Shown here: positions 1-64,000 of the stretch, one piece after another
How positions within the stretch are numbered: the stretch's first letter is position 1
Layout: each line of letters starts with the position of its first letter
Virus record (IMG/VR): IMGVR_UViG_2630968748_000003
Reading direction: 5' to 3' (one strand)
DNA from: a virus
Length of the DNA stretch: 64,000 nucleotides
Translations under genes and position numbers: made by a program
The notes under the pieces: generated by a model
The model's input: only the letters and a program-made list of their open reading frames with translations
The model's database searches: none
Told to the model about the DNA's origin: nothing

Positions 1-223
1 AAACTTGTGCCTTGCCGTCCATATAACCAACAAAAAACTGGACGTAAGCACTGCCATAGTTGTTATGCATATACTGAACCTCATGCAGTAACGCTTGTGG
101 ATCTCGTTTGTCGTTATCATTACCTGATTCGTGGAGGATAATAAAACGGTTAGAAGCTAGCCGTGTATCACCTTGATAATCGTCTAATGTGTATGTCTTA
201 TTAATGATATTAGGATTAAACAT
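1..223 (-). CDS. Endolysin, N-terminal part (truncated by the window edge)
   Basis: Identical to 32471..32693. Confidence 0.95.
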   Translation of the reverse strand, partial: MFNPNIINKTYTLDDYQGDTRLASNRFIILHESGNDNDKRDPQALLHEVQYMHNNYGSAYVQFFVGYMDGKAQV

Positions 224-226
224 ATT

Positions 227-559
227 CTATCCTTTCATATCCAGATTTTTTTGTTCTTTGGTTGGTTTCCATTCGGTAGAATAACCACCCGCTACGCCTT
301 TAAATCCTGTAAATAGTCCTGCTGTACTTGCACCAACTAAAAAGCCAGCAAATCCGCTTTGATAAAGACTTGAATCATTTTGCATAAAGCCGACAAACAG
401 ACCAATTAACACCCCCAAAATCATTGATACAAACGGTAAATACTTGTTTGCTAATTTAATCTTACTGATCTTGATTGCTTGAGTAATTGCATACACCGCA
501 ACACCAATCAATGTAAGTTCTCCTGCACTAATCAAATTTAAACCTAAAATATAATCCAT
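227..559 (-). CDS. Holin
   Basis: 110 aa, 3 hydrophobic segments, charged C-terminus, directly upstream of the lysin. Confidence 0.85.
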   Translation of the reverse strand: MDYILGLNLISAGELTLIGVAVYAITQAIKISKIKLANKYLPFVSMILGVLIGLFVGFMQNDSSLYQSGFAGFLVGASTAGLFTGFKGVAGGYSTEWKPTKEQKNLDMKG

Positions 560-577
560 GTTTTTTCCTACCTATTG

Positions 578-883
578 TTATTTATTATTTTTAATACCAC
601 GCAAGCCAATCTGTCCAATTAATTGTGATTGCTCCTTTAACTCTTCAATTTGTTCGGAAAGTAAAGTAATTGAATGATTTAGCCGTGCAATTTCCGATTC
701 TAATTGAACTATTTTTATATCCCGAGTTTGAATATCGGCTAGTTGTGCCTTTAATTTGTCGATAAGTTCACCATCGGTTTCCTTGTCCGGTGCCCTTTGG
801 TTAATTTTCGCCACAATCACCCCCATAACGAGCGAGATAAGCATTCCCAAAACAGTAACCCAATCATGTTGCATTCTATCCAC
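578..883 (-). CDS. Membrane-anchored coiled-coil protein of the lysis cassette
   Basis: N-terminal TM segment followed by heptad-rich region. Confidence 0.7.
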   Translation of the reverse strand: MDRMQHDWVTVLGMLISLVMGVIVAKINQRAPDKETDGELIDKLKAQLADIQTRDIKIVQLESEIARLNHSITLLSEQIEELKEQSQLIGQIGLRGIKNNK

Positions 884-1274
884 CCGCCTTTGCTGTATGA
901 AAAATCAATACGATCACAAAGGCGGTTAATCCTGCACCGATCGAAAATTGATGTAACTCAATATCTATTTGAATAAATGTAATAAAAAAGAACACCCAGA
1001 CGGTACTTAGTAGACCGACAAAAATGTTCTTTATGTCCCAAAGTCTTATATTCCAAATGGAAATTAAAATTCCCACAGTTGCTAGGCACATAAGTAAAGC
1101 AAACATGAACGATGTGTCTAATAATCCTATAAAGCCCAGCCATGGGGGTGCCTGACTTAAAATATCTCTCTGGCTTTTTACAAACAAACCCAAATATGCA
1201 GTACATATTGATAGCCAAAACCATATCCAGTTGCGTTGGTAATGTCTGCCAATATGTAACAATTGTTCTTTCAT
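876..1274 (-). CDS. Multi-pass membrane protein (about 4 TM) of the lysis cassette
   Basis: 132 aa hydrophobic ORF with GGAGG RBS. Confidence 0.7.
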   Translation of the reverse strand: MKEQLLHIGRHYQRNWIWFWLSICTAYLGLFVKSQRDILSQAPPWLGFIGLLDTSFMFALLMCLATVGILISIWNIRLWDIKNIFVGLLSTVWVFFFITFIQIDIELHQFSIGAGLTAFVIVLIFHTAKAGG

Positions 1275-1283
1275 TGTTACCTC

Positions 1284-1418
1284 CTAGTCGATTGAGCTTA
1301 GATCAATTAAATTATTTTCTCCAACGTTAATTGTTACGATTTCCCCATCAGAATTTTTGATTTTGATAGCCCTAATTGTCTTTGTTGCTAATTCCGCAAC
1401 CTTTGATAAATCGTTCAT
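1284..1418 (-). CDS. 44-aa protein resembling the N-terminus of the upstream RBP
   Basis: Not in the ORF track; AGGAGG RBS; MNDLSKVAELATKTIRAIKIKNSDGEIVTINVGENNLIDLSSID. Confidence 0.75.
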   Translation of the reverse strand: MNDLSKVAELATKTIRAIKIKNSDGEIVTINVGENNLIDLSSID

Positions 1419-1428
1419 ATTAGCCCTC

Positions 1429-2115
1429 CTAATAAACCGTTATGGAGTCGAGTAGGAAACTAACCAAGCCACTAGACGCCGAACTTGCAACGGCATTGAA
1501 CTGATAATCAAGCATGAGTTTGCCGTCCTGTTCATGAAAATAGTAATCGAAATATGCAGACCTTATCGAAACCATTGCAATGTCTGGAACATCTTGCAAA
1601 TACATGTAACTTCCTAAACTTGAACTCTCAAACGGATAACGAACACCTTTCCCGACCATAGTTTTAAGTTGAGTTTTTGTGAATGAAACTCCGTCATCAG
1701 TCAATGTTGGTAGACCCGACGTTGAGGAACTGATCGGGCTTTCTCGTGAAAATAGCTTTGAACTTGTGATCTCACAACCATTCAATGCTGAACCAACCAA
1801 TATGTTTGTTTGTGCTTTGGAATGCTTGACGGTCAAACCATTAGGAATATTACTTAAATCAGACTTTATTCCTTTAAGTTCAACGGTTGCCATTTTGTTG
1901 TTTGATTGATAATCAAGAATGGTTGTCTGTGGAACTGCTACGCTGTCCCCTATGTTGATAGGTGTCGAGGTTGCAAAGTCGGATAAATCAAGAACTCCGT
2001 TTTGATCGGGTGTCCGAGTTATGATCGTACCTGCATTTTTTGGATCGTTGATTTTGACTCCAAACGCCGAACGAACCACTGCACGAGCCGTTGTTGTTAG
2101 ATTATTCTCTGCCAT
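1429..2115 (-). CDS. Putative receptor-binding / baseplate lower protein
   Basis: Position after the BppU-like gene; beta-rich C-terminal half. Confidence 0.6.
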   Translation of the reverse strand: MAENNLTTTARAVVRSAFGVKINDPKNAGTIITRTPDQNGVLDLSDFATSTPINIGDSVAVPQTTILDYQSNNKMATVELKGIKSDLSNIPNGLTVKHSKAQTNILVGSALNGCEITSSKLFSRESPISSSTSGLPTLTDDGVSFTKTQLKTMVGKGVRYPFESSSLGSYMYLQDVPDIAMVSIRSAYFDYYFHEQDGKLMLDYQFNAVASSASSGLVSFLLDSITVY

Positions 2116-2116
2116 A

Positions 2117-2791
2117 TTAAACAGCTCCTAACGTATGAATTTTCGCCAAAACGTCTGGATCAGAAATTTTGTCGTCTGTGTCCAAGTCCATTTCGTTCAC
2201 AATTCCCGTGATTACTTCTTGTGCTTCGGTTTTCTTGATAACATTATTGTCATCAATCAACTTTGTTATGTCCGCAAGTTTTGAGTCTAAATCGTCGATT
2301 TGCTTGCGAATATCTTCGGTGTCTAGTTCCGCATTCTTTGCTGTTTCTTGAATAGTCTGATACACGGAACTAATCTCATTGACAACGCTCTTTGCGTCTG
2401 AAATAAGCGAATTGCTTTCCGTACCGCCTACACCGTCCGCCCTCTGTACATAAATAATAAAGTTAGAGGTTGAGCTACCGTCAATTCTGAAATATGTTGC
2501 CGTTGTTGATCCGGAGGACTGATAAATCTCCGCAGGTAGTTTGTATGTAAACCCAATCGGCTTGCCTAAAATATCGTTGAATATTTCAAAGTTCGATTGT
2601 TCTTTGTCTTGTATGACTTGTTCATCAAATTTCGTGCAATCAAATTCAAATACACTGTCGGTTGTGATCGTGAGTCCCTCGTCCAATGTAACTTTGATCG
2701 TGTCTTGACTGTCGTCTTGTCTGATCCATACAGGTTGAGCGATATATCTTTTTGCTTTGCTATCATCTAGCGTTATCTCTGTAACTGTCAT
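2117..2791 (-). CDS. BppU-like baseplate upper protein
   Basis: N-terminal RQDD..TIKVTL..FTYKLP..YFRI pattern followed by a coiled coil. Confidence 0.75.
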   Translation of the reverse strand: MTVTEITLDDSKAKRYIAQPVWIRQDDSQDTIKVTLDEGLTITTDSVFEFDCTKFDEQVIQDKEQSNFEIFNDILGKPIGFTYKLPAEIYQSSGSTTATYFRIDGSSTSNFIIYVQRADGVGGTESNSLISDAKSVVNEISSVYQTIQETAKNAELDTEDIRKQIDDLDSKLADITKLIDDNNVIKKTEAQEVITGIVNEMDLDTDDKISDPDVLAKIHTLGAV

Positions 2792-2801
2792 GCTTTACCT
2801 C

Positions 2802-4265
2802 CTATGAGTATTTTTTAATTCTTGTTCGGATCATATCCTCGATACCGCTTTGCCTTGCCTCTGGTGTGAGGGCAAATGTTGAGCCGGCAACAACGGTGGA
2901 ATTGTGAATATTTAATAGATTTCTATTGATCTCTGTTATTCGTTCCTCGACGTAAACGTCTAGCCGTTCATCATACAAATAGATTGTGTCCCCAATTCCG
3001 ACAGTCCCAATTTGATTGAACGACGTTTCTAATTTCCGTTTAGGTGTACACATTGTTAATAGTTTCATGTATGTTCTGGACAACAATCTTGATGAGAGGA
3101 CTTCGTCATCAAATGTAACAACACCAATTCGTGGACTTCCGTCGCTGTACCCATAACTTGCGGTTGCGGACGGAACTTCCACATAGCCTTGACCTTTTGG
3201 TTTGTTGACTGGTGCCTTGGGACTTGTCCATTCAACTTGCGTGAAATCAACTATTCGCTCTGTGGTTGCCCCACCTGTCGAGGTTGTCGAGTTGTCCTCA
3301 TCTGTGATTATTTCGTTGTCATCTTGTGCCGCTGTGAAATCAACATCAATGTAATTGACGTATTGGTTTGTAGACACTCGATAATACTTTTCGTGAGTGC
3401 TTGCCTTTTCCATATACATATCTGTACGCCATTCACTATCTTGTCCAAGTCGTCTGCCTGTGTATGGAACTAATTCACGGGTGTATAAAATAGCAAAGGT
3501 CTTATTTACCTTGACTGTTCCGGGGCTTGGTACGTCGTTCCATTGATCCGAAACGGGGGCGTCTGGTTCTTCTATTTTGAGTGTTGCTCCATAGCCGACC
3601 AACGCTGTATATATTCCCGACCTATCCTCGGTGTACTTTGATCCGGTCAAGTCTTTTCTTACGTCAAAATGTAGGTCGGTTCTATCTTCTCCTAATTGTT
3701 TGTACACGTTTATTGCTCGTTTTGTGATCGTGTTTCCTTGGAATTGATACACAAAATCAAACTCAAAGCCCCAATCTTCAACGGCTTTGCTAAGTACCGA
3801 GCTAACTGTTACGTCCTCATCATCAAACGACTGTGGTTCGTACTCGTCGTGATCGGGCGTAACTCCAACGATCCATGTTTTTTCATTCGGCAAAGCATAG
3901 ATTAATTGATCCAGTAACTCATCAACGTACAACAACCCTGTGGTGTCGTCTTTTCCCCATATCTTGCCGACCCAAGTTGCTGTCATGTCCTCATACATTG
4001 TTTCAAAGCCTTTGAAATTGATTTCTGAAACTGTCATGTCAAAGGTGGTAATGGAATACAGGTGTGCAAAATCGGGGTCATTTGCATAAGTGGGAACTGC
4101 AACATACCGGCTTTTTTGAGCCAACTCACTATTTCTCTTACTAAACGGAATAGAACAATCTAATTCGTTTGCCTTGTTGATTTGAATTTTCTCTGTTCCA
4201 CTAAGTTGACGATCAACAATTCCGAGTAGTGATTGAGTTTCGTCCAAAAAATAAAGTAATGTCAT
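2802..4265 (-). CDS. Tal (tail-associated baseplate hub) with an inserted SLAP-like domain
   Basis: Follows Dit; prophage tail motifs IYTALVGYG and FTQVEW..KPKGQ; insert at about residues 232-337. Confidence 0.85.
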   Translation of the reverse strand: MTLLYFLDETQSLLGIVDRQLSGTEKIQINKANELDCSIPFSKRNSELAQKSRYVAVPTYANDPDFAHLYSITTFDMTVSEINFKGFETMYEDMTATWVGKIWGKDDTTGLLYVDELLDQLIYALPNEKTWIVGVTPDHDEYEPQSFDDEDVTVSSVLSKAVEDWGFEFDFVYQFQGNTITKRAINVYKQLGEDRTDLHFDVRKDLTGSKYTEDRSGIYTALVGYGATLKIEEPDAPVSDQWNDVPSPGTVKVNKTFAILYTRELVPYTGRRLGQDSEWRTDMYMEKASTHEKYYRVSTNQYVNYIDVDFTAAQDDNEIITDEDNSTTSTGGATTERIVDFTQVEWTSPKAPVNKPKGQGYVEVPSATASYGYSDGSPRIGVVTFDDEVLSSRLLSRTYMKLLTMCTPKRKLETSFNQIGTVGIGDTIYLYDERLDVYVEERITEINRNLLNIHNSTVVAGSTFALTPEARQSGIEDMIRTRIKKYS

Positions 4266-5071
4266 AACAGTTTCCCTCCTATTTTAATAGTGACCGAGCA
4301 ATTTCGACTTGTAACAATTGTGCTACCTTTCTTTATTGCAAAGTCTTGTATTTGACTTATGTACATCAGTTTTGCAGGTGTTGGTTGTCCAAAGTAATAA
4401 ACATATTTATTCTCTGGATCATTAGGAATAACCGTTACCTCGTCCCTATTTGAATATGAACCCTCAATAAATATTTCATGCCCGTTCCCGTCTTGAATGT
4501 ATGTGTTTTGAACGTCGTCCGTATAATTGAACGTGATTTCTTGTGGTTGTGTGTAGTACGGAATTTCGTTTGTGATCGTGAACGTTCCACTTCCTGTGAT
4601 TTCATACGGGTGTTTTGGATATTTGAACGGGTCAATACAAGTGATCGTGAATGTTGAAAAGCCCTCATTCACACCGGACGGAAATTCTTCCACGGCACTA
4701 ACTGCACCTATCCAGTAATACTCTGGTTCATCACGGAAATAGAACTTGAAAACTTCCCGTGTAAACAATTGTTGGTTCAATAAATTAAAACTGTAACGGA
4801 ACTCCGTCGAGTTCTTTGCAGCTAGTAGATATTTGACCTTTATTTCTCTTGTCGGTAGTCGTCTGTTTAAGATGAAACCGCCGTCGTAATAATCGCTCTC
4901 ATGAACGTTTAATTCCGGCGTAGCTAATTCCCTACCACTTACTTGAACTGTCTGATAGCCATTCACAATGCTTTCAATCGGCAAGTCTGTGTCCATGAAA
5001 TACATTGCCTCCGTCGGCATGAATAAATCGTCATCATTCGATACACGATCAAGATTTCTAAATTTATACAT
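4262..5071 (-). CDS. Distal tail protein (Dit)
   Basis: VSGRE..RRLPTREIKVKY and FTITCIDPFKY motifs; follows the TMP. Confidence 0.9.
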   Translation of the reverse strand: MYKFRNLDRVSNDDDLFMPTEAMYFMDTDLPIESIVNGYQTVQVSGRELATPELNVHESDYYDGGFILNRRLPTREIKVKYLLAAKNSTEFRYSFNLLNQQLFTREVFKFYFRDEPEYYWIGAVSAVEEFPSGVNEGFSTFTITCIDPFKYPKHPYEITGSGTFTITNEIPYYTQPQEITFNYTDDVQNTYIQDGNGHEIFIEGSYSNRDEVTVIPNDPENKYVYYFGQPTPAKLMYISQIQDFAIKKGSTIVTSRNCSVTIKIGGKLL

Positions 5072-5074
5072 GAA

Positions 5075-7921
5075 CTAGAACCCCCTCCCGAAACGTTGTT
5101 GAATGTTTAAATCTTGTTGACTTGTAATGTCATCAGTAAATGTTGAGAACGAAGAACCGCCCATTGTTAGGTTGATATATGCCGGTTGAGCTGCAAGAGT
5201 CATATCTCCACTAACACTTGCTTGCATTCCTGTTTGCAACTGTCTGTTTGCTGAATTGATGGCTCCGGAAATATTGCTAATCCCAATATCTGGTTGCATT
5301 AGTTCACTGATTCTATCTGCCATACCAGAAACATGGGATTTTACCTCTTTAAATCCATGGACTAATCCGCCATTTAATCCACCCATGATTGCATTACCGG
5401 CAGGAATTAACAGTTTTCTATCATACTGGATTGGACCCTTGTGATCTTTTATCCAACTACCAATACCACCGATAAACTTTTTGACACTTTCAAAAGCTGA
5501 ACGCAGTCCCTTTTCAAAACTCTTGATAATTGCACGGCCTGCCTCTCCTAGATCTATATCACCTAATTTATCAAATAGTCTTTTTATCGAGTTTATAACA
5601 TCAGAAACAATTTTCCTCATAGCATTCATTGCGTTAGATAGTGCCTCTTTCATACCACTCCAGACGTCCTGAGCAAATGATTTAATGCCGTTCCAGGTAT
5701 TTGTCCAAAAAGTTTTAATTGAATTAAGGACTGCTGAGATGACAGACAGTACTGCAGTGATACTTGCTTGAATAACAGCTATAATTCCATCCCATATTGC
5801 TTGGGCAACAGACATTATCCCATTCCAAATACTCGACCAAATAGAGGCAATCGCACTTAACACAGAAGAAATGATGGAGACTATTGCACTTAAAACAGTA
5901 GAGATCACTGTGGAAATCATATTCCAAACCTCTGAAACAATAGAAACGAGTGCATTCCATGCTCCACCCCAATCTCCTTGAATTACTGCCATAACCAATT
6001 GAATCACGCTGGCAATTACATTCAATGCAGTTGAAACAACCGTACTGATAACTGTCCAAACGGATTGAACAACCACTACTAAAATCTGCCAACCCGTTTG
6101 GAAAATGGTTTGCATTATTGTCATGTATGTCTGTACTACGGTAACTATTGTTGTCCAAACCGTGGTAAATATTGTTGCTATCCCAGACCATAATGCCGTG
6201 AAGAATGGTGCAATCGGTGTCCATATCATTTGTATGAATTGAACTAAGGTGTTCCACAAGTTTTGAATGGAGCTAATTATTGGAGTTAGTCCTGTGACAA
6301 TAGAATTCCAAACATTAGTAAAAAACTCACCAATGCTGGAAAACAGTGTTGTAAGAAAGTCGACTAACCCTTGCCAAGCCTGTTGAATAAACCCAACTGT
6401 GGTTGAAACTATTGTTTTGCCTGTTTTTGTTGTGGTTAAAAATGCAACTACGGCACCAACGGCACCCGCTATTGCAGTTACAATTAATCCAATTGGTCCA
6501 GTTAATGCAAATATTCCAGCCGCCAAAACAACTAATCCAGTTCCAGCTAAAATTAGCTGACCTTTCGTTGTCCCTAATAAATCGTTAAATAATTGGAATA
6601 CACTAGTTGACGAACTAACATCTACTCCCATTGCTTGTAATCCACTTGATATACCTTGTATTGCACTGTCAAAGCCACCATGAATGGTCTTAGCAATGTT
6701 ATCAATAGCCTGTCTAAATGGTTCTGACGTTGTGTAAGCCTTGTAAAAAGCAACCGCTAAAAGCGCAATTCCTGCCGCTATTAATCCAATTGGACTGAGA
6801 ATAAAACTAAATGCTGAACCTAGGTTCTTTAATCCAATAACAGTTGCATTTAGTTGGGGAGCAATTGTACTAAATGCCATTAATCCCATGACACCAGTCG
6901 AAACCGCTGTTAATAAACCTGAAAGTGGTGAGAGTGAACCCCCAAAATTCTTAAAATTACTAATTACACCCGGAATAGATCCATTTAGTTTTTGAAAACC
7001 TGCGTCAATAAGATTTTGTCCCTTGTTAATGTTATCCGCCATTGTTGGGAATCCGTTGCTTGTCAATCCTTTATCAATTGCAGTAAGCATATTTGCCATA
7101 CCACGAGTTACCGCATTTTGAAGGTTATCAAAACTTGTTTGAATACCTCCCGAAGCGGTCCGGGCTTGACTAGCGAAACCACTGACGCCACTGTCTAGTT
7201 CAACAAATTTTTGATTCAATTGATCCACAGTTATTGATCCGTCCTGTAAGGCGGCATATAAGTCATTTGTTGCACTTCTACCGGCATAACCGAATGCCTC
7301 AGCGACCTTTTTGAGTGCTGACGGCATGGTTTCTTGTAGCGTACGCCAGCTCATTAGATCTACCTTACCCGACGATAGCATTTGAGTATACTGCTGTAAT
7401 CCACGGGCGGCGTCCGCTGCACTTGATCCACTCGCAAGGAAAGCGTCATTCAATGCGATTGTTGTCTTTGCAGCCGTGTCAACGTCCCCAGTGATAGAGG
7501 CGAATTGTTGCGTGGTTGAAACAACGTCATCAAGAGCGGTAGGCAAGCCTTTGATACCATTTTGCAAAGTGTCCATTGACTTGCTTACGTCCTTAGCTGA
7601 ATAGCCCAATTGCTCCATTACCTTTGGATATTGGTTCAAGGTATCGAAACGGGAAATAGCTCCACTAACCGAGTTCTTAACCATATCAACCGCTTTACCG
7701 ACAAGTTGCATTGCTCCGATACCTGCTGCAATGTTCAAAATTGAGCTACGAGCTTGATCGGCTTTTTGACTCAACCCGTCCATTGATCGGTTTGCACCGT
7801 CGAAACTTGATCCGGCATTCTTGCCGAACCCATTCAATGAGTTTGCAGCATTCTTCAATGTGTTTGAAAAGCCTTTGTCTTGTAGTGATAGAACACCCTC
7901 AACGTTAAAACTTTGACCCAT
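5075..7921 (-). CDS. Tape measure protein
   Basis: 948 aa; tape-measure domain (AISRFDTLNQYPKVM) and Trp-periodic amphipathic repeats. Confidence 0.97.
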   Translation of the reverse strand: MGQSFNVEGVLSLQDKGFSNTLKNAANSLNGFGKNAGSSFDGANRSMDGLSQKADQARSSILNIAAGIGAMQLVGKAVDMVKNSVSGAISRFDTLNQYPKVMEQLGYSAKDVSKSMDTLQNGIKGLPTALDDVVSTTQQFASITGDVDTAAKTTIALNDAFLASGSSAADAARGLQQYTQMLSSGKVDLMSWRTLQETMPSALKKVAEAFGYAGRSATNDLYAALQDGSITVDQLNQKFVELDSGVSGFASQARTASGGIQTSFDNLQNAVTRGMANMLTAIDKGLTSNGFPTMADNINKGQNLIDAGFQKLNGSIPGVISNFKNFGGSLSPLSGLLTAVSTGVMGLMAFSTIAPQLNATVIGLKNLGSAFSFILSPIGLIAAGIALLAVAFYKAYTTSEPFRQAIDNIAKTIHGGFDSAIQGISSGLQAMGVDVSSSTSVFQLFNDLLGTTKGQLILAGTGLVVLAAGIFALTGPIGLIVTAIAGAVGAVVAFLTTTKTGKTIVSTTVGFIQQAWQGLVDFLTTLFSSIGEFFTNVWNSIVTGLTPIISSIQNLWNTLVQFIQMIWTPIAPFFTALWSGIATIFTTVWTTIVTVVQTYMTIMQTIFQTGWQILVVVVQSVWTVISTVVSTALNVIASVIQLVMAVIQGDWGGAWNALVSIVSEVWNMISTVISTVLSAIVSIISSVLSAIASIWSSIWNGIMSVAQAIWDGIIAVIQASITAVLSVISAVLNSIKTFWTNTWNGIKSFAQDVWSGMKEALSNAMNAMRKIVSDVINSIKRLFDKLGDIDLGEAGRAIIKSFEKGLRSAFESVKKFIGGIGSWIKDHKGPIQYDRKLLIPAGNAIMGGLNGGLVHGFKEVKSHVSGMADRISELMQPDIGISNISGAINSANRQLQTGMQASVSGDMTLAAQPAYINLTMGGSSFSTFTDDITSQQDLNIQQRFGRGF

Positions 7922-7959
7922 AATTCCTCCTCTCTAGCAAAAAAGGGACAACACGAAAT

Positions 7960-8352
7960 TTAATTCGGTTGCCCCTTTTGTTTTTGCTTCTCTTTTTGTT
8001 TTTCTCGTTCTCTGTATATTTGTAGTATTTCGTCCTGTTCCCTTTGTTCTGACTCATGTTCTGACTCATTAAGGGGAATGTAATTAGGATCAAAACTCTT
8101 GTGAACATTATTTTTGTAAGCTGTCGAGTCGAAAAATTCATCAAACTTCGTGTACTTCGGTTTAGGGTGCTTAGATGAACCCTTGGTTGCCTGTACTGTC
8201 TGATTGAGCCACGCTTGCAAAGCAATGTTCTCTTGTTCATCTATCCGTGTGATCTGGTACGCCTCTAAACGCAAGAAATACTCCTGTATGCTCATTTTGG
8301 ATATTTCGACTAGGTCTGTTAGTCCAAAACGAGAAATTGCATTCAAGAGCAT
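7960..8352 (-). CDS. Tail assembly chaperone gpT-like ORF (likely made as a -1 frameshift fusion)
   Basis: Lies between TAC and TMP; its frame is open upstream through A AAA AAA at 8442-8448. Confidence 0.8.
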   Translation of the reverse strand: MLLNAISRFGLTDLVEISKMSIQEYFLRLEAYQITRIDEQENIALQAWLNQTVQATKGSSKHPKPKYTKFDEFFDSTAYKNNVHKSFDPNYIPLNESEHESEQREQDEILQIYREREKQKEKQKQKGQPN

Positions 8353-8396
8353 TTCCCTGTACGTTTGCTCGGAACTGATCGGCTTTTTATTGCCGT

Positions 8397-8738
8397 CTAG
8401 TTCTGTGTTAGCTTGTTGACTGAAAAGCGAACCACTGGCGATTTTTTTAGTTCTGCCAAAACGTCCGTGAATAGTTTTTCAATTTGCTTGTCTGTTTGTG
8501 ATCCAACTGCATTTGCTACGTCGTCATAACTTGGACGAGGGTTATCGGCATGAGTTGCACAATAGAGAGCGTTAATCAATGCAAGCATGTCCCAACCTTT
8601 CAATGCAGGTAATGTTCTTGTGAGAGCCATTCCCATTGAAATGCCTTGCACGTCAACACCTGCAACCTTGTCGAGTTCTCTCAAAAAACCGATACCGAAA
8701 TTCAATTCAAATTCTTTGTCGTTTACTTTAATGTTCAT
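8397..8738 (-). CDS. Tail assembly chaperone (gpG-like)
   Basis: ELNFGIGFLRELD motif; follows the major tail protein. Confidence 0.85.
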   Translation of the reverse strand: MNIKVNDKEFELNFGIGFLRELDKVAGVDVQGISMGMALTRTLPALKGWDMLALINALYCATHADNPRPSYDDVANAVGSQTDKQIEKLFTDVLAELKKSPVVRFSVNKLTQN

Positions 8739-8763
8739 AATTGTTCTCCTAATTAGTTAGTTT

Positions 8764-9360
8764 TTATTCTGTGGCTGGTGCTTTTGGTTGGTTTGCTCCG
8801 TCGGCTTCTTCGTCGTACTTAGTACCGCCTGCGGTGTCGTTGTCGTCCTTAGCAATATCCAAACCACGGAAAATATAATCAAAGTCGGCTTGTTGATCGT
8901 CTGAAAGTGAAAGCCAACCGTCTTTTGGTGTGCCGTCAACTGTGAAAGTAACATCACGTGTTGAAAGGTCATCGGCGTCGTTGTCGTTGCTATCTTCGTT
9001 TACTGAACCTCTCATATACCATGCGTAAACTTCCTTTGTTGAACCGTCCGTATTTGTCTTGATACGGTCTTTGTTTACGATCCATGCCTCAACCTTGCGA
9101 CCGTCAAATAATGCGTGTCTGATTTTATCAGCAATGAAATGGTTGTTGTTTACGAACTCAACTTCAAGTTCTGTCTCAACGCTTGATTGAGAGGAAACTG
9201 ATCCATCTTTAGTAGCTGTTGAATCAGAGTCAACACTTGGGTCAAAACTCAATGATGTCTGATAAGGAACAAGTTGAGCCTCCATCTTTGCTTGGTCCTC
9301 TAAAAGACGGACAAACAATACTGCATTTTTACCTTGTAATTTAACTAATTGTTCTGCCAT
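8764..9360 (-). CDS. Major tail protein, TP901-1 family
   Basis: LQGKNAVLFVR..YQT..DSDSTATKDG..VEAW motifs. Confidence 0.9.
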   Translation of the reverse strand: MAEQLVKLQGKNAVLFVRLLEDQAKMEAQLVPYQTSLSFDPSVDSDSTATKDGSVSSQSSVETELEVEFVNNNHFIADKIRHALFDGRKVEAWIVNKDRIKTNTDGSTKEVYAWYMRGSVNEDSNDNDADDLSTRDVTFTVDGTPKDGWLSLSDDQQADFDYIFRGLDIAKDDNDTAGGTKYDEEADGANQPKAPATE

Positions 9361-9374
9361 GTTTTAACTCTCCT

Positions 9375-9773
9375 TTAAATTATTTCAAAATGTAAATTCA
9401 TGATTCCATGTAAGAGGATTTGACCCTCAACACTGTAATCTGTAACGAGTCTTGTTTCTGATCGTTGCATATCAAAAACAGTCGTGTAATTCTTGGTGCT
9501 TTTAATTTTTACCGCCTCATGTAAGAAGTCATTCATCATATTGGATATAACTGCACGATTGCTTGCGTTATTCCATAAATCAATATCAAGTTCTAAATTG
9601 CCATCTAAGCTGTTTTTCGTGCTATCAGGTGTAAGAGAAGTATCTCCAATAATAACGAACGGGTAAGGTACGTTTTCCTCTTCGGTAGGCAAATAGTCGT
9701 AGGTGTCAAACCCTTTATTTGTCGAATATTTAAAAAAATAATTGAATATTTCTAACTCTGGGGAAAATATCAT
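9375..9773 (-). CDS. Tail terminator protein
   Basis: YDYLP..VPYPFVIIG motif; synteny. Confidence 0.8.
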   Translation of the reverse strand: MIFSPELEIFNYFFKYSTNKGFDTYDYLPTEEENVPYPFVIIGDTSLTPDSTKNSLDGNLELDIDLWNNASNRAVISNMMNDFLHEAVKIKSTKNYTTVFDMQRSETRLVTDYSVEGQILLHGIMNLHFEII

Positions 9774-10162
9774 GATCCCTCCGCCGCCTTTTTTATTCTT
9801 GATAGAAATACAGGGTAAACACTATCCAATGCAGGCTTTAGAGTCGGTTCTTTTGCCATGAAACGAGTTCCAAGTTCGACGTATTGGAAATATTCCGTTT
9901 CCGGTCTAATAATTCCCTTTAGTCCGCTGTCCTCAAAGTAGATATTTGTCATCTTCTTTGTTTGACCCGTTGAAATTCGTTTTCCTGCCTTGCTACCGCT
10001 CTTATACGTCTTGGTGTATGTAGTTCCCATATTCCGTTTGGTTTTCTCTTGTACCTCAACCGTGGACTTCCTAACGACACTGACAAACCTCTTCATGTCT
10101 GACTGTTCGGTTAGTTTGACCTTTGCTTTGTTCAGTCCGACAAACTTCACTTTCATTCCCAT
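9770..10162 (-). CDS. HK97 gp10-like tail completion protein
   Basis: YVELGTRFMAKEPTLKPA motif. Confidence 0.85.
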   Translation of the reverse strand: MGMKVKFVGLNKAKVKLTEQSDMKRFVSVVRKSTVEVQEKTKRNMGTTYTKTYKSGSKAGKRISTGQTKKMTNIYFEDSGLKGIIRPETEYFQYVELGTRFMAKEPTLKPALDSVYPVFLSRIKKAAEGS

Positions 10163-10467
10163 TAGGAAATACCAACTTGGAAACTCTTCACTTTTGAGGT
10201 GGAGGTTTTAGTTTTCTTGATCCAGTGTTGCGTATCATTCCCAATCAACAAAAAAGACCAGTTGAAATTGATACTTTCAACTAGCCTTATTGTTTTTGTT
10301 TGAATGTTATAGTTGCCGAACGTTTCAACATTACGTTGAACGCCGTTGTCTGTTACGTTTGCCCAACACTTGAACACTTCTGTTGGTGTTGAGTCATGTT
10401 GACCTGTTTCCGGGTTGTATTTGTTGCTCGGATCAGTGTAAAACGTGATCGGAGTATCAAATCGCAT
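10162..10467 (-). CDS. Head closure / head-tail adaptor
   Basis: MRFD..YNPETG motif; synteny. Confidence 0.75.
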   Translation of the reverse strand: MRFDTPITFYTDPSNKYNPETGQHDSTPTEVFKCWANVTDNGVQRNVETFGNYNIQTKTIRLVESINFNWSFLLIGNDTQHWIKKTKTSTSKVKSFQVGIS

Positions 10468-10835
10468 TAGTATTTCCTCCCGAATGAATACGGGTCAACA
10501 AACTTGATCGTAGGCAACGGGTTCTCTGAATGTTCTTTCAAATAGTCCGTAATGTCGTTTTCAAAGCCCGAAAAGTCATCATCACTAAACGTAATACTTT
10601 CTCCGTCCTGTGAATAAGAGGTCATGCCCTCGTTACTCATGCGGTTGTATCGTCTGATAGACACCTCAAACAATATAAATTCCAAAGAGCTTGGCACGTC
10701 CTCTGTGGTATGTAGTTTAGACTTCAATCGTTGAGTAGTTCGTTTAATGATTAGGTTTAACAGCTTATCACGATCATTATTTGAAATAGACAAGGCGGTT
10801 TTAATGTCATCTAGTAGCGTAGTTTCTTCTGCCAT
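10467..10835 (-). CDS. Head-tail connector (gp6/gp15-like)
   Basis: RRYNRMSNEGMTSYSQDGESITF motif. Confidence 0.88.
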   Translation of the reverse strand: MAEETTLLDDIKTALSISNNDRDKLLNLIIKRTTQRLKSKLHTTEDVPSSLEFILFEVSIRRYNRMSNEGMTSYSQDGESITFSDDDFSGFENDITDYLKEHSENPLPTIKFVDPYSFGRKY

Positions 10836-10843
10836 ATTTCCAC

Positions 10844-11002
10844 CTATCCTTTCGTCGTGAATGTTGATGAATGAATAACTTTGTTTCCTTTTCGTAATTC
10901 CATGACTTGCTCTGATCCTGCTTTAAGACCTGTCAAATGGACTGTATCTCCCAATTTAAAGTCTTTTTTAATTAGCTTGTCATTACAATATAAGTCTGCC
11001 AT
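10844..11002 (-). CDS. 52-aa partial FN3-like protein, probable capsid decoration
   Basis: Not in the copy-1 ORF track; MADLYCNDKLIKKDFKLGDTVHLTGLKAGSEQVMELRKGNKVIHSSTFTTKG; SD AGGGGTG. Confidence 0.75.
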   Translation of the reverse strand: MADLYCNDKLIKKDFKLGDTVHLTGLKAGSEQVMELRKGNKVIHSSTFTTKG

Positions 11003-11069
11003 TTAAACACCCCTAACGTCTGCTGTTGTCTTTGTAGCGTTTGCTACTTCAACTCCGGCAACTTCGGGA

Positions 11070-11960
11070 CTAGCTGGGAGAGTCTGTTCCTGCCTCTGCT
11101 GAAATAGTAGATACAATGATACCGTCCAAACGTTCTGGTAATAGCAAGAGAGCGTCTGCAACAACACTTTCGTATGATAGTGAGTCGTTCTTAGGTTCGT
11201 GAGCAATTCCAACGAGTCCTGTTTGATCGGTTGTAAAGTTGAATGCTTGTGAGAGTGATCCACCGTTCAATGTTGCAAAGTATAAGTTTAGGTTTTGTGA
11301 AGCTGTAACGTAAATTGTACCTGCTGGAACGTTGTTACTCATGATTAAAGTATTTACACCAAGGAAATTTTGAATGTAAGTCATACCGAATACTGTTTGA
11401 ACTGTTACAGGTGCTGAACCAATGTAATCATAAAAATCAATAGGGTTGACTAATGCAACAGAGGTAACGTCCTCGTCCTCGAATGCAACTGCGAGTTGAC
11501 CCAAGCCTTTTGCAAGTGATTGTTGAAAGCCTGCTCCTGTTGCCTTACCAGTTCCGTTTGCAAATTCGTCGAACAATTCTTTCTTGATATTCTTTTGAAT
11601 TGCTTTGAGTAGTTCGGAGTCTGTGTCTGCAACTGCACCTTGAAATCCACTTGATTGAATTGCTTCCGCAGTTACATTCTTGCGCCATTTGTTAAAGGTT
11701 AATTCCTTAGTGTCTGATAGTTCTTTTTTGACTTCTGATAATGGAATAACTTCGCCCTCTGCAACCTTTTCGTCTGCAAGAGTAACTGTTGACTTGTAAA
11801 TCTTCACTGTTGATCCTAATGCAAGAGCTTGTTTGCGTGTGATACCGAGAACTTTCATTAATGTTGTAAGTCCCTCGTTGAATTGTTCTACGAAATCAAC
11901 TGATTGTGGAATTAACTTGTCTTTTGTAACTGTCTTTTCGTCTACTGCCATGGTGTCCAT
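11070..11960 (-). CDS. Major capsid protein
   Basis: 296 aa after the scaffold gene; VAEGEVIPLS..KWRKNVTAEAIQ motif. Confidence 0.93.
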   Translation of the reverse strand: MDTMAVDEKTVTKDKLIPQSVDFVEQFNEGLTTLMKVLGITRKQALALGSTVKIYKSTVTLADEKVAEGEVIPLSEVKKELSDTKELTFNKWRKNVTAEAIQSSGFQGAVADTDSELLKAIQKNIKKELFDEFANGTGKATGAGFQQSLAKGLGQLAVAFEDEDVTSVALVNPIDFYDYIGSAPVTVQTVFGMTYIQNFLGVNTLIMSNNVPAGTIYVTASQNLNLYFATLNGGSLSQAFNFTTDQTGLVGIAHEPKNDSLSYESVVADALLLLPERLDGIIVSTISAEAGTDSPS

Positions 11961-11970
11961 GACCTCCTAA

Positions 11971-12594
11971 TTATTTATATTCGGGGAATAGGTTCATATT
12001 CTCCGCAATTTTTTCTTGTCGTTCTTGTGGATCAACGATTGCCATAATTTCATCACGTGTGATCGTGGAACGTTGACCCGAAATTCTTGGTGTTGCTCCC
12101 TTTGTTAGTTCCTTGGTTGTTTCGTCTTTGATTGATTGAATGAACTTAACCAATTTACCAACGTTGGTTTTTGTGCTGTCGGCTTGATCGGTTGTAACCA
12201 AGTCTAATGCCTCGTCGCTTGCTGTGATCCCTTGTTCTTTGAACATTGAACTAGCGGTATCACGCATTCGATAAGTTGCAAGTTCCGCCTTTGCTTTGTC
12301 TGCCTCGGCTTGTACTTGCTGTAATTGATACTTTTGTTTCTCGTCGGAGTTCATTTTTGCTAACTTCTTAGCCTCGTCAACTTCGTGTTGTCGTTTCTTT
12401 TCCGCTCTGTCCAACTTTTGTTGAACAATTGCGTTGACCTCCTCATCAGTGTATTTTTTTCCACCGGTCTTTTCTTGATCGTCGTTGTTATCTTTGTGAT
12501 CGTCTGTCTTATTTTCTTCCGGTGTTGCAACCCCTGTGTTTCGGTCTTGTTTGTTCAACTCTTCGGTTGATTGAGTATCTGTTTGGTTATCCAT
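11971..12594 (-). CDS. Capsid scaffolding protein (DUF4355-like)
   Basis: Acidic N-terminus, KKYTDEEVNAIV, coiled coil, TPR near the C-terminus. Confidence 0.9.
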   Translation of the reverse strand: MDNQTDTQSTEELNKQDRNTGVATPEENKTDDHKDNNDDQEKTGGKKYTDEEVNAIVQQKLDRAEKKRQHEVDEAKKLAKMNSDEKQKYQLQQVQAEADKAKAELATYRMRDTASSMFKEQGITASDEALDLVTTDQADSTKTNVGKLVKFIQSIKDETTKELTKGATPRISGQRSTITRDEIMAIVDPQERQEKIAENMNLFPEYK

Positions 12595-12610
12595 AAATAA
12601 ATTCTCCTAT

Positions 12611-12720
12611 CCATTAGCTTTTAACGTGGATCAATGCTTGCACATTCCATATCTTTTAAAGTGATAAATGCTTGCACTTTGCTACACCATAGCTTTTTAC
12701 GTCTTCAATGCTTGGACGTA
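12611..12720 (-). promoter_or_regulatory. Three tandem hairpin+AAAAG(C/A)UA RNA elements in the scaffold leader (copy 2 at 45069-45178)
   Basis: 6-bp stems with different sequences, conserved CAAGCAUU loop, one U-G pair valid only on the minus strand. Confidence 0.75.
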
Positions 12721-12755
12721 CAAAAAAAGCACTCAACCGTTTTGGTTGAATGCTT
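12721..12755 (-). terminator. Intrinsic terminator after the minor capsid gene
   Basis: AAGCATTCAACC/GGTTGAGTGCTT stem followed by a T run on the minus strand. Confidence 0.8.
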
Positions 12756-12861
12756 AATATTTGATACTTACAAAATCATATCTTTTGGATCAGTAGGTTT
12801 GAACGGTTGTTTGTTCAAAATTGCTTTTTCCATTTCGCTACATGCTTTTTCAATGTCGTTG

Positions 12862-13875
12862 TCAACGGAATAATTCGACGCCTTTCGCATTGGAAATATC
12901 TACATTTAATTTATTAGAATTTGCGTCAACTTTGCTACTTGTATCATTTTTTCGTTCCTTTGGTGTTGGTGGTTCGTTCTCCTCATCATCAACAGGAACT
13001 GTCGAGCAGCGACAATTGGGATGTACAGGAATATCTGGGGCGGGATTATCTCCACCTCCCATCAATTCAAATACTTTATTGTCTAGCGGTTTGCATACAG
13101 AACATGCTGTCGGTTCCGCAATCCATTTTACTTTGTCAAAATCATTTTCCATATACAAAATACGACTGTATTGGTCCGCAACCCTGGCTGACTCAGTTCT
13201 AGCAATCCGAGAAGCAGCATAACTAGCATTCTTTACCTTATCATCAATCAGCGACCGGAGCCGTGAACTCAATTGATCAGCATTCATACCCATTACCAAA
13301 CTACGTGTAATGATATTGTCTAGTTCGTTTTTCAACACGTCTTGGTTCGTCCAAATTCTGTCCGAGAACTTTGCTCCGTGATATGAACTATATATCAACG
13401 TTTCCATTCTCCGTTCTGTCATCTTTGGAACCGTCTCACCAAGTATTCCCGCTTGTCGTACACGCTCGTCCTTTAATTCAGTAACAAGTCGTTCACGAAG
13501 TTTGTCGCTTAACTCGTCTGTTTCCGCCAAGAGATCAACGCCAATTTGACTTTTAAGCATTTCCAAACGATTAATTCGCATAGTCGCATTGTAAATCCTC
13601 AACCTTTCATTTGCTTCGTCAGAGAAGTCTTGCTCCTCCACCATCTTTTTTGCGGTGTCTTGAAATCCTTTAACATCAAAGTTGGAGACTCGTTTTTTCG
13701 CTTCATCTATACTGATACCCTCTTTGTTTGCATATCGTGTATAAAATTGAGATATATCTTTATCTATTTTGTCTAATGATTTGTTATAGATTTCATCTAT
13801 CTGCTTGTCAAAATCAATGTCTTGTTTTTGTTGTTGATCTATCCACTCACGCTCTCGCTTTTCCCAATATCCCAT
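12862..13875 (-). CDS. Minor capsid protein, SPP1 gp7 / MuF family
   Basis: RIARTE, CSVC and PVHPNCRCS motifs; follows the portal. Confidence 0.93.
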   Translation of the reverse strand: MGYWEKREREWIDQQQKQDIDFDKQIDEIYNKSLDKIDKDISQFYTRYANKEGISIDEAKKRVSNFDVKGFQDTAKKMVEEQDFSDEANERLRIYNATMRINRLEMLKSQIGVDLLAETDELSDKLRERLVTELKDERVRQAGILGETVPKMTERRMETLIYSSYHGAKFSDRIWTNQDVLKNELDNIITRSLVMGMNADQLSSRLRSLIDDKVKNASYAASRIARTESARVADQYSRILYMENDFDKVKWIAEPTACSVCKPLDNKVFELMGGGDNPAPDIPVHPNCRCSTVPVDDEENEPPTPKERKNDTSSKVDANSNKLNVDISNAKGVELFR

Positions 13876-13877
13876 AA

Positions 13878-15248
13878 TTATTCACCTTGTTCACTGGTTG
13901 TTGAATTGTTAAATCCGTAATCAGTTGCAGGGTTATTGTTAACTGCGTTTCTTGTTTGTTCGTTTTGTTCTTCTTGAATGCGAGTTATTTCCGCCTTAGG
14001 ATCACTGACAACTGACAGCGTAGACAATGCGGTTTCAAGTGAGGTAATGCCGATCAAGTTCTTTGCTGTTTCTGCTTCCTCTGCGACGTTGTTCGGAATA
14101 TTACGGGTAAATCTGAACGTTATGTCCATTGGTTCGCCATAGGGCAATTGAACTCCTAATACTGAAAACATTTCACGTAAGTTCTGTGTAAATTTACGTT
14201 CTTTGTTAACAGCAAGGTTACTCATTGATTGCATTTTGTATGCTAACGCCGTTCCCGAGGTTGAACTCCCGAATACGTCATCACTAATATTCGCAATCAT
14301 ACTAATTTGATAAATCATTGTCGTTAGTCGATTGAGGATATTTTCTTGATTACCGTCTGCGTCTGGTTTCTCGAGGAACTTTGCGTCAACGTCGTATTCT
14401 TCACTAGCGTTTTTAGTCACGATCAAACGGTTCTGTTTGATATTGAGTTGTTCTTCCTCCGTCAAATCAAAGTTCTTTAGGAACAAATAAGCGTGTGCAA
14501 AGTAATCAATATCATCTAGCTTGGCACTAAATGCCTTGTCGTATGCGTGAATTAATGTAATGACTGGATCAAACACTCCCATGCGTTCCTCATTATCGAA
14601 GAACTCGACCGCAGGCACTTTGCCTTTGAACACCAATAGTTTTGAGTCTGTGATCCTAATATCATCAATATAAGTGAACGAGTCGGCTCTATTTGAATAG
14701 TATGCCGTTCCTGTAATCTCGTTCTTTGCATTCTTGCCATATGTAACAAAGGCAATAGGCTTTTTGTTGATCGTGTCATCATAAATCATGAACGACTGAT
14801 CCGGAGAGAGAACGGCTGTTTTTAGTTCGCTGTTCTCGTTGTTGTATGCCAACATGAACGCTTTGCCGTAGATACTCGACTGCTTGGAAACCTCTGCAAG
14901 TTTGTCAACGAATGAATTATTTCTGATCCACGCTTGTAGAACTTTGTCCTTGTCTTGATCGTCCACTTTGATAGTTGGTGGAATACCAATAAAATAACCA
15001 TTCAATGTGTCAACGAGGTTCTTTGGAAAGTTGACAATCAAATGGTTGTTATCTTGCATATTTTGAGCTATCTCGTCATCAAAGGCTTTGGTTTGCCCTT
15101 TATATTCTCGTAGCTTGTCTTTGTACTGCTCTTCGTAGTTTGTTCTGTGATAGTTGATGAAACTTCGTAAATCTTCCCGAGTGAACTCTTCGTCTACTGG
15201 AAAGAGGTACTCGTCGTTATCACTGACAATTCCTCTTTGTAATAGCAT
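13878..15248 (-). CDS. Portal protein, SPP1 family
   Basis: 456 aa; VNFPKNLVDTLNGYFIGIPP and SSTSGTALAYK motifs. Confidence 0.95.
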   Translation of the reverse strand: MLLQRGIVSDNDEYLFPVDEEFTREDLRSFINYHRTNYEEQYKDKLREYKGQTKAFDDEIAQNMQDNNHLIVNFPKNLVDTLNGYFIGIPPTIKVDDQDKDKVLQAWIRNNSFVDKLAEVSKQSSIYGKAFMLAYNNENSELKTAVLSPDQSFMIYDDTINKKPIAFVTYGKNAKNEITGTAYYSNRADSFTYIDDIRITDSKLLVFKGKVPAVEFFDNEERMGVFDPVITLIHAYDKAFSAKLDDIDYFAHAYLFLKNFDLTEEEQLNIKQNRLIVTKNASEEYDVDAKFLEKPDADGNQENILNRLTTMIYQISMIANISDDVFGSSTSGTALAYKMQSMSNLAVNKERKFTQNLREMFSVLGVQLPYGEPMDITFRFTRNIPNNVAEEAETAKNLIGITSLETALSTLSVVSDPKAEITRIQEEQNEQTRNAVNNNPATDYGFNNSTTSEQGE

Positions 15249-15258
15249 TTGCTACCTC

Positions 15259-16515
15259 CTAAAATAATAAGTTCCTGTGGACTTTCGCTTGAACCTTTCC
15301 CTTGCCGTTGATTTCTTCGACAGCATATCTCGTTGCGTCTGCCCAATGGTTGAAAAGGTCAACAGGCTTGTTTGTGTACTCTCCTGTTTTCTTGTCCTTT
15401 TGCCATGTGTAGTTCTCTAGTCCCTCAATGACTTTTTGACAGCGGTCATCAACGATCAACTCGTACTGTTGCATGAATTGAATACCTTGAATGATTGAGT
15501 CTTTGCCTTTGTTGGACTTCCGAACACGTTCAATTCCGTTACGCCGTAGTTCATCAATACTCTTTGGTTCTGCGGCGTCGGCTGTGATTACTTCTTTTGA
15601 ATATCCCATTGACTTGATTACGTCGGCTATTTGATTGTTCATCATTCCCGTTTTGCTGTATTCCTCAATGAAATACATTTTTTTGTTCTTGTCGTCCACC
15701 TTTACATGAATAAAGAACGACGGGTCATTCGTATAACCGAAATCAAGTCCGAACATGCTCGGAACGCTTTGTAGTTCGGGAGAGTCACTGTTCAAGCGAC
15801 GAACTTCGTAATTAGGAAAGATTAGTTTGTCGAGTGTTGCAAACTCTCCAAGAGCATATATTCGATACCAAACGGGGTTTGTTGTTTTGAACTTCTCGAT
15901 ATTTCTCCGAGTTTGATCGTCAACAAACTTGTTATCTTTGTAGCTCGATTGATGAATGATCGTGTCCGGCTGTTTATTTTTGAAGAAATACTGATAAACC
16001 CAATTAGCTTTTGATACCGGGTTGAACATTAGAAATATTTGCTTGTTAGAGTGTTTCCTTTCACGTACACGCAATGTAAGTTGCTCGTAGTCCTCTTGAC
16101 TGAACTCGGTTGCCTCTTCCATTACAACGTCCGACAGTCCCTTGATTGACTTAATCTTTTCTTGATCGTCCATGCCTTTGAAAAGGAACATTGCTCCATT
16201 CGGCAAAGTGATCTCGAAATTTGTCTTGTTGATCTTGCAATAAGGCAACAACTTCCATTCGGATAGTCGAATAACAACGTCCTCATAGATTGAGTCACGT
16301 AATCGACTCCCAACCTTTCGGAGGAACAATACTTTGCGAGGGTGTTTCCATTCTTTCAAGGCTTTCAATACTACCTTTTGAACAACGCCGTGTGACTTTC
16401 CACTTGCTGCTCCCCCGTACCAAACCTCTGTAAAGTGTTCATAGTCATTCAAACTGTCAAAGACTGATCGGTTGAACTCTTTTTCGGGGTGCATGAATTT
16501 AATATCAATTGTCAT
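15259..16515 (-). CDS. terL: Terminase large subunit, PBSX family
   Basis: YGGAASGKS Walker A, VVMEEA Walker B, GLDFGY and HWADATRY nuclease motifs; start moved to MTIDIK. Confidence 0.95.
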   Translation of the reverse strand: MTIDIKFMHPEKEFNRSVFDSLNDYEHFTEVWYGGAASGKSHGVVQKVVLKALKEWKHPRKVLFLRKVGSRLRDSIYEDVVIRLSEWKLLPYCKINKTNFEITLPNGAMFLFKGMDDQEKIKSIKGLSDVVMEEATEFSQEDYEQLTLRVRERKHSNKQIFLMFNPVSKANWVYQYFFKNKQPDTIIHQSSYKDNKFVDDQTRRNIEKFKTTNPVWYRIYALGEFATLDKLIFPNYEVRRLNSDSPELQSVPSMFGLDFGYTNDPSFFIHVKVDDKNKKMYFIEEYSKTGMMNNQIADVIKSMGYSKEVITADAAEPKSIDELRRNGIERVRKSNKGKDSIIQGIQFMQQYELIVDDRCQKVIEGLENYTWQKDKKTGEYTNKPVDLFNHWADATRYAVEEINGKGKVQAKVHRNLLF

Positions 16516-16927
16516 CTTCTGGATAATCTCCAATATCAATTTCAATATTGGTTCGGTTCGTTGTGTTGACGTTATCAGTAAACAAGGCATGTCGTTTCCC
16601 GATCAACTCCGCAGCCTTGATCCTGTCTTTTGCTGTGACAGGCACGTTCTCGTACAAACCTTTTGCGGTTGCCACCGTTTCCTTTGTCTGTCCTCGCATG
16701 GTCTTTGATAGGAACTCCATTACTTCGGTTGCGTCGGCAATGCTTTCACTGTGCATTGAGTCCACCTGCTCTTGTATAGCCGATTTAATGTCATCTTTTG
16801 TAAGCAATCTATTTGCCTGTTGTCTTGCCGATTTCTCTGCGTAACCGGCTCTTAACGCTGCCTGTGTTGCATTTAAATCTTTGATGTATTCATCAACGAA
16901 TTTCTTTTGTTGTGCATTCAAACTCAA
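16505..16927 (-). CDS. terS: Terminase small subunit
   Basis: QKKFVDEYIKDLNATQAALRAGY motif; TTG start with GGAGGTG RBS. Confidence 0.95.
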   Translation of the reverse strand: MSLNAQQKKFVDEYIKDLNATQAALRAGYAEKSARQQANRLLTKDDIKSAIQEQVDSMHSESIADATEVMEFLSKTMRGQTKETVATAKGLYENVPVTAKDRIKAAELIGKRHALFTDNVNTTNRTNIEIDIGDYPEDDN

Positions 16928-16962
16928 CTAGCACCACCTCCTTAGTAATGAAATTGAGCAAC

Positions 16963-16992
16963 AAAAAAACACCACTCGAATGAGTGATGTTT
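16963..16992 (-). terminator. Terminator-like hairpin just upstream of terS
   Basis: AAACATCACTC-ATTC-GAGTGGTGTTT followed by a T run. Confidence 0.7.
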
Positions 16993-17019
16993 CTTCAAGT
17001 CGCTACTACTCTACTTTTT

Positions 17020-17065
17020 GACCTTGCGGTCTATGCGAGCCTCGGGAATCGAACCCGAGCATAGA
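17020..17065 (-). ncRNA. tRNA T-arm-like hairpin with adjacent GNRA hairpin in the late leader (not a complete tRNA)
   Basis: TCTATGC-TCGGG-TTCGATT-CCCGA-GGCTC-GCATAGA; GACC-GCAA-GGTC. Confidence 0.55.
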
Positions 17066-17234
17066 AATGTGATAAGAAAAAAGGTGTTGGTATTTTTAGG
17101 AGGAAACCGCCAGTACTCGCCTAATAAAAACAGTAACCGTTATCATAAGTTACTGCGTGAAACTTGTCGTTTTTTTTAAAGGTCGTTCTGCAGTTAGAGA
17201 CAGGCTGTTTTTGTGTTATAAATTATTTTCTTTC

Positions 17235-17297
17235 AAATTTTTCTATACTATCAATTTACCCCATTGACAAGGTTCATAAATACCCTTTTTTGTGCAA
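17235..17297 (-). promoter_or_regulatory. Putative late promoter downstream of the ArpU-type activator gene
   Basis: TG-A-TAGTAT extended -10-like element; position typical of RinA/ArpU-activated late promoters (inference). Confidence 0.45.
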
Positions 17298-17735
17298 TTA
17301 TTTGTCTATAATTTCAGGGCTAATCAGCCCTTTCTCAATAGCTAAAAGTTCAAGCATTTTATATCTCTTGTTGTAAATGGTTCTAACAGAATAATGTAAC
17401 CTATCCGCAATCTCATACCACCCTAGGTAATCACTATTGACAAATCGCATATTGTAAATCATTAACTGCTCATCACTCATCTTGTCAATAGCCCGTTCAC
17501 AATCATCTTTTAAATTAAATAGGCGTTGAAGTTCTTTATCTTCGTCTTTTTTTATTGTCAAAGTTTCTTGTGGCTTTATGATGATGCTTGATCTACCACC
17601 CTCTGGATTTCCGTTACTTTCAGTCCAAGGATGTTCAATAGCAACAACTCTCACAGCAATGTTGGTATTAACTTGTTGATACTCTTTAAAGTCCTCTTCA
17701 AGCTCAAGCAATCTACTCTTACTTAATTGTTTAAT
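17298..17735 (-). CDS. ArpU/RinA-family late transcriptional activator
   Basis: C-terminal HTH (WYEIADRLHYSVRTIY); start is either ATT at 17735 or TTG at 17711. Confidence 0.85.
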   Translation of the reverse strand: MKQLSKSRLLELEEDFKEYQQVNTNIAVRVVAIEHPWTESNGNPEGGRSSIIIKPQETLTIKKDEDKELQRLFNLKDDCERAIDKMSDEQLMIYNMRFVNSDYLGWYEIADRLHYSVRTIYNKRYKMLELLAIEKGLISPEIIDK

Positions 17736-17737
17736 GG

Positions 17738-18052
17738 TTATTCCCCCTCGTCCTTAATGAACACACCATTTAAAGTCTTCCCTTTACGATTCTTGATCGT
17801 ATCAACTGCAAGTTCCAAGCAATCTTTTAAATCGAATCCTGTTTGTTGACAGAGGATAATCATGACAACCATCACATCACCAATCGAATCCGGGAAACCT
17901 GAGTTAGCATTTGAGAAATCATGATTCTTATATGCTTCCTTTAACTCATCAATCTCTTCTTGCAGCTTATTCAATTGTTTCGCTGGGTCATTATTATCTA
18001 AGCCACGTTCTTTTGACCATTCTTGTACTGCTTTAATTAAATCGTTGTCCAT
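17738..18052 (-). CDS. MazG-like nucleotide pyrophosphohydrolase
   Basis: QEWSKERGL..KLQEEIDEL..DSIGDVMV motif. Confidence 0.85.
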   Translation of the reverse strand: MDNDLIKAVQEWSKERGLDNNDPAKQLNKLQEEIDELKEAYKNHDFSNANSGFPDSIGDVMVVMIILCQQTGFDLKDCLELAVDTIKNRKGKTLNGVFIKDEGE

Positions 18053-18453
18053 TAGTCTTCTACCCTTTCTAACATTGGTTCGTATGCTGGGTTAATTGAT
18101 AACCATTCCTCTTTGGTATTTTTAACCGGACGATAAAAACATAATGGAGCCCAAATTAATTTGTTGTTGATATCGTCATGGTAAATAACGCTGTTCGTAT
18201 TAGTGTCATGAACAATATACAGTTTATTAGGAAAAACAGCAGTTCCCATTACCACGTTATTAATGTCGGCCATAAAATCAAACTCTTTTGTGTGCTCCAT
18301 TGTCATGTACTTTGCTTGTAAACTCCCGATACCGTGAGTTTCTGGCATGAGCAACTTACCTATTGCATGTATAGGGCTATCGTAAGCTTTTCCAAGTTCT
18401 TTTAGTTCCTTTAGTTCGCCTTCCGTGTAATTTAATTTTAATTTATATTTCAT
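18052..18453 (-). CDS. Hypothetical phage protein
   Basis: Start moved to MKYKLK after a GGAGG RBS. Confidence 0.7.
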   Translation of the reverse strand: MKYKLKLNYTEGELKELKELGKAYDSPIHAIGKLLMPETHGIGSLQAKYMTMEHTKEFDFMADINNVVMGTAVFPNKLYIVHDTNTNSVIYHDDINNKLIWAPLCFYRPVKNTKEEWLSINPAYEPMLERVED

Positions 18454-18619
18454 CGTCTTCCTCCACTTCATCGTCTTCCACCTCTTCCATAAATGGCACA
18501 AATTTTGGATCAATAGCTGTAACTCTAATTCTCATTCGAGCTATTTCATCATCAATAGTTTGGTAATCCTCTAACTGTTGCTCTAAATATTTTAATGTTG
18601 TTTTCCTTAGCTTTTCCAT
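18443..18619 (-). CDS. 58-aa protein resembling the N-terminus of RinA/ArpU activators, with an acidic tail
   Basis: Not in the ORF track; MEKLRKTTLKYLEQQLEDYQTIDDEIARMRIRVTAIDPKFVPFMEEVEDDEVEEDDEI. Confidence 0.65.
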   Translation of the reverse strand: MEKLRKTTLKYLEQQLEDYQTIDDEIARMRIRVTAIDPKFVPFMEEVEDDEVEEDDEI

Positions 18620-18626
18620 ATGTTAC

Positions 18627-19058
18627 CTATCCAACCTTTTTCCCTTCAAACATATCAAGGCAGAAGTAAGTGTCTTTGAGTAGATTTCTAACTTGTTTTA
18701 AAGTTAAAAATTTATTCTCTTTCGGAATAGAAACATCATTGCAATTTGTTCCAAGAACGGGAACACCATCAATACCGTCCTTAAATAAATATATATCTTT
18801 CCCTGTTTCTTGAGTGAGAGTTGGTTTTAATTTCCAGAGGTACCGTGGATTAAAAAAAACACCGTCACCTCTCCAGTAATCAACCATATCAAAAATTATC
18901 TGTTCTGGTGTCTGTGATTGCATATATTTATCTTTCAAATACGTTTGGTTTTCTCGATCATATAAAACATCTAAAACATCATCAAAATCATTTTTTTGAT
19001 TTTTTTGCCATTCAAGTTCTTCAATCTCTTCTTCGGTCCACCCTGTAATAGTTCTCAT
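18627..19058 (-). CDS. Hypothetical phage protein
   Basis: 143-aa ORF packed tightly in the operon. Confidence 0.75.
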   Translation of the reverse strand: MRTITGWTEEEIEELEWQKNQKNDFDDVLDVLYDRENQTYLKDKYMQSQTPEQIIFDMVDYWRGDGVFFNPRYLWKLKPTLTQETGKDIYLFKDGIDGVPVLGTNCNDVSIPKENKFLTLKQVRNLLKDTYFCLDMFEGKKVG

Positions 19059-19291
19059 CAGTCAACCGCCTCCAATCTATCTAGTGCTAGGATATGTAAC
19101 CAAAATTCTGGACGTATACAGTCCTCGGATAATTCAATCGGTCTACCAACTAATGCATAACCCGTTGTATATGGCAGTAAGTAGCCGTAAATATATCCGT
19201 CATGAAAATACGGGTCTGATTTGTCTAGCCAATACAAGTCATCTATATCTTCATCAGTTAGTTTTAATCTGTATTCTTGCGGTTTAATCAT
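19058..19291 (-). CDS. Hypothetical phage protein
   Basis: GGAGGTG RBS before MIKPQ; ATGA overlap with the upstream gene. Confidence 0.7.
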   Translation of the reverse strand: MIKPQEYRLKLTDEDIDDLYWLDKSDPYFHDGYIYGYLLPYTTGYALVGRPIELSEDCIRPEFWLHILALDRLEAVD

Positions 19292-19623
19292 TCTTCCACC
19301 TCCAACTTTCTGCCACACATAGGACAATAATTAATAGGAGTTGTAAAGCGTTCCCAATTCATGCACTCATTTTCAACCCGATCAGTGATTATATTTTCAT
19401 CTATAACCACTGAAGTGTAATTAATGTCAGATGAATCATCAGAAACAATACCAAAAGGCTTTGAGTTCATTGGGTCACAATATTCACATGCTACTGGATT
19501 TAGTTCCACGATAGCCTCATCACAAGCCTGCACGCCTCTTTTATATTCGCCACTAGTTTTCAAAAGATTCTTTGATATGACTTCACGGGCAATTTGAATT
19601 GATTTAATTGCACTATTTTCCAT
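19288..19623 (-). CDS. Hypothetical protein with two CxxC motifs
   Basis: CEYC and NYCPMCGRKL. Confidence 0.75.
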   Translation of the reverse strand: MENSAIKSIQIAREVISKNLLKTSGEYKRGVQACDEAIVELNPVACEYCDPMNSKPFGIVSDDSSDINYTSVVIDENIITDRVENECMNWERFTTPINYCPMCGRKLEVEE

Positions 19624-19993
19624 GTATTCGTTCCCTTCTTAATTGTTCAATTTTTTCTTGTTTCAATCTCCTTTTTTTATCGACGTATTTTTGATAGGTC
19701 TTTGCCCGCCGTACACGTTTCCAAGCAATATCATTGATCAATTTAAATCGCATAGCCTTATCAAATTCAGTTTTGTTGATTTCATACAAATCAATGATTG
19801 TACGTTTTGGCGTGCCACTGTCTAATTCTTTTTGTATGTAATCCCATCTGAAATTTTTTGCTCGTTCACTCATTTCATTTCCAATGCGATCTTCCGCCCT
19901 AATCTTCATCAATGTTGGGTGGTTTTCTGGCACGTTTCGCATGTTTCCAAATTCTTCTTCTAATTCTATTACCCATTCAACAATTTTGTTCAT
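19613..19993 (-). CDS. Hypothetical phage protein
   Basis: 126-aa ORF in the operon. Confidence 0.7.
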   Translation of the reverse strand: MNKIVEWVIELEEEFGNMRNVPENHPTLMKIRAEDRIGNEMSERAKNFRWDYIQKELDSGTPKRTIIDLYEINKTEFDKAMRFKLINDIAWKRVRRAKTYQKYVDKKRRLKQEKIEQLRRERIHGK

Positions 19994-20000
19994 GAATTAA

Positions 20001-20192
20001 CTAGAACGGCAAAATAATATCAATTATTAATTCGTTCTTTTCCCTTTCTGTGAGATGTCGTCTTGCTAATGCGAATTCATTCGGTAATTGCATCTCATGC
20101 TTTATTACATATGCAATTGTTTTTTCTATGCTGTGTTGTTGATCTTCAAAAATCCTAGACATATGTTCTTTGTAAATACTTTTAAAGTTCAA
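20001..20192 (-). CDS. Hypothetical phage protein
   Basis: GAAAGGAG RBS before a TTG start at 20192; the track's longer start overlaps another gene. Confidence 0.6.
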   Translation of the reverse strand: MNFKSIYKEHMSRIFEDQQHSIEKTIAYVIKHEMQLPNEFALARRHLTEREKNELIIDIILPF

Positions 20193-20346
20193 GTTGGTTT
20201 CTCCTTTCAAAGGCTTGTTCATCTCTTTTGATACGTTCCATTTGCTTGCATAATTCTTCATCGCTGATCCGTAGTGCATCAGCAATTTCAATATTCGTGT
20301 ATCCATTTGCTTTCATTTGGTAAATTGCCAAGGGGATATTTTTCAT
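20182..20346 (-). CDS. 54-aa HTH-like protein
   Basis: Not in the ORF track; MKNIPLAIYQMKANGYTNIEIADALRISDEELCKQMERIKRDEQAFERRNQLEL; AAAGGA RBS. Confidence 0.65.
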   Translation of the reverse strand: MKNIPLAIYQMKANGYTNIEIADALRISDEELCKQMERIKRDEQAFERRNQLEL

Positions 20347-20514
20347 ATGGTTGATTTTCCTTTGTGTGGCGGTGTCAATGGTTGCATTACATTCTCAATT
20401 TCAACAATTGGAATACCTGTATCTGTTTTTAAGATGTTGTCTGTTTCATCAAAAAATATTTGTCCATCAACAACCGTTATTTTTCTAGGTAACTCATTTT
20501 TTATCTTTCTTCAT
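20343..20514 (-). pseudogene. Small gene interrupted by one extra A in an A6 run (both copies)
   Basis: MKKDKK-stop; the shifted frame continues NELPRKITVVDG.. and ends in an ATGA overlap with the next gene. Confidence 0.45.
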
Positions 20515-20523
20515 GTCATTCAC

Positions 20524-21045
20524 CTAAAACGGTAAATCATCGTCTGTGATATCAGCTTGTTGTGTGGACTCGTTTTCATATGTTCCGTTTTTATTCATGC
20601 CGTTAACTTCTTCATATGTCTTTTGTTTTGACTCGCTTCCTTGCGTTGTCCACTCGGTTGGTTTTGCTGATGGCTGTGCATTGCTTGGTTGTCGTTGCTC
20701 TTTATTTGCTGGTTGGTTATTGCTTGATTTTGGTTCAAGTAATGAAAAGTTCTCTGCTAACACCTCAGTAATAAATACTCTATTTCCTTGATCGTTCTCA
20801 TAGTTCCTGGTTTGAATACGACCATCAATCCCCACTAATGAACCCTTGTGGGTAAAATTAGCAAAATTTTCCGCTGCTTTTCTCCACATAACACAATTAA
20901 TAAAGTCCGCCTCACGTTCTCCGTCTGCGTTTGTATATGTTCTATTAACGGCGACGGTAAAACTTGCTACGGCGTGCCCATTTGCTGTGTAACGCAAATC
21001 TGGATCTTTCGTTAATCTTCCTGTAATCACTGCTCTATTAATCAT
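20524..21045 (-). CDS. ssb: Single-stranded DNA-binding protein
   Basis: [22 protein letters not shown] fold and DDDLPF tail. Confidence 0.97.
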
Positions 21046-21195
21046 CTGAATCACGTCCTTTTTGTATTTGGTTCGCTGTTTTTACAATCAAAGCTAATTC
21101 ATCAAGTGTTATCGGTTTCCCAGTGTGTAGAAAAAAGCACTGTCGTAAACTTCTTCAATAAAACGTTGGCTTTCATCAACTGTTAATTTTTTCAA
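21038..21195 (-). pseudogene. Small gene needing a -1 shift at T TTT TTC (both copies)
   Basis: GAGGT RBS, TTG start; zero frame stops after 28 codons, -1 frame gives a 52-aa product. Confidence 0.45.
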
Positions 21196-21589
21196 TTGTT
21201 ACCTCCACCCTTGGTTGTTCGTCATAATCCTTTGTTGCGTTGATCTCGACAATTTGACCATCATCAAACCATGCGCATTTGAGACCATCAAAAACCGATT
21301 TAATATAATTATCCAAGTCTGATTTAATTGCTGGCTTGACTTCGTGGCTTGCTCGCCGTTCGTGTTCTTTATTTGATATTGACTTTTGAATGCTTCTATA
21401 AAAATGCAATTCCACTTTTAAGGGTTCACCCCGTTCAAAAAGTTGCTCATTATTAAATTCTTTTCGATATTGTTCTTCGATGTTTTTTTTATATTCTGCA
21501 TATTTTGGTGGGGTGTATGTTCCCCGTCTCGTGATTCTCGGCCTTTGTGCTGCGACTGGTTCACCCTCAATCGTCATTTTTAAAAACAT
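21176..21589 (-). CDS. rusA: RusA-family Holliday junction resolvase
   Basis: RPR..KSDLDNYIKSVFDGL..DDGQIV motif. Confidence 0.92.
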   Translation of the reverse strand: MFLKMTIEGEPVAAQRPRITRRGTYTPPKYAEYKKNIEEQYRKEFNNEQLFERGEPLKVELHFYRSIQKSISNKEHERRASHEVKPAIKSDLDNYIKSVFDGLKCAWFDDGQIVEINATKDYDEQPRVEVTIEKINS

Positions 21590-21887
21590 TCTCTTTAATC
21601 TCCTTCAAAAGCCAATTCATATTGAGCAGTTCTCCATCAATTTGTTTATGCACCGTTTCAAGCTCTGAAATAGCCATAATTAAATGTTCCTCAATATCCG
21701 TATTACCTCGATAATCAGAAACATCGTTTAAAAGTTGGTGATACCGTCCATATATGACTTTTAAATATTTGATTTGACTTAGGATAGGATCGTGAATAAT
21801 CAAAAGTTGATTATTTGCATAAGCAAGACTGTCTCTTTCCACGTTTTGAATTATTGGTAGCTCTGATATAAATTTTTCTGTTTCCAT
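21567..21887 (-). CDS. Hypothetical phage protein
   Basis: 106-aa ORF with GGAGG RBS. Confidence 0.7.
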   Translation of the reverse strand: METEKFISELPIIQNVERDSLAYANNQLLIIHDPILSQIKYLKVIYGRYHQLLNDVSDYRGNTDIEEHLIMAISELETVHKQIDGELLNMNWLLKEIKENVFKNDD

Positions 21888-21889
21888 TT

Positions 21890-22657
21890 CTAAACCTCCC
21901 TCATGTCTTTACCATCAAACACAATTACGTTCTCAGGCTTTTTGGTAAGCAATCGACTTATAATCTTTCCGTTGTACATTCGTTGTAATTCACTACCTGT
22001 GTTGTTTGTTGTAATGATGTTTGCTTTGTTTTTTCGATAATCAGCAATTCGGAATAATACTTCTTGTGTAAATCTCGTTGCGGGTTGTATCTCTTTACCC
22101 GATGCAAAACTTGTTTCGCTTCCTAAATCATCAAGTACTAATACATCGCATTTTTCAATACATTTTTCGATTCGATAAACGTCATGTTTTTCAATATTGT
22201 ATTTATCTGTAACGGCTTGACGTTCTAAATTGATCAACATTTCAACACTTACAAACAAACATGAAATGTCAGTTTCCAAGGACTTTAATCCGTTCAAAAT
22301 GCTAACTGCCAACATGGTTTTGCCTCTTCCGGCTTTACCAGTGAATAGGTAGTTCGATGTATTGCCTTTATATATTTCATTTGCGATATTTCGAGCCTGT
22401 AAGAGTTCTTGTTCTTGCTCCGGTGTATCTGCATCAAAGTCATCAAAAACGCTTTTCAGATCATCAATATCACTAACAAGCGAACTGTTAAACATTCGAT
22501 ATTTCTCTTGTGCTTTATATCTTTTGGTTATGTTAATCTCGTCTTGTTTTCGTCTTTCGTCCATATCGATATTCTTCACGTTATCCCAATCAATGTTGAT
22601 ATCTTTTTTCTTGAGGTCTGCCAACAGTTCACTCATGATTGTTCCTAAGTTTTCCAT
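21890..22657 (-). CDS. DnaC/IstB-like ATPase (helicase loader)
   Basis: GKAGRGKT Walker A, LVLDDLG Walker B, IITTN. Confidence 0.92.
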   Translation of the reverse strand: MENLGTIMSELLADLKKKDINIDWDNVKNIDMDERRKQDEINITKRYKAQEKYRMFNSSLVSDIDDLKSVFDDFDADTPEQEQELLQARNIANEIYKGNTSNYLFTGKAGRGKTMLAVSILNGLKSLETDISCLFVSVEMLINLERQAVTDKYNIEKHDVYRIEKCIEKCDVLVLDDLGSETSFASGKEIQPATRFTQEVLFRIADYRKNKANIITTNNTGSELQRMYNGKIISRLLTKKPENVIVFDGKDMREV

Positions 22658-22666
22658 TTCGCCCTC

Positions 22667-23515
22667 CTAGTATGGTAATTTGTCCGATTCATCAACAGAG
22701 TATGGTTCATTCTTTGTTTTCGGTTTTTGTTCTGCCTTTACATTGCTTAATGTGAACAAGCTATGATCAAGCCAGTTTTTTAAAATCCCATCTGCATAAT
22801 TCCAAGATAGTTTATTGCTAAGGGCTGCCTTTTCAATTGCGAGTTGAACAATCTCATTGGCTTCAATTTCATTAGTTCCTTGATTAACGAAGTCATTGAT
22901 TCGATATTCTATGTTTTGCTGCACTAATGGATTTAGTACCCCAATGTTTTGTTGATACACTGTAAGAGTTTTTTGAAAAGCAACAGCAGGTGGCCCTATT
23001 TCTTTACTCTGCTTTTGTTTACTTTTCTTTTCTTTCCTTTCCTTTACTTTACTTTGTGTACTAATGTCAACATTTACCCCACTTGAACTGGGGTTATTGT
23101 CAACATTAACTACGCTTGAAACTAGGTTATTGTCATCATTAACTAAATAACGTAATTTTGGTTGTTCTTTTCGTCTTTTTGTAGCTTCTAAAAACGTTGC
23201 TTGAACTCTCTTGCTTGTGAGAATTTGATACTCCTCAAATGCTTCTTCGCTGAATGTGTCGTACGAAATTAGTCTATTGATTAGTTGATCCATTTTTTCA
23301 ATAGTCATTCCGTCAATTCGATTTACCAATTGCATTTGACTCAACCTATCCCACTTCAGAAAATAACCATTCCGATAGATAGCCGATAAGAGGTAAAGAA
23401 AAGCAACAACACCCTCACTTCCAAACTCCCCCATGATTGCTTCGACTTTTTCATTTGTTGGAAAATCAACGTCGAGTGGAAAGTAATCCATGCCATTTTT
23501 AATAGGTCTTGCCAT
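22667..23515 (-). CDS. Replication initiator (DUF4373-like N-terminus, DnaD-like C-terminus)
   Basis: GMDYFPLDV and SWNYADGILKNW motifs. Confidence 0.88.
   Translation of the reverse strand: MARPIKNGMDYFPLDVDFPTNEKVEAIMGEFGSEGVVAFLYLLSAIYRNGYFLKWDRLSQMQLVNRIDGMTIEKMDQLINRLISYDTFSEEAFEEYQILTSKRVQATFLEATKRRKEQPKLRYLVNDDNNLVSSVVNVDNNPSSSGVNVDISTQSKVKERKEKKSKQKQSKEIGPPAVAFQKTLTVYQQNIGVLNPLVQQNIEYRINDFVNQGTNEIEANEIVQLAIEKAALSNKLSWNYADGILKNWLDHSLFTLSNVKAEQKPKTKNEPYSVDESDKLPY
23010..23145. repeat. Putative phage origin: 33-bp iterons and an adjacent pyrimidine tract inside the initiator gene
   Basis: TGTCA(A/T)CATT at 23065, 23098 and 23131. Confidence 0.7.
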
Positions 23516-23524
23516 CTCGTCCTC

Positions 23525-24337
23525 CTAATTAATAAGGTTTTCCATGCTTGTAATTTCCCCTAGTGTTGCAGTTTTTCGACAATAAGCACATTTACCACAA
23601 CGTATTGGTACTTCAAATCCGCTCTTTACTTTTTCAAATCTTGGCTGAAGTGTTTCAATCTCTTCTTGGGCCTCTGCTAGTCGCTTCTTAGGAATCGAGA
23701 TAACAGCCTTTGCGGGTATTTCTTGTTTACTTACTGCAATAATATAAGGTGTACACATGACTCCATATTGTTGATAAATTAATTGCTGGTATACATACAT
23801 TTGCAACGGATAATTATATTCGTCCATAAATGATTGCCACATACGTTTTTCTTCGTTCCAATATTTACGGTCTATTTCCCTAGTTGTTTTTAAATCAAGA
23901 AATATTTTGCGGTCTAGGTTCAAACAATCAATTTTGCCTTTCCAATTAACGCCTTCAATTTGGCCTTTAACGATTGCCTCTTTTTTGCCCTGATAAAGAT
24001 TGTTAAACATTGGATCATCAGTAAGCGTTGCAATCATTGAGTCAGCAACCTGATAATCTTTTAACAGTGTGCCCCGCTTTGTGAACATGTCACCTTCGTG
24101 TTGTTTAATGAAATTCTCGTGAGCCGTATGGCTTTCAAAGTAAGAATGCAAGTAATTGCCAACCAATAGAGCTTTTTGGTTTATATCTGGTTTGTATATA
24201 TCATTTAGTTGTGCCACAGTTGCAGCTTCACATTTTTCGAAGTTCTTGAAAAATGTTGCCGATTGATAATACCTATCTGATTCAATTGAATAATATGTTT
24301 CTTTATTCAGAGTCTTTTGAATTGGTTGTTGAGTCAT
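23525..24337 (-). CDS. PD-(D/E)XK exonuclease (DUF3799/RecE-like)
   Basis: WKGKIDCL..FLDLKTT motif; adjacent to recT. Confidence 0.88.
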   Translation of the reverse strand: MTQQPIQKTLNKETYYSIESDRYYQSATFFKNFEKCEAATVAQLNDIYKPDINQKALLVGNYLHSYFESHTAHENFIKQHEGDMFTKRGTLLKDYQVADSMIATLTDDPMFNNLYQGKKEAIVKGQIEGVNWKGKIDCLNLDRKIFLDLKTTREIDRKYWNEEKRMWQSFMDEYNYPLQMYVYQQLIYQQYGVMCTPYIIAVSKQEIPAKAVISIPKKRLAEAQEEIETLQPRFEKVKSGFEVPIRCGKCAYCRKTATLGEITSMENLIN

Positions 24338-25115
24338 TGACGTTTGCCTCCGTTGCATTTCCATTGATCAGCTGACTAACATCAGTTGCGGGCTCTTGTT
24401 CTTGTGCTTCAATATCTTTGATGTCGTTTGTGCTGATTGTTGTTGCCTGCTCGTCGCTCTCGTAAGCTTTTTGCATTTCCACACTCATCGGTCCCCATTT
24501 ACTGATTAAGTTTCTTAGAACCGTTTTGAGTGCCATTGCGTCAAAGTTAGTTGCCCAAACACCACTCGGTTTTGACTTTCCACTCATTTTTGAAAAATTT
24601 TGTCTGTGGTCATCAATTTGTTTACGTGTCCAGTACACAGTTTTTTCGAAGCCACTAGTTAACTCAAAGTAACCAACGTATCCAACGGGTTTTTCAGAGG
24701 AATCACGATCCTTAAAATGAGGTTCATAATCCAATTGCTCGGTTAACGGGTTGTAACTTTGAAACTCGTCTTCATACACTGCGACGGCGTTCAGATGTTT
24801 GTACTGCCCGGTTCTCTGTGCCAATTGGATATATCCTTTGTAACCCATCTGAGGTTGTGCCTTACCGCCATATGGAACTAACCACATGTATCCCAAGTCT
24901 TGATTAATTGGCAAGTCTAAACTGGCTGCCACCATAGCCGAGGCAACAACGCTCATTTGATCAACATTCTTCAAAGATTGATTACTATTCACAACATTAA
25001 TAAGTGATGTAACAAATTGAGCTGATTTGTTACCTAACACAGATTCAAATTTTTCAACGATCTTTGGTTCTTTTACTAATGTCTGGATTGGTAATTTTGC
25101 TAAATTGTTTACCAT
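24303..25115 (-). CDS. recT: RecT-family single-strand annealing protein
   Basis: LGYMWLVPY..QMGYKGYIQLAQRTGQY and AMALKTV motifs. Confidence 0.95.
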   Translation of the reverse strand: MVNNLAKLPIQTLVKEPKIVEKFESVLGNKSAQFVTSLINVVNSNQSLKNVDQMSVVASAMVAASLDLPINQDLGYMWLVPYGGKAQPQMGYKGYIQLAQRTGQYKHLNAVAVYEDEFQSYNPLTEQLDYEPHFKDRDSSEKPVGYVGYFELTSGFEKTVYWTRKQIDDHRQNFSKMSGKSKPSGVWATNFDAMALKTVLRNLISKWGPMSVEMQKAYESDEQATTISTNDIKDIEAQEQEPATDVSQLINGNATEANVNDSTTNSKDSE

Positions 25116-25119
25116 TTTT

Positions 25120-25758
25120 TTATCCCCTTTTTCTTATTGTGTTAAAATGAACATATGATTTTTTTGAAGTATTCCTGTCCTTTGCCATTGCAGTGGCAAG
25201 GGACTTTTTTTGTTCCCAATACAAGTTGTAAATATCTTTTGTTGGTACTCTCTCAAAGCCCCAACGACCGACGTTTACAACTCTCGGGTATCTTGTTGAA
25301 CAACACTTTGTAATTGCTGTGTATGCCAAGCCCGTTTTGATTGAGGCTTGTCGGCAACTCTCGAAAATTCCTTGTATAATTCCGTTCTCGTCGAACCAAA
25401 CTATTGAGGTATCTTTTACCGAGTAACCAAACTCGTATGCTTTTCGTCTGCGTTGATTTTCACTTATCGTGATCCATTCCAAATTGTCTGCTCTGTTGTC
25501 TTTGGTGTTTCCGTTTAAGTGATCCACAACAAGCACTTTGTCTGTTTCCGGCTTGATGCAAAACAACTCGGCAACTAACCTGTGAACGTCAAAGGTTCTG
25601 ATTTTTCCGTTGTCATCTCGAAAGGACGTTTTCAAGTAAGCAGTCCGTCGTCCGGGTTTTGACAACTTCCGAATTTGTCCGGTTACTGTACTTTTGACTC
25701 TTCCAAGGTTTGAAACCTCATATCGTTCAAAATTAGGCACTTTTTTCCATTGCTCCAT
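25120..25758 (-). CDS. NUMOD4-HNH homing endonuclease
   Basis: EQWKKV..YEVSNLGRVKS; VHRLVA..VDHLNG..DNRADNLEW; C-terminal NUMOD1-like segment. Confidence 0.92.
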   Translation of the reverse strand: MEQWKKVPNFERYEVSNLGRVKSTVTGQIRKLSKPGRRTAYLKTSFRDDNGKIRTFDVHRLVAELFCIKPETDKVLVVDHLNGNTKDNRADNLEWITISENQRRRKAYEFGYSVKDTSIVWFDENGIIQGIFESCRQASIKTGLAYTAITKCCSTRYPRVVNVGRWGFERVPTKDIYNLYWEQKKSLATAMAKDRNTSKKSYVHFNTIRKRG

Positions 25759-25760
25759 AT

Positions 25761-25883
25761 CTACCACCCGTTCTCTTCGTCGCAAGGTTCTGCACCGGGG
25801 TAATATGGTTCGCTTTCTTCCTCTGTTTGAGTTAGTGATCCGTAGGCTGTTTCATCTTGTAGCCATTCATCAAACCTGTTCAT
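25761..25883 (-). CDS. Small acidic hypothetical protein
   Basis: GAGGGG RBS before MNRFDEW. Confidence 0.6.
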   Translation of the reverse strand: MNRFDEWLQDETAYGSLTQTEEESEPYYPGAEPCDEENGW

Positions 25884-26097
25884 GTGTTTGCCCCTCTTTC
25901 TTGTAAATGTTTTCTCTGAAATTCTTATCTCCTGCTTTGTTTTCTGGTTCGTCGTGATCCATTCCGTAAAAATCTGTAATATTTTCAATAATTCCTTTGA
26001 ACGACTTGTACTTTGTAAATAAATAAGTGATTAAACTTGATACTCCTGCGATCACAATTGCATTACTGATTAGCTGTTCGAGTGTGACTTTTATCAT
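25870..26097 (-). CDS. Small protein with an N-terminal TM segment
   Basis: AGGAGG RBS before MIKVTL. Confidence 0.65.
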   Translation of the reverse strand: MIKVTLEQLISNAIVIAGVSSLITYLFTKYKSFKGIIENITDFYGMDHDEPENKAGDKNFRENIYKKEGQTHEQV

Positions 26098-26135
26098 GTT
26101 TCCTCCTGTTGTTGTCGTTCCTGTTCCCACATTTT

Positions 26136-26402
26136 TTAATGATTGAGCATAAATTCGTCTAGCTCTTTTTTGTAATACCTAACAACACCTTTTACCGTGT
26201 GACTTGGTAAACCCTCCAAGATAAAACCGTCAAATGTGTTGTTTGAAACGTTCATATATTTAACTGCTTCGTATTTCTTCATATATGTTTTTGCAATCAG
26301 TCCGTTATCTCTTTTAAAATCGGCAACTGCCTTTCCAACAACTCCATATACTGATTTCATCAATTCGTGCTCTTGCTGTTCGGTCAAAGTTATTTCCATC
26401 AT
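26136..26402 (-). CDS. Excisionase-like winged-helix protein
   Basis: YMKKYEAVKYMNVSNNTF..VRYYKKELDEF pattern. Confidence 0.75.
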   Translation of the reverse strand: MMEITLTEQQEHELMKSVYGVVGKAVADFKRDNGLIAKTYMKKYEAVKYMNVSNNTFDGFILEGLPSHTVKGVVRYYKKELDEFMLNH

Positions 26403-26596
26403 TCGGCCTCCTGTTGCAAGTAGTAAGTTTCCATTACCGAGATTCCAGATTTTATTTCATTGATAAGTTCCAAGCTTGTACAATCTCGCTTGCGATCCGT
26501 GTTGTATACCGGTCTTCCTGTAAACAATGCGTCCACATACTCACCTACAATCTCCTGTGCTGTCGAAAAATTCTCGTACGTCACTTTCATAATCAT
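26399..26596 (-). CDS. Hypothetical phage protein
   Basis: 65-aa ORF with GGAGG RBS. Confidence 0.65.
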   Translation of the reverse strand: MIMKVTYENFSTAQEIVGEYVDALFTGRPVYNTDRKRDCTSLELINEIKSGISVMETYYLQQEAE

Positions 26597-26601
26597 TCCT
26601 C

Positions 26602-27330
26602 CTATCTAGAAATAACTGAGTTATTTTCCAGAAACTTATTAATAAAATATTGTTGGCCCTTACCAGTAACTTTTGGAGTTTTTGTTACTACCGTGACTCC
26701 GTCTGAATTAACATGGCTTGACTCTTTAATCTTGAATAAGCCTAAGTCCATCGATTTTTGAGTTGGAGAATTATAATCTGCGCCTTTGCGTTTGATTAAG
26801 TACCCGTTATCTCTCATCCATTGGAATAAACGTCTTGCACCAGTATCAACACCATTACCTTTGATGATTTTGGCAAGATCACCAACTAAGATAGTGGTAT
26901 GTGATGTTGCTACCGAATCTGCAAATATTGCCTTAGGTTTCATCACTTCTAACTGTTCCTGTTGGTCTGCCGCCAAACGTAAAGCTTCAGCCATTGTCGA
27001 TGGAATTTTGAAACCACCTGTTTTGATTTGCTCTTCCATCTTGTTAAAGGCCTCAATATATTGCATCTTGAATCTAAGAGCTTTTTTGCCTGTGAATCCC
27101 ATAGCTAATAATGTGAAGCCGTCTCGATTCATGTAATACATTGGGTATTGTTTTCCGCGATTTTCATGTGTAGATTTTAAAAATATTTGGCTGCTCAAAA
27201 CTGAGCTGTCAGATTCCAATAGATGTTCGATGTCACGAATTATATTTTTATGTTCTTTATTAAACGTTTCTGCAACTTGTAAACTGCTAGTTACTGCTTG
27301 TTGATCTTTCATAATTACTAAATCGTTCAT
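26602..27330 (-). CDS. Antirepressor (Rha N-terminus + KilAC/ANT C-terminus)
   Basis: TSSLQVAETFNKEH..MNRDGFTLLAMGFTG; PKAIFAD..KVTGKGQQYF. Confidence 0.92.
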   Translation of the reverse strand: MNDLVIMKDQQAVTSSLQVAETFNKEHKNIIRDIEHLLESDSSVLSSQIFLKSTHENRGKQYPMYYMNRDGFTLLAMGFTGKKALRFKMQYIEAFNKMEEQIKTGGFKIPSTMAEALRLAADQQEQLEVMKPKAIFADSVATSHTTILVGDLAKIIKGNGVDTGARRLFQWMRDNGYLIKRKGADYNSPTQKSMDLGLFKIKESSHVNSDGVTVVTKTPKVTGKGQQYFINKFLENNSVISR

Positions 27331-27380
27331 TTTTTATTTTTCCCTTCCTAAAACTTTTGATTCGCAATTATATTTTTCAA

Positions 27381-27617
27381 TCAATGAATCCGTTCTTTAT
27401 TGGGAACGTCCTTTGTAAAAAAAATCCCGAGCTCATCCCTTGAGAATCCAAGAATAGTGGCCATTTTAGCTAATTCATCAGCACCAATCGATACGAAACC
27501 ATTTTCACGTTTTGCATAGGGTGTTCTTGTGCTCCAGCCCATGCGACTCGCCATTTGATCTTGTGTGATTCCTCTTGCAATTCGTTCTGCTTTTAATCTT
27601 CTCAAATTGATTGTCAT
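27381..27617 (-). CDS. cro: Cro-like XRE HTH repressor
   Basis: LKAERIARGITQDQMA..YAKRENG; divergent from cI. Confidence 0.88.
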   Translation of the reverse strand: MTINLRRLKAERIARGITQDQMASRMGWSTRTPYAKRENGFVSIGADELAKMATILGFSRDELGIFFTKDVPNKERIH

Positions 27618-27758
27618 TGTCAATCACCTCCGTTCTCTTTCGAGTACGATACTTACTATAAAGGGTATGTTCTCGTTTGTCAACACTTTTTGCTAAATTA
27701 AATACATAAAGATGTTTTATTCCTATGTATTGTATTCTTTTGGGAACGATGATATAAT
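27392..27758. promoter_or_regulatory. Genetic switch: divergent promoters and four 16-bp operators
   Basis: Minus strand TTGACA(27678-83)-17-TATAGT(27655-60); plus strand TTGTAT(27730-35)-17-TATAAT(27753-58); operators at 27392, 27632, 27669, 27732. Confidence 0.8.
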
Positions 27759-27807
27759 AGAAACATGTTAAGGAAACATAGTATTTAAATAGTTTTAGGA
27801 GAAAATT

Positions 27808-28422
27808 ATGAGAACTAACGATGAAATTATGAATATATTAGATGATTTAAAATCAAAACAAAATTTATCTATAAGTGAAATAGCACGCAGAACCGGTATG
27901 GCTAAATCAGCTGTTTCCAGATATTTTAATAGAACAAGAGAATTCCCTTTAAATCGCGTAAATGATTTTGCCAAAGCATTTCATATAGAACCTGATTATT
28001 TATTGAATATCGATAACTCTCAATCTCCTAAGCATAAAACTGCAATGATTCCTATACTAGGCGAAATTGCATGTGGAGATCCAATAACTGCAGAAGAAAA
28101 TATAGAAGGATATTTGGAGGAGCCTGAGGACTCGCTCCCAAGTGGTACCGTATTCTATCTAGTTGCTAAAGGTCATTCAATGGAGCCTACCATCCCTAAT
28201 GGCTCCAATGTCTTAATTAGAGAGCAACCAGAAGTTGAGGACGATGAAATAGCTGCAGTCCTAGTTAATAGTGATACAGAAGCAACTTTGAAACGGGTTA
28301 AACATTCTGGGAACATTGTAATGCTTATGCCAGATAACAAGGACTATGATCCAATTATAGTAACCAAAGACAGCCCTGCTCGTATTCTTGGCAAAGCAAT
28401 CAGATATACAACTGAACTGTAG
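27808..28422 (+). CDS. cI: CI repressor, XRE HTH + S24 peptidase
   Basis: GEIACG cleavage region, GHSMEP serine and TLKRV lysine. Confidence 0.95.
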   Translation: MRTNDEIMNILDDLKSKQNLSISEIARRTGMAKSAVSRYFNRTREFPLNRVNDFAKAFHIEPDYLLNIDNSQSPKHKTAMIPILGEIACGDPITAEENIEGYLEEPEDSLPSGTVFYLVAKGHSMEPTIPNGSNVLIREQPEVEDDEIAAVLVNSDTEATLKRVKHSGNIVMLMPDNKDYDPIIVTKDSPARILGKAIRYTTEL

Positions 28423-28425
28423 TTT

Positions 28426-28455
28426 AATGTCCAAACACTGATGACAATAAAAGCT
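28426..28455 (+). promoter_or_regulatory. Single copy of the hairpin+AAAAGCT motif in the ltp leader
   Basis: TGTC-CAAACACTGAT-GACA-AT-AAAAGCT, same spacing as the scaffold elements. Confidence 0.6.
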
Positions 28456-28479
28456 GACTATTGGGAGGAATTACAAATT

Positions 28480-29025
28480 ATGAAAAGAGAAGAAAATAAG
28501 AAAAAACCTTTCTATAAGAAATGGTGGTTCTGGTTAATCGTTGCATTTGCAATTATTATTGTAGGAAATACAATCTCCGACAGTGGAAATAAAACAACAC
28601 CTGAAAGTACAAAGACCGAAAAAACTACCCCGAAAGCTAATACAAAAGAAACAAAAGAGGCAGAAAAGAAAGTAAAAAACTTCTTTAAATCTGATGATTC
28701 TAAAAAAGAAGATAATGTACCAGCTGAATATAAATCAGCACTAAATAAAGCTAAAACATATTCGAACCTTATGTATATGTCGAAACAAGGTATTTATGAC
28801 CAACTAACTTCTGAGTACGGAGATAAATTTTCTGCCGAAGCAGCACAATATGCTGTAGATAATCTAAAGGCTGACTACAATAAAAATGCACTTAAAAAAG
28901 CTAAATCTTATCAAAAAGACCAAGATATGTCATCTGAAGGCATTAGAGATCAATTAACATCAGAATATGGCGAAAAGTTTACACAATCTGAGGCGGATTA
29001 CGCAGTACAGCATTTAAACGACTAG
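28480..29025 (+). CDS. ltp: Ltp-family superinfection exclusion protein
   Basis: TM anchor and two Ltp repeats (ALNKAKTY..SKQGIYDQLTSEYGDKF..AQYAVDNL). Confidence 0.9.
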   Translation: MKREENKKKPFYKKWWFWLIVAFAIIIVGNTISDSGNKTTPESTKTEKTTPKANTKETKEAEKKVKNFFKSDDSKKEDNVPAEYKSALNKAKTYSNLMYMSKQGIYDQLTSEYGDKFSAEAAQYAVDNLKADYNKNALKKAKSYQKDQDMSSEGIRDQLTSEYGEKFTQSEADYAVQHLND

Positions 29026-29034
29026 GAGCAAATA

Positions 29035-29400
29035 ATGACAAAACTACTATGGAAGACTTTTATATTTATAATCAGCTTTATAATAATTGTTAGAGTTTTA
29101 TTTGATCCATCAATGTTATTTTACACAATTCCTTTTATTATAATATTAGCAGTAATATTATTGGGATTATATAAATTTGGAAGGCCCTATTTTGATAAGA
29201 TGCTTGGATTTTTAAAAGTAAAAACTCCAGAATTAACAAAAAATGTATCTCAAAAAACCACAGGATACATTAAAGAAAAAAGCACTGAAAAGAAAAATAA
29301 AAAACTGGATTTAGATAAATTAGAAGAAATGCATAAACTTGTTGAAAAAGGTGTTTTAACACAAGAAGAATTTAACAAGAAAAAAGAGGAAATGCTATAA
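29035..29400 (+). CDS. Membrane protein with a C-terminal SHOCT domain
   Basis: Two TM segments; LEEMHKLVEKGVLTQEEFNKKKEEML. Confidence 0.85.
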   Translation: MTKLLWKTFIFIISFIIIVRVLFDPSMLFYTIPFIIILAVILLGLYKFGRPYFDKMLGFLKVKTPELTKNVSQKTTGYIKEKSTEKKNKKLDLDKLEEMHKLVEKGVLTQEEFNKKKEEML

Positions 29401-29410
29401 ATTCTCATTA

Positions 29411-29440
29411 AATAAGCCACCCTAGGCTTATTTATTTTTA
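29411..29440 (+). terminator. Intrinsic terminator after the ltp operon
   Basis: AATAAGCC/GGCTTATT stem and T-rich tail. Confidence 0.7.
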
Positions 29441-29468
29441 CTCAAATTACGTTTTTGGAGGTGTAATT

Positions 29469-29546
29469 ATGGCTCAAATATACAAAAAGCAAGGTTCTTG
29501 GGCTTTTCACGTTTACTACAAAGATGATCAAGGAAAACGCAAATAG
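29469..29546 (+). pseudogene. 25-codon N-terminal fragment of a different tyrosine integrase
   Basis: GGAGGTG RBS; MAQIYKKQGSWAFHVYYKDDQGKRK-stop. Confidence 0.7.
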
Positions 29547-29709
29547 CCCTCTTCAAACACAAGAGGACGCAATGAACGATAAACTACTACCAAAGAAAAA
29601 AACACAAGGTGTAGTAGTGTTTGAATTAGAAAACACAAATAAAGTAACAGTTAAATTTTCTAATTCTGATTTCAAGAATATTGGATCAAAAACTTATAAT
29701 GTTCAATAG
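29533..29709 (+). pseudogene. C-terminal fragment of a phage surface lipoprotein (DUF5067/DUF4352-like)
   Basis: DKLLPKKKTQGVVVFELENTNKVTVKF..IGSKTY; lacks an N-terminus and RBS. Confidence 0.55.
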
Positions 29710-29762
29710 CATTTAATTGTTCATGTCGTTTCTTCCCTGTTCCCACGGTGGGAGACTAAAAT

Positions 29763-30923
29763 ATGACGAAAATAAAAAAATACACAAAAAAAGACGGATC
29801 AACCGCCTACAAATTTAATATTTATTTAGGTATTGATCCGAAAACCGGAAAGAGCAAAAGAACAAATCGACATTTTGCAACTCTCAAAGAAGCAAAAGTT
29901 GAATTAAAAAAACTAGAGTATCAAGCGACACAAGGAATTATAGAACATAAAGAAACAAATATAACCTTTGAAGAGGTTTATAATGAATGGTTCGAGGGGT
30001 ATGTGAATACTGTTCGTGAAAGTACGTGGTACAAAAAGAAAAAGATTTTTGAAAATCACATATTACCGGCATTTGGCAAATATCGAATTAGATCAATCAC
30101 TACTGCTCAAATACAAAGTGAGCTAAACAAATGGTTTAAGTCGACTACCAACAATTTCAAACCTTGGTTTTATTACACCAGTGCTATTTTCAAATATGCT
30201 ATTCAGCAACAGTACATTACTGACAACCCAGCTAAAAGAGTTATCATGCCACGAAAAACTGAACATATTGAAAAAGAACCAAACTTTTGGAATAAAGATG
30301 AGTTGAAAACCTTTTTCGATTTTATTGATTCAAAAAAAGAGTTAGAACGTTACACATTGTTTAGAATACTTGCATTCACTGGTATTAGACGTGGTGAATG
30401 TTTAGCATTAACGTGGAATGACTTTAACAACACCGAAAACATTTTGCAAATCAACAAAACACTGACGCAAGGTATTGGAGGAAAGCAGATAATTCAAGAC
30501 ACAAAGACAATTAAGGGAACTCGTACCATTCCCCTAGATACAACCACAATTAAATATTTAAACCTCTGGAGAATTCAGGATCGCAAGGAATTGTTGAAAA
30601 TGGGTTTTAATATTGGTAAAGGTTCACAGTTAATTTTTCATAGTAATACTAATCACTTTAAATCATTAAATACTCCAAAGAAATGGTTAGATTTAATAAT
30701 GAAACGTGTGAACAGTGAACAAACTTTATTACACCCAATAACCATACATGGTTTTAGACATTCCTACGCAAGTGCATTGTTTGCCTCAGGAGCAACTATT
30801 AAAGAGGCTCAAACATTGTTAGGACATGAGGACGCTCAAACAACATTAAACATATACACTCACGTAACAGCAGATCAAAACAAAGAAGCAACGGAAAAAC
30901 TGGTTAAGTTCCTGAACTTCTAA
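29763..30923 (+). CDS. int: Tyrosine integrase
   Basis: GIRRGE, HGFRH, LGH and TTLNIYTH catalytic motifs. Confidence 0.98.
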   Translation: MTKIKKYTKKDGSTAYKFNIYLGIDPKTGKSKRTNRHFATLKEAKVELKKLEYQATQGIIEHKETNITFEEVYNEWFEGYVNTVRESTWYKKKKIFENHILPAFGKYRIRSITTAQIQSELNKWFKSTTNNFKPWFYYTSAIFKYAIQQQYITDNPAKRVIMPRKTEHIEKEPNFWNKDELKTFFDFIDSKKELERYTLFRILAFTGIRRGECLALTWNDFNNTENILQINKTLTQGIGGKQIIQDTKTIKGTRTIPLDTTTIKYLNLWRIQDRKELLKMGFNIGKGSQLIFHSNTNHFKSLNTPKKWLDLIMKRVNSEQTLLHPITIHGFRHSYASALFASGATIKEAQTLLGHEDAQTTLNIYTHVTADQNKEATEKLVKFLNF

Positions 30924-31152
30924 ATGGTACTCAAAATGGTACCTAAGCGAAAAAACAGCCCTTGAGAAGCCTTGTAACTACTGATATATCGGGAGTTATT
31001 AAAATTAGTATCCGATTCCCCTCATCTCCATTTTTTAAATTTCATTACGTTTTATAAGGGCGCAAACCCTTGATAACACAACGTTTTTATTTTTTGAGGT
31101 TTTACGAAATTTCGTAGGATTTCATACTCATGGTACTCAAATGGTACTCAAA
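30924..31152. other. attP-like junction: core 31013-31030 flanked by arm-type repeats
   Basis: ATGGTACTCAA(A)-type pairs at 30924-30946 and 31130-31152; palindrome TACGAAATTTCGTA at 31103-31116. Confidence 0.9.
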
Positions 31153-31190
31153 AAAATAGTAATGTGGGAACAGCGAAGCAATAGCGAATG

Positions 31191-31222
31191 AAAAACACGT
31201 CTAAAATAGGCGTGTTTTTTTG
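31191..31222. terminator. Bidirectional terminator right of attP
   Basis: AAAAACACGTCTA/TAGGCGTGTTTTT stem with A and T runs. Confidence 0.75.
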
Positions 31223-31232
31223 TTGTCAATTA

Positions 31233-31319
31233 TTAAAATAACATTGCCTTAAAATTGATATCTTTTTGACTATCAATTATTAATCGATTTAACGGAACAT
31301 CTTGAGAATTAAACGTCAT
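31233..31319 (-). CDS. 28-aa ORF downstream of a structured leader (peptide or truncated gene)
   Basis: AAGGAAAG RBS; MTFNSQDVPLNRLIIDSQKDINFKAMLF. Confidence 0.4.
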   Translation of the reverse strand: MTFNSQDVPLNRLIIDSQKDINFKAMLF

Positions 31320-31330
31320 ATACTTTCCTT

Positions 31331-31456
31331 AAAAAAATAACCGCCCTTCAGATGAAAGACGGTCAATAATTTACGATACCGAATTGGAATAGTCTCCAAT
31401 TGTGACTAGGGGTAGATTTAAGCCTCTACCTAGCAACGTAGCGTATCGCCAACTAC
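31331..31456 (-). ncRNA. Putative ~125-nt structured RNA (three-way junction + terminator)
   Basis: TATAAT at 31457-62; P1 CGAUAC/GUAUCG encloses two hairpins; G-U-containing terminator stem followed by U7. Confidence 0.55.
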
Positions 31457-31637
31457 ATTATATACTGAATAACATTAAGCAAGAGGCATTTATAAACGAC
31501 TTGCTTCAACAAACATATTAACAGGTAGTTAATCAAGTTTCAAATTTTTTTGATCATAAACGCTACACTGATGAACAAAAAAAATCAAGAAATTATCCTC
31601 AATTCAAGTTTAATAAAACTCTCATCACTTATATAAC

Positions 31638-31676
31638 AAAAAAATACCCACACCTAAATTAATAGATGTGGGTATT
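31638..31676 (-). terminator. Terminator after the lysin
   Basis: AATACCCACA/TGTGGGTATT stem followed by a T run on the minus strand. Confidence 0.75.
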
Positions 31677-31706
31677 GTTGCCGTTCCAAAGACTAGTATA
31701 TCATGC

Positions 31707-32693
31707 TTATCCCTTAAATCCACTACCTTGCTGAAATTTAACTGGGATATATTCATCTGTGGAAACTTGGTAGCACCAGCCAACATTAGGTACTTTAAAT
31801 AGTTCTTCACCGGTTGCCCATGAAGTGCCACCTTTAAATACTTGGTTGCTGTCTTTTATGCTTTGACCTTTAGAATTGTATGCATTAACTCCGTAACCGT
31901 CTAAATAGTTAATAACAATCTTGCCCGCCTTGTCAGTGACAGACTGTGGAATGTAAGTATCATTGCCGATTTTAAAGTATGCTTTTTTATCACGTACTAG
32001 AATATCAGCTGATTGCCATGCCGTGCCACTAAGGATATCAGTCCCAATATGAGGAACGCCTTTGCTACTTGTTGTGGTAAATGCTTTGAAGTAGTCAGCC
32101 GTCACAGTCACCACATTATTAATAGTGGCTTTCTTCTCTGGTTCGGGATCGTCATCAAATCCGTTTGCAAGGTCATATGCTAGCTGTGATTTAGTGATAC
32201 CCATGCTTGCAAAGTAAGGGTAAGGATCAACGTGGTCACCGCCAAAATTATTAGTTACCCATTGATGTGTCTTGATTCCATTGCCCCCACTGTCTAGAGT
32301 GAGCGGGATACCGTAAGCATTAGCGTAGTAGCGAGCTACTTCCACATACAAACGATAGGCTTCTCTAAATTGGTGTTTGTCGCCAGTGCGGGCAAACTCG
32401 ATTTGTACTGGTGCGTATGGATTAGCCGTTAATGCTCCCCACGATACGTAGCCTGGTTCACCGATTTGGTAAACTTGTGCCTTGCCGTCCATATAACCAA
32501 CAAAAAACTGGACGTAAGCACTGCCATAGTTGTTATGCATATACTGAACCTCATGCAGTAACGCTTGTGGATCTCGTTTGTCGTTATCATTACCTGATTC
32601 GTGGAGGATAATAAAACGGTTAGAAGCTAGCCGTGTATCACCTTGATAATCGTCTAATGTGTATGTCTTATTAATGATATTAGGATTAAACAT
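31707..32693 (-). CDS. Endolysin: Amidase_2 domain + two SLAP-like binding domains
   Basis: IILHESGN, QIEF and HQWV..DHVDP motifs; C-terminal GTAWQ..YFKIG and GTSWAT..YQVSTDEYIP. Confidence 0.92.
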   Translation of the reverse strand: MFNPNIINKTYTLDDYQGDTRLASNRFIILHESGNDNDKRDPQALLHEVQYMHNNYGSAYVQFFVGYMDGKAQVYQIGEPGYVSWGALTANPYAPVQIEFARTGDKHQFREAYRLYVEVARYYANAYGIPLTLDSGGNGIKTHQWVTNNFGGDHVDPYPYFASMGITKSQLAYDLANGFDDDPEPEKKATINNVVTVTADYFKAFTTTSSKGVPHIGTDILSGTAWQSADILVRDKKAYFKIGNDTYIPQSVTDKAGKIVINYLDGYGVNAYNSKGQSIKDSNQVFKGGTSWATGEELFKVPNVGWCYQVSTDEYIPVKFQQGSGFKG

Positions 32694-32696
32694 ATT

Positions 32697-33029
32697 CTAT
32701 CCTTTCATATCCAGATTTTTTTGTTCTTTGGTTGGTTTCCATTCGGTAGAATAACCACCCGCTACGCCTTTAAATCCTGTAAATAGTCCTGCTGTACTTG
32801 CACCAACTAAAAAGCCAGCAAATCCGCTTTGATAAAGACTTGAATCATTTTGCATAAAGCCGACAAACAGACCAATTAACACCCCCAAAATCATTGATAC
32901 AAACGGTAAATACTTGTTTGCTAATTTAATCTTACTGATCTTGATTGCTTGAGTAATTGCATACACCGCAACACCAATCAATGTAAGTTCTCCTGCACTA
33001 ATCAAATTTAAACCTAAAATATAATCCAT
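32697..33029 (-). CDS. Holin (copy 2)
   Basis: Identical to 227..559. Confidence 0.85.
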   Translation of the reverse strand: MDYILGLNLISAGELTLIGVAVYAITQAIKISKIKLANKYLPFVSMILGVLIGLFVGFMQNDSSLYQSGFAGFLVGASTAGLFTGFKGVAGGYSTEWKPTKEQKNLDMKG

Positions 33030-33047
33030 GTTTTTTCCTACCTATTG

Positions 33048-33353
33048 TTATTTATTATTTTTAATACCACGCAAGCCAATCTGTCCAATTAATTGTGATT
33101 GCTCCTTTAACTCTTCAATTTGTTCGGAAAGTAAAGTAATTGAATGATTTAGCCGTGCAATTTCCGATTCTAATTGAACTATTTTTATATCCCGAGTTTG
33201 AATATCGGCTAGTTGTGCCTTTAATTTGTCGATAAGTTCACCATCGGTTTCCTTGTCCGGTGCCCTTTGGTTAATTTTCGCCACAATCACCCCCATAACG
33301 AGCGAGATAAGCATTCCCAAAACAGTAACCCAATCATGTTGCATTCTATCCAC
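33048..33353 (-). CDS. TM + coiled-coil protein (copy 2)
   Basis: Identical to 578..883. Confidence 0.7.
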   Translation of the reverse strand: MDRMQHDWVTVLGMLISLVMGVIVAKINQRAPDKETDGELIDKLKAQLADIQTRDIKIVQLESEIARLNHSITLLSEQIEELKEQSQLIGQIGLRGIKNNK

Positions 33354-33744
33354 CCGCCTTTGCTGTATGAAAAATCAATACGATCACAAAGGCGGTTAAT
33401 CCTGCACCGATCGAAAATTGATGTAACTCAATATCTATTTGAATAAATGTAATAAAAAAGAACACCCAGACGGTACTTAGTAGACCGACAAAAATGTTCT
33501 TTATGTCCCAAAGTCTTATATTCCAAATGGAAATTAAAATTCCCACAGTTGCTAGGCACATAAGTAAAGCAAACATGAACGATGTGTCTAATAATCCTAT
33601 AAAGCCCAGCCATGGGGGTGCCTGACTTAAAATATCTCTCTGGCTTTTTACAAACAAACCCAAATATGCAGTACATATTGATAGCCAAAACCATATCCAG
33701 TTGCGTTGGTAATGTCTGCCAATATGTAACAATTGTTCTTTCAT
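33346..33744 (-). CDS. Multi-pass membrane protein (copy 2)
   Basis: Identical to 876..1274. Confidence 0.7.
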   Translation of the reverse strand: MKEQLLHIGRHYQRNWIWFWLSICTAYLGLFVKSQRDILSQAPPWLGFIGLLDTSFMFALLMCLATVGILISIWNIRLWDIKNIFVGLLSTVWVFFFITFIQIDIELHQFSIGAGLTAFVIVLIFHTAKAGG

Positions 33745-33753
33745 TGTTACCTC

Positions 33754-33888
33754 CTAGTCGATTGAGCTTAGATCAATTAAATTATTTTCTCCAACGTTAA
33801 TTGTTACGATTTCCCCATCAGAATTTTTGATTTTGATAGCCCTAATTGTCTTTGTTGCTAATTCCGCAACCTTTGATAAATCGTTCAT
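33754..33888 (-). CDS. 44-aa RBP N-terminus-like protein (copy 2)
   Basis: Copy of 1284..1418. Confidence 0.7.
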   Translation of the reverse strand: MNDLSKVAELATKTIRAIKIKNSDGEIVTINVGENNLIDLSSID

Positions 33889-33898
33889 ATTAGCCCTC

Positions 33899-34585
33899 CT
33901 AATAAACCGTTATGGAGTCGAGTAGGAAACTAACCAAGCCACTAGACGCCGAACTTGCAACGGCATTGAACTGATAATCAAGCATGAGTTTGCCGTCCTG
34001 TTCATGAAAATAGTAATCGAAATATGCAGACCTTATCGAAACCATTGCAATGTCTGGAACATCTTGCAAATACATGTAACTTCCTAAACTTGAACTCTCA
34101 AACGGATAACGAACACCTTTCCCGACCATAGTTTTAAGTTGAGTTTTTGTGAATGAAACTCCGTCATCAGTCAATGTTGGTAGACCCGACGTTGAGGAAC
34201 TGATCGGGCTTTCTCGTGAAAATAGCTTTGAACTTGTGATCTCACAACCATTCAATGCTGAACCAACCAATATGTTTGTTTGTGCTTTGGAATGCTTGAC
34301 GGTCAAACCATTAGGAATATTACTTAAATCAGACTTTATTCCTTTAAGTTCAACGGTTGCCATTTTGTTGTTTGATTGATAATCAAGAATGGTTGTCTGT
34401 GGAACTGCTACGCTGTCCCCTATGTTGATAGGTGTCGAGGTTGCAAAGTCGGATAAATCAAGAACTCCGTTTTGATCGGGTGTCCGAGTTATGATCGTAC
34501 CTGCATTTTTTGGATCGTTGATTTTGACTCCAAACGCCGAACGAACCACTGCACGAGCCGTTGTTGTTAGATTATTCTCTGCCAT
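33899..34585 (-). CDS. Putative RBP (copy 2)
   Basis: Identical to 1429..2115. Confidence 0.6.
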   Translation of the reverse strand: MAENNLTTTARAVVRSAFGVKINDPKNAGTIITRTPDQNGVLDLSDFATSTPINIGDSVAVPQTTILDYQSNNKMATVELKGIKSDLSNIPNGLTVKHSKAQTNILVGSALNGCEITSSKLFSRESPISSSTSGLPTLTDDGVSFTKTQLKTMVGKGVRYPFESSSLGSYMYLQDVPDIAMVSIRSAYFDYYFHEQDGKLMLDYQFNAVASSASSGLVSFLLDSITVY

Positions 34586-34586
34586 A

Positions 34587-35261
34587 TTAAACAGCTCCTA
34601 ACGTATGAATTTTCGCCAAAACGTCTGGATCAGAAATTTTGTCGTCTGTGTCCAAGTCCATTTCGTTCACAATTCCCGTGATTACTTCTTGTGCTTCGGT
34701 TTTCTTGATAACATTATTGTCATCAATCAACTTTGTTATGTCCGCAAGTTTTGAGTCTAAATCGTCGATTTGCTTGCGAATATCTTCGGTGTCTAGTTCC
34801 GCATTCTTTGCTGTTTCTTGAATAGTCTGATACACGGAACTAATCTCATTGACAACGCTCTTTGCGTCTGAAATAAGCGAATTGCTTTCCGTACCGCCTA
34901 CACCGTCCGCCCTCTGTACATAAATAATAAAGTTAGAGGTTGAGCTACCGTCAATTCTGAAATATGTTGCCGTTGTTGATCCGGAGGACTGATAAATCTC
35001 CGCAGGTAGTTTGTATGTAAACCCAATCGGCTTGCCTAAAATATCGTTGAATATTTCAAAGTTCGATTGTTCTTTGTCTTGTATGACTTGTTCATCAAAT
35101 TTCGTGCAATCAAATTCAAATACACTGTCGGTTGTGATCGTGAGTCCCTCGTCCAATGTAACTTTGATCGTGTCTTGACTGTCGTCTTGTCTGATCCATA
35201 CAGGTTGAGCGATATATCTTTTTGCTTTGCTATCATCTAGCGTTATCTCTGTAACTGTCAT
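34587..35261 (-). CDS. BppU-like protein (copy 2)
   Basis: Identical to 2117..2791. Confidence 0.75.
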   Translation of the reverse strand: MTVTEITLDDSKAKRYIAQPVWIRQDDSQDTIKVTLDEGLTITTDSVFEFDCTKFDEQVIQDKEQSNFEIFNDILGKPIGFTYKLPAEIYQSSGSTTATYFRIDGSSTSNFIIYVQRADGVGGTESNSLISDAKSVVNEISSVYQTIQETAKNAELDTEDIRKQIDDLDSKLADITKLIDDNNVIKKTEAQEVITGIVNEMDLDTDDKISDPDVLAKIHTLGAV

Positions 35262-35271
35262 GCTTTACCTC

Positions 35272-36735
35272 CTATGAGTATTTTTTAATTCTTGTTCGGA
35301 TCATATCCTCGATACCGCTTTGCCTTGCCTCTGGTGTGAGGGCAAATGTTGAGCCGGCAACAACGGTGGAATTGTGAATATTTAATAGATTTCTATTGAT
35401 CTCTGTTATTCGTTCCTCGACGTAAACGTCTAGCCGTTCATCATACAAATAGATTGTGTCCCCAATTCCGACAGTCCCAATTTGATTGAACGACGTTTCT
35501 AATTTCCGTTTAGGTGTACACATTGTTAATAGTTTCATGTATGTTCTGGACAACAATCTTGATGAGAGGACTTCGTCATCAAATGTAACAACACCAATTC
35601 GTGGACTTCCGTCGCTGTACCCATAACTTGCGGTTGCGGACGGAACTTCCACATAGCCTTGACCTTTTGGTTTGTTGACTGGTGCCTTGGGACTTGTCCA
35701 TTCAACTTGCGTGAAATCAACTATTCGCTCTGTGGTTGCCCCACCTGTCGAGGTTGTCGAGTTGTCCTCATCTGTGATTATTTCGTTGTCATCTTGTGCC
35801 GCTGTGAAATCAACATCAATGTAATTGACGTATTGGTTTGTAGACACTCGATAATACTTTTCGTGAGTGCTTGCCTTTTCCATATACATATCTGTACGCC
35901 ATTCACTATCTTGTCCAAGTCGTCTGCCTGTGTATGGAACTAATTCACGGGTGTATAAAATAGCAAAGGTCTTATTTACCTTGACTGTTCCGGGGCTTGG
36001 TACGTCGTTCCATTGATCCGAAACGGGGGCGTCTGGTTCTTCTATTTTGAGTGTTGCTCCATAGCCGACCAACGCTGTATATATTCCCGACCTATCCTCG
36101 GTGTACTTTGATCCGGTCAAGTCTTTTCTTACGTCAAAATGTAGGTCGGTTCTATCTTCTCCTAATTGTTTGTACACGTTTATTGCTCGTTTTGTGATCG
36201 TGTTTCCTTGGAATTGATACACAAAATCAAACTCAAAGCCCCAATCTTCAACGGCTTTGCTAAGTACCGAGCTAACTGTTACGTCCTCATCATCAAACGA
36301 CTGTGGTTCGTACTCGTCGTGATCGGGCGTAACTCCAACGATCCATGTTTTTTCATTCGGCAAAGCATAGATTAATTGATCCAGTAACTCATCAACGTAC
36401 AACAACCCTGTGGTGTCGTCTTTTCCCCATATCTTGCCGACCCAAGTTGCTGTCATGTCCTCATACATTGTTTCAAAGCCTTTGAAATTGATTTCTGAAA
36501 CTGTCATGTCAAAGGTGGTAATGGAATACAGGTGTGCAAAATCGGGGTCATTTGCATAAGTGGGAACTGCAACATACCGGCTTTTTTGAGCCAACTCACT
36601 ATTTCTCTTACTAAACGGAATAGAACAATCTAATTCGTTTGCCTTGTTGATTTGAATTTTCTCTGTTCCACTAAGTTGACGATCAACAATTCCGAGTAGT
36701 GATTGAGTTTCGTCCAAAAAATAAAGTAATGTCAT
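35272..36735 (-). CDS. Tal with SLAP-like insert (copy 2)
   Basis: Identical to 2802..4265. Confidence 0.85.
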   Translation of the reverse strand: MTLLYFLDETQSLLGIVDRQLSGTEKIQINKANELDCSIPFSKRNSELAQKSRYVAVPTYANDPDFAHLYSITTFDMTVSEINFKGFETMYEDMTATWVGKIWGKDDTTGLLYVDELLDQLIYALPNEKTWIVGVTPDHDEYEPQSFDDEDVTVSSVLSKAVEDWGFEFDFVYQFQGNTITKRAINVYKQLGEDRTDLHFDVRKDLTGSKYTEDRSGIYTALVGYGATLKIEEPDAPVSDQWNDVPSPGTVKVNKTFAILYTRELVPYTGRRLGQDSEWRTDMYMEKASTHEKYYRVSTNQYVNYIDVDFTAAQDDNEIITDEDNSTTSTGGATTERIVDFTQVEWTSPKAPVNKPKGQGYVEVPSATASYGYSDGSPRIGVVTFDDEVLSSRLLSRTYMKLLTMCTPKRKLETSFNQIGTVGIGDTIYLYDERLDVYVEERITEINRNLLNIHNSTVVAGSTFALTPEARQSGIEDMIRTRIKKYS

Positions 36736-37541
36736 AACAGTTTCCCTCCTATTTTAATAGTGACCGAGCAATTTCGACTTGTAACAATTGTGCTACCTTT
36801 CTTTATTGCAAAGTCTTGTATTTGACTTATGTACATCAGTTTTGCAGGTGTTGGTTGTCCAAAGTAATAAACATATTTATTCTCTGGATCATTAGGAATA
36901 ACCGTTACCTCGTCCCTATTTGAATATGAACCCTCAATAAATATTTCATGCCCGTTCCCGTCTTGAATGTATGTGTTTTGAACGTCGTCCGTATAATTGA
37001 ACGTGATTTCTTGTGGTTGTGTGTAGTACGGAATTTCGTTTGTGATCGTGAACGTTCCACTTCCTGTGATTTCATACGGGTGTTTTGGATATTTGAACGG
37101 GTCAATACAAGTGATCGTGAATGTTGAAAAGCCCTCATTCACACCGGACGGAAATTCTTCCACGGCACTAACTGCACCTATCCAGTAATACTCTGGTTCA
37201 TCACGGAAATAGAACTTGAAAACTTCCCGTGTAAACAATTGTTGGTTCAATAAATTAAAACTGTAACGGAACTCCGTCGAGTTCTTTGCAGCTAGTAGAT
37301 ATTTGACCTTTATTTCTCTTGTCGGTAGTCGTCTGTTTAAGATGAAACCGCCGTCGTAATAATCGCTCTCATGAACGTTTAATTCCGGCGTAGCTAATTC
37401 CCTACCACTTACTTGAACTGTCTGATAGCCATTCACAATGCTTTCAATCGGCAAGTCTGTGTCCATGAAATACATTGCCTCCGTCGGCATGAATAAATCG
37501 TCATCATTCGATACACGATCAAGATTTCTAAATTTATACAT
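36732..37541 (-). CDS. Dit (copy 2)
   Basis: Identical to 4262..5071. Confidence 0.9.
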   Translation of the reverse strand: MYKFRNLDRVSNDDDLFMPTEAMYFMDTDLPIESIVNGYQTVQVSGRELATPELNVHESDYYDGGFILNRRLPTREIKVKYLLAAKNSTEFRYSFNLLNQQLFTREVFKFYFRDEPEYYWIGAVSAVEEFPSGVNEGFSTFTITCIDPFKYPKHPYEITGSGTFTITNEIPYYTQPQEITFNYTDDVQNTYIQDGNGHEIFIEGSYSNRDEVTVIPNDPENKYVYYFGQPTPAKLMYISQIQDFAIKKGSTIVTSRNCSVTIKIGGKLL

Positions 37542-37544
37542 GAA

Positions 37545-40391
37545 CTAGAACCCCCTCCCGAAACGTTGTTGAATGTTTAAATCTTGTTGACTTGTAATGT
37601 CATCAGTAAATGTTGAGAACGAAGAACCGCCCATTGTTAGGTTGATATATGCCGGTTGAGCTGCAAGAGTCATATCTCCACTAACACTTGCTTGCATTCC
37701 TGTTTGCAACTGTCTGTTTGCTGAATTGATGGCTCCGGAAATATTGCTAATCCCAATATCTGGTTGCATTAGTTCACTGATTCTATCTGCCATACCAGAA
37801 ACATGGGATTTTACCTCTTTAAATCCATGGACTAATCCGCCATTTAATCCACCCATGATTGCATTACCGGCAGGAATTAACAGTTTTCTATCATACTGGA
37901 TTGGACCCTTGTGATCTTTTATCCAACTACCAATACCACCGATAAACTTTTTGACACTTTCAAAAGCTGAACGCAGTCCCTTTTCAAAACTCTTGATAAT
38001 TGCACGGCCTGCCTCTCCTAGATCTATATCACCTAATTTATCAAATAGTCTTTTTATCGAGTTTATAACATCAGAAACAATTTTCCTCATAGCATTCATT
38101 GCGTTAGATAGTGCCTCTTTCATACCACTCCAGACGTCCTGAGCAAATGATTTAATGCCGTTCCAGGTATTTGTCCAAAAAGTTTTAATTGAATTAAGGA
38201 CTGCTGAGATGACAGACAGTACTGCAGTGATACTTGCTTGAATAACAGCTATAATTCCATCCCATATTGCTTGGGCAACAGACATTATCCCATTCCAAAT
38301 ACTCGACCAAATAGAGGCAATCGCACTTAACACAGAAGAAATGATGGAGACTATTGCACTTAAAACAGTAGAGATCACTGTGGAAATCATATTCCAAACC
38401 TCTGAAACAATAGAAACGAGTGCATTCCATGCTCCACCCCAATCTCCTTGAATTACTGCCATAACCAATTGAATCACGCTGGCAATTACATTCAATGCAG
38501 TTGAAACAACCGTACTGATAACTGTCCAAACGGATTGAACAACCACTACTAAAATCTGCCAACCCGTTTGGAAAATGGTTTGCATTATTGTCATGTATGT
38601 CTGTACTACGGTAACTATTGTTGTCCAAACCGTGGTAAATATTGTTGCTATCCCAGACCATAATGCCGTGAAGAATGGTGCAATCGGTGTCCATATCATT
38701 TGTATGAATTGAACTAAGGTGTTCCACAAGTTTTGAATGGAGCTAATTATTGGAGTTAGTCCTGTGACAATAGAATTCCAAACATTAGTAAAAAACTCAC
38801 CAATGCTGGAAAACAGTGTTGTAAGAAAGTCGACTAACCCTTGCCAAGCCTGTTGAATAAACCCAACTGTGGTTGAAACTATTGTTTTGCCTGTTTTTGT
38901 TGTGGTTAAAAATGCAACTACGGCACCAACGGCACCCGCTATTGCAGTTACAATTAATCCAATTGGTCCAGTTAATGCAAATATTCCAGCCGCCAAAACA
39001 ACTAATCCAGTTCCAGCTAAAATTAGCTGACCTTTCGTTGTCCCTAATAAATCGTTAAATAATTGGAATACACTAGTTGACGAACTAACATCTACTCCCA
39101 TTGCTTGTAATCCACTTGATATACCTTGTATTGCACTGTCAAAGCCACCATGAATGGTCTTAGCAATGTTATCAATAGCCTGTCTAAATGGTTCTGACGT
39201 TGTGTAAGCCTTGTAAAAAGCAACCGCTAAAAGCGCAATTCCTGCCGCTATTAATCCAATTGGACTGAGAATAAAACTAAATGCTGAACCTAGGTTCTTT
39301 AATCCAATAACAGTTGCATTTAGTTGGGGAGCAATTGTACTAAATGCCATTAATCCCATGACACCAGTCGAAACCGCTGTTAATAAACCTGAAAGTGGTG
39401 AGAGTGAACCCCCAAAATTCTTAAAATTACTAATTACACCCGGAATAGATCCATTTAGTTTTTGAAAACCTGCGTCAATAAGATTTTGTCCCTTGTTAAT
39501 GTTATCCGCCATTGTTGGGAATCCGTTGCTTGTCAATCCTTTATCAATTGCAGTAAGCATATTTGCCATACCACGAGTTACCGCATTTTGAAGGTTATCA
39601 AAACTTGTTTGAATACCTCCCGAAGCGGTCCGGGCTTGACTAGCGAAACCACTGACGCCACTGTCTAGTTCAACAAATTTTTGATTCAATTGATCCACAG
39701 TTATTGATCCGTCCTGTAAGGCGGCATATAAGTCATTTGTTGCACTTCTACCGGCATAACCGAATGCCTCAGCGACCTTTTTGAGTGCTGACGGCATGGT
39801 TTCTTGTAGCGTACGCCAGCTCATTAGATCTACCTTACCCGACGATAGCATTTGAGTATACTGCTGTAATCCACGGGCGGCGTCCGCTGCACTTGATCCA
39901 CTCGCAAGGAAAGCGTCATTCAATGCGATTGTTGTCTTTGCAGCCGTGTCAACGTCCCCAGTGATAGAGGCGAATTGTTGCGTGGTTGAAACAACGTCAT
40001 CAAGAGCGGTAGGCAAGCCTTTGATACCATTTTGCAAAGTGTCCATTGACTTGCTTACGTCCTTAGCTGAATAGCCCAATTGCTCCATTACCTTTGGATA
40101 TTGGTTCAAGGTATCGAAACGGGAAATAGCTCCACTAACCGAGTTCTTAACCATATCAACCGCTTTACCGACAAGTTGCATTGCTCCGATACCTGCTGCA
40201 ATGTTCAAAATTGAGCTACGAGCTTGATCGGCTTTTTGACTCAACCCGTCCATTGATCGGTTTGCACCGTCGAAACTTGATCCGGCATTCTTGCCGAACC
40301 CATTCAATGAGTTTGCAGCATTCTTCAATGTGTTTGAAAAGCCTTTGTCTTGTAGTGATAGAACACCCTCAACGTTAAAACTTTGACCCAT
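37545..40391 (-). CDS. Tape measure protein (copy 2)
   Basis: Identical to 5075..7921. Confidence 0.97.
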   Translation of the reverse strand: MGQSFNVEGVLSLQDKGFSNTLKNAANSLNGFGKNAGSSFDGANRSMDGLSQKADQARSSILNIAAGIGAMQLVGKAVDMVKNSVSGAISRFDTLNQYPKVMEQLGYSAKDVSKSMDTLQNGIKGLPTALDDVVSTTQQFASITGDVDTAAKTTIALNDAFLASGSSAADAARGLQQYTQMLSSGKVDLMSWRTLQETMPSALKKVAEAFGYAGRSATNDLYAALQDGSITVDQLNQKFVELDSGVSGFASQARTASGGIQTSFDNLQNAVTRGMANMLTAIDKGLTSNGFPTMADNINKGQNLIDAGFQKLNGSIPGVISNFKNFGGSLSPLSGLLTAVSTGVMGLMAFSTIAPQLNATVIGLKNLGSAFSFILSPIGLIAAGIALLAVAFYKAYTTSEPFRQAIDNIAKTIHGGFDSAIQGISSGLQAMGVDVSSSTSVFQLFNDLLGTTKGQLILAGTGLVVLAAGIFALTGPIGLIVTAIAGAVGAVVAFLTTTKTGKTIVSTTVGFIQQAWQGLVDFLTTLFSSIGEFFTNVWNSIVTGLTPIISSIQNLWNTLVQFIQMIWTPIAPFFTALWSGIATIFTTVWTTIVTVVQTYMTIMQTIFQTGWQILVVVVQSVWTVISTVVSTALNVIASVIQLVMAVIQGDWGGAWNALVSIVSEVWNMISTVISTVLSAIVSIISSVLSAIASIWSSIWNGIMSVAQAIWDGIIAVIQASITAVLSVISAVLNSIKTFWTNTWNGIKSFAQDVWSGMKEALSNAMNAMRKIVSDVINSIKRLFDKLGDIDLGEAGRAIIKSFEKGLRSAFESVKKFIGGIGSWIKDHKGPIQYDRKLLIPAGNAIMGGLNGGLVHGFKEVKSHVSGMADRISELMQPDIGISNISGAINSANRQLQTGMQASVSGDMTLAAQPAYINLTMGGSSFSTFTDDITSQQDLNIQQRFGRGF

Positions 40392-40429
40392 AATTCCTCC
40401 TCTCTAGCAAAAAAGGGACAACACGAAAT

Positions 40430-40822
40430 TTAATTCGGTTGCCCCTTTTGTTTTTGCTTCTCTTTTTGTTTTTCTCGTTCTCTGTATATTTGTAGTATTT
40501 CGTCCTGTTCCCTTTGTTCTGACTCATGTTCTGACTCATTAAGGGGAATGTAATTAGGATCAAAACTCTTGTGAACATTATTTTTGTAAGCTGTCGAGTC
40601 GAAAAATTCATCAAACTTCGTGTACTTCGGTTTAGGGTGCTTAGATGAACCCTTGGTTGCCTGTACTGTCTGATTGAGCCACGCTTGCAAAGCAATGTTC
40701 TCTTGTTCATCTATCCGTGTGATCTGGTACGCCTCTAAACGCAAGAAATACTCCTGTATGCTCATTTTGGATATTTCGACTAGGTCTGTTAGTCCAAAAC
40801 GAGAAATTGCATTCAAGAGCAT
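40430..40822 (-). CDS. gpT-like chaperone ORF (copy 2)
   Basis: Identical to 7960..8352. Confidence 0.8.
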   Translation of the reverse strand: MLLNAISRFGLTDLVEISKMSIQEYFLRLEAYQITRIDEQENIALQAWLNQTVQATKGSSKHPKPKYTKFDEFFDSTAYKNNVHKSFDPNYIPLNESEHESEQREQDEILQIYREREKQKEKQKQKGQPN

Positions 40823-40866
40823 TTCCCTGTACGTTTGCTCGGAACTGATCGGCTTTTTATTGCCGT

Positions 40867-41208
40867 CTAGTTCTGTGTTAGCTTGTTGACTGAAAAGCGA
40901 ACCACTGGCGATTTTTTTAGTTCTGCCAAAACGTCCGTGAATAGTTTTTCAATTTGCTTGTCTGTTTGTGATCCAACTGCATTTGCTACGTCGTCATAAC
41001 TTGGACGAGGGTTATCGGCATGAGTTGCACAATAGAGAGCGTTAATCAATGCAAGCATGTCCCAACCTTTCAATGCAGGTAATGTTCTTGTGAGAGCCAT
41101 TCCCATTGAAATGCCTTGCACGTCAACACCTGCAACCTTGTCGAGTTCTCTCAAAAAACCGATACCGAAATTCAATTCAAATTCTTTGTCGTTTACTTTA
41201 ATGTTCAT
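40867..41208 (-). CDS. Tail assembly chaperone (copy 2)
   Basis: Identical to 8397..8738. Confidence 0.85.
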   Translation of the reverse strand: MNIKVNDKEFELNFGIGFLRELDKVAGVDVQGISMGMALTRTLPALKGWDMLALINALYCATHADNPRPSYDDVANAVGSQTDKQIEKLFTDVLAELKKSPVVRFSVNKLTQN

Positions 41209-41233
41209 AATTGTTCTCCTAATTAGTTAGTTT

Positions 41234-41830
41234 TTATTCTGTGGCTGGTGCTTTTGGTTGGTTTGCTCCGTCGGCTTCTTCGTCGTACTTAGTACCGCCT
41301 GCGGTGTCGTTGTCGTCCTTAGCAATATCCAAACCACGGAAAATATAATCAAAGTCGGCTTGTTGATCGTCTGAAAGTGAAAGCCAACCGTCTTTTGGTG
41401 TGCCGTCAACTGTGAAAGTAACATCACGTGTTGAAAGGTCATCGGCGTCGTTGTCGTTGCTATCTTCGTTTACTGAACCTCTCATATACCATGCGTAAAC
41501 TTCCTTTGTTGAACCGTCCGTATTTGTCTTGATACGGTCTTTGTTTACGATCCATGCCTCAACCTTGCGACCGTCAAATAATGCGTGTCTGATTTTATCA
41601 GCAATGAAATGGTTGTTGTTTACGAACTCAACTTCAAGTTCTGTCTCAACGCTTGATTGAGAGGAAACTGATCCATCTTTAGTAGCTGTTGAATCAGAGT
41701 CAACACTTGGGTCAAAACTCAATGATGTCTGATAAGGAACAAGTTGAGCCTCCATCTTTGCTTGGTCCTCTAAAAGACGGACAAACAATACTGCATTTTT
41801 ACCTTGTAATTTAACTAATTGTTCTGCCAT
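41234..41830 (-). CDS. Major tail protein (copy 2)
   Basis: Identical to 8764..9360. Confidence 0.9.
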   Translation of the reverse strand: MAEQLVKLQGKNAVLFVRLLEDQAKMEAQLVPYQTSLSFDPSVDSDSTATKDGSVSSQSSVETELEVEFVNNNHFIADKIRHALFDGRKVEAWIVNKDRIKTNTDGSTKEVYAWYMRGSVNEDSNDNDADDLSTRDVTFTVDGTPKDGWLSLSDDQQADFDYIFRGLDIAKDDNDTAGGTKYDEEADGANQPKAPATE

Positions 41831-41844
41831 GTTTTAACTCTCCT

Positions 41845-42243
41845 TTAAATTATTTCAAAATGTAAATTCATGATTCCATGTAAGAGGATTTGACCCTCAA
41901 CACTGTAATCTGTAACGAGTCTTGTTTCTGATCGTTGCATATCAAAAACAGTCGTGTAATTCTTGGTGCTTTTAATTTTTACCGCCTCATGTAAGAAGTC
42001 ATTCATCATATTGGATATAACTGCACGATTGCTTGCGTTATTCCATAAATCAATATCAAGTTCTAAATTGCCATCTAAGCTGTTTTTCGTGCTATCAGGT
42101 GTAAGAGAAGTATCTCCAATAATAACGAACGGGTAAGGTACGTTTTCCTCTTCGGTAGGCAAATAGTCGTAGGTGTCAAACCCTTTATTTGTCGAATATT
42201 TAAAAAAATAATTGAATATTTCTAACTCTGGGGAAAATATCAT
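41845..42243 (-). CDS. Tail terminator (copy 2)
   Basis: Identical to 9375..9773. Confidence 0.8.
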   Translation of the reverse strand: MIFSPELEIFNYFFKYSTNKGFDTYDYLPTEEENVPYPFVIIGDTSLTPDSTKNSLDGNLELDIDLWNNASNRAVISNMMNDFLHEAVKIKSTKNYTTVFDMQRSETRLVTDYSVEGQILLHGIMNLHFEII

Positions 42244-42632
42244 GATCCCTCCGCCGCCTTTTTTATTCTTGATAGAAATACAGGGTAAACACTATCCAAT
42301 GCAGGCTTTAGAGTCGGTTCTTTTGCCATGAAACGAGTTCCAAGTTCGACGTATTGGAAATATTCCGTTTCCGGTCTAATAATTCCCTTTAGTCCGCTGT
42401 CCTCAAAGTAGATATTTGTCATCTTCTTTGTTTGACCCGTTGAAATTCGTTTTCCTGCCTTGCTACCGCTCTTATACGTCTTGGTGTATGTAGTTCCCAT
42501 ATTCCGTTTGGTTTTCTCTTGTACCTCAACCGTGGACTTCCTAACGACACTGACAAACCTCTTCATGTCTGACTGTTCGGTTAGTTTGACCTTTGCTTTG
42601 TTCAGTCCGACAAACTTCACTTTCATTCCCAT
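42240..42632 (-). CDS. HK97 gp10-like protein (copy 2)
   Basis: Identical to 9770..10162. Confidence 0.85.
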   Translation of the reverse strand: MGMKVKFVGLNKAKVKLTEQSDMKRFVSVVRKSTVEVQEKTKRNMGTTYTKTYKSGSKAGKRISTGQTKKMTNIYFEDSGLKGIIRPETEYFQYVELGTRFMAKEPTLKPALDSVYPVFLSRIKKAAEGS

Positions 42633-42937
42633 TAGGAAATACCAACTTGGAAACTCTTCACTTTTGAGGTGGAGGTTTTAGTTTTCTTGATCCAGTGTTG
42701 CGTATCATTCCCAATCAACAAAAAAGACCAGTTGAAATTGATACTTTCAACTAGCCTTATTGTTTTTGTTTGAATGTTATAGTTGCCGAACGTTTCAACA
42801 TTACGTTGAACGCCGTTGTCTGTTACGTTTGCCCAACACTTGAACACTTCTGTTGGTGTTGAGTCATGTTGACCTGTTTCCGGGTTGTATTTGTTGCTCG
42901 GATCAGTGTAAAACGTGATCGGAGTATCAAATCGCAT
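42632..42937 (-). CDS. Head closure protein (copy 2)
   Basis: Identical to 10162..10467. Confidence 0.75.
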   Translation of the reverse strand: MRFDTPITFYTDPSNKYNPETGQHDSTPTEVFKCWANVTDNGVQRNVETFGNYNIQTKTIRLVESINFNWSFLLIGNDTQHWIKKTKTSTSKVKSFQVGIS

Positions 42938-43304
42938 TAGTATTTCCTCCCGAATGAATACGGGTCAACAAACTTGATCGTAGGCAACGGGTTCTCTGAA
43001 TGTTCTTTCAAATAGTCCGTAATGTCGTTTTCAAAGCCCGAAAAGTCATCATCACTAAACGTAATACTTTCTCCGTCCTGTGAATAAGAGGTCATGCCCT
43101 CGTTACTCATGCGGTTGTATCGTCTGATAGACACCTCAAACAATATAAATTCCAAAGAGCTTGGCACGTCCTCTGTGGTATGTAGTTTAGACTTCAATCG
43201 TTGAGTAGTTCGTTTAATGATTAGGTTTAACAGCTTATCACGATCATTATTTGAAATAGACAAGGCGGTTTAATGTCATCTAGTAGCGTAGTTTCTTCTG
43301 CCAT
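42937..43304 (-). pseudogene. Head-tail connector (copy 2), frameshifted as assembled
   Basis: 1-bp deletion near 43270 versus copy 1; probable sequencing error. Confidence 0.8.
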
Positions 43305-43312
43305 ATTTCCAC

Positions 43313-43470
43313 CTATCCTTTCGTCGTGAATGTTGATGAATGAATAACTTTTTTCCTTTTCGTAATTCCATGACTTGCTCTGATCCTGCTTTAAGACCTG
43401 TCAAATGGACTGTATCTCCCAATTTAAAGTCTTTTTTAATTAGCTTGTCATTACAATATAAGTCTGCCAT
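43313..43470 (-). pseudogene. FN3-like small protein (copy 2), frameshifted as assembled
   Basis: 1-bp deletion near 43350. Confidence 0.7.
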
Positions 43471-43537
43471 TTAAACACCCCTAACGTCTGCTGTTGTCTT
43501 TGTAGCGTTTGCTACTTCAACTCCGGCAACTTCGGGA

Positions 43538-44424
43538 CTAGCTGGGAGAGTCTGTTCCTGCCTCTGCTGAAATAGTAGATACAATGATACCGTCCAAACG
43601 TTCTGGTAATAGCAAGAGAGCGTCTGCAACAACACTTTCGTATGATAGTGAGTCGTTCTTAGGTTCGTGAGCAATTCCAACGAGTCCTGTTTGATCGGTT
43701 GTAAAGTTGAATGCTTGTGAGAGTGATCCACCGTTCAAATGTTGCAAAGTATAAGTTTAGGTTTTGTGAAGCTGTAACGTAAATTGTACCTGCTGGAACG
43801 TTGTTACTCATGATTAAAGTATTTACACCAAGGAAATTTTGAATGTAAGTCATACCGAATACTGTTTGAACTGTTACAGGTGCTGAACCAATGTAATCAT
43901 AAAAATCAATAGGGTTGACTAATGCAACAGAGGTAACGTCCTCGGTCCTCGAATGCAACTGCGAGTTGACCCAAGCCTTTTGCAAGTGATTGTTGAAAGC
44001 TGCTCCTGTTGCCTTACCAGTTCCGTTTGCAAATTCGTCGAACAATTCTTTCTTGATATTCTTTTGAATTGCTTGAGTAGTTCGGAGTCTGTGTCTGCAA
44101 CGCACCTTGAAATCCACTTGATTGAATTGCTTCCGCAGTTACATTCTTGCGCCATTTGTTAAAGGTTAATTCCTTAGTGTCTGATAGTTCTTTTTTGACT
44201 TCTGATAATGGAATAACTTCGCCTCTGCAACCTTTTCGTCTGCAAGAGTAACTGTTGACTTGTAAATCTTCACTGTTGATCCTAATGCAAGAGCTTGTTT
44301 GCGTGTGATACCGAGAACTTTCATTAATGTTGTAAGTCCCTCGTGAATTGTTCTACGAAATCAACTGATTGTGGAATTAACTGTCTTTTGTAACTGTCTT
44401 TTCGTCTACTGCCATGGTGTCCAT
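43538..44424 (-). pseudogene. Major capsid protein (copy 2), frameshifted as assembled
   Basis: 8 single-base indels versus copy 1; probable sequencing errors. Confidence 0.85.
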
Positions 44425-44434
44425 GACCTCCTAA

Positions 44435-45052
44435 TTATTTATATTCGGGGAATAGGTTCATATTCTCCGCAATTTTTCTTGTCGTTCTTGTGGATCAACG
44501 ATTGCCATAATTTCATCACGTGTGATCGTGGAACGTTGACCCGAAATTCTTGGTGTTGCTCCCTTTGTTAGTTCCTTGGTTGTTTCGTCTTTGATTGATT
44601 GAATGAACTAACCAATTTACCAACGTGGTTTTTGTGCTGTCGGCTTGATCGGTTGTAACCAAGTCTAATGCCCTCGTCGCTTGCTGTGATCCCTTGTTCT
44701 TGAACATTGAACTAGCGGTATCACGCATTCGATAAGTTGCAAGTTCCGCCTTTGCTTTGTCTGCCTCGGCTTGTACTTGCTGTAATTGATACTTTGTTTC
44801 TCGTCGGAGTTCATTTTTGCTAACTTCTTAGCCTCGTCAACTTCGTGTTGTCGTTCTTTTCCGCTCTGTCCAACTTTTGTTGAACAATTGCGTTGACCTC
44901 CTCATCAGTGTATTTTTTCCACCGGTCTTTTCTTGATCGTCGTTGTTATCTTTGTGATCGTCTGTCTTATTTTCTTCCGGTGTTGCAACCCCTGTGTTTC
45001 GGTCTTGTTTGTTCAACTCTTCGGTTGATTGAGTATCTGTTTGGTTATCCAT
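44435..45052 (-). pseudogene. Scaffold protein (copy 2), frameshifted as assembled
   Basis: 8 single-base indels versus copy 1. Confidence 0.85.
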
Positions 45053-45319
45053 AAATAAATTCTCCTATCCATTAGCTTTTAACGTGGATCAATGCTTGCA
45101 CATTCCATATCTTTTAAAGTGATAAATGCTTGCACTTTGCTACACCATAGCTTTTTACGTCTTCAATGCTTGGACGTACAAAAAAAGCACTCAACCGTTT
45201 TGGTTGAATGCTTAATATTTGATACTTACAAAATCATATCTTTTGGATCAGTAGGTTTGAACGGTTGTTTGTTCAAAATTGCTTTTTCCATTTCGCTACA
45301 TGCTTTTTCAATGTCGTTG

Positions 45320-46333
45320 TCAACGGAATAATTCGACGCCTTTCGCATTGGAAATATCTACATTTAATTTATTAGAATTTGCGTCAACTTTGCTACTTGT
45401 ATCATTTTTTCGTTCCTTTGGTGTTGGTGGTTCGTTCTCCTCATCATCAACAGGAACTGTCGAGCAGCGACAATTGGGATGTACAGGAATATCTGGGGCG
45501 GGATTATCTCCACCTCCCATCAATTCAAATACTTTATTGTCTAGCGGTTTGCATACAGAACATGCTGTCGGTTCCGCAATCCATTTTACTTTGTCAAAAT
45601 CATTTTCCATATACAAAATACGACTGTATTGGTCCGCAACCCTGGCTGACTCAGTTCTAGCAATCCGAGAAGCAGCATAACTAGCATTCTTTACCTTATC
45701 ATCAATCAGCGACCGGAGCCGTGAACTCATTGATCAGCATTCATACCCATTACCAAACTACGTGTAATGATATTGTCTAGTTCGTTTTTCAACACGTCTT
45801 GGTTCGTCCAAATTCTGTCCGAGAACTTTGCTCCGTGATATGAACTATATATCAACGTTTCCATTCTCCGTTCTGTCATCTTTGGAACCGTCTCACCAAG
45901 TATTCCCGCTTGTCGTACACGCTCGTCCTTTAATTCAGTAACAAGTCGTTCACGAAGTTTGTCGCTTAACTCGTCTGTTTCCGCCAAGAGATCAACGCCA
46001 ATTTGACTTTTAAGCATTTCCAAACGATTAATTCGCATAGTCGCATTGTAAATCCTCAACCTTTCATTTGCTTCGTCAGAGAAGTCTTGCTCCTCCACCA
46101 TCTTTTTTGCGGTGTCTTGAAATCCTTTAACATCAAAGTTGGAGACTCGTTTTTTTCGCTTCATCTATACTGATACCCTCTTTGTTTGCATATCGTGTAT
46201 AAAATTGAGATATATCTTTATCTATTTTGTCTAATGATTTGTTATAGATTTCATCTATCTGCTTGTCAAAATCAATGTCTTGTTTTTGTTGTTGATCTAT
46301 CCACTCACGCTCTCGCTTTTCCCAATATCCCAT
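45320..46333 (-). pseudogene. Minor capsid gp7/MuF (copy 2), frameshifted as assembled
   Basis: +1 near 46150 and -1 near 45729. Confidence 0.85.
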
Positions 46334-46335
46334 AA

Positions 46336-47706
46336 TTATTCACCTTGTTCACTGGTTGTTGAATTGTTAAATCCGTAATCAGTTGCAGGGTTATTGTTAA
46401 CTGCGTTTCTTGTTTGTTCGTTTTGTTCTTCTTGAATGCGAGTTATTTCCGCCTTAGGATCACTGACAACTGACAGCGTAGACAATGCGGTTTCAAGTGA
46501 GGTAATGCCGATCAAGTTCTTTGCTGTTTCTGCTTCCTCTGCGACGTTGTTCGGAATATTACGGGTAAATCTGAACGTTATGTCCATTGGTTCGCCATAG
46601 GGCAATTGAACTCCTAATACTGAAAACATTTCACGTAAGTTCTGTGTAAATTTACGTTCTTTGTTAACAGCAAGGTTACTCATTGATTGCATTTTGTATG
46701 CTAACGCCGTTCCCGAGGTTGAACTCCCGAATACGTCATCACTAATATTCGCAATCATACTAATTTGATAAATCATTGTCGTTAGTCGATTGAGGATATT
46801 TTCTTGATTACCGTCTGCGTCTGGTTTCTCGAGGAACTTTGCGTCAACGTCGTATTCTTCACTAGCGTTTTTAGTCACGATCAAACGGTTCTGTTTGATA
46901 TTGAGTTGTTCTTCCTCCGTCAAATCAAAGTTCTTTAGGAACAAATAAGCGTGTGCAAAGTAATCAATATCATCTAGCTTGGCACTAAATGCCTTGTCGT
47001 ATGCGTGAATTAATGTAATGACTGGATCAAACACTCCCATGCGTTCCTCATTATCGAAGAACTCGACCGCAGGCACTTTGCCTTTGAACACCAATAGTTT
47101 TGAGTCTGTGATCCTAATATCATCAATATAAGTGAACGAGTCGGCTCTATTTGAATAGTATGCCGTTCCTGTAATCTCGTTCTTTGCATTCTTGCCATAT
47201 GTAACAAAGGCAATAGGCTTTTTGTTGATCGTGTCATCATAAATCATGAACGACTGATCCGGAGAGAGAACGGCTGTTTTTAGTTCGCTGTTCTCGTTGT
47301 TGTATGCCAACATGAACGCTTTGCCGTAGATACTCGACTGCTTGGAAACCTCTGCAAGTTTGTCAACGAATGAATTATTTCTGATCCACGCTTGTAGAAC
47401 TTTGTCCTTGTCTTGATCGTCCACTTTGATAGTTGGTGGAATACCAATAAAATAACCATTCAATGTGTCAACGAGGTTCTTTGGAAAGTTGACAATCAAA
47501 TGGTTGTTATCTTGCATATTTTGAGCTATCTCGTCATCAAAGGCTTTGGTTTGCCCTTTATATTCTCGTAGCTTGTCTTTGTACTGCTCTTCGTAGTTTG
47601 TTCTGTGATAGTTGATGAAACTTCGTAAATCTTCCCGAGTGAACTCTTCGTCTACTGGAAAGAGGTACTCGTCGTTATCACTGACAATTCCTCTTTGTAA
47701 TAGCAT
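46336..47706 (-). CDS. Portal (copy 2)
   Basis: Identical to 13878..15248. Confidence 0.95.
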   Translation of the reverse strand: MLLQRGIVSDNDEYLFPVDEEFTREDLRSFINYHRTNYEEQYKDKLREYKGQTKAFDDEIAQNMQDNNHLIVNFPKNLVDTLNGYFIGIPPTIKVDDQDKDKVLQAWIRNNSFVDKLAEVSKQSSIYGKAFMLAYNNENSELKTAVLSPDQSFMIYDDTINKKPIAFVTYGKNAKNEITGTAYYSNRADSFTYIDDIRITDSKLLVFKGKVPAVEFFDNEERMGVFDPVITLIHAYDKAFSAKLDDIDYFAHAYLFLKNFDLTEEEQLNIKQNRLIVTKNASEEYDVDAKFLEKPDADGNQENILNRLTTMIYQISMIANISDDVFGSSTSGTALAYKMQSMSNLAVNKERKFTQNLREMFSVLGVQLPYGEPMDITFRFTRNIPNNVAEEAETAKNLIGITSLETALSTLSVVSDPKAEITRIQEEQNEQTRNAVNNNPATDYGFNNSTTSEQGE

Positions 47707-47716
47707 TTGCTACCTC

Positions 47717-48973
47717 CTAAAATAATAAGTTCCTGTGGACTTTCGCTTGAACCTTTCCCTTGCCGTTGATTTCTTCGACAGCATATCTCGTTGCGTCTGC
47801 CCAATGGTTGAAAAGGTCAACAGGCTTGTTTGTGTACTCTCCTGTTTTCTTGTCCTTTTGCCATGTGTAGTTCTCTAGTCCCTCAATGACTTTTTGACAG
47901 CGGTCATCAACGATCAACTCGTACTGTTGCATGAATTGAATACCTTGAATGATTGAGTCTTTGCCTTTGTTGGACTTCCGAACACGTTCAATTCCGTTAC
48001 GCCGTAGTTCATCAATACTCTTTGGTTCTGCGGCGTCGGCTGTGATTACTTCTTTTGAATATCCCATTGACTTGATTACGTCGGCTATTTGATTGTTCAT
48101 CATTCCCGTTTTGCTGTATTCCTCAATGAAATACATTTTTTTGTTCTTGTCGTCCACCTTTACATGAATAAAGAACGACGGGTCATTCGTATAACCGAAA
48201 TCAAGTCCGAACATGCTCGGAACGCTTTGTAGTTCGGGAGAGTCACTGTTCAAGCGACGAACTTCGTAATTAGGAAAGATTAGTTTGTCGAGTGTTGCAA
48301 ACTCTCCAAGAGCATATATTCGATACCAAACGGGGTTTGTTGTTTTGAACTTCTCGATATTTCTCCGAGTTTGATCGTCAACAAACTTGTTATCTTTGTA
48401 GCTCGATTGATGAATGATCGTGTCCGGCTGTTTATTTTTGAAGAAATACTGATAAACCCAATTAGCTTTTGATACCGGGTTGAACATTAGAAATATTTGC
48501 TTGTTAGAGTGTTTCCTTTCACGTACACGCAATGTAAGTTGCTCGTAGTCCTCTTGACTGAACTCGGTTGCCTCTTCCATTACAACGTCCGACAGTCCCT
48601 TGATTGACTTAATCTTTTCTTGATCGTCCATGCCTTTGAAAAGGAACATTGCTCCATTCGGCAAAGTGATCTCGAAATTTGTCTTGTTGATCTTGCAATA
48701 AGGCAACAACTTCCATTCGGATAGTCGAATAACAACGTCCTCATAGATTGAGTCACGTAATCGACTCCCAACCTTTCGGAGGAACAATACTTTGCGAGGG
48801 TGTTTCCATTCTTTCAAGGCTTTCAATACTACCTTTTGAACAACGCCGTGTGACTTTCCACTTGCTGCTCCCCCGTACCAAACCTCTGTAAAGTGTTCAT
48901 AGTCATTCAAACTGTCAAAGACTGATCGGTTGAACTCTTTTTCGGGGTGCATGAATTTAATATCAATTGTCAT
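47717..48973 (-). CDS. terL: Terminase large subunit (copy 2)
   Basis: Identical to copy 1. Confidence 0.95.
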   Translation of the reverse strand: MTIDIKFMHPEKEFNRSVFDSLNDYEHFTEVWYGGAASGKSHGVVQKVVLKALKEWKHPRKVLFLRKVGSRLRDSIYEDVVIRLSEWKLLPYCKINKTNFEITLPNGAMFLFKGMDDQEKIKSIKGLSDVVMEEATEFSQEDYEQLTLRVRERKHSNKQIFLMFNPVSKANWVYQYFFKNKQPDTIIHQSSYKDNKFVDDQTRRNIEKFKTTNPVWYRIYALGEFATLDKLIFPNYEVRRLNSDSPELQSVPSMFGLDFGYTNDPSFFIHVKVDDKNKKMYFIEEYSKTGMMNNQIADVIKSMGYSKEVITADAAEPKSIDELRRNGIERVRKSNKGKDSIIQGIQFMQQYELIVDDRCQKVIEGLENYTWQKDKKTGEYTNKPVDLFNHWADATRYAVEEINGKGKVQAKVHRNLLF

Positions 48974-49385
48974 CTTCTGGATAATCTCCAATATCAATTT
49001 CAATATTGGTTCGGTTCGTTGTGTTGACGTTATCAGTAAACAAGGCATGTCGTTTCCCGATCAACTCCGCAGCCTTGATCCTGTCTTTTGCTGTGACAGG
49101 CACGTTCTCGTACAAACCTTTTGCGGTTGCCACCGTTTCCTTTGTCTGTCCTCGCATGGTCTTTGATAGGAACTCCATTACTTCGGTTGCGTCGGCAATG
49201 CTTTCACTGTGCATTGAGTCCACCTGCTCTTGTATAGCCGATTTAATGTCATCTTTTGTAAGCAATCTATTTGCCTGTTGTCTTGCCGATTTCTCTGCGT
49301 AACCGGCTCTTAACGCTGCCTGTGTTGCATTTAAATCTTTGATGTATTCATCAACGAATTTCTTTTGTTGTGCATTCAAACTCAA
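48963..49385 (-). CDS. terS: Terminase small subunit (copy 2)
   Basis: Identical to copy 1. Confidence 0.95.
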   Translation of the reverse strand: MSLNAQQKKFVDEYIKDLNATQAALRAGYAEKSARQQANRLLTKDDIKSAIQEQVDSMHSESIADATEVMEFLSKTMRGQTKETVATAKGLYENVPVTAKDRIKAAELIGKRHALFTDNVNTTNRTNIEIDIGDYPEDDN

Positions 49386-49755
49386 CTAGCACCACCTCCT
49401 TAGTAATGAAATTGAGCAACAAAAAAACACCACTCGAATGAGTGATGTTTCTTCAAGTCGCTACTACTCTACTTTTTGACCTTGCGGTCTATGCGAGCCT
49501 CGGGAATCGAACCCGAGCATAGAAATGTGATAAGAAAAAAGGTGTTGGTATTTTTAGGAGGAAACCGCCAGTACTCGCCTAATAAAAACAGTAACCGTTA
49601 TCATAAGTTACTGCGTGAAACTTGTCGTTTTTTTTAAAGGTCGTTCTGCAGTTAGAGACAGGCTGTTTTTGTGTTATAAATTATTTTCTTTCAAATTTTT
49701 CTATACTATCAATTTACCCCATTGACAAGGTTCATAAATACCCTTTTTTGTGCAA

Positions 49756-50193
49756 TTATTTGTCTATAATTTCAGGGCTAATCAGCCCTTTCTCAATAGC
49801 TAAAAGTTCAAGCATTTTATATCTCTTGTTGTAAATGGTTCTAACAGAATAATGTAACCTATCCGCAATCTCATACCACCCTAGGTAATCACTATTGACA
49901 AATCGCATATTGTAAATCATTAACTGCTCATCACTCATCTTGTCAATAGCCCGTTCACAATCATCTTTTAAATTAAATAGGCGTTGAAGTTCTTTATCTT
50001 CGTCTTTTTTTATTGTCAAAGTTTCTTGTGGCTTTATGATGATGCTTGATCTACCACCCTCTGGATTTCCGTTACTTTCAGTCCAAGGATGTTCAATAGC
50101 AACAACTCTCACAGCAATGTTGGTATTAACTTGTTGATACTCTTTAAAGTCCTCTTCAAGCTCAAGCAATCTACTCTTACTTAATTGTTTAAT
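49756..50193 (-). CDS. ArpU/RinA-family activator (copy 2)
   Basis: Copy of 17298..17735; a 1-bp deletion near 50201 lengthens the track ORF upstream. Confidence 0.85.
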   Translation of the reverse strand: MKQLSKSRLLELEEDFKEYQQVNTNIAVRVVAIEHPWTESNGNPEGGRSSIIIKPQETLTIKKDEDKELQRLFNLKDDCERAIDKMSDEQLMIYNMRFVNSDYLGWYEIADRLHYSVRTIYNKRYKMLELLAIEKGLISPEIIDK

Positions 50194-50509
50194 GGTTATT
50201 CCCCTCGTCCTTAATGAACACACCATTTAAAGTCTTCCCTTTACGATTCTTGATCGTATCAACTGCAAGTTCCAAGCAATCTTTTAAATCGAATCCTGTT
50301 TGTTGACAGAGGATAATCATGACAACCATCACATCACCAATCGAATCCGGGAAACCTGAGTTAGCATTTGAGAAATCATGATTCTTATATGCTTCCTTTA
50401 ACTCATCAATCTCTTCTTGCAGCTTATTCAATTGTTTCGCTGGGTCATTATTATCTAAGCCACGTTCTTTTGACCATTCTTGTACTGCTTTAATTAAATC
50501 GTTGTCCAT
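50189..50509 (-). CDS. MazG-like protein (copy 2)
   Basis: Copy of 17738..18052; last codons altered by the same deletion. Confidence 0.85.
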   Translation of the reverse strand: MDNDLIKAVQEWSKERGLDNNDPAKQLNKLQEEIDELKEAYKNHDFSNANSGFPDSIGDVMVVMIILCQQTGFDLKDCLELAVDTIKNRKGKTLNGVFIKDEGNNH

Positions 50510-50910
50510 TAGTCTTCTACCCTTTCTAACATTGGTTCGTATGCTGGGTTAATTGATAACCATTCCTCTTTGGTATTTTTAACCGGACGATAAAAACATA
50601 ATGGAGCCCAAATTAATTTGTTGTTGATATCGTCATGGTAAATAACGCTGTTCGTATTAGTGTCATGAACAATATACAGTTTATTAGGAAAAACAGCAGT
50701 TCCCATTACCACGTTATTAATGTCGGCCATAAAATCAAACTCTTTTGTGTGCTCCATTGTCATGTACTTTGCTTGTAAACTCCCGATACCGTGAGTTTCT
50801 GGCATGAGCAACTTACCTATTGCATGTATAGGGCTATCGTAAGCTTTTCCAAGTTCTTTTAGTTCCTTTAGTTCGCCTTCCGTGTAATTTAATTTTAATT
50901 TATATTTCAT
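50509..50910 (-). CDS. Hypothetical protein (copy 2)
   Basis: Copy of 18052..18453. Confidence 0.7.
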   Translation of the reverse strand: MKYKLKLNYTEGELKELKELGKAYDSPIHAIGKLLMPETHGIGSLQAKYMTMEHTKEFDFMADINNVVMGTAVFPNKLYIVHDTNTNSVIYHDDINNKLIWAPLCFYRPVKNTKEEWLSINPAYEPMLERVED

Positions 50911-51076
50911 CGTCTTCCTCCACTTCATCGTCTTCCACCTCTTCCATAAATGGCACAAATTTTGGATCAATAGCTGTAACTCTAATTCTCATTCGAGCTA
51001 TTTCATCATCAATAGTTTGGTAATCCTCTAACTGTTGCTCTAAATATTTTAATGTTGTTTTCCTTAGCTTTTCCAT
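50900..51076 (-). CDS. RinA/ArpU N-terminus-like 58-aa protein (copy 2)
   Basis: Copy of 18443..18619. Confidence 0.6.
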   Translation of the reverse strand: MEKLRKTTLKYLEQQLEDYQTIDDEIARMRIRVTAIDPKFVPFMEEVEDDEVEEDDEI

Positions 51077-51083
51077 ATGTTAC

Positions 51084-51515
51084 CTATCCAACCTTTTTCC
51101 CTTCAAACATATCAAGGCAGAAGTAAGTGTCTTTGAGTAGATTTCTAACTTGTTTTAAAGTTAAAAATTTATTCTCTTTCGGAATAGAAACATCATTGCA
51201 ATTTGTTCCAAGAACGGGAACACCATCAATACCGTCCTTAAATAAATATATATCTTTCCCTGTTTCTTGAGTGAGAGTTGGTTTTAATTTCCAGAGGTAC
51301 CGTGGATTAAAAAAAACACCGTCACCTCTCCAGTAATCAACCATATCAAAAATTATCTGTTCTGGTGTCTGTGATTGCATATATTTATCTTTCAAATACG
51401 TTTGGTTTTCTCGATCATATAAAACATCTAAAACATCATCAAAATCATTTTTTTGATTTTTTTGCCATTCAAGTTCTTCAATCTCTTCTTCGGTCCACCC
51501 TGTAATAGTTCTCAT
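51084..51515 (-). CDS. Hypothetical protein (copy 2)
   Basis: Copy of 18627..19058. Confidence 0.75.
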   Translation of the reverse strand: MRTITGWTEEEIEELEWQKNQKNDFDDVLDVLYDRENQTYLKDKYMQSQTPEQIIFDMVDYWRGDGVFFNPRYLWKLKPTLTQETGKDIYLFKDGIDGVPVLGTNCNDVSIPKENKFLTLKQVRNLLKDTYFCLDMFEGKKVG

Positions 51516-51748
51516 CAGTCAACCGCCTCCAATCTATCTAGTGCTAGGATATGTAACCAAAATTCTGGACGTATACAGTCCTCGGATAATTCAATCGGTC
51601 TACCAACTAATGCATAACCCGTTGTATATGGCAGTAAGTAGCCGTAAATATATCCGTCATGAAAATACGGGTCTGATTTGTCTAGCCAATACAAGTCATC
51701 TATATCTTCATCAGTTAGTTTTAATCTGTATTCTTGCGGTTTAATCAT
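51515..51748 (-). CDS. Hypothetical protein (copy 2)
   Basis: Copy of 19058..19291. Confidence 0.7.
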   Translation of the reverse strand: MIKPQEYRLKLTDEDIDDLYWLDKSDPYFHDGYIYGYLLPYTTGYALVGRPIELSEDCIRPEFWLHILALDRLEAVD

Positions 51749-52080
51749 TCTTCCACCTCCAACTTTCTGCCACACATAGGACAATAATTAATAGGAGTTG
51801 TAAAGCGTTCCCAATTCATGCACTCATTTTCAACCCGATCAGTGATTATATTTTCATCTATAACCACTGAAGTGTAATTAATGTCAGATGAATCATCAGA
51901 AACAATACCAAAAGGCTTTGAGTTCATTGGGTCACAATATTCACATGCTACTGGATTTAGTTCCACGATAGCCTCATCACAAGCCTGCACGCCTCTTTTA
52001 TATTCGCCACTAGTTTTCAAAAGATTCTTTGATATGACTTCACGGGCAATTTGAATTGATTTAATTGCACTATTTTCCAT
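51745..52080 (-). CDS. CxxC protein (copy 2)
   Basis: Copy of 19288..19623. Confidence 0.75.
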   Translation of the reverse strand: MENSAIKSIQIAREVISKNLLKTSGEYKRGVQACDEAIVELNPVACEYCDPMNSKPFGIVSDDSSDINYTSVVIDENIITDRVENECMNWERFTTPINYCPMCGRKLEVEE

Positions 52081-52450
52081 GTATTCGTTCCCTTCTTAAT
52101 TGTTCAATTTTTTCTTGTTTCAATCTCCTTTTTTTATCGACGTATTTTTGATAGGTCTTTGCCCGCCGTACACGTTTCCAAGCAATATCATTGATCAATT
52201 TAAATCGCATAGCCTTATCAAATTCAGTTTTGTTGATTTCATACAAATCAATGATTGTACGTTTTGGCGTGCCACTGTCTAATTCTTTTTGTATGTAATC
52301 CCATCTGAAATTTTTTGCTCGTTCACTCATTTCATTTCCAATGCGATCTTCCGCCCTAATCTTCATCAATGTTGGGTGGTTTTCTGGCACGTTTCGCATG
52401 TTTCCAAATTCTTCTTCTAATTCTATTACCCATTCAACAATTTTGTTCAT
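52070..52450 (-). CDS. Hypothetical protein (copy 2)
   Basis: Copy of 19613..19993. Confidence 0.7.
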   Translation of the reverse strand: MNKIVEWVIELEEEFGNMRNVPENHPTLMKIRAEDRIGNEMSERAKNFRWDYIQKELDSGTPKRTIIDLYEINKTEFDKAMRFKLINDIAWKRVRRAKTYQKYVDKKRRLKQEKIEQLRRERIHGK

Positions 52451-52457
52451 GAATTAA

Positions 52458-52649
52458 CTAGAACGGCAAAATAATATCAATTATTAATTCGTTCTTTTCC
52501 CTTTCTGTGAGATGTCGTCTTGCTAATGCGAATTCATTCGGTAATTGCATCTCATGCTTTATTACATATGCAATTGTTTTTTCTATGCTGTGTTGTTGAT
52601 CTTCAAAAATCCTAGACATATGTTCTTTGTAAATACTTTTAAAGTTCAA
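52458..52649 (-). CDS. Hypothetical protein (copy 2)
   Basis: Copy of 20001..20192. Confidence 0.6.
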   Translation of the reverse strand: MNFKSIYKEHMSRIFEDQQHSIEKTIAYVIKHEMQLPNEFALARRHLTEREKNELIIDIILPF

Positions 52650-52803
52650 GTTGGTTTCTCCTTTCAAAGGCTTGTTCATCTCTTTTGATACGTTCCATTT
52701 GCTTGCATAATTCTTCATCGCTGATCCGTAGTGCATCAGCAATTTCAATATTCGTGTATCCATTTGCTTTCATTTGGTAAATTGCCAAGGGGATATTTTT
52801 CAT
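52639..52803 (-). CDS. 54-aa HTH-like protein (copy 2)
   Basis: Copy of 20182..20346. Confidence 0.6.
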   Translation of the reverse strand: MKNIPLAIYQMKANGYTNIEIADALRISDEELCKQMERIKRDEQAFERRNQLEL

Positions 52804-52980
52804 ATGGTTGATTTTCCTTTGTGTGGCGGTGTCAATGGTTGCATTACATTCTCAATTTCAACAATTGGAATACCTGTATCTGTTTTTAAGATGTTGTCTG
52901 TTTCATCAAAAAATATTTGTCCATCAACAACCGTTATTTTTCTAGGTAACTCATTTTTTATCTTTCTTCATGTCATTCAC

Positions 52981-53502
52981 CTAAAACGGTAAATCATCGT
53001 CTGTGATATCAGCTTGTTGTGTGGACTCGTTTTCATATGTTCCGTTTTTATTCATGCCGTTAACTTCTTCATATGTCTTTTGTTTTGACTCGCTTCCTTG
53101 CGTTGTCCACTCGGTTGGTTTTGCTGATGGCTGTGCATTGCTTGGTTGTCGTTGCTCTTTATTTGCTGGTTGGTTATTGCTTGATTTTGGTTCAAGTAAT
53201 GAAAAGTTCTCTGCTAACACCTCAGTAATAAATACTCTATTTCCTTGATCGTTCTCATAGTTCCTGGTTTGAATACGACCATCAATCCCCACTAATGAAC
53301 CCTTGTGGGTAAAATTAGCAAAATTTTCCGCTGCTTTTCTCCACATAACACAATTAATAAAGTCCGCCTCACGTTCTCCGTCTGCGTTTGTATATGTTCT
53401 ATTAACGGCGACGGTAAAACTTGCTACGGCGTGCCCATTTGCTGTGTAACGCAAATCTGGATCTTTCGTTAATCTTCCTGTAATCACTGCTCTATTAATC
53501 AT
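52981..53502 (-). CDS. ssb: SSB (copy 2)
   Basis: Identical to copy 1. Confidence 0.97.
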
Positions 53503-53632
53503 CTGAATCACGTCCTTTTTGTATTTGGTTCGCTGTTTTTACAATCAAAGCTAATTCATCAAGTGTTATCGGTTTCCCAGTGTGTAGAAAAAAGCACTGT
53601 CGTAAACTTCTTCAATAAAACGTTGGCTTTCA

Positions 53633-54046
53633 TCAACTGTTAATTTTTTCAATTGTTACCTCCACCCTTGGTTGTTCGTCATAATCCTTTGTTGCGTTGA
53701 TCTCGACAATTTGACCATCATCAAACCATGCGCATTTGAGACCATCAAAAACCGATTTAATATAATTATCCAAGTCTGATTTAATTGCTGGCTTGACTTC
53801 GTGGCTTGCTCGCCGTTCGTGTTCTTTATTTGATATTGACTTTTGAATGCTTCTATAAAAATGCAATTCCACTTTTAAGGGTTCACCCCGTTCAAAAAGT
53901 TGCTCATTATTAAATTCTTTTCGATATTGTTCTTCGATGTTTTTTTTATATTCTGCATATTTTGGTGGGGTGTATGTTCCCCGTCTCGTGATTCTCGGCC
54001 TTTGTGCTGCGACTGGTTCACCCTCAATCGTCATTTTTAAAAACAT
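53633..54046 (-). CDS. rusA: RusA resolvase (copy 2)
   Basis: Identical to copy 1. Confidence 0.92.
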   Translation of the reverse strand: MFLKMTIEGEPVAAQRPRITRRGTYTPPKYAEYKKNIEEQYRKEFNNEQLFERGEPLKVELHFYRSIQKSISNKEHERRASHEVKPAIKSDLDNYIKSVFDGLKCAWFDDGQIVEINATKDYDEQPRVEVTIEKINS

Positions 54047-54344
54047 TCTCTTTAATCTCCTTCAAAAGCCAATTCATATTGAGCAGTTCTCCATCAATTT
54101 GTTTATGCACCGTTTCAAGCTCTGAAATAGCCATAATTAAATGTTCCTCAATATCCGTATTACCTCGATAATCAGAAACATCGTTTAAAAGTTGGTGATA
54201 CCGTCCATATATGACTTTTAAATATTTGATTTGACTTAGGATAGGATCGTGAATAATCAAAAGTTGATTATTTGCATAAGCAAGACTGTCTCTTTCCACG
54301 TTTTGAATTATTGGTAGCTCTGATATAAATTTTTCTGTTTCCAT
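54024..54344 (-). CDS. Hypothetical protein (copy 2)
   Basis: Copy of 21567..21887. Confidence 0.7.
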   Translation of the reverse strand: METEKFISELPIIQNVERDSLAYANNQLLIIHDPILSQIKYLKVIYGRYHQLLNDVSDYRGNTDIEEHLIMAISELETVHKQIDGELLNMNWLLKEIKENVFKNDD

Positions 54345-54346
54345 TT

Positions 54347-55114
54347 CTAAACCTCCCTCATGTCTTTACCATCAAACACAATTACGTTCTCAGGCTTTTT
54401 GGTAAGCAATCGACTTATAATCTTTCCGTTGTACATTCGTTGTAATTCACTACCTGTGTTGTTTGTTGTAATGATGTTTGCTTTGTTTTTTCGATAATCA
54501 GCAATTCGGAATAATACTTCTTGTGTAAATCTCGTTGCGGGTTGTATCTCTTTACCCGATGCAAAACTTGTTTCGCTTCCTAAATCATCAAGTACTAATA
54601 CATCGCATTTTTCAATACATTTTTCGATTCGATAAACGTCATGTTTTTCAATATTGTATTTATCTGTAACGGCTTGACGTTCTAAATTGATCAACATTTC
54701 AACACTTACAAACAAACATGAAATGTCAGTTTCCAAGGACTTTAATCCGTTCAAAATGCTAACTGCCAACATGGTTTTGCCTCTTCCGGCTTTACCAGTG
54801 AATAGGTAGTTCGATGTATTGCCTTTATATATTTCATTTGCGATATTTCGAGCCTGTAAGAGTTCTTGTTCTTGCTCCGGTGTATCTGCATCAAAGTCAT
54901 CAAAAACGCTTTTCAGATCATCAATATCACTAACAAGCGAACTGTTAAACATTCGATATTTCTCTTGTGCTTTATATCTTTTGGTTATGTTAATCTCGTC
55001 TTGTTTTCGTCTTTCGTCCATATCGATATTCTTCACGTTATCCCAATCAATGTTGATATCTTTTTTCTTGAGGTCTGCCAACAGTTCACTCATGATTGTT
55101 CCTAAGTTTTCCAT
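54347..55114 (-). CDS. DnaC/IstB-like loader (copy 2)
   Basis: Identical to copy 1. Confidence 0.92.
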   Translation of the reverse strand: MENLGTIMSELLADLKKKDINIDWDNVKNIDMDERRKQDEINITKRYKAQEKYRMFNSSLVSDIDDLKSVFDDFDADTPEQEQELLQARNIANEIYKGNTSNYLFTGKAGRGKTMLAVSILNGLKSLETDISCLFVSVEMLINLERQAVTDKYNIEKHDVYRIEKCIEKCDVLVLDDLGSETSFASGKEIQPATRFTQEVLFRIADYRKNKANIITTNNTGSELQRMYNGKIISRLLTKKPENVIVFDGKDMREV

Positions 55115-55123
55115 TTCGCCCTC

Positions 55124-55972
55124 CTAGTATGGTAATTTGTCCGATTCATCAACAGAGTATGGTTCATTCTTTGTTTTCGGTTTTTGTTCTGCCTTTACAT
55201 TGCTTAATGTGAACAAGCTATGATCAAGCCAGTTTTTTAAAATCCCATCTGCATAATTCCAAGATAGTTTATTGCTAAGGGCTGCCTTTTCAATTGCGAG
55301 TTGAACAATCTCATTGGCTTCAATTTCATTAGTTCCTTGATTAACGAAGTCATTGATTCGATATTCTATGTTTTGCTGCACTAATGGATTTAGTACCCCA
55401 ATGTTTTGTTGATACACTGTAAGAGTTTTTTGAAAAGCAACAGCAGGTGGCCCTATTTCTTTACTCTGCTTTTGTTTACTTTTCTTTTCTTTCCTTTCCT
55501 TTACTTTACTTTGTGTACTAATGTCAACATTTACCCCACTTGAACTGGGGTTATTGTCAACATTAACTACGCTTGAAACTAGGTTATTGTCATCATTAAC
55601 TAAATAACGTAATTTTGGTTGTTCTTTTCGTCTTTTTGTAGCTTCTAAAAACGTTGCTTGAACTCTCTTGCTTGTGAGAATTTGATACTCCTCAAATGCT
55701 TCTTCGCTGAATGTGTCGTACGAAATTAGTCTATTGATTAGTTGATCCATTTTTTCAATAGTCATTCCGTCAATTCGATTTACCAATTGCATTTGACTCA
55801 ACCTATCCCACTTCAGAAAATAACCATTCCGATAGATAGCCGATAAGAGGTAAAGAAAAGCAACAACACCCTCACTTCCAAACTCCCCCATGATTGCTTC
55901 GACTTTTTCATTTGTTGGAAAATCAACGTCGAGTGGAAAGTAATCCATGCCATTTTTAATAGGTCTTGCCAT
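55124..55972 (-). CDS. Replication initiator (copy 2)
   Basis: Identical to copy 1. Confidence 0.88.
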   Translation of the reverse strand: MARPIKNGMDYFPLDVDFPTNEKVEAIMGEFGSEGVVAFLYLLSAIYRNGYFLKWDRLSQMQLVNRIDGMTIEKMDQLINRLISYDTFSEEAFEEYQILTSKRVQATFLEATKRRKEQPKLRYLVNDDNNLVSSVVNVDNNPSSSGVNVDISTQSKVKERKEKKSKQKQSKEIGPPAVAFQKTLTVYQQNIGVLNPLVQQNIEYRINDFVNQGTNEIEANEIVQLAIEKAALSNKLSWNYADGILKNWLDHSLFTLSNVKAEQKPKTKNEPYSVDESDKLPY

Positions 55973-55981
55973 CTCGTCCTC

Positions 55982-56794
55982 CTAATTAATAAGGTTTTCC
56001 ATGCTTGTAATTTCCCCTAGTGTTGCAGTTTTTCGACAATAAGCACATTTACCACAACGTATTGGTACTTCAAATCCGCTCTTTACTTTTTCAAATCTTG
56101 GCTGAAGTGTTTCAATCTCTTCTTGGGCCTCTGCTAGTCGCTTCTTAGGAATCGAGATAACAGCCTTTGCGGGTATTTCTTGTTTACTTACTGCAATAAT
56201 ATAAGGTGTACACATGACTCCATATTGTTGATAAATTAATTGCTGGTATACATACATTTGCAACGGATAATTATATTCGTCCATAAATGATTGCCACATA
56301 CGTTTTTCTTCGTTCCAATATTTACGGTCTATTTCCCTAGTTGTTTTTAAATCAAGAAATATTTTGCGGTCTAGGTTCAAACAATCAATTTTGCCTTTCC
56401 AATTAACGCCTTCAATTTGGCCTTTAACGATTGCCTCTTTTTTGCCCTGATAAAGATTGTTAAACATTGGATCATCAGTAAGCGTTGCAATCATTGAGTC
56501 AGCAACCTGATAATCTTTTAACAGTGTGCCCCGCTTTGTGAACATGTCACCTTCGTGTTGTTTAATGAAATTCTCGTGAGCCGTATGGCTTTCAAAGTAA
56601 GAATGCAAGTAATTGCCAACCAATAGAGCTTTTTGGTTTATATCTGGTTTGTATATATCATTTAGTTGTGCCACAGTTGCAGCTTCACATTTTTCGAAGT
56701 TCTTGAAAAATGTTGCCGATTGATAATACCTATCTGATTCAATTGAATAATATGTTTCTTTATTCAGAGTCTTTTGAATTGGTTGTTGAGTCAT
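55982..56794 (-). CDS. DUF3799-like exonuclease (copy 2)
   Basis: Identical to copy 1. Confidence 0.88.
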   Translation of the reverse strand: MTQQPIQKTLNKETYYSIESDRYYQSATFFKNFEKCEAATVAQLNDIYKPDINQKALLVGNYLHSYFESHTAHENFIKQHEGDMFTKRGTLLKDYQVADSMIATLTDDPMFNNLYQGKKEAIVKGQIEGVNWKGKIDCLNLDRKIFLDLKTTREIDRKYWNEEKRMWQSFMDEYNYPLQMYVYQQLIYQQYGVMCTPYIIAVSKQEIPAKAVISIPKKRLAEAQEEIETLQPRFEKVKSGFEVPIRCGKCAYCRKTATLGEITSMENLIN

Positions 56795-57572
56795 TGACGT
56801 TTGCCTCCGTTGCATTTCCATTGATCAGCTGACTAACATCAGTTGCGGGCTCTTGTTCTTGTGCTTCAATATCTTTGATGTCGTTTGTGCTGATTGTTGT
56901 TGCCTGCTCGTCGCTCTCGTAAGCTTTTTGCATTTCCACACTCATCGGTCCCCATTTACTGATTAAGTTTCTTAGAACCGTTTTGAGTGCCATTGCGTCA
57001 AAGTTAGTTGCCCAAACACCACTCGGTTTTGACTTTCCACTCATTTTTGAAAAATTTTGTCTGTGGTCATCAATTTGTTTACGTGTCCAGTACACAGTTT
57101 TTTCGAAGCCACTAGTTAACTCAAAGTAACCAACGTATCCAACGGGTTTTTCAGAGGAATCACGATCCTTAAAATGAGGTTCATAATCCAATTGCTCGGT
57201 TAACGGGTTGTAACTTTGAAACTCGTCTTCATACACTGCGACGGCGTTCAGATGTTTGTACTGCCCGGTTCTCTGTGCCAATTGGATATATCCTTTGTAA
57301 CCCATCTGAGGTTGTGCCTTACCGCCATATGGAACTAACCACATGTATCCCAAGTCTTGATTAATTGGCAAGTCTAAACTGGCTGCCACCATAGCCGAGG
57401 CAACAACGCTCATTTGATCAACATTCTTCAAAGATTGATTACTATTCACAACATTAATAAGTGATGTAACAAATTGAGCTGATTTGTTACCTAACACAGA
57501 TTCAAATTTTTCAACGATCTTTGGTTCTTTTACTAATGTCTGGATTGGTAATTTTGCTAAATTGTTTACCAT
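56760..57572 (-). CDS. recT: RecT (copy 2)
   Basis: Identical to copy 1. Confidence 0.95.
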   Translation of the reverse strand: MVNNLAKLPIQTLVKEPKIVEKFESVLGNKSAQFVTSLINVVNSNQSLKNVDQMSVVASAMVAASLDLPINQDLGYMWLVPYGGKAQPQMGYKGYIQLAQRTGQYKHLNAVAVYEDEFQSYNPLTEQLDYEPHFKDRDSSEKPVGYVGYFELTSGFEKTVYWTRKQIDDHRQNFSKMSGKSKPSGVWATNFDAMALKTVLRNLISKWGPMSVEMQKAYESDEQATTISTNDIKDIEAQEQEPATDVSQLINGNATEANVNDSTTNSKDSE

Positions 57573-57576
57573 TTTT

Positions 57577-58215
57577 TTATCCCCTTTTTCTTATTGTGTT
57601 AAAATGAACATATGATTTTTTTGAAGTATTCCTGTCCTTTGCCATTGCAGTGGCAAGGGACTTTTTTTGTTCCCAATACAAGTTGTAAATATCTTTTGTT
57701 GGTACTCTCTCAAAGCCCCAACGACCGACGTTTACAACTCTCGGGTATCTTGTTGAACAACACTTTGTAATTGCTGTGTATGCCAAGCCCGTTTTGATTG
57801 AGGCTTGTCGGCAACTCTCGAAAATTCCTTGTATAATTCCGTTCTCGTCGAACCAAACTATTGAGGTATCTTTTACCGAGTAACCAAACTCGTATGCTTT
57901 TCGTCTGCGTTGATTTTCACTTATCGTGATCCATTCCAAATTGTCTGCTCTGTTGTCTTTGGTGTTTCCGTTTAAGTGATCCACAACAAGCACTTTGTCT
58001 GTTTCCGGCTTGATGCAAAACAACTCGGCAACTAACCTGTGAACGTCAAAGGTTCTGATTTTTCCGTTGTCATCTCGAAAGGACGTTTTCAAGTAAGCAG
58101 TCCGTCGTCCGGGTTTTGACAACTTCCGAATTTGTCCGGTTACTGTACTTTTGACTCTTCCAAGGTTTGAAACCTCATATCGTTCAAAATTAGGCACTTT
58201 TTTCCATTGCTCCAT
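57577..58215 (-). CDS. NUMOD4-HNH endonuclease (copy 2)
   Basis: Identical to copy 1. Confidence 0.92.
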   Translation of the reverse strand: MEQWKKVPNFERYEVSNLGRVKSTVTGQIRKLSKPGRRTAYLKTSFRDDNGKIRTFDVHRLVAELFCIKPETDKVLVVDHLNGNTKDNRADNLEWITISENQRRRKAYEFGYSVKDTSIVWFDENGIIQGIFESCRQASIKTGLAYTAITKCCSTRYPRVVNVGRWGFERVPTKDIYNLYWEQKKSLATAMAKDRNTSKKSYVHFNTIRKRG

Positions 58216-58217
58216 AT

Positions 58218-58340
58218 CTACCACCCGTTCTCTTCGTCGCAAGGTTCTGCACCGGGGTAATATGGTTCGCTTTCTTCCTCTGTTTGAGTTAGTGATCCGT
58301 AGGCTGTTTCATCTTGTAGCCATTCATCAAACCTGTTCAT
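58218..58340 (-). CDS. Small acidic protein (copy 2)
   Basis: Copy of 25761..25883. Confidence 0.6.
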   Translation of the reverse strand: MNRFDEWLQDETAYGSLTQTEEESEPYYPGAEPCDEENGW

Positions 58341-58554
58341 GTGTTTGCCCCTCTTTCTTGTAAATGTTTTCTCTGAAATTCTTATCTCCTGCTTTGTTTT
58401 CTGGTTCGTCGTGATCCATTCCGTAAAAATCTGTAATATTTTCAATAATTCCTTTGAACGACTTGTACTTTGTAAATAAATAAGTGATTAAACTTGATAC
58501 TCCTGCGATCACAATTGCATTACTGATTAGCTGTTCGAGTGTGACTTTTATCAT
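58327..58554 (-). CDS. Small TM protein (copy 2)
   Basis: Copy of 25870..26097. Confidence 0.65.
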   Translation of the reverse strand: MIKVTLEQLISNAIVIAGVSSLITYLFTKYKSFKGIIENITDFYGMDHDEPENKAGDKNFRENIYKKEGQTHEQV

Positions 58555-58592
58555 GTTTCCTCCTGTTGTTGTCGTTCCTGTTCCCACATTTT

Positions 58593-58859
58593 TTAATGAT
58601 TGAGCATAAATTCGTCTAGCTCTTTTTTGTAATACCTAACAACACCTTTTACCGTGTGACTTGGTAAACCCTCCAAGATAAAACCGTCAAATGTGTTGTT
58701 TGAAACGTTCATATATTTAACTGCTTCGTATTTCTTCATATATGTTTTTGCAATCAGTCCGTTATCTCTTTTAAAATCGGCAACTGCCTTTCCAACAACT
58801 CCATATACTGATTTCATCAATTCGTGCTCTTGCTGTTCGGTCAAAGTTATTTCCATCAT
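58593..58859 (-). CDS. Excisionase-like protein (copy 2)
   Basis: Identical to copy 1. Confidence 0.75.
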   Translation of the reverse strand: MMEITLTEQQEHELMKSVYGVVGKAVADFKRDNGLIAKTYMKKYEAVKYMNVSNNTFDGFILEGLPSHTVKGVVRYYKKELDEFMLNH

Positions 58860-59053
58860 TCGGCCTCCTGTTGCAAGTAGTAAGTTTCCATTACCGAGAT
58901 TCCAGATTTTATTTCATTGATAAGTTCCAAGCTTGTACAATCTCGCTTGCGATCCGTGTTGTATACCGGTCTTCCTGTAAACAATGCGTCCACATACTCA
59001 CCTACAATCTCCTGTGCTGTCGAAAAATTCTCGTACGTCACTTTCATAATCAT
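58856..59053 (-). CDS. Hypothetical protein (copy 2)
   Basis: Copy of 26399..26596. Confidence 0.65.
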   Translation of the reverse strand: MIMKVTYENFSTAQEIVGEYVDALFTGRPVYNTDRKRDCTSLELINEIKSGISVMETYYLQQEAE

Positions 59054-59058
59054 TCCTC

Positions 59059-59787
59059 CTATCTAGAAATAACTGAGTTATTTTCCAGAAACTTATTAAT
59101 AAAATATTGTTGGCCCTTACCAGTAACTTTTGGAGTTTTTGTTACTACCGTGACTCCGTCTGAATTAACATGGCTTGACTCTTTAATCTTGAATAAGCCT
59201 AAGTCCATCGATTTTTGAGTTGGAGAATTATAATCTGCGCCTTTGCGTTTGATTAAGTACCCGTTATCTCTCATCCATTGGAATAAACGTCTTGCACCAG
59301 TATCAACACCATTACCTTTGATGATTTTGGCAAGATCACCAACTAAGATAGTGGTATGTGATGTTGCTACCGAATCTGCAAATATTGCCTTAGGTTTCAT
59401 CACTTCTAACTGTTCCTGTTGGTCTGCCGCCAAACGTAAAGCTTCAGCCATTGTCGATGGAATTTTGAAACCACCTGTTTTGATTTGCTCTTCCATCTTG
59501 TTAAAGGCCTCAATATATTGCATCTTGAATCTAAGAGCTTTTTTGCCTGTGAATCCCATAGCTAATAATGTGAAGCCGTCTCGATTCATGTAATACATTG
59601 GGTATTGTTTTCCGCGATTTTCATGTGTAGATTTTAAAAATATTTGGCTGCTCAAAACTGAGCTGTCAGATTCCAATAGATGTTCGATGTCACGAATTAT
59701 ATTTTTATGTTCTTTATTAAACGTTTCTGCAACTTGTAAACTGCTAGTTACTGCTTGTTGATCTTTCATAATTACTAAATCGTTCAT
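59059..59787 (-). CDS. Antirepressor (copy 2)
   Basis: Identical to copy 1. Confidence 0.92.
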   Translation of the reverse strand: MNDLVIMKDQQAVTSSLQVAETFNKEHKNIIRDIEHLLESDSSVLSSQIFLKSTHENRGKQYPMYYMNRDGFTLLAMGFTGKKALRFKMQYIEAFNKMEEQIKTGGFKIPSTMAEALRLAADQQEQLEVMKPKAIFADSVATSHTTILVGDLAKIIKGNGVDTGARRLFQWMRDNGYLIKRKGADYNSPTQKSMDLGLFKIKESSHVNSDGVTVVTKTPKVTGKGQQYFINKFLENNSVISR

Positions 59788-59837
59788 TTTTTATTTTTCC
59801 CTTCCTAAAACTTTTGATTCGCAATTATATTTTTCAA

Positions 59838-60074
59838 TCAATGAATCCGTTCTTTATTGGGAACGTCCTTTGTAAAAAAAATCCCGAGCTCATCCCTTGA
59901 GAATCCAAGAATAGTGGCCATTTTAGCTAATTCATCAGCACCAATCGATACGAAACCATTTTCACGTTTTGCATAGGGTGTTCTTGTGCTCCAGCCCATG
60001 CGACTCGCCATTTGATCTTGTGTGATTCCTCTTGCAATTCGTTCTGCTTTTAATCTTCTCAAATTGATTGTCAT
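59838..60074 (-). CDS. cro: Cro-like repressor (copy 2)
   Basis: Identical to copy 1. Confidence 0.88.
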   Translation of the reverse strand: MTINLRRLKAERIARGITQDQMASRMGWSTRTPYAKRENGFVSIGADELAKMATILGFSRDELGIFFTKDVPNKERIH

Positions 60075-60264
60075 TGTCAATCACCTCCGTTCTCTTTCGA
60101 GTACGATACTTACTATAAAGGGTATGTTCTCGTTTGTCAACACTTTTTGCTAAATTAAATACATAAAGATGTTTTATTCCTATGTATTGTATTCTTTTGG
60201 GAACGATGATATAATAGAAACATGTTAAGGAAACATAGTATTTAAATAGTTTTAGGAGAAAATT

Positions 60265-60879
60265 ATGAGAACTAACGATGAAATTATGAATATATTAGAT
60301 GATTTAAAATCAAAACAAAATTTATCTATAAGTGAAATAGCACGCAGAACCGGTATGGCTAAATCAGCTGTTTCCAGATATTTTAATAGAACAAGAGAAT
60401 TCCCTTTAAATCGCGTAAATGATTTTGCCAAAGCATTTCATATAGAACCTGATTATTTATTGAATATCGATAACTCTCAATCTCCTAAGCATAAAACTGC
60501 AATGATTCCTATACTAGGCGAAATTGCATGTGGAGATCCAATAACTGCAGAAGAAAATATAGAAGGATATTTGGAGGAGCCTGAGGACTCGCTCCCAAGT
60601 GGTACCGTATTCTATCTAGTTGCTAAAGGTCATTCAATGGAGCCTACCATCCCTAATGGCTCCAATGTCTTAATTAGAGAGCAACCAGAAGTTGAGGACG
60701 ATGAAATAGCTGCAGTCCTAGTTAATAGTGATACAGAAGCAACTTTGAAACGGGTTAAACATTCTGGGAACATTGTAATGCTTATGCCAGATAACAAGGA
60801 CTATGATCCAATTATAGTAACCAAAGACAGCCCTGCTCGTATTCTTGGCAAAGCAATCAGATATACAACTGAACTGTAG
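60265..60879 (+). CDS. cI: CI repressor (copy 2)
   Basis: Identical to copy 1. Confidence 0.95.
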   Translation: MRTNDEIMNILDDLKSKQNLSISEIARRTGMAKSAVSRYFNRTREFPLNRVNDFAKAFHIEPDYLLNIDNSQSPKHKTAMIPILGEIACGDPITAEENIEGYLEEPEDSLPSGTVFYLVAKGHSMEPTIPNGSNVLIREQPEVEDDEIAAVLVNSDTEATLKRVKHSGNIVMLMPDNKDYDPIIVTKDSPARILGKAIRYTTEL

Positions 60880-60936
60880 TTTAATGTCCAAACACTGATG
60901 ACAATAAAAGCTGACTATTGGGAGGAATTACAAATT

Positions 60937-61482
60937 ATGAAAAGAGAAGAAAATAAGAAAAAACCTTTCTATAAGAAATGGTGGTTCTGGTTAATCGTTG
61001 CATTTGCAATTATTATTGTAGGAAATACAATCTCCGACAGTGGAAATAAAACAACACCTGAAAGTACAAAGACCGAAAAAACTACCCCGAAAGCTAATAC
61101 AAAAGAAACAAAAGAGGCAGAAAAGAAAGTAAAAAACTTCTTTAAATCTGATGATTCTAAAAAAGAAGATAATGTACCAGCTGAATATAAATCAGCACTA
61201 AATAAAGCTAAAACATATTCGAACCTTATGTATATGTCGAAACAAGGTATTTATGACCAACTAACTTCTGAGTACGGAGATAAATTTTCTGCCGAAGCAG
61301 CACAATATGCTGTAGATAATCTAAAGGCTGACTACAATAAAAATGCACTTAAAAAAGCTAAATCTTATCAAAAAGACCAAGATATGTCATCTGAAGGCAT
61401 TAGAGATCAATTAACATCAGAATATGGCGAAAAGTTTACACAATCTGAGGCGGATTACGCAGTACAGCATTTAAACGACTAG
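60937..61482 (+). CDS. ltp: Ltp-family protein (copy 2)
   Basis: Identical to copy 1. Confidence 0.9.
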   Translation: MKREENKKKPFYKKWWFWLIVAFAIIIVGNTISDSGNKTTPESTKTEKTTPKANTKETKEAEKKVKNFFKSDDSKKEDNVPAEYKSALNKAKTYSNLMYMSKQGIYDQLTSEYGDKFSAEAAQYAVDNLKADYNKNALKKAKSYQKDQDMSSEGIRDQLTSEYGEKFTQSEADYAVQHLND

Positions 61483-61491
61483 GAGCAAATA

Positions 61492-61857
61492 ATGACAAAA
61501 CTACTATGGAAGACTTTTATATTTATAATCAGCTTTATAATAATTGTTAGAGTTTTATTTGATCCATCAATGTTATTTTACACAATTCCTTTTATTATAA
61601 TATTAGCAGTAATATTATTGGGATTATATAAATTTGGAAGGCCCTATTTTGATAAGATGCTTGGATTTTTAAAAGTAAAAACTCCAGAATTAACAAAAAA
61701 TGTATCTCAAAAAACCACAGGATACATTAAAGAAAAAAGCACTGAAAAGAAAAATAAAAAACTGGATTTAGATAAATTAGAAGAAATGCATAAACTTGTT
61801 GAAAAAGGTGTTTTAACACAAGAAGAATTTAACAAGAAAAAAGAGGAAATGCTATAA
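61492..61857 (+). CDS. SHOCT membrane protein (copy 2)
   Basis: Identical to copy 1. Confidence 0.85.
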   Translation: MTKLLWKTFIFIISFIIIVRVLFDPSMLFYTIPFIIILAVILLGLYKFGRPYFDKMLGFLKVKTPELTKNVSQKTTGYIKEKSTEKKNKKLDLDKLEEMHKLVEKGVLTQEEFNKKKEEML

Positions 61858-61925
61858 ATTCTCATTAAATAAGCCACCCTAGGCTTATTTATTTTTACTC
61901 AAATTACGTTTTTGGAGGTGTAATT

Positions 61926-62166
61926 ATGGCTCAAATATACAAAAAGCAAGGTTCTTGGGCTTTTCACGTTTACTACAAAGATGATCAAGGAAAACGCAAA
62001 TAGCCCTCTTCAAACACAAGAGGACGCAATGAACGATAAACTACTACCAAAGAAAAAAACACAAGGTGTAGTAGTGTTTGAATTAGAAAACACAAATAAA
62101 GTAACAGTTAAATTTTCTAATTCTGATTTCAAGAATATTGGATCAAAAACTTATAATGTTCAATAG
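61926..62166 (+). pseudogene. Integrase-fragment / lipoprotein-fragment scar (copy 2)
   Basis: Copy of 29469..29709. Confidence 0.6.
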
Positions 62167-62219
62167 CATTTAATTGTTCATGTCGTTTCTTCCCTGTTCC
62201 CACGGTGGGAGACTAAAAT

Positions 62220-63380
62220 ATGACGAAAATAAAAAAATACACAAAAAAAGACGGATCAACCGCCTACAAATTTAATATTTATTTAGGTATTGATCCGAAA
62301 ACCGGAAAGAGCAAAAGAACAAATCGACATTTTGCAACTCTCAAAGAAGCAAAAGTTGAATTAAAAAAACTAGAGTATCAAGCGACACAAGGAATTATAG
62401 AACATAAAGAAACAAATATAACCTTTGAAGAGGTTTATAATGAATGGTTCGAGGGGTATGTGAATACTGTTCGTGAAAGTACGTGGTACAAAAAGAAAAA
62501 GATTTTTGAAAATCACATATTACCGGCATTTGGCAAATATCGAATTAGATCAATCACTACTGCTCAAATACAAAGTGAGCTAAACAAATGGTTTAAGTCG
62601 ACTACCAACAATTTCAAACCTTGGTTTTATTACACCAGTGCTATTTTCAAATATGCTATTCAGCAACAGTACATTACTGACAACCCAGCTAAAAGAGTTA
62701 TCATGCCACGAAAAACTGAACATATTGAAAAAGAACCAAACTTTTGGAATAAAGATGAGTTGAAAACCTTTTTCGATTTTATTGATTCAAAAAAAGAGTT
62801 AGAACGTTACACATTGTTTAGAATACTTGCATTCACTGGTATTAGACGTGGTGAATGTTTAGCATTAACGTGGAATGACTTTAACAACACCGAAAACATT
62901 TTGCAAATCAACAAAACACTGACGCAAGGTATTGGAGGAAAGCAGATAATTCAAGACACAAAGACAATTAAGGGAACTCGTACCATTCCCCTAGATACAA
63001 CCACAATTAAATATTTAAACCTCTGGAGAATTCAGGATCGCAAGGAATTGTTGAAAATGGGTTTTAATATTGGTAAAGGTTCACAGTTAATTTTTCATAG
63101 TAATACTAATCACTTTAAATCATTAAATACTCCAAAGAAATGGTTAGATTTAATAATGAAACGTGTGAACAGTGAACAAACTTTATTACACCCAATAACC
63201 ATACATGGTTTTAGACATTCCTACGCAAGTGCATTGTTTGCCTCAGGAGCAACTATTAAAGAGGCTCAAACATTGTTAGGACATGAGGACGCTCAAACAA
63301 CATTAAACATATACACTCACGTAACAGCAGATCAAAACAAAGAAGCAACGGAAAAACTGGTTAAGTTCCTGAACTTCTAA
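62220..63380 (+). CDS. int: Tyrosine integrase (copy 2)
   Basis: Identical to copy 1. Confidence 0.98.
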   Translation: MTKIKKYTKKDGSTAYKFNIYLGIDPKTGKSKRTNRHFATLKEAKVELKKLEYQATQGIIEHKETNITFEEVYNEWFEGYVNTVRESTWYKKKKIFENHILPAFGKYRIRSITTAQIQSELNKWFKSTTNNFKPWFYYTSAIFKYAIQQQYITDNPAKRVIMPRKTEHIEKEPNFWNKDELKTFFDFIDSKKELERYTLFRILAFTGIRRGECLALTWNDFNNTENILQINKTLTQGIGGKQIIQDTKTIKGTRTIPLDTTTIKYLNLWRIQDRKELLKMGFNIGKGSQLIFHSNTNHFKSLNTPKKWLDLIMKRVNSEQTLLHPITIHGFRHSYASALFASGATIKEAQTLLGHEDAQTTLNIYTHVTADQNKEATEKLVKFLNF

Positions 63381-63469
63381 ATGGTACTCAAAATGGTACC
63401 TAAGCGAAAAAACAGCCCTTGAGAAGCCTTGTAACTACTGATATATCGGGAGTTATTAAAATTAGTATC

Positions 63470-63487
63470 CGATTCCCCTCATCTCCA
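63470..63487 (+). other. attR core; displaced 3' end of tmRNA (ssrA)
   Basis: CGATTCCCCT-CATCTCC-A fits a T-arm 3' half plus an acceptor strand pairing with GGGGATG (G3-U70); the phage repeat ends here. Confidence 0.8.
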
Positions 63488-63497
63488 TATTTATATT

Positions 63498-63538
63498 AAA
63501 AGACAGTAATCAAGAAATTTTGATTACTGTCTTTTTTT
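63498..63538 (+). terminator. Host terminator, likely the native ssrA terminator
   Basis: Perfect 16-bp stem AAAAGACAGTAATCAA/TTGATTACTGTCTTTT followed by Ts, 10 bp after the core. Confidence 0.88.
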
Positions 63539-63593
63539 CGGTTATTTACACTATATTTGACGTAATTTCTTCTTAGGATGGTTAGTCCTATCA

Positions 63594-63618
63594 AACACGT
63601 GTAAGACGTGTTATATTA
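63594..63618 (+). promoter_or_regulatory. hicAB operator/promoter
   Basis: AACACGT-GTAAG-ACGTGTT inverted repeat next to a TATATT -10-like element. Confidence 0.65.
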
Positions 63619-63637
63619 AATTTGAGGAGAATTACTC

Positions 63638-63835
63638 ATGCCAATGAACCAAAGGCAGATGATAAAGATACTCCGACGTAATGGTTGGTTGCTTATCAAA
63701 AATGCTGGAAAAGGATCCCATGCAAAATTACAAAAAGCTGGTAATAGGCCAATTATCGTTCCCCATGGAGAAATAGATAAATACACTGAACAAAATATTA
63801 TTAAAGCGGCTGGGTTGAAAAATGAACTTGGCTAA
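63638..63835 (+). CDS. hicA: HicA-family mRNA interferase toxin
   Basis: ILRRNGW..GKGSHAKL..IIVPHGE motif. Confidence 0.92.
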   Translation: MPMNQRQMIKILRRNGWLLIKNAGKGSHAKLQKAGNRPIIVPHGEIDKYTEQNIIKAAGLKNELG

Positions 63836-63854
63836 TACAGAAAGGAAAATCATT

Positions 63855-64000
63855 ATGAGAGTAAGTTATCCAGCTATGTTTTTTTTCATTCCAAATGAGA
63901 CAATCCCATATTATATTCATTTTCCTGATTTTAATACATCAGGCACACAAGGCAGAGATGTTAATGATGCATTATATATGGCTGAAGATTGGCTTGGAAT
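63855..64000 (+). CDS. hicB: HicB-family antitoxin (partial, runs off the window)
   Basis: MRVSYPAMFF..YYIHFPDF..TQG..DALYMAEDWLG. Confidence 0.9.
   Translation, partial: MRVSYPAMFFFIPNETIPYYIHFPDFNTSGTQGRDVNDALYMAEDWLG

Follow-up and report, generated by a model that had tools for sequence, protein, structure and literature searches.

A candidate recoding cassette at the end of a Companilactobacillus prophage capsid gene, with a split FN3-like domain that may dock on the head

The chances seem to us about even that the capsid gene of a Companilactobacillus prophage ends in a recoding cassette whose products, the two parts of a split FN3-like domain, dock on the head. The prophage lies in a 64,000-nt stretch of viral DNA (IMG/VR record IMGVR_UViG_2630968748_000003; herein the window). 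A minority of ribosomes would slip +1 at a rare CCC codon (CCC AGC read as CCA GCU), a step suggested by comparison and precedent, and the last capsid residue would then be replaced by a 24-residue tail ending at UAA (the “tag”). The adjacent 52-codon gene (the “catcher”) would be translated separately from its own ribosome binding site. In a low-confidence structural model, the tail would form strands A-B and the 52-aa protein strands C-G of one FN3-like domain; on tagged capsid subunits the 52-aa protein may complete the fold, and the head would be decorated with a small number of FN3-like knobs.

The features of the locus are collected in Table 1. The capsid protein is 52.7% identical to the major head protein of Lactobacillus phage LfeSau, and its gene is flanked by a scaffold gene (DUF4355) on one side and the head-tail adaptor gene on the other. 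An earlier reading of the DNA, made from the letters alone (herein the sequence-only reading), had the capsid gene end in TCT CCC AGC TAG with overlapping proline codons; these are present, with CCC at 11078..11076 and the +1 codon CCA at 11077..11075 (minus strand). It also had the +1 frame end at a TAA followed directly, in the same frame, by the ATG of the 52-aa gene, which we confirm. Its description of that gene was right about the internal LTGLKAGSE and one residue short at the C-terminal end, which is STFTTKG rather than STFTTK. The capsid stop and the 52-codon gene are 67 nt apart, and the G run of an AGGGGU in the last tail codons ends 7 nt ahead of the AUG. Behind the tail-tube gene (9360..8764), no tag was found in any frame.

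Table 1. Positions of the capsid locus features in the window
Feature	Position	Strand	Remarks
Major capsid (head) protein gene, 296 aa	11070..11960	-	phrog_544 major head protein, E 1.2e-55
Putative +1 shift site, UCU CCC AGC UAG	11070..11081	-	Proposed re-pairing of tRNA-Pro, CCC to CCA
+1-frame 24-codon tail (tag), proposed strands A+B of an FN3-like domain	11006..11077	-	PASPEV to VRGV
Shine-Dalgarno-like AGGGGU within last tail codons	11009..11014	-	Read from the sequence
UAA stop of the tail, abutting the next AUG	11003..11005	-	Invariant in six haplotypes
52-aa gene (catcher), proposed strands C, C', E, F, G	10844..11002	-	dN/dS, homology, model
Head-tail adaptor gene, downstream border of the insert	10467..10835	-	Pfam Phage_connect_1, E 4.6e-20
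Second copy of tag and catcher, in the tandem second prophage copy	43313..43545	-	1-nt deletion in catcher

The putative shift site has two properties of programmed +1 frameshifting: a rare CCC overlapped in the +1 frame by a better-matched CCA, and a location at which a major structural gene ends and an open, conserved +1 frame runs on. The shift-site CCC is the only one in the capsid gene. The host seldom uses CCC (2.7 per 1000 codons vs. 18.5 for CCA), and the single tRNA-Pro found there has the anticodon UGG. A stop codon directly after CCC is absent in the window, where AGC comes next and UAG one codon later; in two relatives described below, a “Lactobacillus terrae” prophage and the contig L029, the stop follows 2 and 7 codons later. 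Avoidance of CCC-A was not seen in host genes, in which A follows 601 of 1846 CCC codons, and the minimum free energy of a 151-nt segment at the site, computed pseudoknot-free, is no better than that of shuffled sequences (z 0.12). Between the window and the furfuricola locus, a 21-nt stretch at the site is invariant. Across the six haplotypes compared, a single base varies just upstream of the CCC; the change, UCU to UCA, leaves the capsid residue as it was and replaces Leu by His in the +1 frame, which fits a change of frame at CCC. A hop from this CCC to another 10 nt downstream, with the same resulting frame, could occur in no sequence other than the window and the furfuricola clade, and is not favored.

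Between the window and the furfuricola-like clade, dN/dS of the tail is 0.14 in the +1 frame compared with 2.4 and 1.6 in the other frames, values computed from eight substitutions in essentially one pair of clades; five of the eight fall at third positions of the +1 frame. For the 52-codon gene the ratio is 0.17 to 0.19, as against 1.6 to 5.6 in the other frames. The sequence-only reading had staked itself on coding conservation of the +1 frame, and the low ratio, together with a homologous tail in the L. terrae prophage, bears this out: the comparison supports the +1-frame tail as a conserved coding sequence. On sequence evidence, the 52-codon gene is shown to be coding, with its own Shine-Dalgarno site; the AGGGGU falls in a 38-nt stretch that the window and the furfuricola locus have in identical form.

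The split layout is not an assembly error, since the same sequence is found in independent contigs: over 10700-11400, those of four other public runs are free of indels relative to the window and differ from it by one base at most. The same layout occurs in 13 Logan/ENA contigs and one Companilactobacillus furfuricola genome. Six haplotypes, drawn from at least eight studies, were distinguished; UAG and UAA are invariant in all six, and the 52-codon gene is intact in every one. In isolate sequencing runs the prophage comes out as a contig of ∼32.5 kb; the host is a food lactobacillus and harmless. None of the sequencing runs listed for the locus is of RNA. In the window it is present as tandem copies, with 1-31035 and 32471-63492 matching at 99.93%, and 18 single-base indels are clustered at 43269-44913, beside a contig end at 43217/43218. 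The 1-nt deletion in the second-copy catcher is probably an assembly error, because the independent contigs back the sequence of copy 1.

One split relative is the L. terrae prophage, in which the capsid gene has the motif ACA CCC AGC near its end and a homologous tail, closed by a UAA, comes after it. This tail keeps the residues N, T, T, A, D, and G by means of different codons, and Shine-Dalgarno-like sites of the GUGGGGGAU type stand ahead of both downstream genes. The 52-aa protein is 46% identical to the first 50 residues of an L. terrae protein of 235 aa (E 2e-14), which consists of the catcher homolog at the N terminus and then two complete FN3-like repeats. In the L. terrae 235-aa proteins the catcher has the same starting point as in the window and in the furfuricola clade. 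An unsplit form is found in a metagenomic Logan contig (L029; P0015): a capsid gene, CCC AGU, and three full FN3-like repeats in the +1 frame, which is open for 276 codons beginning inside the capsid gene at the same motif. Homologs therefore exist in both of the forms that the sequence-only reading had proposed to look for, fused (L029) and split (L. terrae).

The shift core N CCC AGY is common to the window, the L. terrae prophage, and L029, although the capsid genes that carry it resemble one another hardly or not at all in pairwise comparison. Both the window capsid and that of L. terrae belong to phrog_544 and the L029 capsid to phrog_422; the putative shift site and its downstream module recur behind both families, split in the former and unsplit in the latter. 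Tag and catcher co-occur, adjacent to each other, in three lineages; both are missing from LfeSau, JNU_P11, and L019, and in LfeSau and JNU_P11 the adaptor gene comes directly after the capsid gene.

No true match came out of the INPHARED phage collection, which was searched at the DNA and protein levels with three queries (locus, read-through, 52-aa protein), and a word-indexed protein search with the read-through returned only the window's own protein. A full-library protein search yielded one genuine homolog of the 52-aa protein and the L. terrae 235-aa protein; the remaining matches were repeats or junk (P0005, for example, is a translated tandem repeat). P0014, an 87% paralog of P0007, was used in place of the latter. 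Scans of viral contigs with P0015 and with an L. terrae protein of 214 aa found nothing, and a protein-atlas look-up of the 52-aa protein was uninformative (best score 0.76). The N terminus of the 214-aa protein resembles the catcher weakly (hhalign E 0.0013, probability 19%; BLASTP E 0.07), which makes a second catcher there a lead only. A “daisy chain,” in which the C terminus of the same protein would serve as a second tag for the next gene, was rejected, 322 of 1000 shuffles scoring equally.

Tail and 52-aa ORF align column by column with complete FN3-like repeats (alignment A4), and the first repeat of L029 aligns with them. This alignment puts the stop within the B-C loop, strands A-B in the tail, and strands C-G in the ORF; each part lacks the strands that the other holds. 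At the expected profile positions the tail scores 2.8 bits, which 23 of 2000 shuffles equal; the L. terrae tail gives no such signal. The Pfam fn3 model (PF00041) does not match the read-through at E up to 1. The complete repeats of P0014 reach 25.5 bits against it (cut-off 25), and a profile of tail plus ORF aligned with these repeats matches fibronectin in the PDB (E 1.3e-4).

Given this alignment, AF2 models the single-chain read-through as a seven-strand sandwich with a pTM of 0.62, the FN3 register being imposed by the alignment itself. The top 50 Foldseek matches in the PDB are mostly FN3 or related Ig-like folds (TM 0.43 to 0.67, E 0.03 to 0.13), which makes FN3 the nearest solved fold of a model that is alignment-guided and has a low-confidence tail (pLDDT about 52 to 54 with the alignment and below 50 without it). 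From the single sequence, AF2 predicts the 52-aa part as a four-strand unit with a pLDDT of 83 to 91 and leaves the tail disordered; because this prediction is confident without an alignment, the 52-aa part might be stable alone. The proposal of the sequence-only reading that one FN3 domain is cut after its first two strands is supported by the column alignment and the seven-strand model, and is weaker in the placement of the tail, which is of low confidence. Sequence support for the tail as strands A-B of an FN3-like domain is modest.

Docking has to be weighed against a reading in which both products are made and do not complement each other. The tail would then act by itself, perhaps as a flexible C-terminal extension, the 52-aa protein would work independently in the head or in assembly, bound at another place or at none, and the FN3 likeness would reflect common descent from a once fused domain. 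We regard this as unlikely, if well worth keeping in mind: the confident fold of the 52-aa part beside a disordered tail in the single-sequence model, the low confidence of the tail even with the alignment, and its weak sequence signal as strands A-B all speak for it, whereas half the core of an FN3 domain would lie open with strands A-B missing, tag and catcher are neighbors in three lineages and jointly missing in relatives, and the break lies exactly in a loop, with a catcher start that is constant in the window, the furfuricola clade, and L. terrae. The pieces might instead be remnants of a decaying gene, an ancestral capsid-FN3 frameshift fusion hit by a nonsense mutation. The existence of an unsplit form, a 52-aa catcher without payload, and close capsid relatives without any insert agree with decay, which we nevertheless judge improbable: purifying selection acts on both pieces, all six haplotypes (drawn from at least eight studies) retain the split, the Shine-Dalgarno site and AUG of the downstream piece are conserved, and L. 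terrae keeps the split with both parts intact despite an extra 2-nt offset.

The frameshift itself could be doubted. The 67 nt would then be an untranslated leader with a ribosome binding site, the 52-aa protein a stand-alone decoration protein, and the coding signal of the tail a product of chance or of constraint at the nucleotide level. Host genes do not avoid CCC-A, the minimum free energy at the site points to no stimulatory RNA structure, a stop directly after CCC is lacking, and the tail dN/dS comes from few substitutions. We still hold this reading to have little chance in view of the tail substitutions at +1-frame third positions (5/8), the L. terrae tail residues kept with different codons, the 276 open +1-frame codons that L029 has from the same motif inside its capsid gene, and the annotation of the same site type in Listeria phage PSA. 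A further alternative, raised in the sequence-only reading, is readthrough of the UAA by frameshifted ribosomes, which would give a single-chain capsid protein with a complete FN3 domain. It draws on the window and the furfuricola clade, where tail and ORF share a frame with only the UAA between them. In L. terrae, however, two extra bases put the next AUG 2 nt beyond the tail UAA and out of frame with the tail, which argues against readthrough; a ribosome passing the UAA there would meet a UGA two codons on. UAA is recognized by both release factors, and two rare events would be needed in succession, so that readthrough appears very improbable.

If the docking reading is taken further, the tag would be a docking site for exchangeable decoration proteins, as suggested by the L. 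terrae catcher, which carries two further FN3 repeats. A natural, mobile tag-and-catcher system for virion decoration, in which any catcher-headed protein (from 52 aa to 235 aa) docks on the slip-made tag, is a tentative proposal that we hold somewhat less probable than not. A payload-free catcher of 52 aa would offer little gain over a fused domain, which counts against the docking reading. By analogy with other phage Ig/FN3 domains, the role would likely be adhesion.

Were docking true, the short extensions that frameshifting adds to capsid and tail proteins of phages would gain a function; we know of no published explanation for such extensions since PSA became known, and none was found in the literature searched. 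Recoding would then set the number of attachment sites instead of adding a finished domain. The pair of 24 and 52 residues would be a natural split-domain pair for cargo display on phage heads, at controlled copy number.

Programmed +1 frameshifts were reportedly described for PSA Cps/Cps-L and Tsh/Tsh-L by Zimmer et al. in 2003. PSA cps (ACA CCC UCC) and tsh (ACA CCC UGA) are both annotated with ribosomal slippage (NC_003291), which matches the +1 recoding at proline codons that the sequence-only reading had named for them. As in the window, the +1 shift site of PSA cps is at a CCC that lies a few codons short of the major capsid gene's end. Its CCC UCC resembles the window's CCC AGC in that CCC is not next to a stop, and a stop in the A site is therefore not universal in such sites. 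A short C-terminal extension on a fraction of the subunits is also common to both, as a proposal in the case of the window. The Cps-L extension, however, consists of a whole domain of the HeH/SAP type (Pfam SAP, E 1.6e-6), whereas the window tail would be part of an FN3; PSA has no evident partner gene that completes a domain, and its capsid family differs from that of the window.

The second precedent named in the sequence-only reading, SPP1 gp17.1*, likewise agrees with the published account, in which a +1 shift at CCC UAA moves from the rare CCC onto a proline codon that overlaps it and adds an FN3 motif (PMC6316719). The extension is on the virion, in a minority of subunits (about 3:1), and is nonessential (PMC6316719). 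SPP1 gp17.1 is the tail tube protein and the window gene encodes a capsid protein; SPP1 and PSA tsh have a stop directly after CCC, which the window lacks; and SPP1 has its whole 87-aa FN3 in one chain, with neither a split nor a separate completing protein, whereas the domain proposed for the window would be split. L029 shares the shift core and the repeat family with the window and differs in capsid family; as it has no stop in the B-C loop, its decoration would be a covalent part of the frameshifted capsid subunit.

Our literature searches for split FN3, strand complementation, or frameshift tags on phage capsids found none in the papers covered. Incomplete Ig-type sandwiches completed by one or more strands of another chain are familiar from donor strand complementation in chaperone-usher pili and from engineered SpyTag/SpyCatcher; the attachment so formed is tight and specific. 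One strand is donated in each, strand G in pilins and the isopeptide-forming strand in the Spy pair. For the window pair, a covalent bond is not indicated; in contrast to both systems, it would donate two N-terminal strands, made by recoding and displayed on a virus capsid.

The major head protein (capsid) gene of the window ends UCU CCC AGC UAG, and the +1 frame opening on the CCA within this sequence encodes a 24-residue tail closed by UAA. The AUG of a 52-codon ORF abuts this stop and shares the frame of the tail; the final codons of the tail contain an AGGGGU Shine-Dalgarno sequence with a G run that ends 7 nt 5' of the AUG. Re-reading of the minus strand bore out the coordinates and sequences of the sequence-only reading at the capsid end. 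The tag belongs to the capsid gene only and is missing from the tail-tube gene.

Late-operon features around the capsid 3' end
Feature	Coordinates	Strand	Remarks
Terminase gene	16590..15259	minus	late operon
Portal gene	15248..13878	minus	late operon
Minor head protein gene	13875..12862	minus	late operon
Scaffold gene	12594..11971	minus	DUF4355
Major head protein gene	11960..11070	minus	296 aa; phrog_544, E 1e-55
+1-frame tail	11077..11006	minus	starts at CCA (11077); UAA at 11005..11003
52-codon ORF	11002..10844	minus	between capsid and adaptor genes in late operon
Head-tail adaptor gene	10835..10467	minus	Phage_connect_1

The capsid-end layout is real sequence and not an assembly artefact. 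The prophage is represented by two tandem copies of a unit of about 32.47 kb (1-31035 versus 32471-63492, 99.93% match). Copy 2 of the locus (43313-44424) has many single-base indels clustered near a contig end at 43217/43218; 18 of the 21 indels between copies fall at 43269-44913, adjoining this end inside copy 2, and because of this clustering we regard copy 2 as unpolished and of low quality at the locus. Copy 1 (10700-11400) shows no indels and at most one base change in contigs from four other public runs. That sole difference across the four independent runs, G>A (plus strand) at 10998 in one manure-metagenome contig, replaces Ala with Val at codon 2 of the 52-aa gene. The layout is kept in thirteen Logan/ENA contigs and in a Companilactobacillus furfuricola genome (six haplotypes; UAG, UAA and AUG invariant), which places the host in the genus Companilactobacillus. 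Among the contigs of the four other runs, one from an isolate holds the locus and is 32,480 bases long, about one phage unit; the tandem copies may reflect either a true dilysogen or reads of phage DNA that was replicating or circular.

Judged by their substitution pattern, both the tail and the 52-codon ORF are coding. Measured against the furfuricola-like clade, which shares about 83% DNA identity with the window, dN/dS for the tail is 0.14 in the +1 frame versus 2.4 and 1.6 in the others, based on 5.5 synonymous and 2.5 nonsynonymous changes; the +1 frame is thus conserved as coding in relatives, as the proposal of a translated tag required. Values for the 52-codon ORF are 0.17-0.19 in the claimed frame versus 1.6-5.6 in the others, and the capsid 3' end gives 0.04-0.08 in its own. 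The six haplotypes have one variable base just 5' of CCC: the change from UCU to UCA in one of them is silent in the capsid frame and turns Leu into His in the +1 frame, matching the prediction that the frame changes at CCC. The window and the furfuricola locus agree at every base of two stretches, one of 21 nt around the shift site and the other of 38 nt around the UAA-AUG junction, which suggests that the nucleotide sequence itself is also constrained there.

The sequence-only reading suggested that the two products form one fibronectin type III (FN3) domain cut in two. When aligned with complete repeats, the tail corresponds to the first two strands (P-x-P, then V-x-V, then T...V) and the 52-aa protein, which holds the hallmark G-L-x-x-G motif and the terminal F-T-T, to the others; the stop codon falls in the B-C loop. 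The profile of this alignment matches human fibronectin in the PDB (E 1.3e-4), and the relatives' repeats match Pfam fn3 marginally (25.5 bits against a threshold of 25) as well as phrog_341, which is annotated as an FN3-type extension of major tail proteins. AlphaFold2 prediction of the tail and ORF as one chain (UAA as Q) without an alignment gives pLDDT 83-91 for residues 26-77 and a disordered tail; with a nine-row alignment it gives a seven-strand sandwich (pTM 0.62; tail pLDDT about 52-54), and most of its top 50 Foldseek matches in the PDB belong to FN3 or related Ig-like folds (TM 0.43-0.67, E 0.03-0.13). The sequence signal of the tail is weak: scored by itself with a profile built from seven complete repeats, the window tail reaches 2.8 bits at the expected positions, a value that 23 of 2000 shuffles attain, the L. 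terrae tail yields no such signal, and a Pfam fn3 search of the joined chain returns no direct match. Homology and modeling make it likely that the tail and 52-aa protein are halves of one FN3-like domain. In a search of BFVD with model mc5a2177484b4, the top two viral structure matches were UniProt A0A6G5XV50 (795 aa) and A0A6G5YF86 (909 aa; 51 columns each, identity 47% and 37%, rmsd 0.7), which may be large phage proteins with a close homolog of the 52-aa protein inside them.

Compared across loci, the relatives exhibit what reads as three states of one module: absent, split and unsplit. The adaptor gene directly follows the capsid gene in Lactobacillus phages LfeSau and JNU_P11 (capsid identity to the window 52.7% and 42.9%) and in locus L019. 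The split state recurs in a 'Lactobacillus terrae' prophage (CP024610, L028), whose capsid belongs to the same PHROG with almost no pairwise similarity. Its capsid gene has ACA CCC AGC near the end, followed by seven further codons. In the +1 frame a tail of 20 residues, with ...NITETSADIVGD at its end, runs up to UAA; it is homologous to ...NATKTTADVRGV of the window tail, with the shared residues using different codons. An AUG two bases beyond this UAA starts a 214-aa gene out of frame with the tail, and a 235-aa gene follows; over the first 50 residues its product shares 46% identity with the 52-aa protein (E 2e-14), and beyond them lie two complete FN3-like repeats. The 214-aa protein (L028:3339-3983) has no Pfam or PHROG match, and its first 40 residues bear only a weak resemblance (hhalign E 0.0013, probability 19%) to the 52-aa protein; the 214-aa protein could be another such partner with a different payload, or unrelated. 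The unsplit state occurs in a metagenomic contig whose capsid gene, from a different family (phrog_422), ends ACU CCC AGU AAA UAG; there the +1 frame is open for 276 codons from inside the capsid gene and encodes three complete FN3-like repeats. The suggested survey of homologs thus yielded both fused and split forms. The only sequence common to these capsid ends is N CCC AGY with its +1-frame continuation.

A single tRNA-Pro gene (anticodon UGG) is present in the host, which uses CCC rarely (2.7 per 1000; CCA, 18.5). The shift-site CCC is the sole CCC among the eight proline codons of the window capsid gene, and likewise the only one in the furfuricola and metagenomic capsid genes; a slip of the tRNA from CCC to CCA would exchange wobble pairing for cognate pairing. 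Shift efficiency is expected to be low, since the next codon is AGC rather than a stop, host genes do not avoid CCC-A and no stable RNA structure lies 3' of the site. Even so, we expect such a shift to tag several among the hundreds of subunits per capsid.

We propose that ribosomes slip +1 at CCC, placing the tail on some capsid subunits, and that the 52-aa protein, made separately, would supply the rest of the FN3-like domain. Separate production of the 52-aa protein is very probable given its coding signal, and translation of the tail, most plausibly by slippage at CCC, is quite probable. In-frame readthrough of the tail UAA would instead produce a single chain; it is unlikely because the gene after the L. 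terrae tail is out of frame. Simple decay of a capsid-FN3 gene is likewise unlikely, since the pieces are under purifying selection and the split is kept in three lineages. The chief remaining alternative is that the two proteins are both made but do not dock, and we give an even chance to the full proposal, in which the tail and 52-aa protein would assemble on the capsid by fold complementation.

Two IMG/VR relatives with 52-56% capsid identity (L020:3840-4028 and L021:3845-4001) have -1 slippery heptamers of the classical type (A AAA AAU and G GGA AAA) immediately 5' of the capsid stop, and their -1 frames encode 48-58-aa extensions that contain a domain of HeH/LEM type (Pfam HeH E 1.8e-6; Ish1 E 1.7e-7); the family thus also uses -1 recoding for a different small domain. 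The +1 extension of Listeria phage PSA Cps is known from experiment. This Cps-L extension (L043:2136-2288) is a helix-extension-helix domain of the SAP/HeH type (Pfam SAP E 1.6e-6), the same kind as in those relatives, and Dulem virus 33 has this kind in a separate 35-aa ORF after the capsid gene (Rho_N E 8.9e-6).

Recoding that appends Ig or FN3 domains to phage structural proteins is known from SPP1, PSA and A2. The literature that could be searched yielded no case of a domain divided between a frameshift-made tag and another gene. The locus contributes a natural unsplit relative, a relative whose 52-aa homolog bears a payload, and one shift core and repeat family behind two capsid families (split phrog_544, unsplit phrog_422). 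The parallels drawn by the sequence-only reading agree with the records: the annotation of PSA marks cps and tsh with 'ribosomal slippage', and both, like the window gene, have a CCC shift site at the gene end (ACA CCC UCC and ACA CCC UGA). SPP1 gp17.1* likewise gains an FN3 motif by a +1 shift at CCC, which is followed there by a UAA stop and in the window by AGC (PMC6316719).

Follow-up and report, generated by a model that had tools for sequence, protein, structure and literature searches.

A predicted family of tandem leader pseudoknots preceding the scaffold gene in phages of Gram-positive bacteria

The stretch of viral DNA analysed here (the window, 64,000 nucleotides of IMG/VR record IMGVR_UViG_2630968748_000003) was found to carry, directly 5' of the ribosome-binding site of a phage scaffold gene, an array predicted to be a cis-acting structured RNA of the late mRNA made up of three tandem H-type pseudoknots. 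It probably controls the amount of head-building protein made. As judged by comparison of sequences, the same fold is present in hundreds of phages of Gram-positive bacteria, and the array is assigned to a previously uncatalogued, widespread family of predicted cis-acting leader pseudoknots across Bacillota phages, by which the short list of phage cis-regulatory RNAs is extended.

The setting of the scaffold-to-coat ratio in tailed phages is, to our knowledge, an old and unsolved question; autoregulation in P22 has been known since 1985, and we know of no RNA element defined for it. A compact, strongly conserved RNA fold is now defined at the scaffold/coat control point. Tractable carriers include staphylococcal phage 80alpha, Lactococcus TP712, Enterococcus phiFL3 and prophages of S. 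pyogenes and S. pneumoniae, and as the fold occurs in these genetically tractable systems the question is directly testable with compensatory mutants.

Layout of the array and its gene context

The minus strand is the mRNA sense for both the array and the head genes (Table 1). The window consists of a 32.47-kb prophage present twice in tandem, positions 1-31035 and 32471-63492 sharing 99.93% identity, and it is because of this duplication that a second array is found. When the 2.59-Mb genome to which the window belongs was searched with a covariance model, significant scores were obtained only for the six units of the two prophage copies.

Three units of about 35 nt occupy positions 12720-12611 of the minus strand, between an intrinsic terminator and the Shine-Dalgarno sequence (SD) of the scaffold gene. 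The hairpin at 12755-12727 is predicted to be an intrinsic terminator, as it combines a G+C-containing stem-loop with a following U-run (12726-12722; the U7 tract is formed by the last two stem pairs and five free U residues), and it ends 6 nt ahead of unit 1. The initial annotation, made from the letters alone, had the three units followed by AUAGGAG and the start codon, with the array beginning right after a terminator whose 5' arm contains AAGCAUU; all of this was read in the same way on the minus strand. The AAGCAUU of the terminator arm is a lineage-specific feature, shared with a near-identical Companilactobacillus prophage (L136) and not with other phages.

Tandem Repeats Finder gave a period of 34 nt in the array, and the pattern AAGCATT-N8-12-AAAAGNTATGG, with a chance expectation of 0.00 in the window, occurred twice in the array and twice in its duplicate copy. 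These results, together with a sequence that is as described, confirm the repeat observation. A promoter in the array was rejected: no sigma-70-like site was found on the minus strand of 12611-12760, and across the phage leaders no conserved promoter elements were visible, the spacer after the terminator not being conserved as a -10 element.

Table 1. Features of the window that bear on the array. S1 and S2, the two helices of a unit; L1 to L3, its loops; bit scores and E values of the units are from covariance-model searches.
Feature	Position	Strand	Description
Large terminase gene	15259-16590	minus	
SPP1-type portal gene	13878-15248	minus	
Mu F-like minor head protein gene	12862-13875	minus	
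40-codon ORF	12768-12890	minus	array lies between this ORF and the scaffold gene
Predicted intrinsic terminator hairpin	12727-12755	minus	12-bp stem (5 G-C), 5-nt loop; terminator scan and folding
Unit 1	12720-12687	minus	UACGUC-CAAGCAUUGAA-GACGUA-AAAAGCUAUGG; 49.5 bits, E 4e-13
Unit 1, S1	12720-12715 with 12703-12698	minus	
Unit 1, L1	12714-12711	minus	CAAG
Unit 1, S2	12710-12706 with 12692-12688	minus	5' strand CAUUG, 3' strand CUAUG
Unit 1, L2		minus	AA
Unit 1, L3	12697-12693	minus	AAAAG
Unit 2	12680-12647	minus	AAAGUG-CAAGCAUUUAU-CACUUU-AAAAGAUAUGG; 55.3 bits, E 6e-15
Unit 2, S1		minus	AAAGUG/CACUUU
Unit 2, S2	12670-12666 with 12652-12648	minus	CAUUU with AUAUG
Unit 3	12646-12611	minus	AAUGUG-CAAGCAUUGAUC-CACGUU-AAAAGCUAAUGG; 43.5 bits, E 1.4e-6, also 29.9 bits, E 2e-7
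Unit 3, S1		minus	AAUGUG/CACGUU, with one U.G
Unit 3, S2	12636-12632 with 12616-12612	minus	CAUUG with UAAUG
SD	12608-12604	minus	AGGAG (within AUAGGAG); 9-nt spacer
Scaffold start codon	12594-12592	minus	ATG
Scaffold gene	11971-12594	minus	207 aa, DUF4355/Gp46 family; PF14265, E 1.5e-22; phrog_172, head scaffolding
Major capsid gene	11070-11960	minus	directly after the scaffold gene; phrog_544, major head protein
Second three-unit array	45069-45178	minus	identical; in the tandem prophage duplicate
Diverged related unit	28426-28464	plus	AAUGUC-CAAACACUGAU-GACAAU-AAAAGCUGACUAUUGG; runs into the SD of an ltp-like gene (ATG 28480)

Pseudoknot fold and covariation of the two helices

Each unit is predicted to be an H-type pseudoknot with an A-rich third loop. 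The order of its parts is S1 (3-6 bp), L1 (CAAG), the 5' strand of S2, L2 (A plus 1-3 nt), the 3' strand of S1, L3 and the 3' strand of S2, where L3 is A-rich and ends in AAAAG and S2 comprises five positions with a conserved U.U mismatch at the fourth. L3 would run along the minor groove of stem 1, as it does in compact H-type pseudoknots. The units had been described at the outset as hairpins with conserved loops and tails; the conservation was found as described, but the loops pair with their own tails (CAUUG with CUAUG in the first unit), so that the units are to be regarded as pseudoknots and not as simple hairpins. The arrangement is that which defines the H type, in that the loop of helix 1 pairs with the 3' strand of helix 2, which lies downstream of helix 1, and it is backed by covariation.

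Covariation is already apparent among the units of the window array, where S2 is CAUUG/CUAUG in unit 1, CAUUU/AUAUG in unit 2 and CAUUG/UAAUG in unit 3. The closing pair of S2 is U-A in unit 2, as against G-C in units 1 and 3, and five pairs are formed in S2 of unit 3 because of a 1-nt insertion in its tail. The loop and tail combinations observed comprise ..GCAUUG.. with GCUAUGG, ..GCAUUU.. with GAUAUGG, ..GCAUUC.. with UGUAUGG, ..GCAUUA.. with AUUAUGG, ..GCGUGG.. with GCUACGG, ..GCGUGU.. with GAUACGG and ..GCAUGU.. with GGUAUGG, and, as prophage variants, ..GCUUGG.. with GCUAAGG and ..GCUUGA.. with CUUUAAGG.

Both helices were counted in an alignment of 72 distinct units from viral contigs (A3) against shuffles and slid partners. 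Paired cells accounted for 78.7% of the alignment versus 63.3% in shuffles, and the covariation score was 0.394 versus 0.129 in shuffles and 0.03-0.08 in the slid controls (5-10 times lower); neither observed value was reached by any of 500 shuffles. The three inner pairs of stem 1 were paired in about 99% of cases, with CG, GC, UA, AU and GU all in use. For S2, pair 15-30 was GC in 51 of the 72 units, UA in 17, UG in two, and AU and CG in one each, with none unpaired, while pair 12-33 was AU in 60 units and GC in 10. A further, independent set of 73 distinct units, taken from prophages of cellular genomes and aligned with a covariance model built from A3, gave a score of 0.385 versus 0.126 in shuffles. 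The covariation thus extends to both helices, in accordance with the first reading of stems that differ in sequence and stay paired.

Across 128 distinct units from phages and prophages, compensatory changes were present in both helices and G.U combinations outnumbered A.C by 63 to 13, so that the structure is read on the mRNA strand. The U-G pair of unit 3, which had been said to work only on the coding strand, is real. On the strength of these alignments, an mRNA-strand RNA structure under strong purifying selection has been shown immediately 5' of the ribosome-binding site. The RNA element that was suspected to abut the scaffold ribosome-binding site is supported by the stem covariation, by the excess of G.U over A.C and by the 3' end of unit 3, which adjoins the SD.

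The absence of covariation in homologues, or a hit to a described Rfam family, had been named beforehand as speaking against a new RNA. The covariation was strong, and cmscan with all 4227 families of Rfam 15 (E up to 10) over window positions 12300-13100 found nothing on the array, so that neither outcome was encountered at the sequence level; the best sub-threshold score, 18.7 bits against a gathering score of 50, fell on the terminator only. Two other pairing schemes were considered and rejected. A plain hairpin with an apical CAA/UUG mini-helix had no compensatory change, and its closing pair was unpaired in 21 of 72 units; pairing of S2 with the tail of a neighbouring unit was ruled out by leaders of mixed units (phiFL3A, L029, L047), in which each unit matches its own downstream tail.

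Distribution, leader anatomy and related units

A sensitive blastn search against phage genomes matched the array alone, the flanking coding sequence being without match. The phages recovered infect Latilactobacillus, Enterococcus (EH-TP1, phiFL3A/B), Lactococcus (TP712) and Streptococcus (many Javan prophages), and all matches lie directly upstream of an annotated scaffold gene; the upstream neighbour differs, being a head morphogenesis protein gene, hypothetical genes, an antirepressor gene or a gene on the opposite strand. An exact-pattern scan of viral contigs gave at least 103 stretches, and of the 103 listed about 85 were true leaders. A tighter pattern, scanned over one genome per prokaryotic species, gave about 13 chance matches in other phyla; these, and about 15 viral pattern matches, lie inside ORFs of unrelated organisms and were excluded.

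Prophage copies were found in Streptococcus, Enterococcus, Vagococcus, Tetragenococcus, Granulicatella, several genera of Lactobacillaceae, Weissella and Salinicoccus, as well as in several Clostridia (Acutalibacteraceae, Peptococcaceae, Anaerofustis) and in Erysipelotrichales. The motif is present also in prophages of S. pyogenes and S. pneumoniae, and prophage L136 of Companilactobacillus furfuricola carries a near-identical three-unit array. The downstream protein was DUF4355 wherever it was tested with Pfam, and 74 of 77 downstream proteins fell into one BLAST cluster. A model designated R2 gave no match in 150 Bacilli genomes, with only about 46 of the more than 1000 first-look candidates per genome scored. 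In a search of about 745 kb of phage loci no copy turned up ahead of other abundant late genes, that of the major tail protein among them. Full-text literature searches, including those for a pseudoknot with scaffold, 80alpha gp46 translation and P22 autoregulation, found no published description of the motif. In four RNA-labelled runs the leader was covered only by short contigs of related phages, whose ends and strands were unreadable.

Among 127 distinct leaders, one pseudoknot is present in 63, two in 43 and three in 21. In 47 leaders the last pseudoknot lies 0-3 nt from the SD; the typical sequence there is CUAUGGAAGGAG, so that the G residues at its end can lengthen the SD helix. The distance is 26-33 nt in 76 others, and the interval is occupied by a stable plain hairpin, in many cases closed by a GNRA loop (AGUCG-GGGA-CGACU followed by UUAAAAAUAGGAGG, for instance, in Streptococcus phages). 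Ahead of the array, 77 of the 127 have a terminator-like hairpin with a U-run, its stem ending 5-9 nt before stem 1 in 63; in the approximately 40% of leaders devoid of such a hairpin the first unit begins where the upstream ORF ends. By eye, a UGA inside the loop appeared to be the stop codon of the upstream gene in a few Clostridia phages.

Leaders of other scaffold genes point to a similar organization. In phage 80alpha, whose gp46 is the founding member of DUF4355, the scaffold leader consists of a terminator-like hairpin, a pseudoknot, a small hairpin and the SD. The pseudoknot, AUGUC-CAAAA-CGUGCU-GAU-GACAU-AAAA-AGCACG, shares the architecture of the units, its S2 of six pairs being unrelated in sequence, and the leader gave no match to Rfam 15 by cmscan. 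Inspection of leaders of DUF4355 genes drawn at random from 300 Bacillota genomes disclosed three of the 80alpha type (GCC-CAAAA-CGUGG...CCAUG), three of a compact type, CGGC-AA-CGUGC-GCCG-GUUAA-GCACG, with CGGU-A-CGCAC-ACCG-GUCAA-GUGCG in another genome, and five with a different structured form (UUGC-hairpin-GGGGCAA plus SD). The two compact versions are mutually compensatory, and S2 takes wholly different sequences with the fold kept (CGUGCU/AGCACG, CGUGC/GCACG, CGCAC/GUGCG). These examples are few and all point the same way, suggesting that the scaffold family may in general have a pseudoknot, or failing that some other structured leader, immediately ahead of the SD. The gp46 mutants that escape CBASS (PMC10686824) have no bearing on RNA binding.

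The sole further significant match of the covariance model in the window was at 28426-28455 on the plus strand (22.6 bits, E 3.5e-5 to 7e-5), within a diverged unit preceding the gene of an Ltp-like membrane protein of the lysogeny module. An unfiltered search among relatives of this gene from viral contigs yielded ten more units, all of them intergenic and on the coding strand. Nine lie just upstream of an SD, and the tenth (L240, 1111-1149) has a hairpin after it in place of an SD; two of the ten precede the gene that follows the ltp-like gene. They share a common stem 1, a loop of the form CAA...CUGAn and the tail UUAAAAGCUGA, and since S2 is reduced in them to C-G, U.U and G-C without variation, its covariation cannot be assessed. 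Lysogeny genes of this type are expressed in lysogens, where no scaffold is synthesized. The occurrence of units before lysogeny genes unrelated to scaffold argues for a portable cis-acting leader cassette over a scaffold-specific operator. Of the first interpretation, a multivalent protein-binding or translation-control RNA that sets scaffold/capsid output, the action at the RNA level and close to translation is retained; protein binding is putative, and the interpretation is partly weakened by the units that precede lysogeny genes.

Possible functions of the leader

The explanation to which we lean, tentatively and at somewhat less than an even chance, is that of a protein-independent leader cassette which shields the scaffold-capsid message at its 5' side and makes its SD accessible, a mechanism that we infer. 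The upstream transcript would be cut or degraded in the AU-rich spacer after the terminator-like hairpin; the pseudoknots would then block RNase J1, the 5'-to-3' exonuclease of Bacillota, and keep the adjacent A-rich SD region clear of competing structure. In this way a long operon in which little product is required of the upstream genes might still yield the two most abundant head proteins in large quantity, extra pseudoknot copies acting as redundant roadblocks and the ltp-type units doing the same job for genes expressed in the prophage.

The succession of a hairpin, a short U/A-rich spacer, compact pseudoknots and a strong SD is a layout that fits the operon-maturation scheme of Bacillota. 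In B. subtilis, RNase Y cuts the cggR-gapA and glnRA mRNAs just upstream of a 'stabilizing hairpin' that shields the downstream isoform from RNase J1 (PMC11780869). Those sites are likewise intercistronic, after a poorly needed gene, with an AU-rich spacer followed by a stable structure (PMC11780869); they are, however, simple hairpins without conserved sequence, and for the array cleavage and protection are proposed. Against the cassette, the unpaired CAAG, A and AAAAG seem to be conserved more strictly than a mere roadblock would need, which fits tertiary contacts and equally well a specific partner. The failure to find the motif before other abundant late genes, and the leaders that have no upstream hairpin, also stand against it.

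The main rival is an autoregulatory operator, rated as unlikely although of appreciable weight, in which free DUF4355 scaffold would bind the pseudoknots multivalently and repress translation of its own mRNA or destabilize it. It is favoured by the position of all canonical arrays found, upstream of DUF4355 genes whose products cluster together as described above, by the pairing of RNA sequence classes with distinct scaffold subfamilies, by the conservation of leader DNA and not of the flanking coding sequence, by the contact of the last unit with the SD and by the very strict conservation of unpaired bases; multiple copies would in addition suit an oligomeric protein. Precedents exist in the autoregulation of the P22 scaffold and in the T4 gene 32 operator, both reportedly established (Casjens and Adams 1985; Wyckoff and Casjens 1985). 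The T4 operator resembles the array as an H-type leader pseudoknot acting post-transcriptionally on a phage gene whose product is needed stoichiometrically, with an A/U-rich stretch leading to the ribosome-binding site; it has no sequence relation to the array, which occurs as one to three tandem copies in Gram-positive phages, and it is bound by gp32, the counterpart of which would here be putative; units related to the array also precede unrelated genes. Autoregulation by P22 gp8 shares with the array the scaffold function of the gene, the need to match scaffold to coat protein and a control point at the mRNA, but the scaffold of P22 does not belong to DUF4355. Autoregulation is made less likely here by the ltp-type copies, as they precede genes expressed without scaffold. 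The element proximal to the SD is moreover in many phages a plain hairpin and not the conserved unit, the RNA is nearly invariant across hosts while the scaffold sequences have strongly diverged, the association with one gene could be explained by co-inheritance, and the DUF4355 family has no known RNA-binding activity.

The remaining rivals fare less well. A small-ligand pseudoknot riboswitch of the preQ1-I or SAM-II type, with tandem copies giving a cooperative response, is improbable. Its architecture would account for a short stem beside the SD with an A-rich tail that pairs at its 3' end with the loop, for the strict conservation of junction and loop nucleotides, and for the continuation of the S2 3' strand into the extended SD (GGAAGGAG); preQ1-I (RF00522), indeed, also measures about 34 nt and has its A-rich tail running along a short stem 1. 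The loops, however, differ from those of preQ1-I, S2 of the units has five positions with the conserved U.U mismatch, the array is tandem and its SD-proximal copy is often replaced by a plain hairpin. RF00522 was not matched by cmscan, nor was any riboswitch family of Rfam even at E up to 10, and the downstream gene encodes a DUF4355 scaffold and not queuosine synthesis or transport, a structural-protein context that suggests no metabolite. In most Streptococcus phages, furthermore, a single pseudoknot is parted from the SD by another hairpin, and the loop sequences differ among sequence classes, unlike a fixed ligand pocket. A processive antitermination RNA of the HK022 put or B. subtilis EAR kind, which would modify RNA polymerase to pass downstream terminators of the late operon, also has little probability: the mid-operon position in a long late transcription unit, the tandem small structured units and the frequency of terminator-like hairpins nearby would suit it, but the array comes after and not before the nearest terminator, the last unit keeps a constant position beside the SD, which speaks for translation or mRNA decay, and the units of the lysogeny module precede single short genes. 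It is very improbable that the array is an anti-defence decoy or trans-acting small RNA mimicking the type III antitoxin RNAs ToxI and antiQ and neutralizing a host abortive-infection endoribonuclease. Its tandem pseudoknot repeats of about 35 nt and its phage-related context recall these antitoxins, and phage-encoded pseudo-ToxI repeats, reportedly described by Blower and colleagues in 2012, would be a precedent. The order in ToxI loci, however, is repeats, terminator and ToxN/AbiQ toxin gene, with near-identical units, as against terminator, repeats and scaffold gene here; the stems differ among the units of one array, neither a neighbouring toxin gene nor a promoter of its own nor a match to ToxI in Rfam accompanies it, and its position before one gene family is constant in hosts from Streptococcus to Clostridia. 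Least credit, finally, is given to a site acting as DNA, with the direct repeats AAGCNNTG bound by a late activator or forming a late promoter. AAGC-type words common to loop and tail do recur 16-22 bp apart, after a terminator, where a new promoter would be useful; DNA binding nevertheless leaves unexplained the compensatory changes in two helices and the asymmetry of G.U and A.C, there are no conserved -10 or -35 elements, and the first unit of some phages begins at the stop codon of the upstream gene or overlaps it.

Two bolder proposals are, taken together, also considered unlikely, if far from negligible. The units might form a new class of sensing pseudoknot, with a preQ1-I-like fold, by which scaffold synthesis would be adjusted to the state of the cell or of head assembly, the partner sensed being free scaffold, another conserved factor or a small ligand; or they might be the first equivalent, in bacteria or phages, of the exonuclease-resistant RNAs that flaviviruses carry in tandem, stopping RNase J1. 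Overall, the array resembles the leader pseudoknots of T4 gene 32 and preQ1-I and the 5' stabilizers of Bacillota and is a member of none of them. Should the preferred reading of a portable expression or stability cassette be true, the unit could serve as a small gene-expression part in Gram-positive bacteria.

The duplicated prophage and the region upstream of the array

The window holds a prophage of ~32.47 kb twice in tandem, positions 1-31035 and 32471-63492 being 99.93% identical, and because of this tandem duplication all features of the window are present in two copies. In the genome record, the prophage pair extends across both ends of the single 2.59-Mb contig. The 5' arm of the intrinsic terminator preceding the three pseudoknot units (UUAAGCAUUCAACC) is similar to a unit loop (CAAGCAUUGAAG), and might represent what is left of a fourth unit. 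An arm of this kind was found only in the window and in L136, a near-identical prophage from Companilactobacillus. The short ORF that precedes the terminator (see table) had no match in Pfam or PHROG and contains a sigma-70-like site, TTCAAA-17-TATGAT.

Features accompanying the pseudoknot units
Feature	Position	Strand	Remarks
Terminator with unit-like 5' arm	12727-12760	-	
40-codon ORF	12768-12890	-	between Mu F-like gene and terminator
Sigma-70-like site	12803-12775	-	within the 40-codon ORF
Diverged unit running into the SD of the Ltp-like membrane protein gene	28426-28482, ATG 28480	+	second copy near 60883
80alpha scaffold leader	L199:930-1012		upstream of gp46

Scaffold genes and their leaders in other genomes

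In three Clostridia prophages (L157, L193 and L154) the loop of the first pseudoknot holds a UGA (GCAUUGA), which seems to be the stop codon of the upstream minor-head ORF, so that ribosomes terminating there would unfold the first unit. The leader of the Staphylococcus phage 80alpha scaffold gene consists of a terminator-like hairpin, a pseudoknot with a loop-tail helix of 6 bp (CGUGCU/AGCACG), a small hairpin and the SD, in that order, and offers a tractable model system for this family of pseudoknot leaders. A different conserved structured leader, UUGC-hairpin-GGGGCAA, lies immediately 5' of the SD in another DUF4355 scaffold subfamily with the N-terminus MTLEE/MSLEQ, represented by genes from other Bacillota genomes (L200, L202, L203, L204 and L206).

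Many of the scaffolds (L003, L029, L045, L068 and others) start with a sequence including NLQFFAE. Prp, the ribosomal-protein-L27 protease, cleaves this motif, as is known from 80alpha; the window's own scaffold protein lacks it. In phiFL3A a gene for a DUF464 (Prp-like) protein is located two genes 5' of the scaffold gene and is directly followed by that of a Mu F-like head protein.

Related units in lysogeny modules

The diverged unit comprises a stem, the loop CAAACACUGAU and the tail AAAAGCUGACUAUUGG. In several other phages (L232, L238, L239, L240, L264 and L265) the lysogeny modules carry similar units with a CAA...CUGAn loop and the tail UUAAAAGCUGA; nearly all of these units are followed by an SD and, in some cases, two consecutive genes are preceded by them.

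What the first reader, a model, noticed from the sequence alone, without database searches (positions are those of the whole stretch)
28426..28482. The scaffold-leader RNA motif recurs before ltp in the lysogeny module
Seen, plus strand: GTC-CAAACACTGAT-GAC-AAT-AAAAGCT has the same 11-nt loop pattern (CAARCAYTGA) and the same stem-to-AAAAGCT spacing as the scaffold elements, and again sits just before a Shine-Dalgarno (copy 2 near 60883). Inference: a general phage cis-regulatory RNA used in both lysogenic and late transcripts, implying a shared trans-acting factor or a portable translation enhancer rather than scaffold-only feedback.
Basis: partly seen in the sequence, partly recalled or inferred. 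Interest (0 to 1): 0.7.

Follow-up and report, generated by a model that had tools for sequence, protein, structure and literature searches.

The report
Portable pseudoknot leader before prophage cargo genes
The short RNA element in front of the phage's ltp (superinfection-exclusion) gene is a real, fourth copy of the small pseudoknot found before the scaffold gene. It belongs to an uncatalogued RNA family that sits at a fixed distance before the ribosome-binding sites of accessory genes in many prophages of lactic acid bacteria, and probably sets how well those genes are translated.

Summary
A covariance model built only from scaffold leaders of other phages scores the ltp site at 24.3 bits (E about 6e-6). 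The next non-motif hit in the phage scores 9.5 bits.

- **Copy 2.** It is not independent. The prophage is a head-to-tail dimer.
- **Structure.** The element is more than a hairpin. It folds as an H-type pseudoknot: a covarying 3-5 bp stem, the loop CAAnnnYUGAN, the linker NNUAAAAG, and a second helix between loop and tail. At ltp this second helix is only C-G, U.U, G-C.
- **Recurrence.** I found 106 distinct relatives of the ltp type.
  - They lie before Ltp, lipoprotein, membrane and defence-like genes, often one per gene in arrays between repressor and integrase.
  - The start codon lies 24 nt (quartiles 23-26) after AAAAGCU.
  - The element often begins 5-9 nt after the preceding stop codon.
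- **Distribution.** It occurs in 34 of 36 genomes of the genus, while only 2 carry the scaffold type. This argues against scaffold-only feedback.
- **Catalogue status.** Rfam 15 has no matching family.
- **Function.** Function is inferred, not shown. A portable translation-setting leader is most likely. A repressor operator and a processing or stability module are the main rivals.

The scan had already found the scaffold-type motif, on this window and on other DNA.

The parts
28428..28457 (+). ltp-type pseudoknot element. S1 is 28428-31 pairing with 28443-46 (UGUC/GACA). The loop is 28432-42 (CAAACACUGAU). Linker L3 is 28447-53 (AUAAAAG). P2 is C38-U39-G40 pairing with C54-U55-G56, followed by A57.
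   Evidence: R1 24.3 bits; R2 44.9 bits; pair counts
28458..28482 (+). A/U-rich spacer, Shine-Dalgarno GGGAGGA (28463-69) and the ltp start codon (28480-82). The ATG lies 24 nt after AAAAGCU.
28480..29025 (+). ltp-like gene: an N-terminal membrane anchor plus two Ltp repeats.
   Evidence: PF07553, E 2.8e-48
27808..28422 (+). cI-like repressor (HTH_3 + Peptidase_S24). Its stop codon ends 6 nt before the three-pair core of S1 (G28429).
29035..29434 (+). SHOCT-domain ORF following ltp with no element of its own, then a terminator-like hairpin (29409-29434). This looks like the end of the cI-ltp transcription unit.
60885..60914 (+). It is not an independent copy.
12610..12721 (-). Three tandem scaffold-type pseudoknot units (12721-12686, 12678-12648, 12647-12610), preceded by a terminator hairpin.
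11971..12594 (-). Scaffold gene (DUF4355, Gp46-like).
31013..31035 (.). Probable att core. These 23 nt are shared by both outer ends and the middle junction of the prophage dimer.

Best explanation
The ltp site is a genuine member of an uncatalogued family of about 30-nt H-type RNA pseudoknots. These form in the sense transcript immediately 5' of the ribosome-binding site.

The family has two subclasses:
- A scaffold type, with a 5-layer second helix, often in tandem.
- A cargo type, as at ltp, with a 3-layer second helix (C-G, U.U, G-C).

In the cI-ltp transcript the pseudoknot fills the gap between the repressor's stop codon and the ltp Shine-Dalgarno. Its 3' edge lies about 23 nt before the AUG, where mRNA leaves the Shine-Dalgarno duplex on the 30S platform.

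I propose that it acts in cis as a portable leader that sets translation initiation of the gene behind it. It could do this by insulating the RBS from upstream sequence and upstream ribosomes, or by docking on the ribosome or a host factor. It would need no late phage protein.

Shown: the family, the fold (by covariation), the strand, the spacing and the gene contexts.
Inferred: that it is transcribed as part of the cI-ltp mRNA, and that its effect is on translation.
For: Membership:
- R1, built from scaffold leaders only, hits the ltp site at 24.3 bits, against 9.5 for the best background hit.

Fold, on 86 mixed sequences:
- S1 is 91% paired, and all 4 of its pairs show double changes.
- P2 pair 7-8' is U-A in 45 and C-G in 34.
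- P2 pair 9-6' is G-C, U-A or U.G.
- P2 pair 6-9' is A-U, G-C, C-G or U-A.
- The covariation score is 0.401 against 0.124 in shuffles (0 of 500 reach it), and at most 0.108 when the partners are slid.

Fold, on 106 cargo-type elements alone:
- The three core S1 pairs are paired in 106 of 106.
- Every element with U7 has A8' (4 of 4).
- The rare G6 and C6 variants mostly pair with C9' and G9'.

Sense-strand RNA rather than duplex DNA: 23 G.U against 2 A.C at paired positions, and always the same orientation as the downstream gene.

Link to translation:
- The start codon is 24 nt after AAAAGCU (quartiles 23-26; 85 of 94 fall within 20-28).
- The Shine-Dalgarno starts 13 nt after AAAAGCU, although the spacer sequences differ.

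Portability:
- Arrays of repressor/ImmA, then element-gene, element-gene, element-gene, then integrase, occur in several prophages.
- Downstream genes include Ltp, lipoproteins, membrane proteins, DUF3644/REase-like and DUF4428.

Independence from late genes:
- 34 of 36 genus genomes carry cargo-type elements, and only 2 carry the scaffold type.
- One copy lies behind its own TATAAT.
Against: - There is no expression, probing or reporter data.
- Nested folding of the ltp leader is no more stable than shuffles (-8.0 kcal/mol, z 0.14).
- At ltp, P2 has only two Watson-Crick pairs around a U.U. The fold would therefore need Mg2+, tertiary A-minor contacts or a bound partner.
- Within the cargo type, P2 varies little (C-G in 100 of 106), so most P2 support comes from the scaffold type and a few variants.
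- The tight spacing could partly reflect inheritance of element plus RBS as one block.
- The direction of any effect on translation (up or down) is unknown.
Confidence: 0.5

Rival explanations
1. Operator for a trans-acting RNA-binding repressor. A host or phage protein binds the pseudoknot and blocks the adjacent RBS. Cargo genes and head genes would then form one post-transcriptional regulon, in the manner of T4 gp32/RegA or S15.
For: - The loop and linker nucleotides are highly conserved (C1, A2, UGA, UAAAAG), beyond what pairing needs.
- The pseudoknot is intrinsically marginal and would benefit from a ligand.
- Scaffold leaders carry tandem units, which suits cooperative binding.
- The element sits at a fixed position next to the Shine-Dalgarno.
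Against: - No candidate protein was identified.
- Cargo-type elements occur in prophage remnants and behind a chromosomal promoter, without scaffold-type elements. A phage late protein is therefore unlikely, and a host protein would have to be conserved across at least 5 families.
- The two subclasses differ systematically in the loop.
Confidence: 0.2
2. mRNA processing and stability module. A host RNase cuts beside the element, and the compact pseudoknot then shields the new 5' end. This would uncouple the downstream gene's level from the upstream one (repressor versus Ltp, portal/MuF versus scaffold/capsid).
For: - Scaffold-type elements sit directly after a terminator-like hairpin, which could protect the upstream fragment. 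A T-tract lies within 14 nt in 31 of 62 units of the CAAGCAUUGA scaffold type, and in 7 of 7 scaffold-gene leaders that carry a CAAACACUGA loop with an AAAAGCUUGUG tail.
- Elements mark boundaries between genes that need different expression levels.
- sRNA-like processed species between int and repressor genes, some dependent on RNase Y, are reported for S. pyogenes prophages (PMC4829319). Whether these overlap this motif was not checked.
Against: - The tight spacing to the start codon is not needed for a stability element.
- At ltp and most cargo sites there is no upstream hairpin (5 of 48).
- No 5'-end data are available.
Confidence: 0.18
3. Miniature riboswitch. The pseudoknot binds a small molecule or ion and gates the RBS, as preQ1-I does.
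For: - The size and architecture match preQ1-I: a short stem, an 11-nt loop, an A-rich linker, and a second helix ending just before the Shine-Dalgarno.
- The unpaired nucleotides are invariant.
Against: - Downstream genes have no common metabolic theme.
- No Rfam riboswitch model matches, even at E up to 10.
- Loop positions 3-6 vary freely in the cargo type.
- No alternative pairing that sequesters the Shine-Dalgarno is conserved (seen by inspecting the leader sequences printed).
Confidence: 0.06
4. DNA-level element: a promoter, a protein-binding inverted repeat, or a recombination linker that only marks cassette boundaries.
For: - Near-identical sequences of about 30 nt recur at the 5' edge of successive cargo genes.
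- They could serve as homology for module shuffling, as proposed for the T4 PeSL cassettes (my own knowledge).
Against: - The stem positions covary instead of being conserved.
- The G.U against A.C asymmetry of 23:2 points to the transcribed strand.
- The promoter scan finds no site over the element.
- The -35-like positions are exactly the covarying ones.
Confidence: 0.05

Closest known systems
Scaffold-leader tandem pseudoknot motif
   Same: - Same S1 stem.
- Same loop frame (C-A-A-R-C-A-Y-U-G-A-N).
- Same NNUAAAAG linker.
- Same register of the second helix.
- Same sense orientation just 5' of a Shine-Dalgarno.
- A model of one type finds the other.
   Different: - The ltp type has A4 and C7 in place of G4 and U7.
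- The tail is CUGA instead of CUAUGG, so P2 has 3 layers instead of 5.
- It is single rather than tandem.
- It usually follows a stop codon rather than a terminator.
- It precedes lysogeny-module cargo genes rather than scaffold genes.
preQ1-I riboswitch aptamer (Rfam RF00522)
   Same: - About 34 nt and an H-type pseudoknot.
- A short P1 and an 11-nt loop.
- An A-rich 3' linker lying along P1.
- A very short P2 that ends at the RBS.
   Different: - No sequence or model match.
- No queuosine-related genes downstream.
- No evidence of a ligand.
Phage T4 gene 32 mRNA leader pseudoknot (autogenous translational operator)
   Same: A phage mRNA leader pseudoknot upstream of an RBS, followed by an A/U-rich unstructured stretch. 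It is proposed to control translation.
   Different: - The T4 element is specific to one gene and its own product.
- The element here precedes dozens of unrelated genes, many of them expressed from prophages.
- There is no sequence relationship.
Type III antitoxin RNAs (ToxI, antiQ): tandem ~35-nt pseudoknot repeats
   Same: - Unit size of about 36 nt.
- A pseudoknot per unit.
- An A-rich single-stranded linker.
- Tandem arrays in the scaffold leader.
   Different: - No ToxN/AbiQ-type gene lies downstream; the downstream gene is Ltp.
- No PF13958 match was found in the genome, although the control genomes did not ring either.
- The cargo type occurs as single copies.
- No Rfam match.
Lambda nutL/nutR (boxA + boxB)
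   Same: One small hairpin-plus-linear-box RNA element reused in two divergent transcription units of a temperate phage.
   Different: - nut acts on transcription elongation and is not tied to an RBS.
- Here the fixed 24-nt distance to the start codon points to translation.

Membership tests
Scaffold-leader pseudoknot family (uncatalogued) | Covarying 3-5 bp stem S1 closing an 11-12 nt loop | tested here: met
   UGUC/GACA at 28428-31 and 28443-46, with an 11-nt loop. S1 is 91% paired with double changes at all 4 pairs across 86 sequences.
Scaffold-leader pseudoknot family (uncatalogued) | Loop frame C-A-A-R-C-A-Y-U-G-A-N, and linker NNUAAAAG at fixed spacing | tested here: met
   CAAACACUGAU followed by AUAAAAG. 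The column conservation is shown.
Scaffold-leader pseudoknot family (uncatalogued) | Second helix P2 between loop positions 5-9 and the tail C-U-A-U-G | tested here: inconclusive
   At ltp only C7-G8', U8.U7' and G9-C6' can form; A6.A9' and C5.C10' cannot. The 7-8' pair switches U-A to C-G between the subclasses, and U7 always goes with A8' in the cargo type. P2 is therefore shortened, not absent.
Scaffold-leader pseudoknot family (uncatalogued) | Scored by a model trained on scaffold leaders alone | tested here: met
   24.3 bits, E about 6e-6. The next background hit scores 9.5 bits.
Scaffold-leader pseudoknot family (uncatalogued) | Sense orientation, immediately 5' of a Shine-Dalgarno | tested here: met
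   Shine-Dalgarno at 28463-69 and ATG at 28480. The family median is 24 nt to the start codon.
preQ1-I riboswitch (RF00522) | Match to the Rfam covariance model | tested here: not met
   No hit even at E up to 10 on 28350-28550 or on 12500-12850.
preQ1-I riboswitch (RF00522) | Association with queuosine biosynthesis or transport genes | tested here: not met
   The downstream genes are Ltp, lipoproteins, membrane proteins and scaffold.
Type III toxin-antitoxin RNA antitoxin | Tandem repeats directly upstream of a ToxN/AbiQ-family endoribonuclease gene | tested here: not met
   The ltp site is a single unit upstream of Ltp (PF07553). There is no PF13958 match in the genome, although the control genomes did not ring, so the sensitivity of that search is unverified.
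Any curated Rfam 15 family (including Lactobacillales or phage motifs) | Gathering-score match anywhere in the window | tested here: not met
   0 matches over 64 kb on both strands.
Translational operator bound by its own gene product (T4 gp32 / P22 scaffold type) | Element restricted to the mRNA of the protein that binds it | tested here: not met
   The same element precedes at least 90 different proteins. It also occurs in genomes that lack the scaffold-type copy.

The most novel reading that the evidence does not exclude
The pseudoknot is the sensor of one hidden post-transcriptional regulon. A single host-encoded factor or small ligand would stabilise or melt this preQ1-I-sized fold. It would thereby co-ordinate translation of prophage cargo genes (superinfection exclusion, envelope and defence proteins) in lysogens, and of scaffold and capsid genes late in infection. 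The near-identical 30-nt leaders would at the same time act as the recombination joints that let cargo cassettes shuffle between phages.
Probability: 0.15. Interest if true: 0.85.

Novelty: new variant of a known kind. Interest (0 to 1): 0.64.

Why it matters
- **A new RNA family.** Accessory (moron) genes of prophages shape host immunity to other phages and the host's surface properties. How their expression is set inside the repressor operon is largely unknown.
- **A defined, testable handle.**
  - The element is about 30 nt and covariation-supported.
  - It lies at a fixed distance from the RBS of such genes and recurs gene after gene.
  - It is found in at least five families of the order, with related copies in streptococcal phages and in Clostridia and Lachnospiraceae assemblies. 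A possibly related, divergent form precedes the scaffold gene of a staphylococcal phage.
- **Annotation.** It gives a way to annotate cargo cassettes in prophages.
- **Engineering.** It is a candidate natural RBS insulator or enhancer for lactic acid bacteria.
- **Interpretation of the scaffold elements.** It shows that the scaffold-leader pseudoknots are not a scaffold-specific feedback device.

Tried and rejected
- **Rfam.** Scans of the whole window at gathering score, and of both leaders at E up to 10, found nothing relevant.
- **Literature.**
  - A search for the loop sequence returned only primers.
  - Word searches for a phage leader pseudoknot before scaffold or superinfection-exclusion genes found no description. 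One further call failed on syntax.
- **Nested folding.** MFE folding of the ltp leader is no better than shuffles. It suggested a UCCAA/UUGGG pairing with the Shine-Dalgarno. I rejected this as a switch because most relatives have UAGGGG-type Shine-Dalgarno sequences that cannot pair that way (sequences).
- **Promoter reading.** Rejected. The would-be -35 positions are the covarying stem, and the scan finds no site over the element.
- **Coding reading.** An in-frame ATG at 28441 gives a 13-codon N-terminal extension of ltp. I rejected it for two reasons:
  - The ATG exists only when loop position 11 is U.
  - No Shine-Dalgarno precedes it.
- **Pairing of AAAAGCU with the upstream terminator's U-tract.** Not general, since the ltp site has no terminator.
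- **K-turn and box C/D reading of CUGAUGA.** Rejected, because position 11 is variable.
- **Type III antitoxin reading.** No ToxN-family gene was found (the controls were silent).
- **Earlier notes of this scan.** Look-ups by sequence and by specific words found nothing for the ltp type.
- **Staphylococcal phage hits.** These turned out to be a divergent two-unit scaffold leader in phiNM1. Its second helix I could not assign, so I did not count it as a member.

Full report
**1. What is at the coordinates**

On the + strand the cI-like repressor gene (27808-28422; HTH_3 + Peptidase_S24) ends with TAG at 28420-22. Five bases later comes UGUC (28428-31). It is followed by the 11-nt loop CAAACACUGAU (28432-42), GACA (28443-46), AUAAAAG (28447-53) and CUGA (28454-57). 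A short A/U spacer, the Shine-Dalgarno GGGAGGA (28463-69) and the ATG at 28480 follow.

The downstream gene encodes a membrane-anchored protein with two Ltp repeats (PF07553, E 2.8e-48). A SHOCT-domain ORF and a terminator-like hairpin at 29409-34 come next.

On the minus strand, after a terminator hairpin, the scaffold leader carries three tandem units of the same design (12721-12610). They are followed by the DUF4355 scaffold gene.

**2. Copy 2 is not independent**

The window holds the same 32.46-kb phage twice (repeat spacing 32457-32470). A BLAST of one unit against the whole genome shows a head-to-tail dimer. The same 23 nt (unit 31013-31035) lie at both ends and in the middle, which is the attL-phage-attP-phage-attR layout.

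The 18 single-base differences between the copies all fall in the last 1.7 kb of the contig. They are consensus errors.

**3. Is the resemblance more than chance?**

- I collected scaffold leaders from IMG/VR with the pattern CAAGCATTGA..AAAAGCT.
- I kept 41 distinct units that had a stem, aligned them (A1) and built model R1. R1 contains no ltp-type sequence and nothing from this window.
- With filters off on one phage copy, R1 finds the three scaffold units (48.9, 43.6 and 26.0 bits) and then the ltp site (24.3 bits, E about 6e-6).
- Everything else scores 9.5 bits or less.

The strict pattern occurs 6 times in the 2.59-Mb genome, all inside the two phage copies, and 0 times in the reversed control.

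**4. The ltp variant is itself a large family**

A scan for CAAACACTGA..AAAAGCT in IMG/VR gave over 100 loci. The 7-nt gap was strongly over-represented (37 of 117), and those hits have complementary stems: GUC/GAC, GAC/GUC, CUC/GAG and GUG/CAC.

A combined model R2 gave the following counts:

| Genomes searched | With a match |
|---|---|
| Own genome | 11 hits: 8 in the two phage copies, 3 at 749-787 kb before membrane or lipoprotein genes of a prophage remnant |
| Other genomes of the genus | 34 of 36 |
| Genomes of the family | 42 of 150 (23 of 42 genera, own genome included) |
| Genomes of the order | 12 of 150, in 5 of 9 families |

Named genomes with stem-bearing elements include Companilactobacillus, Secundilactobacillus, other Lactobacillaceae, Streptococcus pneumoniae, and Clostridia and Lachnospiraceae MAGs. 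Published phage genomes that carry it leave it unannotated, for example Lacticaseibacillus phage R3.3.

**5. The fold**

In scaffold-type units, loop positions 5-9 pair with the tail C-U-A-U-G that follows AAAAG. The pair counts are:

| Pair | Counts |
|---|---|
| 5-10' | C-G 59 of 62 |
| 6-9' | A-U 54, G-C 5, U-A 1 |
| 7-8' | U-A 62 |
| 9-6' | G-C 55, U-A 4, U.G 3 |
| 8-7' | mostly U.U |

On the mixed alignment A3 (86 sequences) the counts were:

- S1 is 91% paired, with double changes at all four pairs.
- Pair 7-8' is U-A in 45 and C-G in 34.
- The overall covariation score is 0.401 against 0.124 in shuffles (0 of 500 reach it), and at most 0.108 for slid partners.

In 106 distinct cargo-type elements the counts were:

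- The three core S1 pairs are paired in all 106.
- Pair 7-8' is C-G in 100, and U-A in all four elements that have U7.
- The rare G6 and C6 variants mostly pair with C9' and G9'.
- In most elements 6-9' is A.A.

The cargo type, including the ltp site, therefore has a three-layer second helix (C-G, U.U, G-C).

At paired positions G.U outnumbers A.C by 23 to 2. This places the structure on the transcribed strand. Nested folding alone is not stable (z 0.14), as expected for so small a pseudoknot.

**6. Context**

- *Downstream genes of the cargo type.* They include Ltp-like proteins, lipoproteins, membrane or secreted proteins, DUF3644/REase-like, DUF4428 and ParA-like proteins, and once an integrase. 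By a crude N-terminal test, 68 of 90 distinct products look like envelope proteins.
- *Spacing to the start codon.* It lies 24 nt after AAAAGCU (quartiles 23-26), and the Shine-Dalgarno starts 13 nt after it. The spacers differ in sequence.
- *Spacing to the preceding gene.* In 22 of 41 cases the element's core stem starts 5-9 nt after the preceding stop codon.
- *Arrays.* In several prophages the module reads repressor/ImmA, then element-gene, element-gene, element-gene, then integrase.
- *Loop type and gene type.* Scaffold genes can carry either loop type. The CAAACACUGA loop with an AAAAGCUUGUG tail precedes Asn-rich scaffold proteins, so loop type and gene type are not strictly tied.
- *Independence from the scaffold type.* Only 2 of the 36 genus genomes with hits carry scaffold-type units.
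- *A chromosomal copy.* One conserved chromosomal copy follows a TATAAT-like box and precedes a 40-codon ORF next to tRNA genes.

**7. Mechanism**

Shown: one RNA family, its fold, its strand, its fixed position relative to the RBS, and its reuse before unrelated genes in lysogenic and late transcripts.

Inferred: that it acts on translation initiation in cis. Its 3' edge lies about 23 nt before the AUG and 11-12 nt before the Shine-Dalgarno. That is where mRNA emerges on the 30S platform, and where known pseudoknot operators such as S15 and gp32 act (my own knowledge).

Many copies work without scaffold-type partners and in prophages or their remnants. Scaffold autoregulation therefore cannot be the general mechanism. 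The most economical reading is a portable leader that insulates the RBS or presents it. Ranked below it are an operator for a host factor, a processing or stability module, a riboswitch, and a DNA-level role. Each is set out with its evidence and its refuting test in the structured fields.

**8. Comparison and novelty**

No Rfam 15 family matches, and I found no description in the searchable literature.

In architecture the element is closest to preQ1-I. In proposed role it is closest to the T4 gene 32 leader. It fails the membership tests of both.

This scan had already noted scaffold-leader pseudoknots, on this window (e1-5348251) and elsewhere (e1-5161344, e1-3482143). Three things are new here:

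- The cargo-gene subclass.
- Its arrays in lysogeny modules.
- The evidence that the family is not specific to scaffold genes.

I class it as a new variant (a new family or subclass) of a known kind, the cis-acting mRNA leader pseudoknot.

**9. Limits**

- All functional statements are inferences.
- The E-values of the home-made models are rough.
- Kin genomes are not independent.
- Elements were partly ascertained with patterns that fix the loop and tail. Invariance of those columns is therefore overstated in A1 and in parts of A3.
- The genome searches with R2 are less biased and gave the loop variants used for the P2 test.

Noticed in passing
window 1-64000; att core at about 31013-31035: The prophage is a head-to-tail dimer (attL-phage-attP-phage-attR). 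A 23-nt sequence is shared by both ends and the middle junction, and the contig junction of the circular chromosome falls inside copy 2 (43217/43218).
   Followed up: yes
window 43268-44912 (copy 2 major capsid and scaffold genes): 18 single-base indels relative to copy 1, all within the last 1.7 kb of the contig, against 0 differences over the first 10.6 kb. This looks like poor consensus at a contig end rather than pseudogenisation.
   Followed up: yes
L381:1440-1730 (same genus, chromosomal); also L377, L380, L382, L371: A conserved stand-alone locus: a TATAAT-like box, a hairpin, a cargo-type element (loop CAGAUGCUGAU), a Shine-Dalgarno, a 36-40-codon ORF (MKLTVWIKSLFKAERTE...) and a terminator, next to tRNA genes. 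It is present in several species of the genus, and the function of the small ORF is unknown.
   Followed up: partly
own genome C1:749162-750691 and 787238-787274 (L351-L353): Three more cargo-type elements lie outside the dimer. They carry variant loops (CAGAUUCUGAA, UAAAUACUGAA) before small multi-pass membrane proteins and a lipoprotein, beside a truncated S24-repressor fragment and the end of an Ltp-like gene. This is probably a decayed prophage.
   Followed up: partly
L423:1490-1610 (Staphylococcus phage phiNM1, 21130-21250): Two tandem hairpin-plus-AAAA units lie after a terminator and before the scaffold gene of a Dubowvirus. Their loops are CAAACCAUGCUUAU and CGAACCAUGUAU. This is a possible distant relative of the family, but I could not assign its second helix.
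   Followed up: partly
window 28441-28479: An in-frame ATG inside the element would add 13 codons to ltp. ORF callers may therefore annotate a too-long Ltp that swallows the RNA element.
   Followed up: yes
PMC4829319 (S. pyogenes SF370 prophages 370.2-370.4): Small, partly RNase-Y-dependent RNA species are reported between integrase and repressor genes of streptococcal prophages. I did not check whether any of them overlaps an element of this family.
   Followed up: no
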